NCBI GenBank assembly: GCA_054600435.1
Contig: BAAIJX010000002.1
Span: 1-64,000, forward strand
From: Neophaeotheca triangularis
Lineage: Eukaryota
Reading direction: 5' to 3'
DNA length: 64,000 nt
The position numbers were made by a program, and so were the translations under genes. The notes beneath the pieces were generated by a model. The model saw only the letters and a program-made list of their open reading frames with translations, made no database searches and had not been told where the DNA came from. Shown here piece after piece: positions 1-64,000 of this stretch (within the stretch, counting starts at the first letter, position 1; every line of letters starts with the position of its first letter).

Positions 1-404
1 CCCCCCCTTCCCAACAAGATAGAAACCAAAATATCTCTCGAGCCCTTCCCAGCCTACTCGTTTTCCTCGCTACAGACCTCCCCATCCTCGTCGTTGTCCT
101 CAAGCGGGCACGTCTGGCAAACTACCTCCCATCGCAATGCAGGGGCGAACGTCGCGCAGCAGGGTCTCGAAGCAATTTGCGGTCGGTAAAGTGCTGGAAT
201 CTGGACTCGTGAAGACCTGGGTAAGGCTCTGGTGAGCTCGAACCGATACCCACGACCGCTGTGGCGGTTAGGAGGCGCAAGAGATGTGGGTTCATAGCTT
301 CTCCACTATTGGGTTTGACGCGAGAGTTGGCCAACGTGCTCAGGAATAGCGGGCTTGGCCTCGGGTTGAAGGGTTCTGAACCGGTGCATAGTTCGTGCTT
401 GGGT

Positions 405-2420
405 TTAATATTGATGAGTCACCAGTTCCTCTGTGAGCTCGTTTGTGCCCCATTGCTCTTCTAAGAGTCTGTTCTGCTCCCCAAACTCCTTTCGCTCTCT
501 CTCCCGGTGGATAGCTGCAATGAAGCTACAACGACGCCACCTTTTCGTGGCCCAAATGCCTTTCTGCGCGAGCGAATCCTGCTTAAGGCATGTCCTAGAT
601 GTTTGCCCCAAACTGGAATCAAGCGCGCAAAACTTCTTTCGCAATTGGTCGGGGCAAAAGTGATATGGTGGTAACCAATGTTTTGAGCTCTTTCGAATCC
701 AAGAGTCGTTTCGCCCCAAGAGCGGTGGAGCACTGAGCGATCGGCGCCGGACGCATGCTTTCATATCCCTTGGTCTCATCGCAAGAGCTATGAGGCCAGC
801 ATCGTCTTGCCAAGTTTCTATCAACTCGCTGAATTCGGTGCCACTATGCAGTATCCCGTTGTCCAGCTCTTCTTGGGCGTCAAAAACCCCGGAGCTGACG
901 AGAGTGATTGAACCTGCAAACCTCCATTCACCCTCACTCTCCTCTGATTCATCAGGTTTCCAGAATATCGTCGTTGGTGTAGAACGATCTGTTCCCCAGG
1001 CTCCGGGGATTGTCTCCAACTTTCTTCTTCCCAGCAGGGCGCATTTCTTGACTCCCAGTCTTGCCGTTAGGCCGTCGCACTCTGGGGGCAGTCGCAACGA
1101 CCAGAGAAGATATTCTGTGCAGTTCATGTCAAAATATGAAAAACCGGAGCTGAACTGCGCCTTGCTCCAGGCTTCAGATTCATTGGCCAAGTAGTCGCGC
1201 AACCTGATCTGCCGATCTGGGCATTGCTGAAATCCGGAGCGAACTGCATCGATCCATCTCTCCAACAACGTCGTCCTGTCAAGCAGCTCCTCGTGAGAGT
1301 GGAAACGGTTACTGAAGTAAGGAATTAGGAGCAGCTGGATTGGCGTTTCACCTTGACCAGTTGTACTCGAAGGGCTGCTACCGTTGCCGACGAGGAACCC
1401 AATTAGCTCAGACGCCTCTCTTACTACATCAAGGTCTTTGGATCTCAGCAGTCTGGCAGCTACGTGAAGCATGGTGTCTCCACTTCCGAGTTGAATATGT
1501 GTCAAGGCCGGATTATGAAGGTCACTTCCCAGCCACACCTTCAACTCTCCTCGTCCCAGCCTCCAGCAACGGTAATCTACCCATTCGCAGCGCGACTGTA
1601 GTGATCGCGAAGTCCAGGGCAATGTCTGACTCCTGAGCAGCATCTCGACATTATACGCACCAGCGGAGAGGTACAATGCAAGTGGTGTGTCCCCCTCATA
1701 AGCTACAGGATACTCATCCAAATCCACATCCGTTCCGAACTCACTGTGAAAAATCCGAAACGCAGCTTTGAATGTTTCCTCGCCATCAGCCCGAAAACAA
1801 ATGTTACTTAGCGCGCGGGTAGCATCATTCTGCCAATCAATACCGTTCACGTTTTGGAGTCCGGTGAGTAAGTAACGGCAGAGATTCGAATTTCCATGTC
1901 GTGAGGTCCACTGCAATTAGTCAGCCATATCGAAAGGCACCAAGTTACATGGCTGTGTTGAAGAAGGCTTACGTCGAGAATCGTGGTTCCATATTCACTG
2001 CAGTCCAATAGCGAAGCTTCTCCCCGATCAAAAGCATCCTGAACAGCGCGAACGTTGCCTCGCCTGCACAAGTCCCAAATCCTGGCGTCGGAAGGTATGA
2101 TTCGTTGTGCGCTGAGAGCTAACTTCCACTCGCCTTGGGAACTTAGAGCTGCGAAGTGCCACACGCGCGAGGTGAGAGACCGGAGGAAAGACACACGTAG
2201 CCGAAACCCAGGTTTCGCTTGGCGGCCATTGCGCTTAAAACTGGTTTTGGGGTCGCGTTTGGCCAAATCAGAAGACCCTGCTGTAGACTGCGGAATCAGT
2301 TGCATGCTGGAAGAAGTGTTGTGTTGGGTGGAAGTTAGAGCGAATCGGGCAGGCGATGTAACTAGGTCCTCGAGCATTTGCCGCTGGATGATTTGTTCTG
2401 AACGCACTTGCTCCACATGC
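405..2420 (-). CDS. Fungal ankyrin-like repeat protein; 5' end uncertain, possibly truncated
   Basis: ORFs 1847..2416 and 405..1916 join in frame via intron 1972..1911 (GTAAGC...GCTGAC...TTGCAG), giving ...GEASLLDCSEYGTTILD|WTSRHGNSNLCRYLL. Further ankyrin-like motifs: GDTMLHVAA, GETPIQLL. First ATG in frame is at 2377; no convincing upstream exon found. Confidence 0.55.
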
Positions 2421-3611
2421 CTGACATGAAGTCCACTTTGACCGCGAGTGTTCCGCTGGGTTCAAGAGTTGAGATAACGAGCTGCCAATGTATTTTGAGA
2501 GAGCGAGATGTGAACGGCGAGGCTGAAGTGGGTGTTTAACTCGGAGGCTGTAATGATACTCGCGATAGCCTTCCAGGATGAAAGCTACTGAGCCTCGCCA
2601 TCCATGGCTTAGCGAGGGCAGTTGATGCGCTGGCAAGCTACACCATCCGTAATTGAGTTGGATGCCAACACCTTTTGCTGTATGCAGTCAGCATGCACAA
2701 GCTGCACAGCCCTTGAGCTGGAGCTCCTGTAAGAGCTTCACTCAGGCCAGACTAGACTATGAAATCGAGATTGTAAGCGTCAGCTCTGCACCAAGAGGTA
2801 CCTAGGTAGGCACTCGGGTCGAACGCATCATGGTCTTGCGATACGACATGTGCACATGTATCTTATTATGGTACCCCCGTCGTATGGGTGTCAACAGCGG
2901 TCCACGGGTCCTTGTCGAGGCTGAGCTGGGGACGGTCGCACAAGGCTGGCGGTTCGCAGCCCATATGCAAGCCTCTCGCTTCTAGCGGCTCGAGAAAGCA
3001 GCAGAGCAGAGACGGTGGCGCCAGCGACATTCACCCGCCAGCCGTGATGGGCGGTAGGCGTATAGTGATCACACTTGAATATCTTGGCAAAGAAGCACCA
3101 ACTACAAGGTAGCAAGTGATGATGTAGAGATGTAGAGATGTAGTCGTCCCAAAGACGTTGGAAGAGCGGAAGGCACTCCTCGTCGCCCGAGGCAGATTGT
3201 CTTGGCAAGCTCCCCTTCCAGTACACGCCCAGCACATGAACTGTCCATTACAGTATACCAACTCGAAACTACCCACAACAAAACCACCCCAAGTCTCAAT
3301 CGCGACAGACCCTCTTCACAAGACCCTCCAGTCCCGTCACCACCTTGGTTAGCCCTCTCCCTCGCTTACATTACCGAATCCCAATGGCAGAAGAAGGGTC
3401 CTTACGATTCAACACCCACGGCATCGAGCTCAATGCACGAAGCAAAACGATTATATCGAACATTCCGTCAAAGAGTAGCATGCAATACCCACAAGAACTC
3501 CAAGCGAACGCCACGCTAAAACACATTGACTCTTCGGCCGCCACCGATTCCCTCCCACTCCACCGCCCTTATTCTCCTATCTCTTACCACCACCATCATT
3601 ACCCTGAAGGC

Positions 3612-5751
3612 TCATCCCCAAGGCTGCTGCCCCTGCTGTCCAAACTGTCCATACTGCCCGTGCATCGCCTGCCCCTGACCACCAAAAGCCTGTTGCGGCT
3701 GCTGCTGCTCAAAGCCCTGCATCCCCATACCCATGCCCATACCCATTCCCTGCTGGCCCGTCATTTGCGGCTGCATGCCTTGGGCTCCAAACTGTCCCAT
3801 GCCCTGCTGCTGCTGACCCATTCCCATGCCCTGCATACCCGTAGCCTGCGCCTGGATACCCTGCATTCCCTGCCCCTGCGCCGCCTGCCCAGGCCGAGGA
3901 AACACTTCCGTTCCACCCCCAAGTTCAAAACCCCCCATTGTAGGCTGTTGTGAATTCTGCCATCCAGAGCCTGTAGCCTGATTGACAAAAACAGATTGTC
4001 TGAAAGGGTTCGTGCCCGTGGCTTGCGGTTGCAGCATACTCTGGCCTTGTTGAGCTGGAGGCGGGGAGTTATGCGGTGAAGGGCGTGCGAAGGGGTTGGT
4101 GCCGGTTGGTTGGGCTTGGAGGGGGGAGAAGGATTGCTGAGGTTGTTGTTGTTGAGGTTGTTGTTGTTCGGGTTGCGGTTGCTGGTTGCGGGCGAATGGG
4201 TTGGTGGATTGGCGTTGGGATTGCTGGGGTGAGAGGCCAATGGGCATGGAGGATTTGCGGAAGGGGTTTGCGCCGGTTTGTTGGGATTGCATGGGTTGTG
4301 GTTGCTGATAGCCCGCGCCATTTTGCATTGGGTCTTGGGTGAATTGTGGTTGGGATTGTTGAGGTTGCTGGGCGAAGGCGTTGCCGGTTGGGAATGCTTG
4401 TTGCTGAGGTTGCGGTCCGTAGCCGCCAAAGCCAGCGCCGGTGGGTTGCATTTGGAGTTGCTGGGGCATTTGTTGTTGTTGCTGCGGCATTTGCTGCTGC
4501 GGTTGTTGAAACTGTTGCTGCGGTTGCCCGAATGGGTTTGATTGGCCGTCCATAGTCTGCTGCTGAGGGAACTGCATGCCCGTTTGTTGTGGGGCTTGGA
4601 AGGCGTTACCAAAACCGGTAGGTTGCTGCTGCTGCTGCTGCTGTTGAAATTGCTGGGCATTGTGCGCCATGGGTTGTTGGTTTTGCTCGATGCTGTCGAA
4701 GAAGTCGATAAGATCGGGCGCTGGTCCCTTTGCCGGAGCTTGGCTCTGACTTTGCGACGGAGGCGGTCCTGGAGGCGGTGCGACGGCCGAAGGAGAAGTG
4801 ACCGGCTGCTGCGGTTTTGCAGGCTGCGAAGGCTTCGACATACCAGCACCAGGCTTTTTCCCACTTTGCTCGGCCAGATACTTCTGCCTATTGTTGTCAA
4901 AGTCCTGATCGTCCAAATACTCCTGCAAAGAAGCCGCCAAACTGGTAGGCGCGTGCTTGATTTTCGGAATCTCCAGCCTCGTCGCATGCTCGTATTGCCT
5001 GGCAACAGCCAAAAACTTGACAACCTGATCCGTCTGCTTACAGAACCGCGAGTATATGCTAATGGCCCTCTCCGCATCCGGCCTCGACATCTCAAAGTAA
5101 TGGCTGAGCACATTCATGACCGCCTCATTCTGCACCGCATATAGATCCAGCAAATCCTTGGTCAACAGCCGGAAAGCCATGAGCGAAATCTCATTCTCCG
5201 ACTCATTGTCCAGCAAATCGCACTTTACCAGCACACGAATTTGATCCTGTATCACCTCCGTCTCCCTCAACAAGCCCTTATCCACCGTCAACCTCCTCAT
5301 CCTGCCCTCCCCACTCCTGACAAAATCGCATTGTGTAGAAGCGAAAGCTCTCGCGCGCGCGACCAAGTAGTCCGAGTAACGTCTTATGTTATGGCCTTGG
5401 GTCTGCACGTCGGTGAAGCTGTTCATAGCCAGCCGGTTGGCGGGCGCGGCGGATAGGTAGCTGAGCGTGACATCTTGCACGCCCTCTTTGATCATCAGGT
5501 GTACGATTATGAGCGCTTTGAAAGCGACGGTCCATGTTGAGTCGCGTAGGCGGCCGGTTAAGGAGCGGAAGACATCGGCGACGCCGGCTTCGCCAGATTG
5601 TGTTGCCTGGAGGATATGTTCGACATATTTGGATTTGGGAGGGGCGGCCTGAAATGGAGTCAGAGGAACGGTATGTAGGCGTACATATCGACTATATTCA
5701 TACCTTGACCTTGGTGCCGCCCTTGACCGATTTCTCGAATGAGCTCGACAT
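3612..5751 (-). CDS. YAP1801/YAP1802-like: ANTH-domain clathrin coat assembly protein (AP180/Yap180 family)
   Basis: Exon 1 5751..5704 (MSSSFEKSVKGGTKVK), intron 5703..5649, then AAPPKSKY...WTVAFKALIIVHLMIKEG (ANTH domain). Q-rich tail has a DLIDFF clathrin-box-like motif, five NPF motifs and QxTG repeats. The ORF-track start at 6062 is an artefact. Confidence 0.93.
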
Positions 5752-6872
5752 GGCTGCGTTGAGGGCGTATAAGGGCGGGGTGTTTGAGTGGTAGGTGGAG
5801 TGGCTATCGCAAGGACAGCATGATGCGACGCAAGGGAGAGCAAGGGTTCATGCAATGGAGAGAAAGGTTTCGGTATTAATTGATTGGGTGTATGGATATC
5901 TGTCATTAAAGCTGCGCACTTAGCCCAAGCTGCACGAGGTGAGGTTGGAGTAACGCGGCCGGGAGTCTTGGCACAACTCAATAGGGATTGGCAGGGACGG
6001 GATGGATGATTGAGCAAACAGACAAAAACCAGGAAGGGAAAGGAACATCCATGTCGCATCAAATAGCCTCGAGCAATACTTTGACCACATGCAAGAGAAG
6101 TTTTGCTGATGTCGATTGCTCTGCCGTCTTCAACTCTAAGAGCGTTTCCTGAAGTACGATGGTCTGCTCGCCATGGACAGGCAAAAAGGCGGTTGTTTCA
6201 ACCCCCTTATCAAGACCTCAATGATGGTGAAAGAAGGAACGAGAGATGGAAGAGGAAGACCCGCAGGTATTAAACGGCAAATAGCTCCATTTGTTCTACA
6301 TAACCCACGCCGACTCTTGCACGCACGCAGCCGTCCGACCACGCGCCATGCAAACGCCAGCTCAGCCCTCACAAACAGAAAACCCATTCGCAGTTTCAAA
6401 AGTTTGGATCAGAGATGCCATTTCTTCGCGTCCGTTGTAGTAACAAGAAGGGTGTGCCGAACGCAGATTTCACGCTGCCTCGCACCTCCGCCCTCGCGCC
6501 ACTTGAGCCCAGTGAAGGGAGAGCTATCGAAGGCGGGAAGTGGAGGACAGTTCTCACCTGGTACACGCTAAGCTTTCATCATCTGGAGTAGCTGTTAGTG
6601 TTGAATGTGTGGGCGAAAAGGGCTGTGCAAGCAAACGTACATGTTTTGAACTGGAAGGATTCGTGGAGAAGAAAAGAAGAGGGAGTGAAGCTGGCTGCGA
6701 TTCGAATTTTGATGGCCTCCAAACCGACAAGACGGTTACGTAAGCAACCCTTTCTGAAGCTAGTCCGCATCTGGGTCTCGAGACTTCATCTCCTAGAATA
6801 CTTAAACCTCGACCTTTCTTTTTCTATCTAATTCACTCATACAATAACCCGCAACAGAGCGGCATTGATCCC

Positions 6873-9159
6873 ATGCAGACTCGTCGCGCCTGTTGCGATG
6901 CCTTAAAATCAGCCAATGCCGTTCTTCGCATAGCTCGCGGCAGAGGTCTGCATGGTGAGTGGCCCATTCATCAAAGGCATGATTTGGCTACGAAGAAGTC
7001 ATCACAGCGCCGCTTGTACAATACTTCTTCAAGTCATGGCGAGGTCCTAGAGTCATACAAGCGGGGTCGTAAGTGCATTCTCAGATACACATCTGCGTTA
7101 GCTGCTAATTTGGACATAGTGGCCGCCCCTAAAGCAGACTACTCTTTCCGCAAACTGCGGCAGAGTATCGTTGAACGTGGCTACGATGGTCAAGCTACGA
7201 TCCATGGATTTCTGGGAACCAGACGCAACGCTTCCAAATCTTTGACCTTCGCCGAATTACATGATCCAGAGGACCGCGAAGAGCATATCCAGCTTGTTTT
7301 TAAAGCCGACAAAGACGATGTGATGCTGAATCAGATTCGTAATATGCCCGATCACTCCGTTGTAGCCGTTGCTGGTGTTTCGAAAGTAAGAAAAACCAAG
7401 TCTGGCGAGCAAGGCGTAGAGTTAGAAGTCTCTAGCATCCACGTCCTGAATGAGTTTCCCTCCGATATCATCATGGCTCCCGAGACTAGATTCAGCCCTG
7501 AGCAGAGGCATCTGCAGCTGCGTAATTCGAAGGAGATTCGTGACGCCCTCAATGCCCGATCCCGAATAGCAACACTGGTGAGAGAGAGCCTTCTCAAACG
7601 GCATGGCTTTGTCGAGATAGAGACGCCGATCTTGTTCAAATCGACACCTGAAGGTGCCCGAGAGTTTTTAGTGCCGACGAGGACACAAGGTCATGCTTAT
7701 GCTCTTCCTCAAAGCCCGCAGCAATATAAACAGATATTGATGGCGAGCGGCATTCATCGGTACATGCAGATTGCCAAATGCTTCCGAGACGAAGACCTTC
7801 GTGCGGACAGGCAGCCCGAATTTACTCAGGTACAGCCTCCCGAATGCCACGAGATTAGAGCTTCACTGACAACATTGTAGATTGACCTTGAAATGTCTTT
7901 CGCTGATGGACAAGACGTAATGAAAGTCATCGAGTCATTAGTCGCTTCCGTGTGGTGTGCAACATTTGGGTCTGATGAACTACCACCCGAGCTAGTCAGC
8001 GCCAACGGAGGGTCGGCTGATGCAGGGCTCGAGTCAGAGCCACCGTCACCATCCCCATTCCAGCGCATGACATACGAGCATGCCATGAATCGATATGGGT
8101 CAGACAAGCCTGATTTGCGTTTAGGCGCAGAGGTAGAGATCCGCCCAGTCACGCTCGCCTACGCGTCATTACCAAACTAACACTCAACAGATCCACAAGA
8201 TCGACTACATGCTCCCAGTCGACCTCGTCAGCAAACTCGGCCCTCTCACCGACCCCATCGTCGAAGTCTTCAAACTCCCCATCTCCGAAGATGCCCAAGA
8301 AACCCGCGACTTCGTGACCTCCTTCATGGACTCCCCAGCCTCCCACCCCTTCACCACCAACCCCGAAGGCCAACCCGGCATATTCATCTACGATACGCGC
8401 AAACCTCTCCAAGGCCTGCAACCCTTCGGTTTCGAAGCAGCCGAAGCAATCGAAGACCTCCTCTCCCTCGAAGACGGCGACCTCGTCGTCCTCCAAGCCC
8501 GCAAATGCACTCAACAACACACAGGCGGCTTAACACCGCTCGGCAACCTCCGCCTAGCCCTCCATCGCGCCGCCGTCGAAGCCAAACTCCTCCCGCCACC
8601 CACCGGCTTCAAATTTCTCTGGATAACCGACTTCCCGCTCTTCACACCGACCAAAGACGACCCCGCCGACCCAGGGCAGGGCGGCTCACGCGGTCTAGCT
8701 TCCACGCACCACCCCTTCACCTCCCCCAAAACCCCCGCCGACATCGACCTCCTCCTCACCGACCCCTTGGCGGTGAAAGCCGACCACTACGACCTCGTCG
8801 TCAACGGCGTAGAGCTGGGCGGCGGGTCCCGCAGAATCCACAACGCTGCGATGCAGGAATTGATAATGCGGGAAGTGCTAGGTATGTCTGACGAACGCGT
8901 GGGGGATTTCAGTCACTTATTGGAAGTTTTGCGGGCCGGATGTCCGCCGCATGCGGGTATTGCGTTGGGGTTTGATAGGCTGGTTGCTGTGCTTTTGGGT
9001 AAGGAGAGTTTGAGGGATGTTATTGCGTTTCCCAAGAGTGGGAGAGGGGAGGATGGGTTGGTTGGGAGCCCCGGGAGGTTGACGGAAGAGCAGTTGCGGA
9101 CGTATCACTTGGAGCTCAGAGGGAAAGGGGAGGATGGGAAGGGGAATGGGTCTGGCTGA
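6873..9159 (+). CDS. MSD1: Mitochondrial aspartyl-tRNA synthetase
   Basis: Motifs [83 protein letters not shown]. Introns 7069..7119, 7830..7880, 8133..8190. Arg-rich N-terminal presequence. Confidence 0.95.
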
Positions 9160-9354
9160 GGGGATTTGGTAGGTATGTATGATGTTGGACGGGGGCGGGT
9201 GTGTACCATAACTGTAATAGTAAATGCCTTGTCCACGCCACTACCTTTTACATACACTGCCTGTTCGTACTATCATGTCTCCAATACCGAAAGATCTCAA
9301 TCCTACAGTCTCCCACCCCCCCGCCTCCAGCCTACCCAGCTAACACCTCTAAAC

Positions 9355-11079
9355 CTATCCCTCCTTCTCCTCACCCGCCCTCCGAGCAATCCTAACCTCA
9401 AGCCCACTCTGCACGACGAAAAAAGTCGAATGATGCTTCAACTCCCCATCCGGTCTGAGCAACTCAAACTCATAATCCCTAAACAGCATTGGCAGAGTCT
9501 TGTTCATTTCCAGCAGCGCCAGATTCTTGCCGATACACAAGTGGGAACCGCCTCCGAACTGATTGTGGCATGATCATTAGCGAAAGAGCGTTTCAAGATC
9601 ATTTTTAGGCATGCGATGAAGAGCAACACCAACAGCAACAAGCAACAAGCAACGAAACGCGACCAGAAGAAAAAAAAAACACACCTGAAACATAAACCTC
9701 TCCATGCCCCTAATCCTGCCCTCATCCTCCCCCAACCACCTCTCCGGCCTAAAAGCTCCACAATCCTCACCAAAAGTCCCGCGATCCCGGTGTAAAACCC
9801 ACGCATTCACCGCCACCCTCGTACCCCCGGGAAACATCCTCCCATCGACCTCGGCACCCCCCTTCGGCACAAGACGCGTGATGTTCAGTCCCACCGCCGG
9901 TCGTAGACGCATAGTTTCTTTCAGACAAGCTTGGAAGTAAGGCAGGGCTTGCACTTCGTTCCAAGTGGGACAAGGGCTGAGTCCGGCGTTGAGGATTTCG
10001 TGCACGAGAGTTTTGTAAATGGTTGGGGAGCGGAGAACGTGGTGGCAGAAACTTTGCATAGTGGAAGCGGTGCTATCGCTGCCCGCGAAGATGGCGCCGT
10101 GGGCGATGGCGAAAACGTCGCCGGGGGTGAAGTTCTCCGGGGCTTTTTCGTGGGAGGTGAGGAGGTGGGTGAGGATGTCTTTGCGTTCGGGGGGCTGGGT
10201 TCGGGTTTTGCGTTTCGCGACTTCGTCGAGCGCCATGCGGGTTATGAGGAAGTTGGAGCTGTTGAGCCAGGGGACCAGTTTCCATAGCGGGTTGCGGCGG
10301 AAGAGGAAGTCGAACTCCGGGATTTGACCGATGAGGCCGTCGTACCATTGCATGTCGTCGATGGTCTTGATGGCGTTTTCGACGTCTGTGCCGGTTGCAA
10401 GGAAGCCAAAGTTGCGGCTGAAAGCTATTTCGCCTAGGACGTCGAAGGCGAAGTAGTGGAGCCAGTCGCCGAGGTTGCAGTATTGGGTTGGTGAGGTTGC
10501 CATGGCGTTGAGTTTGGCGGTAAGGGCTTTCTGCGTCTCTTCAAAGCAAGGAGAGAGAGATTGCATGCTGCTCATGCTGTAGGCGTTGGAGGCGTAGCGT
10601 TTCTTTACTCCGTGCACGCTTTCGCGGGTTTCCGTGAATATGTCAGGGTTCTCGGGGGGTGGGAATACGGCGTAAAAGTCGGTTTTGTGGAAGCCTTTGC
10701 CTGCTGCGAGGATTTCTCGGGCGGCTTGGGGTGAGGAGAGGGAGAGCTCGTTAGGAGCTATGCGGACGATTGGTCCATAGTGGGCGTGGAGGTTGATGTG
10801 GTCGGTCTCTGTGTGGCCTTTGTAGGTGCTGATGACTAAAAAAACTTGTCAGCTTTCCGTATTGATGGTCTTTTGGTTCGTTGGGCTATTCCTACCCTTC
10901 CACGCTCGACTGCCCGAAGCCAGGAATGGTCCTGGATATTGACGCAGTGGCGAAGCATAGCGTCTGTAGAGAAACCGCAGAAATACGAAAACCGGCATGA
11001 ACAAGTACCAATTCGCCCTCAACACCCTGATTGCCTGTACGGCATGACTGTCCGGAACGTCGACATTGATGACCGCCAT
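9355..11079 (-). CDS. Cytochrome P450 monooxygenase (pisatin demethylase/benzoate 4-monooxygenase-like clan)
   Basis: N-terminal TM anchor then PLRQYPGP; YGPIVRIAPNELS; I-helix AGSDST; ETMR (ExxR); FRPERW; heme motif FGGGSHLCIG. Introns 10895..10836 and 9684..9559. Confidence 0.93.
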
Positions 11080-11436
11080 GTTGAGATGATGGCTCCTCGC
11101 GTGGGCTGTTGAATCGCACAACTCTCTTCAGAAATGCTGACGCGAAGAAAGGGGAGAACAGAAGAGGAGGGAAGGGTGGTGTTGGTGTCTTACCGTCCCG
11201 TCTACATACTTACCTGCATCCGCCATCATCGAGGTACCGTCTTTCGGCAGATGTGGTTGATGCGGTACCGTTGCGATAGACGGGGTTGCGTGGAACCGGC
11301 TAAATGCTAGGGTACGCGCTGGCGACGGTTGATACAAGCAGATACGGCATCTGTAGCACCTGATGTTCGGTGGCTCGCGAGTCGTGATGGTGGAGGTTGG
11401 TAGTGACGGAGGTCGAGGCTTGCTTCGTGTCGTCGG

Positions 11437-11583
11437 TGATGCGGAAGGCGTCGAGGGGACGTCACGTGACCCCGTGACGTGGCACTAGGCCTAGGCCCGT
11501 ACATGCATGCATCACTACCTTTCTTTAGCTAGCCTTCTATAGACATCTTCTATAGGATACACATTTATGATACTTACACATTA
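11437..11583 (+). repeat. 5' LTR (147 bp)
   Basis: Ungapped alignment to 19612..19758 gives 134/147 identity by manual count; all 13 differences are C/T or G/A transitions. Confidence 0.96.
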
Positions 11584-11584
11584 G

Positions 11585-11593
11585 TAGTAGCTA
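11585..11593 (+). promoter_or_regulatory. Putative primer-binding site (initiator tRNA-Met type, RIP-altered)
   Basis: TAGTAGCTA lies 1 nt after the 5' LTR. Reversing two TG>TA changes gives TGGTAGCTG, complementary to a ...CAGCUACCA tRNAiMet 3' end (tRNA sequence recalled, not checked). Confidence 0.5.
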
Positions 11594-11699
11594 AGAATCT
11601 AAGTGTTACGATTCCTTCTTAAATCACTAGGGTTAACTGATTAAATTCGACACCTACTACGCCCTCCCCAACATCTTACTATAGTACACCACGCCTACC

Positions 11700-13980
11700 C
11701 CTACTCGAAAGTAGTACTAAGCCTATTTAAGGCACTAGCCCTCCTACCTACCTTACTTAACCTATAAGCTTCTAGGACCTCCTTATAGACTAGTTCTACA
11801 TCTTTATGAAGACGAACCCTTAGTAAGTCACTAGCTAAAGAGCTAAGACGTTATATATAAAGTATCGCGAGCTCTTCTCAATTCTATAAGACACTATATA
11901 CCTACTAGAGTGGTTAGATAACTATTTACTTAAACGCTATATCTAAGGCGAGTTCATGAATAAGTACTCCTACCTACTAGTCGACTCCCTAAAGACTAGC
12001 TCTCTAGGGCCCTTAAGACGCCAAACTTCGCGACTAACTCGCTAGAGTACACTACGCTAAGTGTTTACTATAGTATAGGAAGGACCTAGCGAAGAGCTAT
12101 AACTACCTAAGATACCGAACTAATTAGTACCTTCTTTAGTAGGTCGGTAGCTTCTTAATGACCTTCTAGGCTGTTTCCCTAACTATGACGTTAAGGTTAA
12201 TACATAAGTCCTTAATAACCTCTATGTCCTAGAATAACAAGTCATTATCCTTAAGTAACATTCTACCTAAGACCCGGACCCTAACCTGAGTCTCTCTAAG
12301 TAAGAGGTCTACTCTAAGGAAGAGGTCTATGTCCCTAAATAAGACCTTACCTAAGACTCGGAATTAAGCGACTATATTCCTTAGGACCCGCTTTTTTATG
12401 TCTAAGGGCCCTAGTAGCTCCTAAGGCTAATAGAGCCTTTCCTAAGCCTACTACCTTAAGACCTAGAGACTTAATAATCTTCTAATCATTAGGCCCTAAC
12501 GACATCTACTATAGTAGACCGATATAGCTAAAGCGACGACACTAACAACATGGAGCCTTTTACTTAGGTATAGCTCACATTCATGAACGAAGTAATTACT
12601 TACGCTATAGTAACTATAAACGCCTCTCGTACCTATGATACCCCTCGTACCCACGACATCCTATACGAACAACACGACACTCTATATGAGCAACATAACA
12701 CTCCTTAGGAGATAGGAGCTATAGCTACTATAGCTACTATAGCTATAGCTACTTAGGACAGGTCTTTTATTAAAGACAGCGAGATTAGGTTCTTTAACCC
12801 TTTACTAGACGACACCTTTAGTACTTAAGACTTAGTTTATAACGGGAACTATATAGTCTTTTATAATGTTAGCCTCTTTATCGAAAAACTAAAGAATGTA
12901 TTAGTATACTATAGGTCCGAGAAGGTAAAAACCTGTATTCCCGGTCTACTCTAAGGTACTATCTTGATGTAGTATAATAGCGCCTTAGATAAGATTACTA
13001 AAACAGGCCTCTACTATAGCGGAATTGAACACTAGTATAAGACCCTAATAAGCTAATTCCGTAAACCTCTCGTAGAATCTCTAAGCCGCCTCTTGCGCGC
13101 GAAATACTCTTTATATAATACTACTAATAGATATTTAGTCTCGGAGTATATATACGACATCTAACGTTACTATTATAATATAGGCTAGACTAAGGATTAC
13201 ATACACCTAACCTATACATTCGTAGGATTAGACCTAATCCTATAGAACGGTCTGTCTATCCTTATAGCCTTAGACATAGTCCTAGGTTTCGTCTTTAATA
13301 TAGAGTAATGTCGCGACACTTAGGAGTCTTTAGCTAAGTCTTAGCTCTAGGGTAGTCCTAACTACTCTACTAATCGAGGTAATTACTAGTAGTATAGTAA
13401 CTAGTACTAGTAGAATTAGACGACTAACTATAGCCGTCGAACTGATAACGCCTAGCGACAAGATGCCCTATAGTAGCTAGGGTACTCCGCCTAGTAGTAG
13501 TAGGGGTATCGAGGCTACCGCGCTAATAACCGAGAACCTAATAAGACCTACCTTACTATTACTAATAGTAAGGCTAAACCTAATCGTTACTTAAGTAGGC
13601 CCTCCTCGTAGCTATAAGGTAAAACACTACTACGTCTATTCTAGTAGAGGTAAACCTTCTACATAAACCAAGTTAGCGTAGAAGGTAAAGGAGATAGGAG
13701 CGAAGTAGACGATGAATACGAAGATGTATTTAACGTTAACTAAGATATGGAGGAGGAAGCTTTCGATGATAACGATGTTAGTAACATCGACATTAATGTC
13801 GGGAATATCTAGCTTATATATACACTAGAGAGTACCTACGCGTATACGACATACCGCCTCTCTTTTAGCTCTCGGAACAAGCTACATGATCACCTTAAGG
13901 AAAACTATACCTCTAAGACGCTAGGGGGTAAGCAGCTACTAGATCCGAAAAGCAAAAGGCCTTACTAGACCTAATATTAC
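11700..13980 (+). pseudogene. gag: RIP-mutated gag with a C-terminal C2H2-type zinc finger (boundaries approximate)
   Basis: One frame interrupted by TAA/TAG. EI(G)FF(D)P...VFxNVxLFIEKL at ~12781. (C)TT(C)RLSFSSRNKLHDHLKE at ~13843-13905, with the Cys codons converted to TAT/TAC. Confidence 0.75.
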
Positions 13981-13982
13981 TT

Positions 13983-16900
13983 TAGTACGCTACTATTAAT
14001 GTATCCTTTAGACCTAGTAGTGCTGTTATTCGTGCCTACCTAGACTCTAGTATACTAATACCGCTTATAGATAAACATTTACTAGTACGGTATTACTCTA
14101 AGGCCTCTATCATAAGACGCCACTATAGCGCCTATATATGTAGAGTAGGAGGAAAGATCAGCATCTACTATTACGTAGTAGACCTCACCTTATATAGCGA
14201 AAACAACACTAGCTTCCCATTACAACTATACCTTATAGACGAGCTCTATATAGGTTTATTAATTGACATCGTAACATTCTATCGATAAGACTTCATTTTA
14301 GACTTTAAGTACATGTTCTTATACATGAAAACTAGTTCTACTCTTATATATATTTAACGCGAACTACCTTCTTTCGATAAAACTAGCCTACCTAGGTATA
14401 GGATTTTATCCTCTAACTTGACATATATCGACATCGACCTATTATCCGTTTTAACCTACTATGTCGAGGTCTAGTAAGAGAAACGCCTTGAAGCTATAGT
14501 AGCGGACCTAGCGCGAGAGCATATTAGCCCGTATAGTACAACTATCTACGATTAGAGCTAAGACGCAGCTAAACGCATCCAAGTTTTGCTTAGGAGCTAT
14601 ACTGTCCTCTTTTAGGACGATAGTAAAATGGCGAACTTCCTAGAGACTAATTGGATGAAAATTCCCCTTGTTAGCGACTAGCGTGTCTCTAGCGTAAGAC
14701 TTGTATATAAGGTCTATAGTATAGGCCTAACTAACCGAGAATTGATCGACACGACCTTTAATAAGCTCTATAACTAGGGATGTTTAAGCTAGACAAAGGA
14801 AGGTACCCCGTTTGCTTCTCCTATCTTTATCGTCTCCTAATATGTCGACGGATTACGAAAGGGCTATGTAGTAGTAGACGTCTACGCCTTAAATAGCATT
14901 ATTATCACTAGCGTATACCCGCTACCGCTACAATTAGACATGACCTCTACATATATAGGTTGCTCATATATTTCTACTATTAACCTAACATCTTTCTTCT
15001 ACTAGTTTTAGGTCGCTCGCGCTAATAGACATAAGCTCACTATAGTGACCTACTAGGGGTAAGAGTCCTTTAACATTCCGATTATAGGACTTAAGACTTC
15101 GCCGCCTTATACTTAGTATAAGATCGACTCGATACTACGCGAATTTAGGTATAAAGGGTTCGTAAAGGCCTTTATAGATAATACCGTCGTTTTTAGTAAG
15201 ACCCTTAAAGACTACCTCTAGTATCTAGACTAAGTCTTCTACGCCTTTAAGGCTTATAACCTCACCGTTTCCCTAACTAAGTGTTTCCTTAGTTACCCTT
15301 TAATCAAGCTCCTAGGACAATGTGTCGATGTATTAGGCCTTAGCACATCGGAAGAAAAGATCGAAGCGATCCGCTCCTTATCCTTTCCTACGAACCTAAA
15401 GGACCTAGAGCACTACCTTAGTCTAACTAGCTAGCTATATACTTTTATCCGCAATTATGCCTACCTCGCGGAGCCACTATAAGAGCGTAAGACCTAAGGT
15501 CTTAAGCTCGTACCTACGTCTAGCTATGTAAGGTCTTCTTTCGTCGCCTAACATGAAATCAAACTAAATCCGGAACTTGTAATAGCTTTTTATACTCTTT
15601 AGACTACATTTATAAGACCTACTATACTCGTATACTATGACTAGAACCGGCCACTATACATGTATATCGACGCCTTAAAGAAGAAAGGTTTTAGTATAAT
15701 AGTCTACTATGTTAAAGGCGACCCTAAGACAGACAACCCCTTAAAAGCGAAGACGTAACTAGTGCTTTTCCTCTCCAAGACGCTATCCCCTATAATATAA
15801 CAGTACTAGCTAACGGAGTTAGAAGTTGCCTACCTCATATAGATAGTCCATCGAGTTAGGTAGATAATTAAGGCCAGCTTAAAAGCCGTAATTATTTTAA
15901 CGGACCATGCCGCTACTATAGGAATTGTGACCTAGACATCATTAGCGTCTAGCTTAGTAGATAAGCTAAACAATCGCTTAATAAGGTCTTCTTAGTACCT
16001 CTCCTAGTTTCTAAACCTATGAATCATTTACCGTCCTAGTAGAGAGTATACTATTCTAGATGCCTTATCGAGGTTACTATTAGGTCTTGATAAGACTATC
16101 TAAGCCGATAAGGACATCCTAGAGGAGCTCCTCCTCTCCTCTTATGTAACAACCTTAGTTAAAATTGACCCTATCTTTAAGATATAGCTCATCTCCTAAT
16201 GTCGATTAGATAAGTACTTCGGTAGTGTTTACGTACTAGCCTAGACCGCCGAACCGGGAACAATAAGTTTTACCCTTAACGATAGCCTTTTATAGCATTC
16301 CTTAGACGAGGGTTATAGACTCTATATCCTAAAGTCGCTTCAAGGCGACATTTTCTAGGTAGTGTATGATGAGTAGTTCTATATTAGTTACTAAAGGATG
16401 TACACTAGACTTTAAGAGAAGTACTACATTTAGAAGTTAGCTAACCGCCTCCGTCGTTATGTTAGACATTACGAGGAGTATAACTAGACATAAACGAAAC
16501 GGCATAGACCCTATGGCTTAAGTTACTTACTATAGACTCTACCCTTACCGTTTCACACAATTATGATTAATTTCATCATAGGGCTCCTAGTAATCATAGA
16601 CTAGGCGAATTTAATCTTAACCGTAACCTACAAGTTCTTAAAGCGAGTGCTTTTAATCCTAGGCTTCGACAACCTCTTAGCTAATACATAGGCTTATAGG
16701 CTTCTCGACGCCTTACTATAAGCTGACTAGGGCATCCCCTCTTACTTAATCTCTAACTACGACCCGAAATTCACTTCTTAAGTCTAGCGAACACTCTTTA
16801 TAAGACTTAGGGTTAAGCTACTATTAACTACTATATACTATCTCTAGACAGATAGGCAATCTAAGAGAAGTAACTAGATAGTAGAAGTTGCCTTATACTA

Positions 16901-17640
16901 CTACCTACTCAAGTATCTAGATAGGGAACTCGAGTAGGAATATATACTACCTAAGCTTCAATTCGTCCTTAATAACTCTATCTCCGCGATAATAGGTAAG
17001 ACCCTAAACGAGTTATGTTATAGGTTTCGCCTATATGAGGCTTTAGACCTTATAGCTCCTAGAATAGACATCGACCTTATCGATATAAGACGAATCGCGC
17101 GATAAGAGGCTTAAGACGCCATTAGTTATACCTAATCCTAAATAAAGTCGCATTTCGATACGAATCATAAGGATTAGAAGCCTACCATTAGCTAATAGGT
17201 TTTCCTCTAGTTAGATCACTATAACATACTAGGAGTTAAAAACTAAAAGCTCTCTTAATAACACGTCGGACCTTACTAGATAAAGCGTATTATAGATAGC
17301 GGCCTTATATGCGAACTCGCATTACTAGCCTATTAGAAGATCTACCTAACTATGTCTATAACCGAACTTGAGCTAGCCCTAGATAGTAATGACCCTTTTA
17401 AGAGATAGAGACGCCCTATAGAAAAGGTTAAGACCCTAGTTTAAGAGGGCTTTCCCTACCTTAAGAAACTATTAGACTTATGTATACGAAAGATCGGTTA
17501 TAGGAGATAAGAGATACTCGAGCTCCTTATTAGGTAGAAAGGCTAAGATATAGGTTACGATTCATGGGAACGTAACGACACCTTACTACCTAATATAGTA
17601 AAAGCCTTCTAGTATATATAAGGGAAAAAGGGACTCTACT
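13983..17640 (+). pseudogene. pol: RIP-mutated pol (PR-RT-RNaseH-IN-chromodomain)
   Basis: Motifs: A(C)LDS(G) protease ~14034; NWMKIPL 14649; YPLPLQ ~14915; F(I/V)D(D)TVVFSKT 15171; YIDA(S)KKKGF(G) ~15663; Y(W)(P)TELEVA; FHTIMI(D)FIIGL(P) ~16551; IS(D)xDPKFTS; chromodomain LLIR(W)KG...YDSWE ~17523-17570. Protease, RT and chromodomain motifs checked to be in the same frame. Confidence 0.92.
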
Positions 17641-17890
17641 AAGTCCTTACTTCTAACTCCTTACTCGTAGTCCTTACTAGGGACTTACATGTTTATGTAG
17701 CTAAGTATATATATTATAAACCTTAATTTTCTACCTATATCTTTAGCTCCTTACTACCGTAACACTTACTAACTACAACCTACTACTAACTACTTTCGAC
17801 TCTTCTATTTCTTCCTTACCTAACCTTCTTTAATACTATTACTACCTTCCTACTATACTAGCCTATCACTTCATCATAATAGCTTACCTC

Positions 17891-19447
17891 ATGATGTCTA
17901 GTATTAACTCTAACTAGACCTCTAGTAGCGCGTACCTAGACGGCTCTACTAAGCCTACCTTTACTACCGACACTAGTAAGTCGAACTAGACTACTAAAAG
18001 TACCCCTTAAGATAGTTCCTTAAAGGCTACTTTTACTACTATCGCGAAACCTAGTTTCACTTCTAACTTCCCTAGTTATGCTAAAGGCATCCTAGGTTTC
18101 ATCCTAGGCTTTAGACCTACTAGTACTAACAACATACCCGACACTACTACTAGCGAGTCTACTAGTACTAATAAGATGCCTAACACTACTACTAGCGAGT
18201 CTACTATTACTAATAAGACGATCGTCGCTACTACTAAGGCGATACTAAGTAAGAATAAGACCTAGGCTATCCCTAACAGGTTTATAGACGACTACAACAT
18301 TCTCATAGAGGCCTTATAAACTACCCCTAAGAAGACTTCTAAGCTTAAGACTAGAGGTAGCGCGAACAATACTAAGACCTAGGCTATAGTAGAGAAAACC
18401 CTATATGAGATCCTAGCGTATAAGGCTACTACCTATATGAGGTTCGATACTAATAATGCCTTCGTCGCCTAGACTTCCTACGAAGTCTTAGCTAAGATTG
18501 ATTAGGATAATGAAGACTAGCTTAAGACTACTAGCAAATCTTCTACCCCCTAGGCTAATAAAGTAGCTTTCTAGAAGAAATTTAGTACTAACGATACCTT
18601 CGCTACCTAGGCTACTCGCATAATTATGGCTAAGATTAATATAGATAGTAGAGACTTTATAGAGCGTATTGTCGTAGTCGCTAAGGCCTAGGAACTAGAC
18701 ACCCCGTCCTTAACATAGGAGTCCCCCTCTAACGAAAAGGACCTCTATAAGAAGCTAAAGTTAGTCTCCAAGATGCCCTAAGCTAACCTGATCTGCTAAT
18801 CCTAGTAGGATGACACTAATAAGGGCCCCTATTAGGACAAAAACATAGACGAGGCTATTACCGCTAATAAGGACACTCTATATACTATCGCGAGCTAGTA
18901 ATCTAGCTATGAAGACTTAGTTATCTACGACATAAAGCTAAAGTCGCTTATTAGCTCCTAAGTTAAGCGCGACCTCCTTACTACATAGAATAACATTAGC
19001 GCTACCTTACTTAATAAGGGCACTATCGCTAACAAGCTACACTCCCTCTTTATAAAGGATAACGCGCCCTACCTAATCCCTTTTATCGCGAATAAGGTTG
19101 AACTTAGGCGCATTATAGTTTTAGGTTATGCCTAGGCTACTAGTAACCCTACTATCCTAAAGAAGTCTACGTCGAAGGAGGCCACTAAGGCGATAAAGAT
19201 AAAGAAGAACGCCGATTTAGCTAAAGACTAAGACGCTACTCTATAGGAAGCTTTAAACGAAACTGCTACTATAGCTACTACTACGACCCTAAAGAAGTAT
19301 AAGGCTACGGGTAAGGCCTCTTCTAAGGTAACTAAGACCCTAAAGCTTATAGTTACTCCTAAGAAGGAAGATAGTAGCGATAAGGAGGAAGATAGGGACG
19401 AAGATAACGATGAGCTAACCTAGCTAGCTAAAGACTAAAGCTTTTAA
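17891..19447 (+). pseudogene. RIP-masked additional ORF (ORF3) of the retrotransposon, ~519 codons, function unknown
   Basis: Starts ATGATG at 17891. The frame is interrupted only by TAG/TAA. It contains an in-frame 42-nt tandem duplication, a 46-codon-spaced protein repeat, and a Lys-rich then acidic C-terminus. Confidence 0.7.
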
Positions 19448-19611
19448 GCTTAGGTCTTATCTAACATATCTACCCCTTCGAGCTTAAAGATCTAGATCTT
19501 AGCTTAAATACTTACCTAACTATAGTAGCTTTTCAGCTTATACGATAGTAGGAGTTTTGTTTTAGGTAGCGACTACTTAAGGGCATATGCGGTCTTTCAT
19601 GACCCCCCCTC

Positions 19612-19758
19612 TAATGTAGAAGGCGTCGAGGGGACGTCACGTGACCCCGTGACGTGGTACTAGGCCTAGGCCCGTGCATGTATGCATCACCACCTTTCTT
19701 TAGCTAGCCTTCTATAGACATCTTCTATGGGACACACATTTATGACACTTGTACATCA
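19612..19758 (+). repeat. 3' LTR (147 bp)
   Basis: Direct repeat of 11437..11583; ends CATCA, followed by TSD GTCGG. Confidence 0.96.
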
Positions 19759-19973
19759 GTCGGTAGTTGAATGTGGGGTGAAGCTGAGGGGGTGGATCTC
19801 GGCAGTTGGTTTGACATGGTCCCACAGCCTCACAATTGACACCTTATCCTTTTGTAAAACCGAAGCTGTAGTTCCATGTAAAGGCCGTCAATTTCTTGGG
19901 TCAGCTAATCACTGAGAGCCGACCTGTTGTCACAGATTGCTGGTCCTCCGCAAGCCTCCCTTCACGCCAGTCC

Positions 19974-21113
19974 CTACACCTCGGTCCTCGCCTCCTCCCC
20001 AGCCCATGCCCTCCGAATACACTCCTCTAAAGGCACCCTTTCAATAGCCCTGGGGTTTGCATAAGGCCTCTCGACCGCCAATTCTGCTACCTTTCCTATA
20101 TCCTCCTCTCGCAACCCCAGACTACGCAGACTTCTTTCGACTCCCAACTTCCCAATCAATACGTTTAGCCCCCTAATAGCATCACCCTGACTCTCAGGCA
20201 ACACTGCCGCAAGCTTAGCCATTACTTCTGGTACAGCAGGCGCATTATAGGCAAGCGCGTGCGAGAGAACAATTGTGTGGGTCTCGGCGTGGGGGAGGTT
20301 AAAGCTGCCACCGAGAGTGTGGCAGAGCTTGTGATGGAGGGACATGCTTACGCTTCCTAAGCAGGTCGCGCAGAGGTAGGCGCCATATTGTACTTTGCTT
20401 CGAGCGGGGACGTCGTTGGGGGAGGCAACTAAGGTTGGGAGTGAGGTGGCGAGGGCGCGGATGCCTTCTAGGGCGAGGAGATCTGTGATTGGGCTTGCTT
20501 GTTGGGCATAGAGTGCTTCGACTGGATGGCGTTTCGTTAAATATTCATCCGTTGGTTTAGTGTGCCGGTGTCACTTACTGGCATGGGCGAGGGCGTTGAT
20601 CCCGCTGCAGGCGCTTAGTTTGACCGGAAGGCTCATGGTCAAGTCGACGTCCAAAATAACTGTCGCTGGGAAGATCTTCGGATCACTTCTCGTGACTTTT
20701 TTGCCATCCTTCGTCTCGCCCAAGATTGAAGTCATCTCGCTTCCAGAGTACGTAGTCGGGATGCAGATGTGCGGCGAGCCAGTCCTGATGCTAATCGCCT
20801 TGCCCAGTCCGACAGTAGATCCACCCCCAATGCTCACCACGCAATCGGCATGGCATGCCTCGGCGTACGTGAGTGCTTTGGTGGTGATGTGGGTTGGCGT
20901 GTGCATTGTGGCTTCCGTGAAGAGGCCAGCATGTTCGATGGACTGGCCTTTCAAGACTGCAAGGAGAGACCTGGCTTGCTCAATTTGATGGGGCCCAGTG
21001 AGTATCAAAGGCCTTGATACGTCTAGTCTCTTGATCTCCTCTGGTAGTTTTTGAATGCATCCCTGTCCAAAGACCACGCGGACTGGGTTGGGCATGTACT
21101 CGAACGGATCCAT
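19974..21113 (-). CDS. Maleylacetate reductase (iron-containing alcohol dehydrogenase family)
   Basis: MDPFEY..NPVRVVFGQG, IGGGSTVGLGKAI, IPTTYSGSEMT, SGINALAHA|IEALYA (intron 20578..20522), MSLHHKLCHTLGGSFNLPHAETH, PYANPR. Confidence 0.92.
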
Positions 21114-21723
21114 GCTTTGATGCGATGGGTGAAAGATATTTAATCGTGCAAACCTACCGAATGACTGCAAATGGATGAAAAGGATGAGATTCGTCTAGTC
21201 TTTCTTGCATACCAGGGCGATGATAAGCTGCAGTTGGACAAAGTGGAGAGCTGGAATCGGGCTTGGTTGTAGGTAGAATGAGTGACCATTCTTTGCCTTT
21301 TGTAGATATGGCACGTGGTGATGGTATTGGAGACATCACGTTATTTAAACAGGCTGTGAATCGACATCGTCTTCTATTGCTGAAATTAGAAAAGAGGCAC
21401 GCATTAGAAAGAAGAAGAAGCCTAAAGGGATATAGTTAGAGGAAGCGTGGAAGAGTTTGGGTAAGACAAGCTGACCCAATGGCATGCCAAGGCTGTTATC
21501 GATAAGATTTCGACTACATACCATACCAACTGAAGTTGGAGCTCGAATGTTCAAGCCCTCCAAAGAACATACCTGCGTACCTATTGATTCCAGGACCCTA
21601 CAGTTTCCCTGCGCTCAAAGCCTTCTCCAGCTCGAGGGAATATCCCAAATACCTACAAGCCGCAGAAAGCGGTGAAGCTTTCGACATCAACATTCACCTA
21701 GCATAAAGCCGAGCTAAGACAGC

Positions 21724-23474
21724 ATGGCGGACCAGAAGACCGGCGTGACCCAAAGCGCAGACGCGAAGCTCTCCAGCGACGTGGCAAATCTTTCCCTCAA
21801 GGACCCAAAGGCCACTTCGGAGGTAGCAGACGACATGGCTGAGGGTAACGAGGAGGAGGGGGATGAAGAGGACGAGCCAGCCACGGCAGGAGCAGAAGGC
21901 TCGACGAAGGCCAAGAAGAAGCGCAAGCCCAAGAAGAAGAAGGCTGCAGGCTCGTCGTCTGAAGAGGGTGCGCAGTCGCAAGTCCAGCAAGCACTTGCCG
22001 ACTCTGGTGCCACAAAGAATCCGGTGTCATCCCAGGATATCCAGTCTCTTCTCGCTCAGCTTGGGGTTGAGAATGCGGGCAAGAAAGAAGGCAAATCGCC
22101 AGAGGAGTACAAGTTCTGGAATACTCAGCCCGTCCCCAAGATGAAGGAGCCGAATCTTCTCCAAACCACCGAGGGAGCAGACGGAGAGTCTTTGCCTGAG
22201 GGAGCCATCCTGCCAGACCACGTCTGCAAGGCTGCCGCCAAGCCTGAGCCAGAGAAGTTGGTTGAAGGCTTCGAGTGGGACCTGGTCGACATCGACAACA
22301 AAGACGAACTACAGGAACTGTGGGACTTGCTCTACAACCACTACGTCGAGGACACGGAAGGCTCGTTCAGGTTTAACTATTCCAAGAAATTCTTGGCCTG
22401 GGCCTTGAAACCTCCAGGTTGGACCAAAGAATGGCACATCGGCGTCCGCACCAAGTCGAAAGACGACGGCAAAAAAGGCAAGCTTGTTGCCTTCATCTCC
22501 GCCATTCCTGTCGAGCTCAAAGTCCGAGGCGCTACGCTCAAAGCAAGCGAAGTCAACTTCCTCACCATCCACCGCAAACTCCGTAGCAAGCGTCTAGCCC
22601 CGGTCTTGATCAAAGAGGTCACCCGCAAATGTTTCCGCAACGGCATCTACCAAGCCCTCTACACTGCCGGCACACTTCTTCCCACCCCCGTCGCAACGTG
22701 CAAGTACTTCCACCGCTCTCTCGACTGGGAGCACCTCTACGCCACAGGCTTCAGCCACCTACCTCCCGGCTCAAACCCTACCCGCCAACGTATCAAGTAC
22801 AACCTTCCCTCCAAGACTTCCCTCAAAGGTCTCCGCCCGATGCGTGAAGCCGATATTCCTCAAGTGCAAAAACTCCTCACCCGCTACGTCGAGCGCTTCA
22901 GTATGCGCCAAGGCTTTAGCGAGGAGGAGCTCAAGCACTTGCTCTGCTCGCAAGCGGCTGAAGATGTTGTCTGGGCGTTTGTGGTTGAGGATGCCAAGGG
23001 CCAGATTACTGACTTCATCTCTTACTACTTGCTCGAGGTATGTCAAACCCGCCGTTCGCCCGCTCGAGCCATTAACCCACTAACACCCTTCCCCTCCCAC
23101 AGTCCACCGTCCTCAAATCCCAAAAGGTCGAAACCATCCGCGCCGCTTACCTCTACTACTACGCCAGCAGCGCCGCCTTCGACCCCGCAACAACCAAGGA
23201 CCCCACTTCCACCACCTCACCCCTAGCCCTCCGACTCCGTGAACTCGTCCACGACGTTCTGGTGCTAGCCAAAAAAGACAATTTCCATGTCTTCAATGCT
23301 CTCACGCTGCTGGATAACCCGCTGTTCTTGAAGGACCAGAAGTTTGAGATGGGTGATGGGAAGTTGCGATTTTATCTTTATAATTGGCGGACTGGGCCTA
23401 TGGCTAGTGGGGTGGGTAAGGCAGGGGAGGCGAGTCCAAAGGATATGGGTGGCGTGGGAGTTGTTATGTTGTAG
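21724..23474 (+). CDS. NMT1: Glycylpeptide N-tetradecanoyltransferase (N-myristoyltransferase)
   Basis: YKFWNTQPVP, LLYNHYVED, EVNFLTIHRKLRSKRLAPVLIKEVTR. Intron 23038..23102 restores STVL...IRAAYLYYY. FNALTLLDN; C-terminal GVGVVML. Confidence 0.96.
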
Positions 23475-24167
23475 GGAGGGGAGTTGCGGCGGAGGAGATA
23501 GTTGGGGGCGTGGGGCATGAGTCGTGAAGTATGTCGTTGATGCTTCGCGACGCCGTCATGAGATAATGGTGTCTGGGAAGAGTGCAGAGCCCCTCTGGTA
23601 GCTTATGGGAGAAGATGTATTCGTGAAGCTCTCGATCCCAGTTGCCCTCCGGGCACTCTTGATCGCACTCTGAACTGCTAAACGTCAATCCGTCGACAAG
23701 ACCTTGCAAGTGAGATATGACTGTACGTACTCCAATTACGAAAACTGACAGCTGGTGCATACGAACCTGATGCTCGCTCCTCGATCTCTGCGCTATTCTC
23801 GACCGTCAACAGCTGCGCTACGAACGAACGGTAACAACAATGCAGTAGAGTGCCTCCTGAAGAAAATGAAACAAAAGATTCCCCCCATCCCCACTCCAAC
23901 GAAACAAAGGGAATATTGCGGTAGCCGCGCTGCAACACGTAGCCCCCCTCATGTCGCTTGACCCAATGTTTCCCTCCGAACGCCATGCCTCCAATTCTCC
24001 AAGCCAGTCTTCACGTTCCTTTCTCTCGTCTGCCAAGGGGATAGCCGCTCCATGCGAGGCGGAACTAGGGACAACACCTCCCCGCCATCTGGAAATCGAT
24101 CCCGACTGGTGGGATCATTCGACACGGTCTCTGTGACCCGTTGAGATCAGACGAAGCGCTTGTCTCA

Positions 24168-27100
24168 TCAGTCCAGCTGGTCGTCGAGATCCCCAAGATC
24201 GAAGACCCTGTCTGCTCCGATTCGAGCGTCCGGCTCCTGCGTTTCTTGATCGTTCGATGCGGCGTGCGCGTCCAAGCCGCCACCTTGCGATGCTGTTGTC
24301 GAGGAGCGCTCGTTGAGGAATGGGTATTTCGAAGACTTTGCGCCATGAGTCAGCAGGACCTCCACGACTTCCGGAAAATGATATTCATGTGCCTTGTCCA
24401 ATGCGCGCGAGAAGCCGCTCTCATCGCTGACCTCTGCCCCAGCATCGAGAAGGATCTGGACGATTTCGAGCTTTTGCTCCTTTCTGAAGTATGACCTAGG
24501 CATAGCTGCTACCAGTGCACTGCCATGCGTGTCCTTAAACCAAGCCGATTCCAGACGCCCTCGAACCTTGACATCAGCGCCAGCATCGAGCAGCAATTGT
24601 ACAATCACCCTTTCTCCGCCATCTGCTGCCAAAAACAGCGCCGGACCCTTGAACCCGGTCGCGTTGACGTCTGCGCCAGCAGCTAACAGCGCTTGTACGA
24701 CCTCGTAACACCCCTCCTCAGACGCTCTTTGTAGCGCAGTACCCTGTGGACCTCCCGCGTTAATATTGGCACCGGCAGCTAGTAGCGCTCGTACGATCTC
24801 GTTATGCCCACTGTCAGACGCTATTTGTAGCGCAGTACCCTGGGGCCCTCCCGCGTTGATATCGGCACCGGCAGCTAGTAGCGCTTGTGTGAGCTCGTGT
24901 TGCCCACTCCTAGACGCTAATTGTAGCGCAGTACCCTGGGGCCCTCCCGCGTTGATATCGGCACCAGCAGCTAGTAGCGCTTGTACGATCTCGTACCGTC
25001 CACAGAAACACGCTATCTGTAGCGGAGTGCCGTCGGGCCCTTCCGCCTTTACATCGGCACCCTTTGCTAGGAGCATCTTCACGATATGCACGCGGCCCGA
25101 TCCTGCTGCTTCAATTATGACAAAGTCTTGACGTCCCGATCGAAAGTTGGGCCCCGCATCTTCAGCTAGTAGCAATTCCACAATTTCTTCATAGCCTCCT
25201 TGTGTTGCTCTGTACAATGCGTTCCCGGGTTCCCACTGGGCGTCAAGATCCACTGATCTATCATCCACAATGGTACGAACAGCGTGTAAGATGCCCTGGT
25301 CACTAGCGGCAATCAATGGGATGGGTGGCTCCTCGATCTGCCTTCGGATATCAACGATGGAATTCTCAGGGTCACCAATGTCGAATAACCGATGCCATGT
25401 CTCATAAGCTGGTGGGCAGGCTCTGAGCAGTGCCATAGTGAGATTCCGCTGTTGTTGAGAGTAGAACTGAGAAGTCCGCGCATGCTGCGTCCAAAATCGA
25501 GCAGCGTATCTCGCAAGAGGATACAAGTCCTCAAAACAGTCCGTTTGCCATTCGTCCTTTTGGAATCGAAGCAAGTACGCTAGGCAACTGCTTGCTATGA
25601 TGTCGTGCGACTCTTTGCAGGGGAGGCTAAATCTTTTGTCCGGAACACGTGTCGAGACAAGGTACTCCTTCACGGAGAAGTGCGCTAGGCGGAAGTAGAT
25701 CTTTGTCTTGTTTCCGGATACTACTCCGCTCTGATCTCCGTAGTAAGCTCTGAACTGCGATGCATCATCCTGTTTGTCGTCCGCATATACACTATCGGTT
25801 GAATTGACAAGACTAGAGCAGATCCGCAAGATGCTATCCGGCCCCCGCAACACTTCGTCTTTATCATAATGAAGATCTGGCCCAAGGACGATGCCGGTGA
25901 CCTCGAGCAACTCCTTCGCAGTCAGCGGACGCTCCGCATAGGCAAGCCACCTGAGAATGACAATCGCGTCGTCTGCTTGGCCAGCTTTCTCAATTGATCG
26001 CAGAATGCGGGCATAAGTATCGTCGAGAGTTTTCGGTAAGTCTTGTAAAGCACGACGTACCTTCCCAACTGTGAAGCATTGGGCTAGGGAATCCATCTGA
26101 CATGCCGCCCATCGGAACCTGCAGTTTATTGTCGGCCTTTATGGACCGATCGTCTGTGTCTTGGGTTGGACTTACATTCCTTTGGCCTTGCGCCCCAATG
26201 TTGTCTCAATCTCCTCTTGAACATCCTTGCTCTCCTGCCATTCTTTGAAGGACTTGTCGGTTGTCAGTCTCTTGTGCACATATTTTCTGATATCGCTATC
26301 CACCAGATGCGTCTCGAGACTAGTCCAGTGGCTTTGTGGGATAACCTCTTCCATCGCGTCCGTGATGTCGACTTCCTTTCTACTGGTCGTCAGCACACGC
26401 AAGGTAGCTTGGTTCCAACCTTGCATCTCCTTTAGTACGCCCAAGAGTTCTTCGCGCTCGCTGCATTCGTCCAGCGCATCTAGAACAACGTATGGAGCCG
26501 GCAGGAGCTTTGTTGTCTGCTCCAGTACGGTGAGCAATTGTTCTTGCGAGGGCCGGCGCCCCCCGTTCCTGCAGGTGTTGTAGAGAGATTGAAGCGTCTC
26601 CGGGACGTGTGGGCATTTGTCCAGAAGTTGGCTGAGGATTGACTTGACCATGTTGATCGGGACTTGCTTCTCCGCATCATTGAAGTCGAAGAAAAAGAAT
26701 GCCAAAGACCTTGCCGGATCCTGATCACAATAGTCTTGCAAATCCGCGATGATGCTGGCATTCAGGATCGTTTTTCCAGCGCCAGCCGAACCGTACAGCC
26801 AGGTGGATGGGACTGCACCTGTCTTCCAAGCGTCGTACCGAGCTCCCTGCAAATACCACTTTCCAGTGTCTGCCGTGCGTGTCTTGAGAGACCTCCTCAA
26901 GTTCATGAACGGATCCGGTGGCGCGAGCCACTGCTGGATGCTGATGAGGTCCTGGCCTACGATATGTCAGCACAATAATCACATGAGAACCGATCGAGTG
27001 CTTACGATTGCGCGGATTCAGCCTCGATGAAGACCATGCACAATAGAATGTCAGTCGGCCGACGTATGAGTTGATTTTCTCATCTATATCACGAACGTCA

Positions 27101-27459
27101 GATTCCTTCGCTATGCTTCGAAAGCTCTTCGCCATCTTCCCAAGCGTTTTGTCTCTTGCTTCTGGCAACATCTTTGACAAAAGCTCGTCCAGCTTCTGCA
27201 TTTGCTGGCGACATCCATCGAGACACGTTTCAAGTGCCTTCGCATCAGTTGAGTCAATGACTTGAGATTTGATCCCCTCCCTCAACCCCTCGAGAATTGT
27301 TTGAAGCAGAGGAAGCTGATTAGCAATGTCGGCGAAAGCAGAGGGAAGCTCAAGACCTTTGGAGCGGTACTCCTTGATTCTGGAGATGATCTTTGCGCTG
27401 AATTCGATAAGAGCGACCACACTCGCAACTGCGCCGATTGCAGTGATGGGGTCCGCCAT
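24168..27459 (-). CDS. Fungal NLR-like STAND protein: SesA/HeLo-like N-terminal domain + NACHT + ankyrin repeats
   Basis: N-terminus MADPITAIGAVASVVALIEFSAKIISR...LPLL. Intron 27005..26957, then QWLAPPDP. Walker A WLYGSAGAGKT, Walker B VVLDALDEC. Intron 26175..26119 gives GMFRWAACQMD. LPKTLDDTYARIL, HFSVKEYL, then ~9 ankyrin repeats. Confidence 0.92.
24655..25050 (-). repeat. Tandem 96-nt repeats (~4 copies) encoding 32-aa ankyrin units
   Basis: TGTAGCG(C/G)AGT recurs at 24730, 24826, 24922 and 25018 (period 96). Unit: GT(A/P)LQxAxxxGxxExxxALLAAGADINAGGPQ. Confidence 0.9.
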
Positions 27460-28292
27460 CGCGGAGAGCGGAGGACCGAGTTGACAAAAAAGCGCCCAAC
27501 AACGCATGCCGGGCTGCGTTGTTATGTAGCTCAGTGACCCATCCTGTGCGGCTGAGCATGCAGCTTACGTGCATGGGAGCTCGAACCCGCATCCAATCCA
27601 GCATGTACTGTTGCCGCCAGCCTCGCGCCACACCGCTGCAGCCATCATAAAACAGCTTTCGGGCCAATCGTTTGCGAGGTTGGGCACACCACGTCCTGGA
27701 CGAGATCGCAGTGGAAAATCCAAGTCAGTCCAGAGCTCTTTACTTGGCTTCACATGTCGCCGGTCTTGGAGTGCGTTTGTCCATGTAAGAAACTACAAGG
27801 GTGGTAAAGTGGCTGTGTGGATGGAGAGGCTTAGAAGACAGAGGGCGCTTCCAGCTGTCTCCTTCCGAGAGGAGTCAGGTAAGGTATCTGGGACATGCAC
27901 GTCTTCCAGACTTTGAGATCCAGACCTGTTCGCAGTACGCTGAAGGTACATCGCGACAACCATGTGAGGTAGCGTATGGCCATGAGACAGAACTTCACGG
28001 TGTCCACATTCACTTTGCTTCGCCTGAAGTCGGCGTTGCCGCTTTTGGCTAGCTTGCTTGCGTGCTTTCTTATCTTATCGCCGCATGCGGATCTCTCCCA
28101 TTCCGATACATATCGACCATCAATCACCTCGATCTTTCTCATTAGGACTCTTTACTAGTTGACCAGTTCAACTTTGAGGAATCAAACTATCAGGACGAAT
28201 CGAGTCCCGCGAGCATGTAAAGTACATTTCCGTAACGGAACGATCCTAAGCTAACACCAAACAGAAACCGCCCGTAGCACAGTTCACTCGCC

Positions 28293-28619
28293 ATGGCCAA
28301 CCAAACTTCAAACGACAGCACAGCCTACCTGGAATCCTTCATAAACCGCACACTGCACCTCCACACCAGCGATGGCCGCATGTTCTCCGGTCAAATGAAG
28401 TGCACCGACAACGAGCGCAACATCATTCTCTCCATGACCCACGAGTACCGCAAACCGTCCGAGCAGGATCTAAACCTTGCGGCGGCGAGGCACGAACGAG
28501 CTGTGAAAGAAGGCGCACGGAGGGCCAATGAGAAGATGAAGATTGAGATGAAGAAGCGGTTTGTGGGGCTTGTTGTTGTGCCGGGGAAGTATATTGAGAG
28601 GATTGAGGTGGAGGAGTGA
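28293..28619 (+). CDS. MAK31: LSM-domain protein, NatC auxiliary subunit-like (Mak31/Naa38)
   Basis: Sm1 motif LHLHTSDGRMFSGQMKCTDNERNIILS; Sm2 motif RFVGLVVVPGKYIERIEV; 108 aa. Confidence 0.8.
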   Translation: MANQTSNDSTAYLESFINRTLHLHTSDGRMFSGQMKCTDNERNIILSMTHEYRKPSEQDLNLAAARHERAVKEGARRANEKMKIEMKKRFVGLVVVPGKYIERIEVEE

Positions 28620-29097
28620 TTGGGGTTTTGGGTTTGTTCTTCGGTTGTCGAAGCGTTGTATGGATGGAGTGCGGCGTTAGCAACACGATGCGAGAGGACC
28701 ATTCATTGCGCTTCGAAAGAAGAATGGCTTTGTCGGTAGAGCTCGTGGAGTCGCCGGGAAGGCTGCTTTCTCTGGATTCAACGTGGGCTGGGCTGCTCCC
28801 AGGCGCAGAAAGCTGTTTGGCGAAGCCGACCGCACGCTTGCACGATAGCCACGCTTCACTGTCCTGACAGCGAAGCGAGAACCGCACTCGAAGTACAACC
28901 ACCACGAGCCTTTGCTGGGATCTCGCTTGGGCGCGATCTTCACCACGGCTCCAGGGCCCCCTGGCGACCATTCACAGCTGTACTTGATCTGCTTGGTCAC
29001 TTCTCCCAGGCGGCGTTGCTGCCTTGCCAACACCCAACCAAGTGAGGACGGCTTTGATCCCTCAAGTGAACTTTGGGTGTGGTATACCTTTCGAAGC

Positions 29098-29970
29098 ATG
29101 CAGCTACTTCGCCAATTGCGGCTTGCATTCTCTTCCAACAGCAACAAACTCACCAACAACACCCTCACCCAATACGCTACCTCGACTACGGGCACGTCAA
29201 CACCACAGGTTGTAGGGATGCCTTACTCAGAACTTTGCGTGTCTGTCATCTCGCGCTGCGCTCTACAGACCTTCAGACTGACTGGACGCATGCAGCCAGC
29301 AGGCGTTGAAGCGGCCAACACCTACCAGACTACTGAAGCCGAGGAAGATTACTCTCGGTAAGTCTTGACATTCAACGCTATACTACTCAGCGATTGAGAC
29401 TGACACGTACACGGCAGGGAGGAACCAGAGGACGAGGACGTACTGGACGCCGACGGCGACATCATCAACGTCTACGTCGACTAACTGCGCACGCTCGAGC
29501 CGGGATCGTCTCGCGGAAACCTGCAACTCTCACCTGGCTAGAAATTGCGCCGCGCGAACCTCACCTCACTACACCGAGTCCGATTAACACTCCCCAACTA
29601 CAGTCACCACGAACTCTCCCGTCCTTCCTCAGCAATCTCCACATCACGATCACTCCGGAACCGCCGTTCCAATCACGATATCATAATCACGGCCGCTATC
29701 CTCTACTCCACCACAGCAGCTGTTACAACAGTCAATACATTCGCCGAGAAGCTCAGAGCATTGGCGATTTGGCTCCGGACTGGCATTACGGAAAGGCCAA
29801 GCTATGCCCGGCCGCAGCAACGGAGTCTGGACTGTACGTCGAGTACGCTATAGTGAAGCGTGAGAGGATCCCCGGCCTCATCGATACTTACAACGCAAGC
29901 GGCACGGAAGAAGCAGATAGGCCGTCGGTGGTGATGGAAATGGCACACTCTCGCGGCGCTCGTCAGTGAG
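29098..29970 (+). pseudogene. Possible small spliced orphan gene or decayed gene
   Basis: ATG 29098. Canonical intron 29358..29417 (GTAAGT...ACTGAC...GGCAG) joins EEDYSR to EEPEDEDVLDADGDIINVYVD* (stop 29482-29484). Coding-like sequence continues downstream in shifted frames. Confidence 0.3.
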
Positions 29971-30328
29971 CACCTTTATACCTTCGCTGCAAGTTAGCAT
30001 GGAGCGAGTGTCAATGGTCAAGCGGCGGAGCAATTCTTCGAGACTCAATAGAGCCCGACGCTCGCTTGCTGCTCCAAATGACATTGCAATGAGTGAATAG
30101 ATTAGTCACCAAACCCAGGCAAAGGACGCTAAAGGTATACTGCAAATACACAAAAAGAGCAAACAAAAGAAAGCACAACTCCACCTTCTTCCTTTCGTCC
30201 TATCAAAACAGCCCACACCCTCCACAACCGCCGAAACTTCCACCTTAAGACCTCCCAACTCAACAGGAGAACTACCTCACGTCCCCCACAGCGTTAACCT
30301 GAATACCATTTCCCGTCACCCCCTCCTC

Positions 30329-32200
30329 CTAACCTGCAACCTCCTCCCCCAGACCCTCTGCCTCCCCCGCCTCAGCCTCCACAACCTCCCTCTCAGCGCG
30401 ATCATTCCCCGCGTTAACCCCCGCCGACTCCTCAACCCTCGCCTCCCCGCCCTTAGCCACAGCCTGCGCCTCCTCTGTCACACTCGTCTCCAACTTCTCT
30501 GATTTCGCTGTCCCAGGTCTCGAGCCCGTAGTACTAGATTTCTTAGTAGGCACGCCGAGACCGGCTTTTTGTCGTGCGTTCACGACATCCTTTTTAGCTC
30601 CCACCGCCGCGCCACCGGTTCTGTGTGAGTGGGGCAGGCTGCGGAGTTCGGCCTTGTCGCTCTTGTCATGGGCTTTGTTGGCGGAAGCGGCCGTGGGGCG
30701 CGTCATGCGTTCGAGGAAGCTTTCGCCGCTGGTGTTTGAGGAGGGGGCTGCGGCGCGGCGGGTATTTGTGACGTGATTTGTGCGGCTTTCGGGGCGGGGC
30801 ATGGAGGAACGAGGGTTTGGGCGGGAGCTGGAGGATGAGGCTGATTGTTTAGATGGGGCACGGGTGGAGGTTGAGGGTTTGGAAGTGCCATTTGTGGTAG
30901 GTTGTTGGCTGTCGTGTTTGGCTTTTGAGGCAGCGGTTGGGGCGGTGAGGCGGGAGGAGATGTTGCTTGTGGTTGTGGTAGTGGATTTGGCTGGTTTCTT
31001 AAGATCGCCACTGGAGGCCGCGCGGGCGTTGGAAGCGGCTGTGGGTGCGGTTAGGGAGCTCCGGCTGGCTTTCTTCGGAAGGCTTGGGGAAGGTGCTTTG
31101 TTTTCGGCTTGAGAACGAGTGGACAATGGAGACTTTGGCGGTTGGTCGGTAGATGAGGGAGATTTGAGCGAGTTCATTGAGCGTCTGGGTGTGGGCTTTG
31201 ATGAGCCCGGTGATGGCGTTGGCTGTGCGTCGAGCTTACCTGTGGCCGGTGGCGTCTTGCCCGGAGTCTTGCCAGGACTAGCCTTTTGCTGCTCTCCATT
31301 TTGAGTTGTCTCGCCGTGCCTTAGATCTTCCGCCACAGGCGGCAAAGCTTCCCCGCCACTGACAGCATTCTCATCAGCTGGCTCAGCCGGCTTCATCTCT
31401 CCCGGCTCTTCCTCATCAGCAGCGTCAAACTTATCACGAGTGTCCACGGACGTCTCCTCAGGCAGCATCACCTTCCCGGGAGTCTCACTCTTCGGCGTAG
31501 CAGCCTTGGGCGTCCTAGCCGCAGCAGCTGGGGAGCGAGAGCCAGGGGAACCCTGTTGCTCCGCCACGTTCATGTGCTTAAGCCGACTCGCAGCATGAGC
31601 AGCCATAGGATCGATCTCTCTGTTCATATCCGTCTCCTGCCCAGGCCTGGGCGTCATGATACCCGCAGCAATGTCTTCTCTCGCCTTAGGAGCCAGATTG
31701 GGCAACGGGGTAGCTTCGACAGCAGCCTCGGGGATGGTTTCCGCAACACTGCTCTCGTTCGCCCTCCTCTCCTCCTCATTGGAGATAGTTTTTCTCAAAT
31801 CGGCAATTGCCTGGGAGCCTTCGTCGGTGAAACTGAAGCTGCCCCTTCTCACGCTGCTGCCTCGCCTGTGGTCTGGCTGCAGCTGGCCCTCGTCGTCTTC
31901 CATTTCTGCTCCTGCCTGCTGTTGTTGTTGTTGTTGCTGTTGTTGCTGTGGGGGCTTCGAAGGGCTCAAAAGCTGTTGTCGGCCAGGGTGCTCGACCGAC
32001 ACGAAACTGGCTCTGATCTTTGAGCTGGGTCGTTCGGAGTTGCTGTTATGGCTATCGCTGCGTTGGCCGAAGGGAGAGCGGCCTCGTAGACTGGGAGAAG
32101 GGGAGGAGATGGGGTTGGCTTCAAGATCGTCGGATGGTTTTTCGAAGAGAGCTTTGAGACCGCGGACGCCGGAAGTGGAACGAGTTTGCGAAGATGACAT
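30329..32200 (-). CDS. Low-complexity S/T/P/K-rich protein with three (L/M)TxPTAAS repeats and polyQ
   Basis: Uninterrupted 623-codon ORF. N-terminal VRGLKALFE and KIRASFVSVE motifs; SLTAPTAAS, RLTAPTAAS, RMTRPTAAS; CAA/CAG polyQ at ~31915-31950. Confidence 0.8.
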   Translation of the reverse strand: MSSSQTRSTSGVRGLKALFEKPSDDLEANPISSPSPSLRGRSPFGQRSDSHNSNSERPSSKIRASFVSVEHPGRQQLLSPSKPPQQQQQQQQQQQAGAEMEDDEGQLQPDHRRGSSVRRGSFSFTDEGSQAIADLRKTISNEEERRANESSVAETIPEAAVEATPLPNLAPKAREDIAAGIMTPRPGQETDMNREIDPMAAHAASRLKHMNVAEQQGSPGSRSPAAAARTPKAATPKSETPGKVMLPEETSVDTRDKFDAADEEEPGEMKPAEPADENAVSGGEALPPVAEDLRHGETTQNGEQQKASPGKTPGKTPPATGKLDAQPTPSPGSSKPTPRRSMNSLKSPSSTDQPPKSPLSTRSQAENKAPSPSLPKKASRSSLTAPTAASNARAASSGDLKKPAKSTTTTTSNISSRLTAPTAASKAKHDSQQPTTNGTSKPSTSTRAPSKQSASSSSSRPNPRSSMPRPESRTNHVTNTRRAAAPSSNTSGESFLERMTRPTAASANKAHDKSDKAELRSLPHSHRTGGAAVGAKKDVVNARQKAGLGVPTKKSSTTGSRPGTAKSEKLETSVTEEAQAVAKGGEARVEESAGVNAGNDRAEREVVEAEAGEAEGLGEEVAG

Positions 32201-33107
32201 GGCTAGAAGTAAGGGAGGGTGAGCTTGTCAGTTTATGTCACTTTCTTTAGTCAATTCTCCTTAGCGCGTCCGCCTGGGTTTTTTGTGGGTCGAGACAGTT
32301 GGTATGATGTATCTTGACGTTTTGCGACCAAATGGAAAGTCAAGCCCGGCCACGAGTACTGCTGCGTTTGTCCGGTATATCCCTTTTGCTGCTGTGTTGA
32401 TGTTTACCACAGTAGCCTTGACCTAAGAGCTCTGAAACGACGACCAAAGGTGGGGATCTCATTTGTCTCAGGGGGACCCTCTCCGTTGAAGTAGTGGCCC
32501 CAGGCCCTCGGTGTCCATGCTTCTATCGTTCCAACGGGGAAAGAGAAGGGGTAAGATCGGACGACTTACAACTGAGAAAAGCTTCAAGACCCTACTCTGC
32601 CAAATGCTCCGAAGCGATTGCTAGGTACTCGCACATAATGCATGGCAGGGATACGATGCTGCACGAAGGCAGCTAAGGTAGCTGGGGGAGGACGCGCTCG
32701 ATGCCAAGCCAAATAAGGGGGGAAACCGTTAATTCAAACGTCATGTGATTACGCGATTTGGCGCATCTCGTGTCGATCATTTCTCGAGCATATTACAAGC
32801 CTATCGACCTCGACTCCAACGATGACTCGGTAGTCCTGAGAAAGACGAGGCAACAGAAGCTGTTGGAACAGCTATACTTCTCATGACTCTATAGCTACTG
32901 ATACACGGGTCGTACAGCTAGACAAAGGTGGACAATATCCTCCACCATCCTCAGCTCGGCGATATGCGAAAACGCCAAAAATCCTCTCTCATGTCCTAAC
33001 AAAACGCCATACCATGCCCCCGTCCAGCATGTCCAGATCAAGCGCCATGCTAAAAAGTACTATCAAAACCTCCCATCACTTAAGCGAACACAACTCGCCT
33101 TAACCGC

Positions 33108-35528
33108 TCACTGAGGCACAAGCGTGGGCGCAATTCTCCTCTTTTTCTCCCTTGGCTCACCCCTCTCTCCTTCCACCACACCATTTCCCCCAGCACCACC
33201 GACAGCGGGCGTATTGCTCTCGGCCCGGCTCTCGCTCTCGCCCTCCCTCTTACTGCCAATGCCCGTCCCCGCTACAGAACCCATGACAACCATATTCCCG
33301 CTCCCGCTAACCACGCTGCGGTCCGCGCTGGGAGCTCCAGCGCCCCCTCCCATGCCATTTGCAGCTCCGCTAGTACCCGTGCTAGCGTGGTGGCCGGGCG
33401 TTTGCGGTGGCGTGAACAACGGCATACCGCCTACGTTGCTCCCTGCGGCTGCGACGGAGGGTACCGAGCTCATACTAGGGGTGGGGTAGTTCATGGAACC
33501 GCCGGCATTTTGATCGGGGGCACCTTGCGCGAAGCTGGAAGTCTGGGTCGCGTTGCTTGAAGCTGACATGCTACGTGCTGGACTGGCAGGACGGGCTGCG
33601 GCAGTGAAAGGGGAGGGGGAAGGATTGGCAAGCGTGGCCGTCTGGTTGGAGGGTTGGCGGGGTAAAGTAGTGGGCGGTGGAGGTGCCGCGGTGATGGGTG
33701 TCGGTTGGGGTGTAGATTGTGCTGAGCCGGCGCGGCCAACTGAGATGGGCGCTGGGGCTTGGTGTTTGGTTGCAAGTGGTGCGTTTGCTGGAGGGTGATA
33801 GGGCGTGCCTAGCTCGCCAGGTGCGAAGCTTAGGGCTGAACAGAAGCCATCCGAGGAAGTCATCAGAAGCGTTTGGCCGTCACCGGCCCATGTCAGGTCT
33901 GTGAAGGTGGCGTAGTGGAGGTTGCTGACCACGGCGAGTGGCTTCGTTTGCTGGGTATCATACACGTGCACCGCGTCTTGGGTTGCCACGGCGTACACGA
34001 TGCGGTATGGCAGGGAGAATGCTGGTTGAGGACCTGCCGGCGGCGCTGGACTCTGCTCGGATCGAGGAGATGCGATGTTGGCTGCACTTACAGCCGGCGA
34101 AGGTGCGCTTGTGAGTGGTGGAGGGTCCATGGTAGAATTTGAAGTGGGTGCTACGGTCGGGACGGCAGGCTCCGGAAGGGAAGGTATGTCATCCTCTGTA
34201 CGGGTGTCGATAGTGATCTCTTTCGTATCTGCGGGCTCCGAGCGAATGGTGTAGTACACCTTCGAACACTTGACAGCAATGGAAGGTTTCTTGTGGCCGG
34301 GCAGATACGCTACTGGAGGCTTGTTGAGTCCAGCGCGAGTGTAGATGTAGACGGTATTGATAGTATCGTCAACGGTCTTCGAGGCGTCCGTAGCGGAAGG
34401 ATGTGAGGTCTTGAACTGTCCGGCTGGGGTGAAAAGAAGACTGCCATCGGGGGAAAATGTCAATCGTCGGAAGAACGAAGTGAAGGTCTCATTTGCGTAG
34501 ATATTCGTGTTCTTCACACCAATACTCATGCCGCCAGATATGCTTGGAGATGCCGAAGGCATGACGGCGGGTAAAGGCATAGAAGGGCTTGGAGAGACGG
34601 ATCTGCGGACGGATTGTCCCATTTGCGAGCCAAACGAGGACCGTCTGGAGTGAGTCGTAGGCGGTGGATTCATTGGCAGTGCAAGAGACTGCGGTGTTCC
34701 CGGTGCAGAAGGTGCAGGAGAGCCACCAGCGTGAGACGTGACGTCTTGTACAAAGGAAGCTCTGTGGTTGGCCGCCTGCGCGAAGTCCGGAGGAGCTGGG
34801 CTGTTCGAGGAGATACGACGGCCAGGTAGGTCCATCTTAGTAACTCTGCTATGTTGGTCGAGCGAAAACTGACCGTCCTTGGTCTTGAGGGTATAGATGT
34901 GGACAGAACGGTCCGAAGACTGCGTGGCCACGTACTCATTCAAAGGATCCCAAGCGACGCCCTGAACGTAGTGGTTGTGTTCCGCAATCTGACGTACCGT
35001 TTTTCCTATCAATCGTCAGTAAACAGCGTGCGAAACCTTCCCACCCCTTGGCAAAGACATACCGCTGGCCGCTTCGTAGATCCTTGCGATGTTGTCCATG
35101 CTCCCGGTGATGAAGTACTTCCCATCCGGGCTCCAAGCAAGATCGTATATTTCACTCCCGTTGCTACTCCTACACATTGTCTTGACCCTCCAAGTCTCCT
35201 TGTCCTCCAATGTATCATCCCCAAAAGTGGCCGGCACCACTGGGCCCTCGCTAGGAACCCAGAGTAAAACATTTCCATCGTCGCCAGCCGAAGCCAGCAG
35301 TTCTCCCCGCGGGCACCATCTCACGACATTGACGGCTTGGGTGTGCTTCTGTAAGCTCGAGAGGTATGTGACTTTTCGCTCATCGCCGTTGGTATCGACG
35401 CTCCAGAGACGGACGTTGCCGTCGCCGCCTGCTGTGGCTAGGCGGCCTTTGCCCTCGGTCTCGAAGTGTGCCGAGTAGATGGGCGTGTTGTCGTTGTGCC
35501 AGCTCACGAGGAGTGGGGCAGCCTTCAT
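33108..35528 (-). CDS. CAC2: Chromatin assembly factor 1 subunit B (p60), WD40
   Basis: MKAAPLLVSWH...RLATAGGDGNVRLW, HTQAVNVVRW, EIYDLAWSPDG. Intron 35062..35006. EHNHYVQGVAWDP, FFRRLTFSPDGSLL, NLHYATFTDLTW, SSDGFCS. C-terminal Asf1-binding B-domain-like KKRRIAPTLV. Confidence 0.95.
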
Positions 35529-35767
35529 CTTGACCGTTGTGGGATGGGCAATGTACGAATTGGTGTCGGTTTGGCTAGAAGCCAGAAGTGTCCGTTTGCT
35601 TTGCTCCAAGCAGGTGGGTGATGGGCCTTGGCTTGTACGGTTGTGTTCGGATCGTAGCTTGGAAGCTGCTATTCGAGGGGCAAGGAAGATGGAAGGAAGT
35701 ACGAAGCGTGGTGTGTCTGAAACATAGGCACAAGTGATGTCTCTACAAGGTTGTCGGGTGAAGTGAA

Positions 35768-35799
35768 ACGCGGGGAAGGAAGGAAGGCGCGAGACGCGT
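35768..35799. promoter_or_regulatory. Putative MCB (MBF) cell-cycle elements upstream of CAC2
   Basis: ACGCG (35768), CGCGA (~35788) and ACGCGT (35794-35799) cluster ~250 bp upstream of the CAC2 ATG, fitting a replication-coupled gene. Confidence 0.45.
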
Positions 35800-35908
35800 G
35801 CGTGAAGTAGAGCAAAAGTGGAGCGAGCAGACGGTACAATTTTCTATCAAATACGACCTCTTCATGTATATCTAGTCATCGTGATTGATCCTATCTTACC
35901 AATTGCCC

Positions 35909-37560
35909 CTATTCCAAGTACGGTTGATAAACACTTTCCTGCTGCACAGCATCGCGCCACAGCTTCTTGTTCTCACGCTTGAGGAAGAACTTCAAAATCG
36001 CGGCGCATGAAACCGACAACAGCGCAAACACCATCATCAGAATAAATGCCCTCTGGTACCTGGGCTGATCGTCATTGTCGAAGAAGTACGGCGCGATCAC
36101 ATTCCCGATCTGGCCGAGAACGTTGACCATGGCGACGGAAACAGCGCGTTTTTCTGGAGTCTTGCCCATTGTGGATGACACCCACGACATGACGAGCGAG
36201 TTGGAAATGTACATGCCGCCGATGTAAATGAAACTGGCCCCGTAGCGGGCGTCCCCGTTCATCGTCGCCAGGCAGATAATGTACCCAGCGCAGCCGATGA
36301 AGACAGGGATGCTGTAGTGGTAGCCTCGCTCGCCGGCTTTGTCAGAGTGCCAGGCATTGACGAGAGAGGCGATGGCGGCGAATACGTAAGGCGGTGCCGT
36401 GAGCAGGAGGGTGACTACGCGAGTGTAGCCGAAACCTTCCACAATCGATGGGTAGAAGTCTGGTGAGCTGTTGTCAGTTTCGTGGGTTGAAAGATGGTAA
36501 GCCGATCGACGAGTACTTACTAGAGAAACCATACGCCGCAGAGAGGCCGATGTTGACACCGACGAGAAGCCACATCTTGTAGTCTTTGACACTCATCTTC
36601 AAACCCTGCCAAACACCAGCTTCACCCTCTTCAGTGGACACACGGTCCGCCATGATGCGTGCTGCGGCTACTTTACGCATGTCTTCGCTCATGGTCCACA
36701 TTGCACTGCCGGTAGTCGAGAGAGGGTAGTCAGGAAGCACGAAGAGTGCGATCAATGCAACGACAGTGCCGCACAGGGCGAGGATAATGAAGAGCCTGCA
36801 ACGGGCAAACGTAAGCACAATGACGGCGTGGAGTAGACTCGAGGAATATATTTGCTCACCATTGCCATCCGGCCAAACCGGCTGCACCATCAAAGTTCGC
36901 GAATACACCCGCCGCTATTAATCCTGCACAGCAGAAAGCAAGAGTTTGTCCAGTGTAGAGGATGGCGACTCTCAGAGCCACTTCTTTTCTAGTGTGCCAG
37001 CAGCCAAGAAGGTAGATCGCGCCGGGAAACAAAGGAGCTTCCACGAGTCCGAGGAAGAATCGTACAGCCACGAGGCCAGAGTAGTTGGTCGCACCACAAG
37101 TCGCAGCAGAAACACCGGACCAGACTATGGCGGCACAGCACAAGTACACACTCGGCCTTACTTTTCCAATAATCATATTCGACGGAATCTGACCAATCAC
37201 ATAACCAACGCTAAGAATGGTGACAGCGGTACTGTATTGATAGTCCTCGAGACCAAGATCTACGTCGAGGTCGTTGATCCGTGCTTGGGCGATGGAAGCT
37301 CGGTCCAGATAGTTGAACAGGTACAAGAGCCAGAGACAAGGCATGAGAGTCATCTCCAGGCGTCTTACGACTTTCTTTTCCAGCTCCCTCCAATTGGGGA
37401 TCCCCAGTGCTTCCATAGCATCTTCGGGCTTGGGCACGAACTCTGCTTGCTTGATGGCGGCTTCGACTTGGGCGACATCTTTATCGTATGTTGTGGTTGT
37501 GACGTCCTTCATCTCGAGATGGGCGGACGGGTTGTCCTTGGGTGCCTCGTTGAAAGCCAT
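35909..37560 (-). CDS. MFS transporter, anion:cation symporter/Dal5 (allantoate permease) family
   Basis: LMPCLWLLYLFNYLDRASIAQAR, QIPSNMII, VRFFLGLVEAPLFPG, GLAGWQW|LFII (intron 36859..36796), intron 36520..36460, LLTAPPY, PRYQRAF. Confidence 0.93.
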
Positions 37561-38455
37561 GCCGCGTGTGGTATGAGAGGGGTTATAGGTCGAGAGAGGG
37601 ATGGGGATACAGGATAACGACTCGTGAATAAGCTGACACGGCGGTCATTCTTATAGGGCTGGGTTCGCAGTCTCGAGACTCCACCTCCATGTCTGTCCCC
37701 GTGGGTGCTGAACCCACCATACCCACTCTTCCCCCACTGATATCGCCCACCTCCACCACTTACACTCAGCTTCTCGGGATGGTTTGGATATCGGAATACC
37801 ATTTTGGGGGTCGGTCAACCGCCAAGTTCCAGTCTGAAATGCGCCGAGCCTGGGCATGACACCGGAGTAGGGGCCGGAGTAACACTCACCCACTGAAAGT
37901 CAGGGATTCTTGGCGACAAAGGGGCTGGCAGTCTTTATCAAAAGCCTGCATGTCTTAGTATTCTTGCATGTTGAAGCTTGGATAGTATACTTGGCGGGGT
38001 ACGACCTCCGTCTTGTCTGACCAAATGCGGCGGTAAATGTGGACATCGAGTTATAGCAGATTCCACTACCGGGGAGAAGAGGACCTTTTCTAGAATAGGT
38101 AGGAGGTACCAAGCAAAAGACCAAGCCCGAGATGGGGACCGGTCGGTAATTGGCGGCGCGACATCGTTCTATGACTGCCAAAGGTCTGGGGGTTTATGCT
38201 GTTCTTCGAGTACTTCGTTAGTGACAAACCAGGCATCGCTTGGCTTTGGGAATAATGTGAGAGTTGTAAAGGAAACAGCTCGAACAACGTGAAGTCGTCG
38301 ACGGGTAATCCCCACGTGGTGGCTTCTTCCGATATCGGAACTTGGCAGTCCGAGGTGCGGGGCATAAGCAAAAGTATGTTCCAAGCAGTTATCATTCTTT
38401 AATCATTATTCCAAACGCTTCGCTAAATGGCCGCAAACTTACAGTCCTGGGATTC

Positions 38456-40372
38456 CTACAACTTGACCTGCCCACCGGTCATGGCCTGCCAATCTTTCTC
38501 CCCAAGCCTAACATAACGGTCGTTGGCCGGAGGCAACCAAAAGACTTCGTCTTCACCCATCTTCGAGGGCTCAACGCCCCCGTTTCGCAAAGCAACCTTG
38601 GTCTGCTTCATTGTGCCCGTCATCTCAAACGCCTTCGGCATACGAAGAAAGAGCGGGACGGCGTATTTGGGCAGCCTCTGCCTGACGTGCTTCGCCAGCT
38701 CGGCAGCCAAACCCTCGTCCAGCGTTGTGGCTTCCGAGTTGAGCAGCAAGGCCGCGCATCCCGCTCGGCCGTCGTGGCCGGGGAGCTGCACACCGTAGAC
38801 GTTGGCCTCGCGGACGGCGGGATGGGATCCCAGCGCCTCTGAGACTTCGTTCGTGGATACGTTCTCGCCCTTCCAGCGGAAGGTGTCCCCGATGCGGTCG
38901 ACGAACCACCACCTCCCGTCCCCGTCTCTCCGTAGCAAATCGCCAGTGCGGTACCAGGCGTCTCCCTTTTCGAAAACGTTGCTCATGACCTTGCTTGAAG
39001 TCGCTTTCTCGTTGCCAAAGTATCCCTGGAACTTTTCCTCGATCTGCGCAGGGTCGAGCTTGTAGATGGCCTCCCCGGGCTCGTTTGTATCGGCTTTGGT
39101 GCAAAAATTTGTCCTGGCATCCCGTGCTGGCTCATCCGTCTCGGTGTCGTACTTGACCAGCGCACTCTGGTTTCCCATCAAAAGCCTAATGATCGGTCCT
39201 GCTCTGCCTATAGCACCGCGAGAGAAGCTGTTGTTGGAGAGGTTGAAGTGAGCACCCGGGCCCTCGGTTGCTCCATAAAACTCTCCAACAGTGGGCACAC
39301 CAAAGCGATCTTTAAAGCCTTGCCACACGTCCGGTCTCATTCCGTTTCCAAACGCAGCACGTACCTTGTGCTGGCGATCGTACGGGGTGGGCGGCGCAGC
39401 GAGCAGGTACCGGCACATCTCACCCACGTATTGCACAATCGTAGCATCGGTCTGCGAGGCTTGCCGCATGAACTTGCGAGGCGAGAATTTGGCGCCGAGG
39501 ACAAGCGTGCAGCCTGCCGCTACAACGCTGGTAGCTCCAAGTACCGAAGCGGAAGAGTGGTAAAGTGGCATGGCTGTGAAGAAACGGTCTTCTGGCTTCA
39601 AGCTCAGAAATCTTGCCACGTACGCACCGCCGATTAATCCCTTCCCCCAGCTTACGTTCGCTGCCTTTGGCAATCCGGTCGTACCACTTGTGTAGATCAA
39701 TTGAGCAGCACCCGACAATTTGGCCCCACTGCGAACGTCGTCCGGCGCTCTGTAAGGAGATTGCGACCTCACCTCGTCCGCCGCGGTGGAATCCAAAATC
39801 ACAGCATCGACTGCCCTGCCCGTTCCCGTCGGCTCCAACTCCAGCTTTGTCTGCTCATCCATGATCTCGCCAGCAATCTCCTCATCCAGTAGCACAATCC
39901 TCGCAGTCGATATCCTCACACAATGCACAAACCCCTTGCCCCTCAAATTGGTATTGATAAAAGCCGGCATAGCCCCCAAACTCCACAACGCAAACCACAA
40001 CCACAGAAATACGGGCTTGTTGGTGCAATCCAAAGCCACAACCTCGTTCTTCCGCACGCCATGCTTCTCCTTCAACCACGTCGCGTGCTTGAGAATCTGC
40101 TCGTAAGCTTCCGCGTACGTCCATTGCGTCTGCTGTTTCGGTTTGGTCTCGTCCGGGGGCAGGACTAGGAAGAGGTTCTTGGCGGTTTGTGGACTTTGCG
40201 CCAGCTCCTCGATGCGGTAGAAGACATTTACGCGGTCGGCTTTTTCGAGTTTCCCGGCTTTGTAGTTGAGGACGATGGAATTTTTAATTAGCCCGAGGTC
40301 GTGAGTTAGGCCGTAGCGGGCATTTAGATAGGCGAGGGTGGAGGCTGCGGCGGGGATGAGCGGACCTGCCAT
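38456..40372 (-). CDS. FAT1: Fatty acid transport protein / very-long-chain acyl-CoA synthetase (FATP family)
   Basis: AMP-binding IYTSGTTGLPKA, YVGEMCRYL, EFYGATEG, FATP signature DRIGDTFRWKGENVST; PTS1-like C-terminal VKL; single exon. Confidence 0.93.
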   Translation of the reverse strand: MAGPLIPAAASTLAYLNARYGLTHDLGLIKNSIVLNYKAGKLEKADRVNVFYRIEELAQSPQTAKNLFLVLPPDETKPKQQTQWTYAEAYEQILKHATWLKEKHGVRKNEVVALDCTNKPVFLWLWFALWSLGAMPAFINTNLRGKGFVHCVRISTARIVLLDEEIAGEIMDEQTKLELEPTGTGRAVDAVILDSTAADEVRSQSPYRAPDDVRSGAKLSGAAQLIYTSGTTGLPKAANVSWGKGLIGGAYVARFLSLKPEDRFFTAMPLYHSSASVLGATSVVAAGCTLVLGAKFSPRKFMRQASQTDATIVQYVGEMCRYLLAAPPTPYDRQHKVRAAFGNGMRPDVWQGFKDRFGVPTVGEFYGATEGPGAHFNLSNNSFSRGAIGRAGPIIRLLMGNQSALVKYDTETDEPARDARTNFCTKADTNEPGEAIYKLDPAQIEEKFQGYFGNEKATSSKVMSNVFEKGDAWYRTGDLLRRDGDGRWWFVDRIGDTFRWKGENVSTNEVSEALGSHPAVREANVYGVQLPGHDGRAGCAALLLNSEATTLDEGLAAELAKHVRQRLPKYAVPLFLRMPKAFEMTGTMKQTKVALRNGGVEPSKMGEDEVFWLPPANDRYVRLGEKDWQAMTGGQVKL

Positions 40373-40543
40373 GTTGAAGTTGAAGTAAGGATGGTAGGAA
40401 GTTTTGTCGGAAATCTGCCGGCGCAGTAATGTCGAAAAAGGTGGCTATGTAAGGTAAAAGACTACATGAAAAGGTGGAAGTCGTAGCAAGATGATTAAGG
40501 GTGTACTTAGAGAGTCGAGTAGCCGAAGCCAACCTCTACAGAG

Positions 40544-40549
40544 CCGAGG
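40544..40549. promoter_or_regulatory. Putative FarA/FarB (Ctf1) fatty-acid response element CCGAGG/CCTCGG
   Basis: The core motif lies ~170 bp upstream of the FAT1-like ATG and is the known element of Aspergillus fatty-acid utilisation genes. It is only a 6-mer. Confidence 0.35.
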
Positions 40550-41341
40550 TCCCCACTACCTTAGTTGTCACACGTTTCGACTTGGCACATTCGCAGTGAC
40601 GGATACGGTAAGGTAGTAGCCTGATCAAGTGGAATCAGCACGTGAATCAGATATCGAATGAAGCACGCATCCCTCTCCAGCCATCTTCTTATTCGTTCGG
40701 TGAAGCTGCGTCGTCGAATTGTGATGGTTGTGATGGGTACCTATGTACTATGTAGTATTCAGTCACTAGTTACCTAATTCTTCCTAGATCAGATAAGGTA
40801 GCGTCCGAGCGGCAACCGTTGCTAGGTACTAGTATGAGGTAGTTACGGCCTCGTCAACAAAGCAAAGCGGAAAGAGCTTCCCGTCCCCAGTAAGTAATAA
40901 CAACCTTGGAAGTCAGCGGGCGCCACGCATACAGTACATACAGTCAGTACCCTACCTTACCTACCGTTACCTACCTAGCCTGCATTAGCACCACATCCAA
41001 CTTCTTGTGTATACTACCGCTAAGCTCCGCCTGCATCGTCCAGTCCATTGTTGCCACTGTAAACTAATTGATTGACTCTCATTCTTCCGCTATCCCAAGA
41101 CCCGCCCGTCTTCAATCGCTCCGCTCCGCTTGCCGACCCCATTGACGGGATATTGGAACACCATCGCTACAGCACACCCCGAGAGTGCGAGAGCGCGGAA
41201 GAGGTGGTGTACAAACCGTTAACGACCGTCATGACGAACCCGACCACGACCTCATGATACCTACCTGTACCATAGCGATACCCACCAAGCGTCTCATCCC
41301 CCTCCTACCCACCTCCTACACCCGCCCACCACACCACCACC

Positions 41342-44236
41342 ATGTCCGACCCCGATCTCTCGCCGCCAGGCTCCAGTAGCTACGACTCCGACATCCTCAC
41401 CGTCGGCGACGGCACCTGGGACGGCAGCCGCAACACCTTCCTCCTCCCCAACCTACAAGGCACCAACCTCGAAACAACACAATACAATGGCATGGGCAAC
41501 CGCTTCGCAGGGCTGGATCAATACCACAGTCTGATCAAAGGCCACGGCGTAATCGCAGCCATAGTTTTTATACTCATCGTCCCCGCTGCCATATTCTCCG
41601 CGCGGTACTACCACAGCAACCCCCGGCTGGCGCTCAAGTTACACATTTACTTGCAGGTGTTGACCGTGTTGCTGACCACCGTGGTGATAGTGCTTGGCTG
41701 GTTTGCAGTAGGACCCGAGCGTGCGCTGTCCAATCCCCATCACGGCATTGGAATAGCGATATACGTGCTTGTGCTGTTCCAATTCTTGTGGGGAGCGCTG
41801 ATGCATCGGCTCGAAAAGAAGAGAGACGTACCGCCGAGCCACCTGCCTTTCAAAATATACTTGCACAAATGGATGGGAAGGGGAATTGCGATTTTGGGAT
41901 TCGTGCAGATTGCGCTGGGCTTGACGTTGTATGGGAGTCCGCGAGTGTTGTTCATACTGTATGCGGTCGCGGGTGCGTTGCTATTATTCGCGTACTTTGC
42001 GCTGGACTACTATCACATGATCCGACGGCCAACTAGTCAGGCTGACTTTTACTCTGATTATGGGAGTTATTTGTCTGGGAGTCGAGGGACCAGGACGGAG
42101 CTCACGGGGCGGCATGAGGCGAGTGATGAAGAGAAAGGAGGCCATCATTGGCTCAGAAACGCTGCCTTGGGTGCTACGGGTCTTTTTGCTTTTAAGAAGT
42201 GGCGGGACAGGAGGCGAGGCGGTGATGAAGAAAAGGAGGTGATACGGGAGGATTCGAGAAATAGAGTCAGTGGCAGGGAGAGACCACCGGCTGGATATTT
42301 GGAGGAGTCGTACGTCAGCTCAAGGCCGCCTAGCAGGGGGCCACGAAGGAGAGCACATTCTGGGAGCAGGCTTAGTAGTGAGAGTTGGGAGCACGATACA
42401 CCGCAGAAGAACAACAACACTTGGCGAAATAGGATTTTGGGAGCAACTGCTGGCGCGGGCGCTTTTGCAGGTGCGAAGAAGCTGTTTGGCGGTCGCAAAA
42501 ACGAAGACTTGGAGAGTGTGGACTCAAGAAGTTACCGGCCACCGCGAGGTAACCAGAGCATGGTGTCACGGGAGGATGTTTCGAGAGTGGCCTCTGGGCA
42601 GGCACCCATGAGCCCTGAAGATCCGAGGCGGCGAGATTACGCTGCGAATCCGAACATGAACTCAGTTGTATCTGGGCCACCCATGACCCCGACCAGAACC
42701 GGCAGCCGACGAAGGCCAAACCTTGACCGATCGAGCGAAGATTACATGTCCTATGATAGTCGCGAGTACATGACAGATCCCGGTGTGGACGAGGATCGGC
42801 CGCAGCATATGGCTCAGGGTGACGGCCATACCCTACGCGAGAGTATAGCGACTTTCGGCGCGTTGGCTGGTTTCAAGGAGTGGAACAAGCGGCGGAAAGA
42901 GCGAAAGGAGCAACAACGAGTCGATCGTGAGCGTAGACAGGAGATGGAAAATGCTGACCATTTCAACCGACGGCATAGTGGGCGTTATCCCAGACCACAA
43001 GATGCTAGTGGACGCAGAGCAAGCGGCACAGAAACACTGATGACTGGTTTGAGCAACGAGCAAGAGCATGGGTTCAGGGGCAGTAACCCCGAGCTCAGTC
43101 GTCATGGCTTTGCGAGCAGTCAGCAGCTGTCGTCGGCGCCGAACACAAGCATGCCTCCATTACCAGCAAATGCAGGCACACTTCCGCCTTCGACAAGCCG
43201 AGTGAATGTGGCAAACGATGGTTATAATCTCCCTCCGCCCCCTCCCGGGCCGCCACCGGCGCACAACATGGGACAAGCATACCCAGAAACAGGCTCTCTA
43301 GCCATGCCACAAGGTGCTGTCCAGCCAGACCCCAATCGTCTGGTCCAAGACAACACGGTCTATAACTCATCATCGCAATACCCGCCTGTCAACCAATCAA
43401 ACTCCAACATGGCAAATACTCTAGCCGGTGCGGGAGCCGGAGCAGCCCTCGCCTCGCAAATGCAGCGCGATCCACGCAACGACTCACCCTCTCGCTATCG
43501 CAACGGCAGACGCTCACGCTCCAATTCGCGACCGCCCCCACCCCCGGCTCACGGCCGCAACAACTCCTTCTCCTCCCTCTCCCAAGCCCACCCCGGCGCC
43601 CACCAAAACGGTGATAATTCACTGCAAAGCCCTCCCGTCAGCGTAAAAGTAGACATGCACAACGACGGCCAACACGTGACAGTGCGCCGGCTAAGCGAAG
43701 AAGAAGCGGCAAACGAACGCCGCGCCCGCCGCGCCGAACGCCGCAACCGGCGCAACAGCTCCATCTCAAACTCCGACAACCCCGCCTCCCGCCCACCCCT
43801 GAGCTCCGAAAACCGACACCGCCACAAAACCCCCCGGATCCGCCCCGCAGCAAACCAACCCATCGCCCCAGTCCCGGCACCCCCACCCTCAACCTCCACC
43901 CTCAACAACGCCCCTCACAACCGCCCCCCCTCCGAACTCAACCTCCCCCCAACCCCCCAGCACTCCAAACCCCCCGCCACCCTCTCGCAAAACACCCTGT
44001 CCCCGCCTGCGCCGAACCTAAACCCCCAACCCCGGCCGCCGGCCATGGGCAACAGCAACGCTTATGGCCAGCAGCTCAGCGGCATGGGCAGCGTGACTTC
44101 CCCCGGCGACGCGGGGACGGGGACCGACGTCAGTGCTTTTGCGGACAACAGACGGCGCCGGCGGGCGGAGAGGGCGAGGAAGCTGGAAGCGGCTAGGGGC
44201 GCGGGCGGTGGGGGCAGGAGGGTGGAGTTTGAATGA
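41342..44236 (+). CDS. Cytochrome b561/ferric reductase-like transmembrane domain protein with long disordered C-terminus
   Basis: 964-codon ORF. About five TM helices with spaced His (KGHGVIAA, KLHIYLQ, NPHHGIG, YLHKWMGR), then an R/P/S-rich tail. Confidence 0.85.
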   Translation: MSDPDLSPPGSSSYDSDILTVGDGTWDGSRNTFLLPNLQGTNLETTQYNGMGNRFAGLDQYHSLIKGHGVIAAIVFILIVPAAIFSARYYHSNPRLALKLHIYLQVLTVLLTTVVIVLGWFAVGPERALSNPHHGIGIAIYVLVLFQFLWGALMHRLEKKRDVPPSHLPFKIYLHKWMGRGIAILGFVQIALGLTLYGSPRVLFILYAVAGALLLFAYFALDYYHMIRRPTSQADFYSDYGSYLSGSRGTRTELTGRHEASDEEKGGHHWLRNAALGATGLFAFKKWRDRRRGGDEEKEVIREDSRNRVSGRERPPAGYLEESYVSSRPPSRGPRRRAHSGSRLSSESWEHDTPQKNNNTWRNRILGATAGAGAFAGAKKLFGGRKNEDLESVDSRSYRPPRGNQSMVSREDVSRVASGQAPMSPEDPRRRDYAANPNMNSVVSGPPMTPTRTGSRRRPNLDRSSEDYMSYDSREYMTDPGVDEDRPQHMAQGDGHTLRESIATFGALAGFKEWNKRRKERKEQQRVDRERRQEMENADHFNRRHSGRYPRPQDASGRRASGTETLMTGLSNEQEHGFRGSNPELSRHGFASSQQLSSAPNTSMPPLPANAGTLPPSTSRVNVANDGYNLPPPPPGPPPAHNMGQAYPETGSLAMPQGAVQPDPNRLVQDNTVYNSSSQYPPVNQSNSNMANTLAGAGAGAALASQMQRDPRNDSPSRYRNGRRSRSNSRPPPPPAHGRNNSFSSLSQAHPGAHQNGDNSLQSPPVSVKVDMHNDGQHVTVRRLSEEEAANERRARRAERRNRRNSSISNSDNPASRPPLSSENRHRHKTPRIRPAANQPIAPVPAPPPSTSTLNNAPHNRPPSELNLPPTPQHSKPPATLSQNTLSPPAPNLNPQPRPPAMGNSNAYGQQLSGMGSVTSPGDAGTGTDVSAFADNRRRRRAERARKLEAARGAGGGGRRVEFE

Positions 44237-45678
44237 GCAAGAGTTGAAAACAGATGGGATGGTGGTGCGGCGTGGAAAGTAGGGGGTTTTGGCTTTTTAT
44301 CTGGACGTGAGCCGGGATGGACGATGATGGTTGATTGATTGGTGGGAGTTTCCGGGCGTTTTTTTAAGGATTGATGGTGGGTTTTTTGGCTGGTGGGTTT
44401 TCAGGTTGTGTGGGCGTGTGGGCGTGCGTGACAGCTATTTGATTGGGGGGAGATTGGGATGCATCAGCATGAGTTTCTTCACTGCGAGCGCTGAGCGTTT
44501 AGCGCGCACTCTTGCTTGTCTGTCCGCGTCACGGGCGCGTTGGGGGGACCGGCGTACGGGAATGCGGATAGAGACCTCGGAACGTTCGTTGATCGTTGAT
44601 GAGAATTCCGGCGCATGTTACGTCGAGCGCTGGCGATTTCTTCATTTTCAACACAGAAGTGTGGAGTGTTTTTGGAGATGAGTGCTGTGATCGAGAGGGG
44701 GCGAGGGAGGGAGGTTTGGGGGGCTCCGTGTCGGTATCACGCTTGCTTTGAAGACCTTGTCCCCCCTAACTTAAGTGAGACTTCCAATTACTTTAGCACT
44801 GGTATTAGTACTTTTGCACGGCTCGCTTGTCTCGTGCGGCGAGCGAAGGGCGAGATTGTTTGCGTCAAAAGTACATATATCTATATATACACATATGTAT
44901 GTATGTATGTATGTTGCCGAGACAACTTGGTCCACGATAATACGTACGTACAATCTCACCCATCGGATAACGTGTACGTAGGTACAGCACTCAATTTTCT
45001 TGTGGCGCGAGATCTATAATAAAGCACTTTTGGGGCTTTCCACTCTCTTCTAGTAAGCTTTCTCGAGAGCCGCGGCCAAATGCGACTGAGAACCTTGGAA
45101 CTGTCGGCGGGGAGGAGGTGGTGTGGAGAGCTGAGGCCGCGAACTTTGTTCTTGACGAAGAAGGGGAGGGGTCGAGTTTCATGGGACATGGATTGGGGGG
45201 TTTTTTTTTTCAAAGGCGGTTATTTTATTTAGTCGGTTGGTGGGAGTTGACAGCTAGCTTGCTTTTTGCTGGGGGTGGGTTTTGAGTTTGGACGGAGTGC
45301 GGTGCTCGGCTGTCGCGAGTGATTGATGATACATGGTTTTCTGTGGCTTGCGACTGAGTGAGGGGGGTTTGGGTTGGGTTGGACTGGGTTGAGCTACTAC
45401 TGGGAGTTGGTGGAGGTGGGGAAGGTCTTGCCGGGGCGGCAGTTGGGATGGCGCTGTTAGGGGTCTGTTGGGTTGGTTGCCGGCCGGTGTAGCAGGCTGT
45501 TGGTGGTGTAGTAGACGAGAGATTGATATTAAAGAGCGGTTGGAGAGATGTGTCTTGGCCTGGCTATTGGATTATGGTGACTCCTGAGAAGGAGATTTGT
45601 ACTTGAGAGGAGTGCAGGGTGTCGTGCTTCCAACGAAGACGGAGAACTACTTGCCCTTACTGCATTTTCAAGTCTTCG

Positions 45679-45717
45679 GTGTGTGAGTGTGTGAGTGTGT
45701 GAGTGTGTATGTGTGTG
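45679..45717. repeat. (GT)/(GTGA)-type microsatellite
   Basis: gtgtgtgagtgtgtgagtgtgtgagtgtgtatgtgtgtg. Confidence 0.8.
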
Positions 45718-48169
45718 ACACAGCGAGAGTCTACCTAGGTAGTCGACCTCGGGACTAGCGCTTTGCTGTGTGTGACTGCGCCTTTCGAGGGGGCGCGCGA
45801 ACAGAAGACGCTCGTGCTGAGCCTTTAGTGGTTGATCAAAGACGCGCAGGCATGTCAGACGGCTGGCCGTTGCCCAGGGCGGAGTAGGGAGGCTTGCTCA
45901 AGTAAGCACGTTCTTTTTTGGGTTTATTCTCCTGAGTGCACTGTTGGGGAGATTTGGATGCAGTGTTTGTGTTTAGAGCGCTACACGCGGCTCCGGTGAA
46001 GGGTTGTCTGCTCGGTTGGCGAAGAGTTTGGCGTAAGGGGTAGTCTATGTCGGGTAGGAGTAGGGGGTGCGATCACTAGGTCTCGGGTGGGGTTTGCGTC
46101 GTCGTCGACCGACGACGACAGCCCGTCTATGCATGTGACTGTATGAGTTAACTTGGCTCGATCTGCTGTCGAAGGTTTGAGGTGAGGTTGATTATTTTAT
46201 TAGATGTTATGTGGCCTGGTGGTCTGGTGTGGTGTGGTCTGCGAACAACCAAGCCCCCGCACTCAGGTTCGGTGTCGCCTTTCTAGGTACCTAGGTACTG
46301 CCTAGGTATTTAGGTACTCATTACCAAGCCTGGGCTATCTCGCTAGGTACCTAAGGTAGGTTACTATTAATCTGCGTCAGTCTGTGCCTGTTACCTGGAA
46401 ACCGGTGAAGATATAGAGCCATCTGTTTGGCTGCCCGCTGTCACGTCAACAGGCATAGGGCGGCTCGGTAGACCAGTAAGTCATCCACGTGCAAGGGTGA
46501 TCTCAGATTGTCACCATTATCAACATGTACGACGAATCCTTCGACTTAGGACGAGTTACTGCAGGTCTTTGGGTCCGAGTTTCCGCGTGGACGTCAAAGA
46601 TCGTCCCGTCGTTGATTACAACTTGTTTACAGCGACCGTTGCCAGACTCATCGTCATGGTCGTGATGCATCGCTAAAGTGGGCAACTTAGCGGCGTCTCG
46701 CATGTAGAGTACGCCATTTCACCTCTACTCATCTAGCAAAGCCTGTGGTAGTCACCGGTAGCTCCAAATGCATGCGAAGCATTAGATGACGACGATGGTA
46801 GTAGTAACAAAGACGGCCAGATATAAATGAATTGATTAGTTAGTAGTGTGACGGTGAAGAATAGATGCTGAGCCTCACTTGAGAGTTGAGCTAAACTCCA
46901 AACAGCTGAAACTACACTTCAATAGGACTAGTTTCTCGGTAAATGGTGCCAAAGATACCACAATCTCTGGAATGCCGACCTCCCGACACCGCTTGCCAGT
47001 CACACTACCTCAAGGTACTACTACTACTCCTCCCTCACACACAGCCACGCGCATGCAACATGCGACCTGCAGGAAGCTAAACTACTACCCACCCGGGCAC
47101 GCCGAACTCTTGTCTCGTCTTGCTCTCATCACGCATTCGTGACTTTCCAACGACGTGGGACGCTCGGTGCGGATTGAACGGACCGCTGCTGCTGCTGCTA
47201 CTGCTACTGCTGCTCTTTATTATTGTTATCAATATCTGCTTGCGGTGAAGACGGTACCTCGCTACCCCCCGGGCGTAGCACAACCGTGCCCGGAGGAGAC
47301 AGAACCCGCCCATGCTCGCCCGATATAGGCATAGCTCGTCTCTTTCTGCGTCGCTTTGGGCCACATTCGTGACCTTCCCACGCCCTTGAACTTAGCTCTC
47401 GGGCATATTTTGGTTTCCGGATAGATCTGCTCACCGTTCCCCTCCCCATCTTAGCGTGGCTTCTCCCTTCCCTTCGGGTACCACGAGGCATATTAACTTA
47501 TTAAGCCCTCCACCAATCGAGCGCGCGGGACCACCCTTTTGTGCATTCTTCCCGTCAACGGCATCACCGTTGTTGCCAGGGATTGGGAGATTGGGGTTGG
47601 AACTTGAGGGCATTGGGAAAATGTCACGCTAGATCAAGGGTCTCGCAATGGATGTGGTTTGTGCTGTGCATCTCTGATTTGGGGCCGCAAAGGCAATTTA
47701 ATTTATACATAGACTACGACTTCGCCCCCTTCCAATGCAGACCTAATTCCAGCACGCTGCATACTGTCAAGATAGTGTGCCTGGCAATCTTACCTCATCA
47801 AACTTCAAAGGTCTCCAAGTTTGAAGCCGGTTATTACATTATTGCGTCCTCATAAGGCTGTTGCGACCCAAGTGAATTCCTGCGCTCAGGTACCCGTCGA
47901 TCCTCTCCTGGCCACGCGAATCACATTCCTTGCAAACCCCAGGAATCCGAGCTTATCCTAGTCGACACTCGACGCATAACGAGCTGGTCACTGTAACGAC
48001 TCACTGCTTGTATTCGGAACTCCTACCTGGACGGTGGTGAATCGTTCCATTTACAACGTACGCTCTGGCGATCAACTTCGATCCTCCATCAGAAGCCAAC
48101 ACCTCGGAAAGCCGCTGAGCTGGTGGTAGTGTTACAACGCACCATTGTCTATGTATTAAGAGCTTCAGC

Positions 48170-50670
48170 ATGGCATCCTTTGCAGAATACACACAACAAG
48201 ACATGGCTTCTTCTGACGACTTTACCCTCTTCCCTTTTGGTGGACGTGAAGTGTGGAGCCAACCCCAGCAATACATGCCCCCCACGACGCAGCATGGCCA
48301 AGCCTACCAGCACCCGACTTCATTCGAATCGGAACCTTCTCAACAGCTCTACGACCAGCACATTCCCGATCAATATACATCTGGTGCAAACCAAGCATAT
48401 CGACAGGTCAAGAGCAATGTGCCAGGACTTTACCCGACGTACTCTCCAAGTAACTCAGTAGCGCCCTCGTTCGACAGCCACTACCCTCATCTTTCTAGCA
48501 TATCCGATTCGGGCGCATCTGTTCAAAGCACCATCTCCTCACGCATGGCATCACCTTCGATGCGAGCACAGCAGGGTTATTCTTGCAATCAGTCTGGGCA
48601 GCAGCACATCAGTGCTCTACCTGGCGTTGATCGCGAGGAGTTCAATGCAGATACATTCGCGACAACAGGATATGAAATCGATAACGGCCTCGCTACGGAT
48701 AAGGGCTGTGTTGGTGAGTTTGCGACAATTCCTACTTCTTGCCCTGCGAATGCCGGGATTGCCATGAATGAGGACGGCTTTTCTTTTTCCCTTCCCCTAA
48801 CGCATGCTCTTCCAAGACGGTCATCTGGAAGAAGTAGCACGGGCACATTCGACTCTGGGATACCGATGATGCCTACTCAGGAGATGACTGTCGGTGCAAG
48901 CTCACAAGATGGCCGATTCAAATCGCCTACTGCACCCGCTTCCTTTGTCCACAGCGGAGTACGAGGACAGAACCAAATGTCCTGCCACCCTCCACACAGT
49001 ACACACGCAATGTTGGCGCTCAGCTCCGCCAACCAAGAGGTCAACAACAGCGATCCGGTTTGGAACGAGAATCAGGATCCCACTCGCCCAGCAACTGCTA
49101 GTCCGGGTTTCCCTTCACCTTTCTTTTCTCAGTCTAGCGGCAGTTTCGTTTATCCCCTTGAGTCTTCTTGTTCGTCTCCTTTCTATGTGCTTTGCTTAAT
49201 TCGACGTTAGCGTTCGGTAGAGCTGCTGCTGACTCAATTCTCGCAGATCCGTCGCTAATTCAGCCATTCTCGCCGACTCAATACGATAACTCACAGTTCC
49301 CAGTCATGCAACCAGTCCAAACTCCACAGATGTCCTTGTACCCACAAGCGCCATCCCCGGCGCTCTCGACGAACTCGAGTCCACGAGACTCGCACAGCCA
49401 ATGGCTCGACCCGCAGTCTCCTTACCACTGGCAACCACACCAATCATATGATGGCTCAAGGAGACGATCAGTCTCTTCGGTACATTCGCACAACAGCTCA
49501 GAATCAGCCAACTCCCTGGACTCGAACAAGGGCCTGTGTCCGATAACTTCTTGTGGGAGGCACTTTAAAGACCTCAAAGCTCACATGCTCACCCACCAGA
49601 ACGAGCGTCCAGAAAAGTGTCCGATAGCAACCTGCGAGTACCACGTCAAGGGATTTGCGAGAAAGTACGACAAGAACAGACACACTTTGACACATTACAA
49701 GGGGACAATGGTGTGCGGGTTCTGCCCTGGCAGTGGAAGCGCGGCCGAGAAGAGCTTCAATCGCGCAGATGTCTTCAAGCGGCATCTCACATCGGTTCAT
49801 GGTGTTGACCAAACACCACCGAATGCACGGAAAAAGAGCCCGGTCTCAGGTGGTCACAAACGAGGCGCCGGTGTAGCACAGAATGTCCCTGGCGTGTGCT
49901 CGACGTGCGGTGTGACCTTTATCGACGCGCAAGCCTTCTACGAGCACCTAGACGACTGCGTGCTGCGAGTCGTGCAGCAGACCGATCCGGGTGAAGCCAT
50001 CAATGAAAGGCTTCTCACCTCCGTCGCCGACGACCCCGACGTCCAAGCGACGATGAGCAGACACCTGCTCCCCACGACCCTCGACTACAATGCCCCGACC
50101 TCCTTCGCCGACGACAACGCCAACGAAGACGACATGGACCCAAAATGCACCACCGACCGCGCCACCCGCCCACCCAGACCCACCCTCCGCCGCAACCGCA
50201 CCAGCAACTCCATCAACAACCCCCACGTCACCACGAGCGGCGGCATCACCAAACCCACCGCCCGCGGCCTCACGCGCTCCAAAAACGGCGTCCCCCTCAT
50301 CGCGCCCTCCAACCCCTTCAACGCCAGCACCAGCACCACCAGCAAAAGCAACAACAACAAACGCCGCAAAAACTACCCCCTCTCGTGGGGCGCGGCGCCA
50401 GACGCCATGAAGATGAAGAAACGCGTCCTGTGCGTCTACGACGGGCAGCGCAGGCTTTGGAAGGACGACTTGATGCTGAATGCCGATCATGAGGTGCGGA
50501 TGCCGCTGGGGCGTGGGGTCGGGGATGGCAGGGCTTGGACGACGGATTTGGATGTGCTGACGGTGAGGCGGGCCGAGGGGTTGTTGGGTGCGACTGATGA
50601 GGAGAAGGGGCCTTGGGTTGAGGGGAATGAGGGGGTTGGGGAGGAGGAGTTGAGGGCTTTGATGCAGTAG
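48170..50670 (+). CDS. C2H2 zinc-finger transcription factor
   Basis: Fingers CPITSCGRHFKDLKAHMLTH, CPIATCEYHVKGFARKYDKNRHTLTH, CGFC...FNRADVFKRHLTSVH, CSTCGVTF...FYEHLDDC. Acceptor at 49246 (GCTGAC...TCGCAG) joins in frame to donor 48714 or donor 49170. Confidence 0.88.
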
Positions 50671-51497
50671 TTTGTGTTAGGGCAGCTGGGGTTTGAGTCT
50701 GGTGGTGGTGATGCTGGGTAGCGCGAGGGTTTGGGTTTGGGTTTTCTTTTTGTGCAGACACTCGCTGGTTCGAGGGGGTTTTTATGATGTGATACCATAC
50801 CATTGGATGGCTGGGATGTTATGGAATGTGTTATGATTGAATGTAGGAGGGGAGTTTTGATTGTTTGGCTGGTTGTTTTCACGGTAGATACCTAACTTGC
50901 TTCTTGGATGAATGATCGATGTTCTTGCTGGCTGAGCCTCTTGCTGATTGCGGTTTTGGTACACCTTACCTACCTTTCTACAATTGCGGGTGAGGTACTC
51001 GACTGAATTTTTTCACTTTCAGACTCGGTCTGAATTCGACGCACGAACACTGAGCCCAGGTTCTCAAGTCTTTACCCACGAGAAGCCGATTCTGAATAAC
51101 TGACCACTAGGTTGTTGCAACGTACGCAAGCAGGTGTCCATACCAAATCAGGAAGCACGCATGAAAGTAGAACAATTGGGTGCAGCAAATCTCTATGGTG
51201 TATTTGTGTATAATCTATCGTGTGTGATGGAGCTCACGGGTTCTCGACCGGGCTCACGTGTAGCGCAGAAAAACTCCAGATAACCCTCCGTCCTCGTAGT
51301 CGAAACGTACGGGAGGGCACAACCTCAAAAAACATACCACCTTCCCGTCTCTCACCCATCACTTCGACTCAAAAGGACTAGTGCAGCAAGGGAAAGTTCC
51401 AATCACACCAGACCTCCCGCGTCACCCTCGCCACCCACACTTGCCCACCACCAACGACCCCTCCCAGCAGCAACTTCACAACCCCACCCTGAGCCAT

Positions 51498-51950
51498 CTA
51501 ACCACCATACTTGGCCCTCCCAAGCGCCTCATTAAACAACCTTACATTCCAATAAAACGGCCTCATCTCGACCAACTTCTCCTCGCGCCAATCAACCCGG
51601 GCATGCTGCACCAACGGCCAGCTCAGCTCCTCGCCCGTCTTGCGCACCCGCAGCGTCAAATGGCTCAAGACGACCACCTCGTCGCCGCGCTCCAGAATCC
51701 GCACGTCCGTGACGTCGACCCGGTTGAAGTCGTTGACAAACTCCTCGTACCAGGCGGCCATGCCGCTGTGGCCCGTGTAGACGCCGCCGTAGGGCAGGTC
51801 CGGCGACTGGTGCAGCGTGAAGTGCGTGCTGACCACGGCTAGGATGCTGTTGATGTCGCGCGTCTCCGGTGGCGACGACATGTATTTGTTTTCGGCGGTG
51901 TAGAAGCGTTGCATTAGGGCTTCGGCGCGGGTGGGTTGCTTGTCGGCCAT
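51498..51950 (-). CDS. SnoaL/NTF2-like small protein
   Basis: 150 aa; SPDLPYGGVYTGHSGM, VDVTDVRILERGDEVVV, EMRPFYWN pattern; GC3-rich codons. Confidence 0.8.
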   Translation of the reverse strand: MADKQPTRAEALMQRFYTAENKYMSSPPETRDINSILAVVSTHFTLHQSPDLPYGGVYTGHSGMAAWYEEFVNDFNRVDVTDVRILERGDEVVVLSHLTLRVRKTGEELSWPLVQHARVDWREEKLVEMRPFYWNVRLFNEALGRAKYGG

Positions 51951-53134
51951 GGTTGCGGAGGGGGGTTTTTTTTTGTTGAGATGTTTTCCGGGGGTTGGTT
52001 TTGGTTTGGATGCGAGTCCTGGTGCTTTGGCTCGTGGATACTAGGTAGTATTGGCAACCTCGTCCCAAGCGGAGTAGGTTGGTGCAGACAGAAGTGGCGA
52101 GTCGAGAAGATGGAAGTTCCGATGCGGTAGTCCTAACCTTCCTCGTCAAGTCAAGTCAAATCTCAATCAAGGTCAACTTTCTCCGTTGATGGAATGGGCA
52201 GAGTAGTGGTAGTAGTAGTAGTGGTGGTGGTGGTGGAAAAGAAGAAACGTGGAACAATCAGTCGTCGTCACGTTTGAGAGAGAAAGTAAAGAATTATTGA
52301 GAACAAAGTAACCCTAGAATTCTCTGCTCCCGACCTAGCTAGGCAAACCAACTAGCCAACCAACTACTAAACACTACTGAATAACATAACGTTACCCGTA
52401 AAACCCTCCACGCTGAATTCGAAACAAATAATAATAAAAGGTAATGATCAATAAAATCTACCGCCACTGGCGCTCCACGCTTCGTGAAGTTCCACCGCGA
52501 TGACAGCACAAATGCGCCAGAAGGCCCACCTGCACTTTGACTCGACGCAAGATTTCACTACTCTGCCCTCGATTGGCTGCCAGACCGTGGACGTCAACCT
52601 TTTTTGTCTTTTGTGAATGATGAGACCTCCGACTTTGCGCCGGTGCTTTTTGGCGTGCGCCGACGTCTCGTTGCCGAGGATCATCGGCTTTTCTTCAGCA
52701 CATGCCGGCCGGTGGTACGAATGTTGGTGATAGGGCCGAGAGTTGCTGTAGTAGTGCCAAGTAGTAGTATTTGGTAGTAGTACTTGGTAGTAGTGTTGAT
52801 GGACGGATGTGTGGTGTGATGATGATGATCGAAACATGATCCAAGGTTTGATGTTGCTTGAGGTGGGGTAGGGAGCGAGCTGGATAATGTTTCCGAGCGG
52901 GGCAAAAGGGGGTCAGATTGCGATAATTGGGAAGTTTGGGAGCAGGCGGCGGTGAGGGACGGCAATAATGGTCATGGAAGACTCGATGTGGTACGGTATG
53001 CGGCATGTCGGATCAACGAGGTAGAGAGTAGAGAGGGTCGACGTGTTTGTCAAGGCTTGTGTAGCCGGTTGATCAGGCGCAGTACGATTGACAACAGGAT
53101 ATATGCAATACGGTCGCGAGGTCTTTCATCAATT

Positions 53135-53226
53135 GGCCGCGTGGCCCAATGGCAAGGCGCTTGACTACGATTGCTTACAACGGCATTGGTATCAAGAGAT
53201 TCCAGGTTCGACCCCTGGCGTGGTCA
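53135..53226 (+). tRNA. tRNA-Arg(ACG): tRNA-Arg (anticodon ACG) with 20-nt intron 53171..53190
   Basis: Acceptor stem GGCCGCG/CGTGGTC; D-arm TGGCCCAATGGCAAGGC; anticodon arm CTTGA-CT-ACG-A^A-TCAAG; T-arm CCAGG-TTCGACC-CCTGG. Mature length 72 nt; downstream T-runs. Confidence 0.96.
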
Positions 53227-53908
53227 ATATTCTTTTGTCTTTTTGATGTTCATTCAAAGGCTCTTTTTATTTTGTTCTTTTGCCCGAAATTTACAAGTTA
53301 ATTGTTGTGAGGCAATGCGCTTGCTTTTTACAATATTCGTGAAGTAACTATCAATAAATTGCAAGGGCTGTCCGGGTTAGAGGTAGGGTGCAGCCCCTGA
53401 ACTCGATCGGCTTAGTAGGAGGCACTGCTGATGAGATGCTGCACCCCTGGGTTCTCTATTGAGGCCCGAATTATGCCTGGGTGTACTTACAACGTACTGT
53501 AAATTGATAACTATTGACCATGTTCCACAAGTACTCGTCACAGATCGACTATGTCTGTGGATTCTGAGCCTAACGAAGAGTCGAGGACGGCAAAGAGTCG
53601 AGTAGGTAGATAGGTAGGTAGGTAGGTGCTAGTGGGTAGGTACTGGGACTCGGTCCAGACCTCATACGGATGAGACAAGCTTGCTTGGAGCTGTCCCGTA
53701 CCTAGCTAGCTGTACATCACTTTACCGCTCAGTCGAACTTCCTTGAAATTTGGAATTTGAAAGGGATTGATATTCAACTGAACCTTTTCCATCTTTCAAG
53801 TCTCATATGACCATGGCGTTTGTCGGGGCAAGCTCAAAACCTCCTTGATCAACGTGTCCCACACGCGCTGCCTACAGTCGCAAGCTCCAAAGTCTCACCA
53901 CCGGCAAC

Positions 53909-55668
53909 ATGACCAGGCGCATAGTAAGTCAAGGCCAATACGACATACTAAACCCTCACTCTGACAGACTCCATCGCAGGTACGGACGCTGACCCAGATT
54001 GGCGCATTTGTCGCCCTGGTCCTGACCATTGTCTTCCTTGCCGATTCTCGCTACCGGATACTGCCCAATAACATCCACACTGCCCTCCCTACCCACCATT
54101 CCGGGACCGTCATCACCGACATCAGAATCACCTACTGCTCGACCCTAAATCCGCTATCATCATGCCGTCTCGATCCAGAAAAATGGCATCGGATAGAGAA
54201 GGACCTTTTCCTCGACTCTGGCTGGTTGCGTAGCGCATATCTACACGTGAAGCGGAGGCAGGAGGAGGAATTGGGTACAAACGACAAAGTCGTCATGGAC
54301 GTGAGGGTAGGGCGACTAGATCCGGGCGTAGGCGAGAAGGGCCAGGACGCCGAGAAGTGGGAGAGCAGACCCGGGGGTGTCTGGATATTGAGGAGTAGCA
54401 AGCGTCACGACAGCGATTCGGAAAGGGCCGTCACATCCGTAGACGTGCTATTCGGCGCCGATGCAGTCGAGCCACGCCCCGGCTGGGAATTGGCACACAC
54501 ACCCCTCATGCTAGACGCAAAACGCGAACTCCAAGTCGCGCGCCTCAGCGTGCGCCACGGCCACCCCAAAACCAGCGACCCCGACGAAATCACCCCTCGC
54601 GTAGGCAAAGACGGCAAGTTCAAAATCCTTCAACTCAGCGACGCACACCTCGCCACAGGCACGGGTATCTGCCGCGATGCAATCACGACAAACAACCAGG
54701 AAATCCCCAACTGCGAAGCCGACGTGCATACATTGGAATTCATCGAAACCATCCTCGACGACGAGAAACCAGACCTAGTGATCCTCTCAGGCGACCAAGT
54801 CGAAGGTCCTCAATCTCCCGACACGCAATCCACCCTTTTCAAACTCGCCGCACCCCTCATAGCCCGCAAAATCCCCTACGCAGCCATATTTGGTAACCAC
54901 GACGACGAGGGCTCGGTCTCCCTTTCCCGTAGCGCGCAAATGTCGCTCCTCCAAACCCTCCCCTTCTCCCTCTCCCAACCAGGCCCCGACCACCTCTCCG
55001 GCGTGGGAAATTATCACTTGGAAATCCTCGCCCCATCCCCCTCCCACCACTCAGCCCTAACCCTATACCTTCTCGATTCCCACAGCCTGACCCCGGACGA
55101 ACGCCACTTCAAAGGCTACGACTGGCTCAAAGACGACCAAATCGCCTGGTTCCGAGAGACTTCGCAAAGCTTGAAAAAGTCCCACGCCAAGTACTCGCAC
55201 ATCCATCTCGACATGGCTTTCATCCACATCCCGCTGCCGGAATACGGCGACCACGGAAAAAGCGGCGCCAGCGTCGTCAAGGGCGGCGATTGGCGCGAGG
55301 CCGTCACAGCCCCAAAATACAATTCCGGTTTCTACGATGCCTTGGCCGAAGAGGGCGTCGTGGCCGTCGGTTGCGGTCACGATCACGTCAACGATTACTG
55401 CTCGCTGCGTACACACGGTGAGGAAGGGGCAGAGGAGACGGGGGAGCGCCGCTTAAAGGGCCCCTGGTTGTGTTATGCTGGTGGCAGTGGGTTTGGCGGG
55501 TATGGCGGGTATGGTGGTTTCCATCGGAGGGTCAGGGTTTGGGAAATGGATAGTAATGCCGGCAGGCTGACGACTTGGAAGAGGGTCGAGTGTTGTGGCG
55601 AGGAGACGCGGAAGAGGGTTGGAGAGTTGGTTGTTGTGGAGGGCGGGAGGGTTGTTGGGGGGGAGTGA
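53909..55668 (+). CDS. DCR2-like: Calcineurin-like metallophosphoesterase, Dcr2/Sia1 family, N-terminal membrane anchor
   Basis: Exon 1 MTRRI, intron 53924..53979, then VRTLTQIGAFVALVLTIVFL. FKILQLSDAH, DLVILSGDQ, AIFGNHDDE, AFIHIPLPEY, CGHDHVNDYC, GFGGYGGY. Confidence 0.9.
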
Positions 55669-56041
55669 AGCGCAATGTACGATAGGGATCCCTGGGGGTT
55701 CGAGGGTTTGGTTGGGTTATGACGAGCGTTGGTGTCTGGCGTTGTGGATTCGAGGCACGGCTATGCTGGGCTGGGTATGCTTTCGCTAGCTCTTTCACGC
55801 CAGCTGGGAAAAGATCAATTTGAAAGCATAGCATGCGGCACTCTCATTCAAAAGTCACTTCCGGAATTAGGGCGCCGCAGAAGGTGAAATCAAGAAGGCT
55901 TCGATTTTCCAGCTCTAAGCCGACAAGGTAAAATTACAATCGTCGTCGTCTTCACTACCACGGTAGTAACGCCGAGTACTCCCCAGTCCACCCCGAAGAT
56001 GATAAGAATACAAAAGACCGCCCAAGATCCGATACGGGCAC

Positions 56042-58724
56042 TTAGACCCCCACCCCGGCCCCCCTCTGCCGCATCAAAAAAGTCACATCGTTCAAAAACC
56101 CCTCCACAACCTCCCGATACGCATTCCCCTTCCCCTCGACCGCCAGCTGCAACTGTTCGCGCAGAACCTTCGCGTCAACTTCCACTTCCAGCTCGTACTT
56201 ACTCCCAGGCATACCGGCGACGTCCACTTTCGTCAAGTCGACTTGATACGCCAAGTGTTTGTAACTCAGCCGGTCTTTTCTGCGTTCCGGTTGCGGTGGG
56301 TGCGTGGCCGACGGCGGCATGGTGATTAGTTCTGGATCGAGCTCGGGGACGTCCATGTTGCTTTCCAGGTTGATGGAGACGCGGCAATCGTAGCTATCGG
56401 CCGGGTTGTAGATGTGTAGGTCGGCGAGTTTGAGTTTGATGATGCGAGCGGTGACGGCTTGGGTTTTGGTGTTGGTGGTTGTGCGCAAACGGAGTTCGCG
56501 GTTCTGTTGGGTCGTGTGGTTTTTAATGGCCGGAGGTAGGGCGTTCAGGCCGGCTTGGGAGAGCGGGGAGAAGGTGTCGGTTTCGTAGGTGTGTTTGTAG
56601 GAAATGGGGACGCGGCCGCGGGTGTTGGATTTTTGGGTCGTGGCGTTGAGGTATTGATTCATGTGTTGGTGCTCGGCCTGGGAGATGGGTTAGTGTGGGG
56701 GGTTTGTTTGGGAGGCGGTTGATGTGGGCTGGGAGGCTTACCGGGCCCATTTCGCTTTCAAAGTAGTAGTGATGGTTGAGATCGGGGTTTATGACAGTGG
56801 CGGTCGTAACTGGGAGGTTGACGCGTTGGTCGCTGGCTTTGCTGAAGAGCGTGCCGATTTTGGCTTCGATTTCTAGCGTGCCTTGACGCGGGTCGTGGCC
56901 GATGTTTTCGTATTTGGCTAGTGTTTGGTACAGCCATTGTTGCACGTATTTGGACATGGAGGAGGCGGGTTCGGTCCATTCGAATGTCTTCTCCCATTGG
57001 CCGAGGAGGCTGCGCGCGTTCATGAGGTCGTGGTCGAGTGGTGGATTTTCGAGCCAGGGGTTTTCGGCGTCTGCAACTCCGTTTGTTGGCGGCTGAGGAT
57101 GAGTTTGAGGTGGTGCTGGGGGTTGCTTGTTCTTTTGGGAGGGAGGTTGCTGATGCAGTGGTACAGCACCATTCGGTACCGCGCCGCCGTTGGCCCTCGG
57201 GTTCTTGGCAGAGTATCGAGCCCAGATAGGTCGTTCTTGATATTTCCTCTTCGATCGCTTCGTTGGCGGTTCTGCTGCCGGAGTTGTTTCGGCAAGTCGC
57301 TTCAAACTGGGCTTCGTGTCTTGCTGTACGTGATAGGTGGTGCCATTGCTCATGGGATCATGATACACGCCTTCACCGTGTATCTCATTGACAGGCTTCG
57401 TGTCCATCGGAGGAGGTGCTGCGACGGCTTCCTTCTTCGGCCCAGGTGAGGGGCGAGGGCCTTGGTTGGTCTTCACTCCTTGTGAAGGCATGTTATTGTT
57501 CATGTTGACGGCCTGGTTACCAGATCCGTTTGTGGAAGCAAGAAGCTGATTCATCCCCATCCTTTGAGGCTGATGTTGTTTCAGTGTTGGAGACAGACTG
57601 CTTGCTTGTGACAAAGGGGCTCCGTTTTCTGCACCTTCGGCTTTGCCCGCAACTGTACTCGCCATGGAGGTCTGTGCTGACAACGCTGGTGGTTGTGCGA
57701 CTTCACTTGCCATATTTACGTGTGGTGGCTGTGACGCCACGGCCGGGTTGTGTGGAAGTGTGGTAGTGGCTGAGACGCCACTTGGTTGCATCGAATTCCT
57801 TGCGCTGTACATTTCTTGACTACTGTGTCGCGAGCCGAGTGACGGTGGGCGAGGAGGCACTTTTGTCTTGGGACTGACAGATACGCTACGTTCTCGGTCC
57901 ACTTGATTGAGGTAGTCACTAGTACGACGTTTGTGCTGGGGAGAGGGCCGTTGATAAGTGCTTGGCGAATCCAAAAGATTCCCTATGCTTGGATGATGTT
58001 GGGCTGGCGAGCCTGCTGCTATTCCGTTGGAGGCGCCTGAAAAATTCCGTTGCAGGTGTGGGCTGTGGGCATCTGCCTGACTGTGATGCGATGTGCGCTG
58101 GTAATGCAACGGTGGGGGACCCAGCGGCGTACTCGGCGTTGATTGATGCGGTTGTTGATATGAGGGATGCTGATTGGTTCCCTGTGACAGGCCGGTGACT
58201 GGACTCTGCCGAAGGGAATGGGGTACCTGGCTGTGATGCGATTGCGGTGTTGAGGAATGCGAAGAAGTCGGTTGCCGTTGCAGGGCCTGAGGACCGCCGT
58301 TGGATTGATATACCCCGCCGGGTGAGCCTTGATGCCCTCCGCCTGGAAGTATGCCACCCGGTGTTTGTGCTGAGTAGCTTTCATAAGATGGTCGGTACTG
58401 ATGTCCTCCTGGTGGGGCTATAGGGCTTTGCTGGGGATAAGCGAACGGCTGATGTTGAGCAGCGGAAGGTGTTCGCAGCGGGGTTAGACCTCGACTTTGC
58501 GATACCATGGATCGATCGTGAGAGTGTCTGTCTTGGGTAGGAGTGGCATATAACGGGGTTTGCTGGTAAGTCGGCATAGCATATCCGCCGGGGGTCGCGG
58601 GCGGTCCATTTGGTGCGCCTGGCGTATAGGCGGGGGGATAATCACTCCGCTGCACCTCTGGAGACTTTTGCGGTGCTGTCTTGTCCGGCGGAGGGCCGTC
58701 GTTGAGCATGGAAGACAGATCCAT
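56042..58724 (-). CDS. CET1: mRNA-capping enzyme beta subunit (RNA 5'-triphosphatase, CYTH/TTM fold) with long low-complexity N-terminus
   Basis: PIWA guanylyltransferase-binding-like motif; motif A LEIEAKIG; intron 56741..56678; LRLRTTT, DCRVSINLE, RRKDRLSY, QVDLTKV; motif C YELEVEV. Confidence 0.9.
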
Positions 58725-59759
58725 GGTGTGTATGCGCTACAATGACCTCCGCTCAACCTCTTCCCTGCCTGGCCTGCGATGGCTGCCTGCGCTCAATCGA
58801 GCTGCTGTATGCCCAGCGCAAAGCCACTACATCGAAGTCCGTAGTTCTGCCCTGATTCCAACCCGGAGCCGTCGGTGGGGTGTAGAATGATATTCGGCGA
58901 TATATTGGTCGTTTGGACGCCGTATCGGTTGGATGCGCCTGCTCGAACGACGACAAGCGCGGTCGGGGCGTGGGCGCTGTTTCAACGACGTCGCGATACC
59001 GGGGATACTCCGCAGACGTATGAAGCGGTGATACTGGGACGAGCAGGGCGATACCGAAGTGGCAGTAAACACAGTAGGTATGTCAATAATAATAATGAGA
59101 ACGGCGGGCGTCGTGATTACAACATGCCCGTCTGCGGCACGCAATCGGCAACTTGGCTCTTCCGGTCGACGGACAACACGTAGAAGGAAGATGCGATCGA
59201 CGGTGCAGAGCAGCCTTGGGATTTGTTGGTTCAATTTGCTACGGCGATAAATTCTAAAACATTTATTAGGACTCTGACTCTCTATGTATGATATATGTTA
59301 CAAATAAGTTAATACTTAATCGCTGGTAACACGACGAATTGCCCATTCTGTATACTGTCGGCCGTCTCCCTGAGGCTGCTCGGGGGAGGGCCTCGCCGAG
59401 AATTAGCCGACGGCGGCGTGTGATGCGCGTTGGAGCTTCCACCCATCTACCTTGTACTTGTCCACCAACGTCAACGACCCTCAGCACAACAACCACCCGA
59501 CCCTTCACCCTCACCATCCACCATCTACCGCACCAAGACACCATCTACACATTCCGCCACCTCACTCCTTTCATTCTACTGCTACTGGCTTCCTAATCAT
59601 CCGAGCCACCTAGCAGAGTGGACGCAACCTCCACGTCATCGAACAAAACATCAAGCCTTCTCACTTGCCACGTTCTGAGCCAACTTCAGACGAAAGACCC
59701 CTTCGGAGTTTGCGGACACCTTCCATACCAGCATCAAGAGACCGTACAAGGAAATCAAG

Positions 59760-62700
59760 ATGGTTGGTTTGACTTCAGCGGCGGGTTTGGTGGGCTTTTT
59801 GTCCGAGCCGGACCCAGCGTTGCAAGCCTTCGCTTTGGAGAAGCTCAATGAGGAGCTGGATACTGTCTGGACAGAGGTGTCTGGTTCTATCGGCCAAATG
59901 TACGTAAAAGTTGTTGAACATTGCTACCGCGCTGCCCTCATTCCCTTTTGCTACGAGAGCTGGCGCACCACAAAGATGATCACGAAACCTCTAGTATATG
60001 CTGACCACTTAACAGAGAGGCGCTTTACGAAGATGAATCTTTCACCCACCGCGAACTCGCCGCGCTTGTCCTCTCCAAGGTCTACTACCAGCTCCAGGAG
60101 TACAACGAAAGTATGGTGTTTGCCTTGGGCGCTGGCAAGCTCTTTGACATTGAAGAGGCCGGCGAATACGAGGAGACAATCGTGGCAAAGTGCATCGACA
60201 CTTACATCGCACTCTGCGCTATGCACAACCCACCTCGGCCCGCTTCCACCAAGCCGCAAAGCTCTGAGGGTCTTCCCCAAAATGCAAACGGAAACCCCGC
60301 CGTAGGCAGCACGTCTTCGCCAACCATGCCATTCTCGCAAAACACGCTCCCCTCCAAGTCTCTTCTTTCCCGACAAGACGGCGAGACTTTCGACTCGTCT
60401 GCTCCGGGGGGCGGCAATGCTGGCGTAGTCGGCGCACACCCACACCCACTGACCCTTCCCAATTACGCCAAGAAGAATCTTCAAAACATCATTAGACGCA
60501 TCTTCGAGAGCTGCTACGAGGTTGGAGCTTACAGGCAGGTCGTCGGTATCGCTGTGGAGGCGCGAAACATGGAGACTCTTCGCGAGGCCATTCTGCGTTC
60601 AAGCAAGGACCAGAAGACAAAGGACGGCAAGAAGGCGGCAAGCGCAAGCCTCGGTCAGACGGAAGAGCTTATGGAATATGTGCTGGATATCTGCATGAAT
60701 GTCGTGCAGGAGCGTGGGTTGAGAAACGAGATTTTGAAGCTCATCCTTGGGTTGTTGAACGACATTCCGAACCCGGATTACTTCGCCATTGCGCGTTGCG
60801 TCGTCTACCTGAACCAGCACAACATGGCCTCCAACATGCTTAAGCAGCTTGTGCAAAAGGGTGATGGACGCTCTTTGGCCATTGCTTATCAACTATCCTT
60901 CGATCTGTACGAGAATGGTACACAAGAGTTCCTCGCCAAGGTCATTGAGGAACTGCCCGAGACGGAAGAGACGGAAAAGACAGATCTACCGCAAGAGAAT
61001 GGGGCAGCCGTTCGGCCAGCCACCCCGGCACCAAACAATGACGATGATGCTCAAGAGTCGGACCAACTGCTGTCTGAGCTTCAAAAGAGCGCAGGACCCG
61101 GTAATACCTCTACACTTGTCGCCGGCCGTACAAAGCCCAAGCCTGAAACCGACACCGAGACCAAGGCCTTCAAATCGGTTCGCAGCATTCTGCGCGGCAC
61201 AACCAGCATCGAGATGAACCTCGAGTTCCTCTTCCGGTCATCGCGCTCCGACAAGGCCATTCTCAACAAAGTCCGCGACTCCCTCGAAGCTCGCAACAGC
61301 ATCTTCCATACCTCCGTCACGTTCGCCAACGCCTTCATGAATGCTGGCACCACTATCGACAGCTTCTTCCGCGAGAACCTCGAATGGCTCGGCAAGGCCG
61401 TCAACTGGAGCAAGTTCACAGCGACTGCGGCTCTGGGTGTTATTCATAGGGGCAACATTGGTCAAGGGCAAAAGCTGTTGGATCCATACCTCCCCAAGGA
61501 AGGCGGCAACGTCAGTGCAGGCAGCAGCTACAGCCAAGGTGGCTCTCTTTACGCTTTGGGGCTAATCTACACCAACCACGGCCACCACGTTCTCGAATAC
61601 CTGCAAAGGCAATTTAAGGCCACTCAAGAGGAAGTTGTCCAGCATGGTGGCGCTCTCGGGTTGGGCGTCGCCGGTATGGCAACTGGATCAGAGGAGATTT
61701 ACGACGATCTCAAGACTGTTCTCTACTCCGACTCGGCAATCAACGGCGAAGCTGTTGGGCTTTCGATGGGTCTCGTTATGCTGGGGTCTGGCAACGTCAA
61801 GGCGCTCGAGGACATGATCCAGTACGCCCACGACACTCAGCACGAGAAGATTGTTCGTGGCTTGGCCATGGGTATGGCACTCATCATGTACGCTCGTCAA
61901 GAGGCTGCGGATGAGCTTATCAACGGACTGCTGGACGATGCGGACCCGGCTTTGAGGTATGGTGGTATCATGACGGTTGCTCTGGCATATTGCGGCAGTG
62001 GCAGCAACAAGGCTGTGCGCAAGCTGTTGCACGTTGCCGTGAGTGATGTCAGCGACGATGTGCGAAGAGCGGCAGTCATGAGCTTGGGTTTCGTGCTGTT
62101 CAGGAAGCCGGGCAGTGTGCCTAGAATGGTCGAGCTTCTCGCCGAATCCTACAACCCTCACGTTCGGTACGGTGCAACCATGGCCCTGGGTATCGCATGT
62201 GCCGGCACCGGTCTCGAGGACGCCATTGACCTTTTGGAGCCCATGATGAAGGATTCCACCGACTTTGTTCGCCAAGGTGCCTTGATCGCCACGTCCATGA
62301 TTATGGTCCAGCAGAACGAGGCCATGAACCCCAAGGTCGGCACAATCCGCAAGCAATTGCAGAAGATGATTGGTGATCGCCACGAAGACGCCATGTCCAA
62401 GTTCGGCTGCGCGCTGGCTCTCGGCATCATCGACGCTGGTGGTCGCAACTGCACCATCAGCTTGCAGACCCAGTCGGGCAGCTTGAACATGTCCGCTATT
62501 GTCGGCATGGCCGTCTTCACTCAATACTGGTATTGGTTCCCCTTCACACACTTCCTGTCTCTCGCCTTCACCCCCACGGCCATCATCGGTATCGACCAGG
62601 ATCTCGAAGTCCCCAGCTTCAAGTTCCACAGCAACACGCGCCCAAGCATGTTCGACTACCCCCCGGAGCAAGAAGTCAAGACCGAAGAGGCGCCTGAGAA

Positions 62701-63400
62701 GGTCAAGACAGCCGTGCTCTCCACCACGGCGCAAGCGAAGCGGAGAAAAGCCGCCAAAGCTCGCGAAAACAGGGACCAGAGCATGGACGTCGACGCCGCG
62801 CCCACAACCCCCAAGCCCGACGCCGCCGACACAGAAATGAAAGACGACGACACCAACGTGGTGGAAACGGGAAAGCCCAGCGAAGGCAAGGAAACCGAAG
62901 AGAAAGAAGCCTCGGTGGCGAAGAAGCTGGAAAAGGAAAGGCCCGGCTACGAGCTCGAGAACATGAGCCGCGTCCTCCCAGGGCAGGTCAAGTACATCAG
63001 CTTTCCACCCGAGGGCCGCTACCAACCCGTGAAAAAGGTACGTCTCACCCCTCACAACCAACAGTCTACCGCTACCCTTACTAACTACCTCCCCTTCCAG
63101 CCGACCGGCGGCATAACACTCCTCCACGACACCCAACCGGACTCCCCGAAAGACCTTGTCGAACTCAAAGCCCGCAAAAAGGCCACAACGACTCCTGCCC
63201 CTACCCCGGGTGGCGCGCAAGCCACTCCGCAGACCCCCGGTGCCAATCGCGACACCGCCATGACAGGAGCCGGGGGCGCCGCGGCCGCGGCTGGCGTCCT
63301 CAACGCGGTGGACGAAGACGACGAGGAGGGGGCGGAAGCGCCCGTGCCGGCGGAGTTCGAGGTTGATGAGAGTGAGGGTGAGGACGAAGGGGATGATTAG
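59760..63400 (+). CDS. RPN2: 26S proteasome regulatory subunit Rpn2
   Basis: MVGLTSAAGLVGFLSE; intron 59900..60015 gives QIEALYEDESF. NLEWLGKAVNWSKFTATAALGVIH, PC repeats, QYWYWFP. Probable intron 63038..63100; acidic C-terminus. Confidence 0.97.
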
Positions 63401-64000
63401 GTGTTTGTCTCTTGAGAGTTAAGACCTCGATTGAAGTCGAGGTTTAGGGCATGTGTGTGTGTGTGTATTACTCGGGTTTGAAGTCGAGCTAGGGGGGGAT
63501 GAGGGGAGGTATCGTGGATGAGACATGGGATCGTAGCTAGTTGTACTATAGCGCGCGCGCTTACTCGACCTTCCACAGCACGCACGCATGCCTTGCGCTT
63601 GTGCTTACGATTGTGGGGAGGCGGTAGCGGTAGCGTATACCATTAAGATAATGAGACCGTCTCCTAGGTCTCCCCTTCTTGAGTGTTCGACTGATGGACT
63701 CGGGGCAGTTGTCTTTTTGGGGAAGGGATGCCAAAAGCCGTGGCGTTTACCTTTCCTTGCTCTACCGTCCGTAAGTGCCTACTTACTATTACACCTTGCC
63801 TTGTAGTACTGTGAGGTATTCTTAGCAGTAACCCCGGGCAGTCGTGACGTGAGATGGGCGTGATATATAAAGACATGGCCGTGAATCCTTGTGATTGCTT
63901 TTGGCGAGGTCGAGGTACTTGAGGTACTAGACTAGGTACGGTATATAGTAAGATCAGGTAGGTAAGGTAGCGTAGAACACTGCAGGCTGACGAAGCGGGA

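Follow-up and report, generated by a model that had tools for sequence, protein, structure and literature searches.

A probable third gene, killed by RIP, between pol and the 3′ LTR of a fungal Ty3/Gypsy retrotransposon

The window, a 64,000-nucleotide stretch of DNA from the fungus Neophaeotheca triangularis, contains at positions 11437-19758 a single, complete LTR retrotransposon insertion of the Ty3/Gypsy chromovirus type, wrecked by repeat-induced point mutation (RIP; Table 1). The two LTRs are 92% identical and are flanked on either side by the same five bases. The TA that ends the 5′ LTR is what RIP would make of CA. Within the element, TA/AT is 2.6 and (CA+TG)/(AC+GT) is 0.28; the corresponding values in the flanks are 0.62-0.75 and 1.15-1.32. 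The present copy is dead and, beyond forming an AT-rich RIPped island, has no current function.

Table 1. Features of the RIPped element and of the region between pol and the 3′ LTR
Feature	Position in window	Strand	Evidence and details
Target-site duplication GTCGG, 5′ side	11432-11436	+	Identical 5 bases at 19759-19763, just outside both LTRs
5′ LTR, 147 bp	11437-11583	+	Repeat finding (92% identity with 19614-19760), alignment, end strings; TG start, TA end
gag core, RIP-ruined	12541-13947	+	X-masked translation against relatives' gag; 36 in-frame stops in 469 codons
pol (PR-RT-RNase H-integrase-chromodomain region), RIP-ruined	13950-17621	+	Pfam, identity to intact polyproteins; 74 stops in 1220 codons
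pol-ORF3 spacer, rich in pyrimidines	17622-17890	+	Position homologous to the 135-197 nt spacers of L001, L003 and L010
TCACTTCA motif, 25 nt before the ORF3 ATG	17866-17873	+	Sole + strand occurrence in 64 kb
ORF3, probable RIP-killed third gene	17891-19423	+	Stop counts, codon model, shuffles, TA phasing; about 510 codons, 27 stops, 0 Gln, 0 Trp
42-nt (14-codon) unit in ORF3, three copies in tandem	18117-18242	+	Repeat finding; TRF
Two diverged copies of a 37-codon segment, 138 nt apart	18416-18526 and 18554-18664	+	Self-comparison
C-terminal Lys/Thr-rich block ending in acidic tail EEDRDEDNDE	19136-19420	+	Translation; 18 Lys (8 RIP-ambiguous), 17 Asp+Glu
GTTTTGTTTTAGGTAGCGA block adjoining a purine run, 5′ of the 3′ LTR	19555-19573	+	Read by eye; automatic alignment left it unpaired with relatives
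3′ LTR, 147 bp	19612-19758	+	Repeat finding, alignment, end strings
Target-site duplication GTCGG, 3′ side	19759-19763	+	End strings of LTRs

The gene order is that of Ty3/Gypsy elements, gag followed by PR-RT-RNase H-integrase. The X-masked gag translation matches the gag of L005 (E 6e-35), L001 (3e-34) and L014 (1e-32). The true gag start probably lies further upstream, within the leader at 11584-12540, where coding score in the gag frame is weak by the codon model described below. In pol, Pfam recognizes RVT_1, RT_RNaseH and Integrase_H2C2, in that order and in a single frame. The translation is 45% identical to intact polyproteins (E 7e-262, 98% of the query covered) and ends among stops at 17610, 17619 and 17640. 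Pfam Chromo goes undetected in the RIPped pol C-terminus of the window. This C-terminus aligns end to end with the Chromo-bearing C-termini of relatives (L001, 30.4 bits; P0008, 29.8 bits; cut-off 25.1), and that of L010 reaches 23.3 bits, under the same cut-off. As a control on the origin of the stops, the 65 pol stops that can be aligned to an intact relative face Gln (14-19), Trp (11-13) or Arg (7-11) in each of six relatives. Summed over six comparisons, 72 of 90 Trp positions in the relatives' pol are stops in the window. At the far end of the element, the GTTTTGTTTTAGGTAGCGA block looks by eye like TTTTCTTTTAGGCGGCA of the relatives, and appears to be the polypurine-tract region.

The frame that the original prediction had singled out as a hidden third ORF lies after the end of pol and before the 3′ LTR. 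It is there as described, starting with ATGATG at 17891, running for 519 codons to 19447, and broken by TAG and TAA alone (29 stops, comprising 20 TAG, 9 TAA and no TGA). The reading we call ORF3 closes with a TAG at 19423 after ...DEDNDELT, while the frame as first drawn continues to 19447; the original stop likely lay at or near 19421-19423 or 19436-19438, not at 19447. Stops occupy 27 of 511 codons, or 5.3% (5.3-5.6% depending on the extent taken), a density matching the 6.1% of pol. Gln and Trp together make up 5.1% and 6.2% of the relatives' ORF3, and the window ORF3 retains no codon for either residue. RIP would have changed the Gln and Trp codons of ORF3 to TAA and TAG, leaving the window copy dead because of these stops, and would have recoded much else.

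The same slot is occupied in elements that escaped such mutation. These relatives come from metagenomes, and their pol is 42-44% identical to the damaged copy in the window. Five of their contigs carry a sense ORF3 after pol, complete in L001 and L010, frameshifted in L003, and truncated in L004 and L006, where the contig stops. The intact ORFs have about 255-260 codons and lie in the same slot and on the same strand as the window ORF3. They are 24-31% identical to one another, and their N-domains of about 90 residues are homologous (E 1e-17 and 2e-18), sharing the pattern RQRK...HFNSxxWDxxYIDxYRxMLEKFIxD. A basic middle follows, and then an acidic C-terminal tail ending W-x-[VI]. In a single close pair, L004 and L010, 5 of 185 spacer bases differ and 1 of 294 ORF3 bases differs, that one synonymously. 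The slot between pol and the 3′ LTR would then be a conserved feature of the clade in which un-mutated relatives retain an intact ORF3. The coding signature in the window, set out below, combined with the intact sense ORF3 in the same slot of the relatives, makes an accessory third gene hidden by RIP the best reading of the region, as originally proposed. We consider it probable that this clade-conserved slot holds a third sense-strand gene, and that RIP has killed it in the window.

The region upstream of ORF3 is also shared. The TCACTTCA 8-mer occurs 54 nt (L001) and 53 nt (L003) before the ORF3 ATG, and TCACTTCG occurs 72 nt before it in L010 and L004. Like these relatives, the window has a sense ORF between pol and the 3′ LTR with a TCACTTCR motif 5′ of its ATG. 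The TCACTTCA motif may be a promoter or initiator-like element. In each of the relatives a TATA-like box precedes the TCACTTCR motif, both of them 5′ of ORF3, which suggests that ORF3 could be transcribed from its own internal promoter; the resulting subgenomic mRNA would end in the 3′ LTR. This promoter reading draws on short motifs and is offered with that in mind.

The window ORF3 resembles those of L001, L010/L004 and L003 in clade (by pol and gag), slot, strand, a similar spacer with TCACTTCR and, in its RIPped translation, a basic middle and acidic tail. It differs from them in length, with about 510 codons rather than about 257, and in the N-domain, which is undetectable in the window in any frame (profile of the relatives' N-domain, six frames, z -0.9 to 0.9). 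No Trp codon survives in the window, where the acidic tail DEDNDELT runs straight into TAG. A sequence relation between the window ORF3 and those of the relatives escaped every method applied. Neither blastp nor tblastn matched the window ORF3 anywhere within the relatives' ORF3 slot, hhalign gave E 0.17 and a probability of 0.4%, and an HMM of the relatives' ORF3 returned only negative scores on the window. RIP-tolerant Smith-Waterman alignment gave z of -0.9 to +0.4 (+1.5 for L012), with a gag control at z 37, and profile versions of this alignment gave z of 1.1 and 0.6.

Wider searches gave a similar picture. With phmmer, the window ORF3 had 0 matches among 1.84 billion representative proteins, and Pfam assigned no family to its X-masked translation on either strand. 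A word-indexed search found nothing at E <=10 among 7999 candidates; the gag control likewise found nothing among 1644 candidates in that search, which reflects how that search works (length window, word index) and is unrelated to RIP, since direct tblastn finds gag at E 3e-34. The one tblastn match below E 0.01 in 28 loci was a Thr/Ser-rich stretch 5′ of pol in the distant L022 (E 8.5e-4 with composition correction off), which we judged to be low-complexity. For the intact ORF3 of L010, the top score in the ESM Atlas was 0.84, below the 0.9 threshold for a lead, and no family emerged. AlphaFold2 models were too poor for a fold search, both for the relatives' ORF3 (4-row alignment, mean pLDDT 42.9) and for the X-masked window ORF3 (pLDDT 33.1). 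Among PDB sequences, the profile of the relatives' ORF3 found two fish interferons (E 0.001 and 0.15), which we regard as a chance helical similarity. A WH2/acidic-Trp (VCA-like) pattern, looked for in the C-terminal parts of ORF3, was dropped, as Pfam finds nothing there.

At twice the length of its counterparts, the window ORF3 may be either a very diverged and internally duplicated version of the relatives' gene or another coding body that shares their upstream region. A rival reading takes the region for a coding sequence of other origin, a captured ORF, for instance, or a piece of a transduced host gene, that sits in the pol-LTR slot of the window's sub-lineage and does not descend from the relatives' ORF3. 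We think this unlikely, even though the window ORF3 shows no likeness to the relatives' ORF3 at about twice their length while gag (35% identity, E 3e-34) and pol (43%) are readily recognized. The pol tree also lends it something: the window clusters with L008 and the P0003-P0006 proteins, apart from the ORF3-bearing loci, and its own sub-clade shows no ORF3, L008 ending inside pol. However, a host or other homologue was not found either, whether in Pfam, the 1.84 billion proteins or the 7999 word-sharing candidates; the TCACTTCA upstream motif is common to the window and the relatives' ORF3 cassette; and the start of the region is also present in a second copy of the element. Accessory ORFs evolve fast, as the low identity among the relatives' own ORF3s attests. 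Two further sources of loci were surveyed. Pol alignment in contigs of prokaryote genomes gave 3 loci, in none of which a close relative's ORF3 slot was present, and viral contigs gave 12 distant loci, with pol 24-28% identical to the P0003 query, that were left out of the ORF3 comparison.

Two copies of the element were available for comparison. The second copy is less RIPped, comes from the same assembly-like run, and extends from pol into ORF3. It differs from the window at 179 places, and among the 40 listed none falls within ORF3. Its length differences in ORF3 are multiples of 3, as read by eye in a loose end of 30 nt. Two other runs under the same organism label covered neither the element nor its flanks, an outcome that says nothing either way.

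Dinucleotide-preserving shuffles (n=500, six frames each) served as the null for stop count. They have 49 +/- 6 stops per plus-strand frame, and in none of the 500 does any of the six frames have 29 stops or fewer; the frame is more open than expected by chance. A codon log-likelihood model, for which the damaged gag and pol of the element itself served as training set, scores +0.167 per codon for the ORF3 frame and is negative for the other five frames (antisense -0.033); the maximum in shuffles is 0.027. All four sub-segments of ORF3 agree, the repeat-free ones included, and in cross-validation, pol to gag and gag to pol, the model finds the true frame. The codon model and the shuffles together support a genuine protein-coding signature on the plus strand in the ORF3 frame. 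Three-base periodicity is 35 in ORF3, 7.5 in pol, 9.8 in gag and 1.5 in the leader. Internal repeats in phase with the codons, and the strong phasing of TA dinucleotides at codon boundaries (152 of 241), may contribute part of the ORF3 periodicity.

Two repeats had been reported within the frame. The 42-nt tandem duplication is real, with a copy number of about three (100/88/69% identity; TRF 2.4-2.9) instead of two, and the second copy of the element seems, by eye at its 30-nt loose end, to have a single unit. The repeat offset by 46 codons is also real (ungapped score 57 vs 32 +/- 4 in shuffles, 0 of 60 reaching it), but the many synonymous differences ascribed to it are not: over 26 codons the copies have 8 identical, 2 synonymous and 16 non-synonymous codons, and 49 of 78 nucleotides are identical. 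With differences of this kind, the repeat does not stand as a protein-level sign of selection, and from its sequence it looks like an ordinary diverged duplication of DNA.

Because the 42-nt repeats and the 138-nt-offset duplication are both multiples of 3, the region could conceivably be a non-coding 3′ region made of in-phase tandem and dispersed repeats, whose open frame and periodicity are by-products of RIP on repetitive, pyrimidine-rich sequence. That TGA is similarly lacking from two or three frames, and that no homologue exists among the representative proteins searched, would fit such an account. We regard it as very improbable, since stop depletion and codon score both lie beyond all 500 shuffles, the gag/pol-trained model is positive in four of four sub-segments with or without repeats, stops make up the same fraction as would be expected of Gln+Trp, with every such codon gone, and a real ORF occupies the slot in relatives.

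The strand cannot be read from the stops. The antisense frame aligned to the ORF3 codons has 28 stops and no TGA, and frame -1 has 33 and no TGA. The original prediction had held that equally open frames would count against it. The antisense frame is as open as the sense frame, so stop counts alone do not choose the strand, but it fails the codon model. An antisense accessory gene like brtn of Boty-type elements scarcely survives here, despite its TGA-free frame and the antisense genes between pol and the 3′ LTR described in the accounts of Botrytis Boty/BcGypsy1 (PMC8365987) and of plants (PMC7264820), because the model favors sense (about 0.2 nats per codon, or some 100 nats for all 519), the antisense translation is rich in Leu, Ser, Arg and Gly, as is usual for the antisense of a coding frame, and the long intact ORF of the relatives is sense, with antisense ORFs of only 81-95 codons in their slot.

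A sense-strand third gene invites the question of what it encoded. It was not an envelope gene, in agreement with the original prediction. The N-terminus is polar, and the highest 19-residue Kyte-Doolittle mean is 1.01 (relatives <=1.33) in what was a plain hydropathy scan, not a dedicated predictor. Neither the window ORF3 nor those of the relatives show the signal peptide and at least one transmembrane segment of env-like proteins. The encoded proteins would be soluble, with a helical N-terminal domain followed by a middle that is basic and of low complexity and then by an acidic tail. The predicted acidic tail, ...KKEDSSDKEEDRDEDNDE, is present in the window translation. The description of the product as Lys-rich is less certain: of the 59 Lys codons, 33 have a T just before their first A and could be Glu codons altered by RIP, and the Lys richness is possibly in part a RIP artefact.

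Tentatively, the ORF3 product could be an accessory factor of the nucleus that binds DNA or chromatin, and not an envelope protein. The chromatin or nucleic-acid role put forward at the outset stays speculative. The basic middle and acidic tail of the relatives speak for it, as does an AT-hook in one of them; part of the Lys richness in the window ORF3 may come from RIP. In L003, ORF3 contains GRPKGSKNK, 9 residues identical to HMG-I/Y (PDB 2ezd), within its only PDB match (17 residues, E 0.14). The GRP motif, and with it the AT-hook, is absent from the window ORF3, and the motif is also absent from L001 and L010. HMGA (HMG-I/Y) and other chromatin proteins with a basic low-complexity stretch followed by an acidic tail have the same layout as ORF3, and the hook of L003 is a resemblance only. 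For an anti-silencing role, which had also been floated, there is no evidence at all. It is tempting, if doubtful, to see the ascomycete-type chromovirus clade as a three-gene retroelement, in which a promoter-equipped, fast-evolving gene behind pol would encode a nuclear, HMGA/H1-like chromatin protein whose acidic tail has an aromatic end. The element would use this protein to steer integration or to blunt heterochromatin-based silencing, and the window would hold a lineage-specific, internally duplicated version of the gene, killed by RIP. If this were true, fungal Gypsy elements would have accessory regulators with a role similar to that of the ones in complex retroviruses.

Extra genes of LTR retrotransposons are the raw material for retroviral env and accessory genes, and have been catalogued chiefly in plants and insects. 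We judge the window ORF3 to be a dead copy of a genuine accessory gene. As PMC7264820 describes them, sense additional ORFs between pol and the 3′ LTR (aORF-3S), env-like ones included, occur in plant and insect LTR retrotransposons, are found in most copies of a lineage, usually have no homologue outside the elements, and mostly have no assigned function. The window ORF3 matches them in slot and orientation. In the same description, most aORF-3S are env-like and have transmembrane segments, and splicing serves to express some of them, whereas the window ORF3 and its relatives have no hydrophobic segment, the host of the window is a fungus, and the TATA-like box upstream of the relatives' ORF3 points to an internal promoter.

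The sole fungal example of an extra gene in the literature searched is the antisense brtn, an additional gene of the Boty-like (BcGypsy1) Ty3/Gypsy element of Botrytis cinerea (Zhao et al. 2011, as cited in PMC8365987). Compared by that description, brtn is, like the window ORF3, an extra gene of a fungal Gypsy element that lies between pol and the 3′ LTR and has no assigned function. Unlike brtn, which is antisense (PMC8365987), the window's coding signal and the relatives' intact ORFs are sense. The literature searched describes no sense ORF3 with its own promoter-like region for fungal chromoviruses. According to PMC8365987, brtn is missing from the latest genome annotation.

RIP conceals such genes from ORF finders, so fungal transposon annotation would systematically miss them. 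The un-RIPped L001 and L010 supply intact ORF3 sequences suited to expression and testing.

The element occupies a GC-poor part of the window (0.37-0.40 over ~12-19 kb, down from about 0.53-0.57). Over the interval of the third open reading frame (ORF3), 17891-19447, the RIP indices are extreme: TA/AT is 2.61 and (CA+TG)/(AC+GT) is 0.28, versus 0.62-0.75 and 1.15-1.32 in the flanks. Direct repeats, pairwise alignment and string look-ups delimit two LTRs of 147 bp each. A 5-bp duplication, GTCGG, flanks the pair, so the element is a single complete insertion of 8.3 kb. Pfam RVT_1, RT_RNaseH and Integrase_H2C2 all fall in one frame, that of pol. Its RT-to-integrase translation, with in-frame stops masked as X, matched 96 proteins (best E 7e-262, 45% identity, 98% of the query). 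The pol genes of relatives stop a few residues past the chromodomain, and the window's pol does likewise, with stops at 17610, 17619 and 17640. Pfam Chromo scored above its cut-off in the related locus L001 and the intact polyprotein P0008, and just under it in locus L010 (23.3 bits vs 25.1); it had no match in the RIPped pol of the window. The gag gene probably begins well upstream of 12541. The ~950-nt leader (11584-12540), which separates the 5′ LTR from the part recognisable as gag, scores weakly as coding in the frame of gag, and the L001 gag-pol ORF has a Ser/Thr/Pro/Gln-rich extension of ~250 residues ahead of its capsid-like core.

Coordinates of features in the window and of ORF3 in related loci
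Feature	Location	Strand	Size	Remarks
5′ LTR, window	11437-11583		147 bp	
gag core, window	12541-13947			matches gag of three relatives, E 6e-35 to 1e-32
3′ LTR, window	19612-19758		147 bp	
tRNA gene, window	53135-53226	+	92 nt	Rfam, 48 bits
ORF3, L001	6128-6895	sense	255 codons	
ORF3, L010	2917-3696	sense	259 codons	
ORF3, L004		sense		copy 99% identical to L010; ends with contig
ORF3, L003	3211-3801 + 3802-4161	sense		one frameshift
ORF3, L006		sense		start only

In the window, ORF3 is a genuine third gene, now dead, that belongs to a fungal chromovirus lineage with three genes. As originally predicted, the frame that opens with ATGATG at 17891 runs for 519 codons and holds only TAG and TAA stops (20 and 9, with no TGA). 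Dinucleotide-preserving shuffles gave 49 ± 6 stops per forward frame, and none of 500 had 29 or fewer in any of the six frames. Pol served as a control for the origin of the stops, 65 of its in-frame stops being alignable with every one of six intact relatives. At these positions, each relative has 14-19 Gln, 11-13 Trp and 7-11 Arg; 72 of the relatives' 90 Trp positions (six comparisons summed) are stops in the window. ORF3 retains no Gln or Trp codon, and these two residues make up 5.1% and 6.2% of intact ORF3s in relatives. Its stop density, counted to 19423, is 5.3%, comparable to pol (6.1%) and gag (7.7%). Thus the damage to ORF3 equals, in degree and kind, that of two certain genes.

Stop counts by themselves do not tell the strands apart, because two antisense frames come close to the predicted one in openness: the codon-aligned frame has 28 stops and another has 33. 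A codon model, however, separates them. Trained on the element's own RIPped gag and pol, this log-likelihood model picked the true frame in cross-validation from pol to gag and from gag to pol. On ORF3 it gave the predicted frame +0.167 per codon and the other five negative values (antisense -0.033); all four sub-segments agreed, and the shuffle maximum was 0.027. Three-base periodicity is higher in ORF3 (35) than in gag (9.8), pol (7.5) or the leader (1.5). In ORF3, 152 of 241 TA dinucleotides span a codon boundary, a phasing that RIP would be expected to produce from a pattern of C-ending or purine-starting codons.

The 42-nt tandem duplication in ORF3 is real, but comprises about three units (18117-18242) rather than two. 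The protein-level repeat, whose copies lie 46 codons apart, is also significant, as none of 60 shuffles (32 ± 4) reached its score of 57, but the many synonymous differences ascribed to it are absent: just 2 of 18 differing codons are synonymous. With 49 of 78 bases identical, it is an ordinary diverged duplication and not evidence for selection on the protein.

A second, divergent copy of the element was present among the contigs of the only run found to contain the stretch, which may be the source assembly. The two copies differ at 179 places, and none of the 40 listed falls in ORF3. From window to second copy, A>G (44) and T>C (56) outnumber C>T (21) and G>A (10), the RIP-mutated base being commoner in the window. 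The second copy can be followed from pol into ORF3 as far as 18126, and then goes on. Its 30-nt loose end, read by eye, corresponds to the third of the 42-nt units, from which it differs by 3 nt. If this reading is right, the second copy has one unit versus three in the window, and all length differences in that part are multiples of three. Two other assemblies under the same organism label had no contig over the element or its single-copy flanks (11000-20200); they may represent a different lineage, or the contigs may have been dropped in filtering.

A scan of metagenome contigs that used six aligned intact polyproteins as the query yielded 16 loci, among which only the short L015 has RIP-like indices. 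The five contigs that reach beyond pol have a sense ORF there. The DNA 3′ of these ORFs aligns with the LTR region of the window and, in L003, gives way to unrelated DNA, which places the relatives' ORF3 inside the element. These proteins are 24-31% identical overall and share a homologous N-terminal domain of ~90 residues (E 1e-17 and 2e-18). Between L004 and L010, 23 of 2731 bases are different in pol, 5 of 185 in the spacer and 1 of 294 in ORF3, the last a synonymous change; though small, these numbers point towards constraint on ORF3.

Ahead of the ORF3 ATG, each relative carries a TATA-like box, either TATAAA or TTTAAA, and within the next 10-17 nt a motif that reads TCACTTCA in L001 and L003 and TCACTTCG in L010 and L004. 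This motif lies 53-72 nt upstream of the ATG. On the forward strand of the 64-kb window, TCACTTCA has a single occurrence, 25 nt before the ORF3 ATG, and its sole site in L001 is the ORF3 upstream region. Box and motif, short as they are, suggest a conserved internal promoter region. The LTRs hold a near-palindrome, GACGTCACGTGACCCCGTGACGTGG (11455-11485 and 19630-19660), with CACGTG / ACGTCA type sites, and similar TCAC(G/A)TG motifs occur in the pol-ORF3 spacers of L001 (5990-6010) and L010 (2790-2830). These may be transcription-factor sites that the putative internal promoter has in common with the promoter in the LTR.

Window ORF3 has no detectable similarity to the ORF3 of its relatives. 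Against these, blastp and tblastn found no match in the ORF3 slot, hhalign gave E 0.17 (probability 0.4%), and HMM scores were only negative. A RIP-tolerant Smith-Waterman comparison, in which each TA can be read as CA or TG, gave z from -0.9 to +0.4 (+1.5 for the distant L012), versus 37 for a gag control. Profile versions of this score reached z 1.1 and 0.6, and the relatives' N-domain profile stayed below 1 in all six frames of the window. Neither phmmer against 1.84 billion representative proteins nor a word-indexed search found a match to window ORF3. In a FastTree phylogeny of pol, the partner of the window sequence is L008 (support 1.0), and this pair then joins P0003-P0006 (0.82). Next to them, the loci that bear an ORF3 group together (0.98). 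The L008 contig stops inside pol, so no ORF3 is on view for the window's own sub-clade, in which the contigs of P0003, P0005 and P0006 (8.2-9.5 kb) have room for one.

The predicted protein is not env-like, as originally argued, since its N-terminus is polar and a hydrophobic segment is lacking (Kyte-Doolittle means over 19 residues peak at 1.01, and at 1.33 or below in the relatives). The frame does encode the acidic tail. The Lys-rich, basic character of the window protein is uncertain, because 33 of 59 Lys codons may be RIP products of Glu codons. In the relatives, the ORF3 proteins start with an N-domain predicted to be helical, continue through a basic stretch of low complexity and finish in an acidic tail whose last residues are W-x-[VI]. 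The L003 protein contains GRPKGSKNK, which matched a single PDB entry, the HMG-I/Y AT-hook peptide (9/9 residues, E 0.14). These features hint at DNA or chromatin binding, and a nuclear DNA-binding accessory protein is a weak lead for the product. Structure prediction was uninformative (pLDDT 42.9 for relatives' ORF3, 33.1 for the X-masked window ORF3), and Pfam and Atlas searches with the ORF3 proteins returned no family. Positions 60-124 of the profile from the relatives' ORF3 alignment, within the N-domain, matched two PDB chains of fish interferons (3piv, E 0.001; 7wkh, E 0.15) over ~40-65 residues, probably a chance similarity of helical segments.

In plants and insects, the interval from pol to the 3′ LTR can hold additional ORFs of sense or antisense orientation (PMC7264820). 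In Botrytis, Boty-like elements carry the antisense brtn gene, and further additional ORFs are predicted in Gypsy elements (PMC8365987). A third ORF is named only as env in PMC2774666 and goes unmentioned in the passages found in a fungal LTR survey (PMC3248453). The literature searched in full text gave no description of a fungal sense ORF3 of this kind.

Other arrangements were seen among the relatives. In the more distant L012 (pol 32% identical to the window; region 5309-7833), pol ends with an AT-hook-like KKRGRPRKS. Overlapping this end is a much larger open frame (729 codons between stops, or about 600-660 if counted from its ATGs), with an acidic end and no Pfam family. In P0006, protease and RT are separated by an insertion of ~450 residues (~150-620) that is basic, rich in Lys/Arg/Ser/Thr/Glu/Pro and internally repeated; P0003-P0005 lack it. 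Three Gypsy-type pol loci also lie on contigs whose records are labelled bacterial genomes or MAGs (from Janthinobacterium, an alphaproteobacterium and a Streptomyces assembly), most likely eukaryotic contamination of these records. Elsewhere in the window, the tRNA gene probably has an intron, as it spans 92 nt versus a 71-position model.
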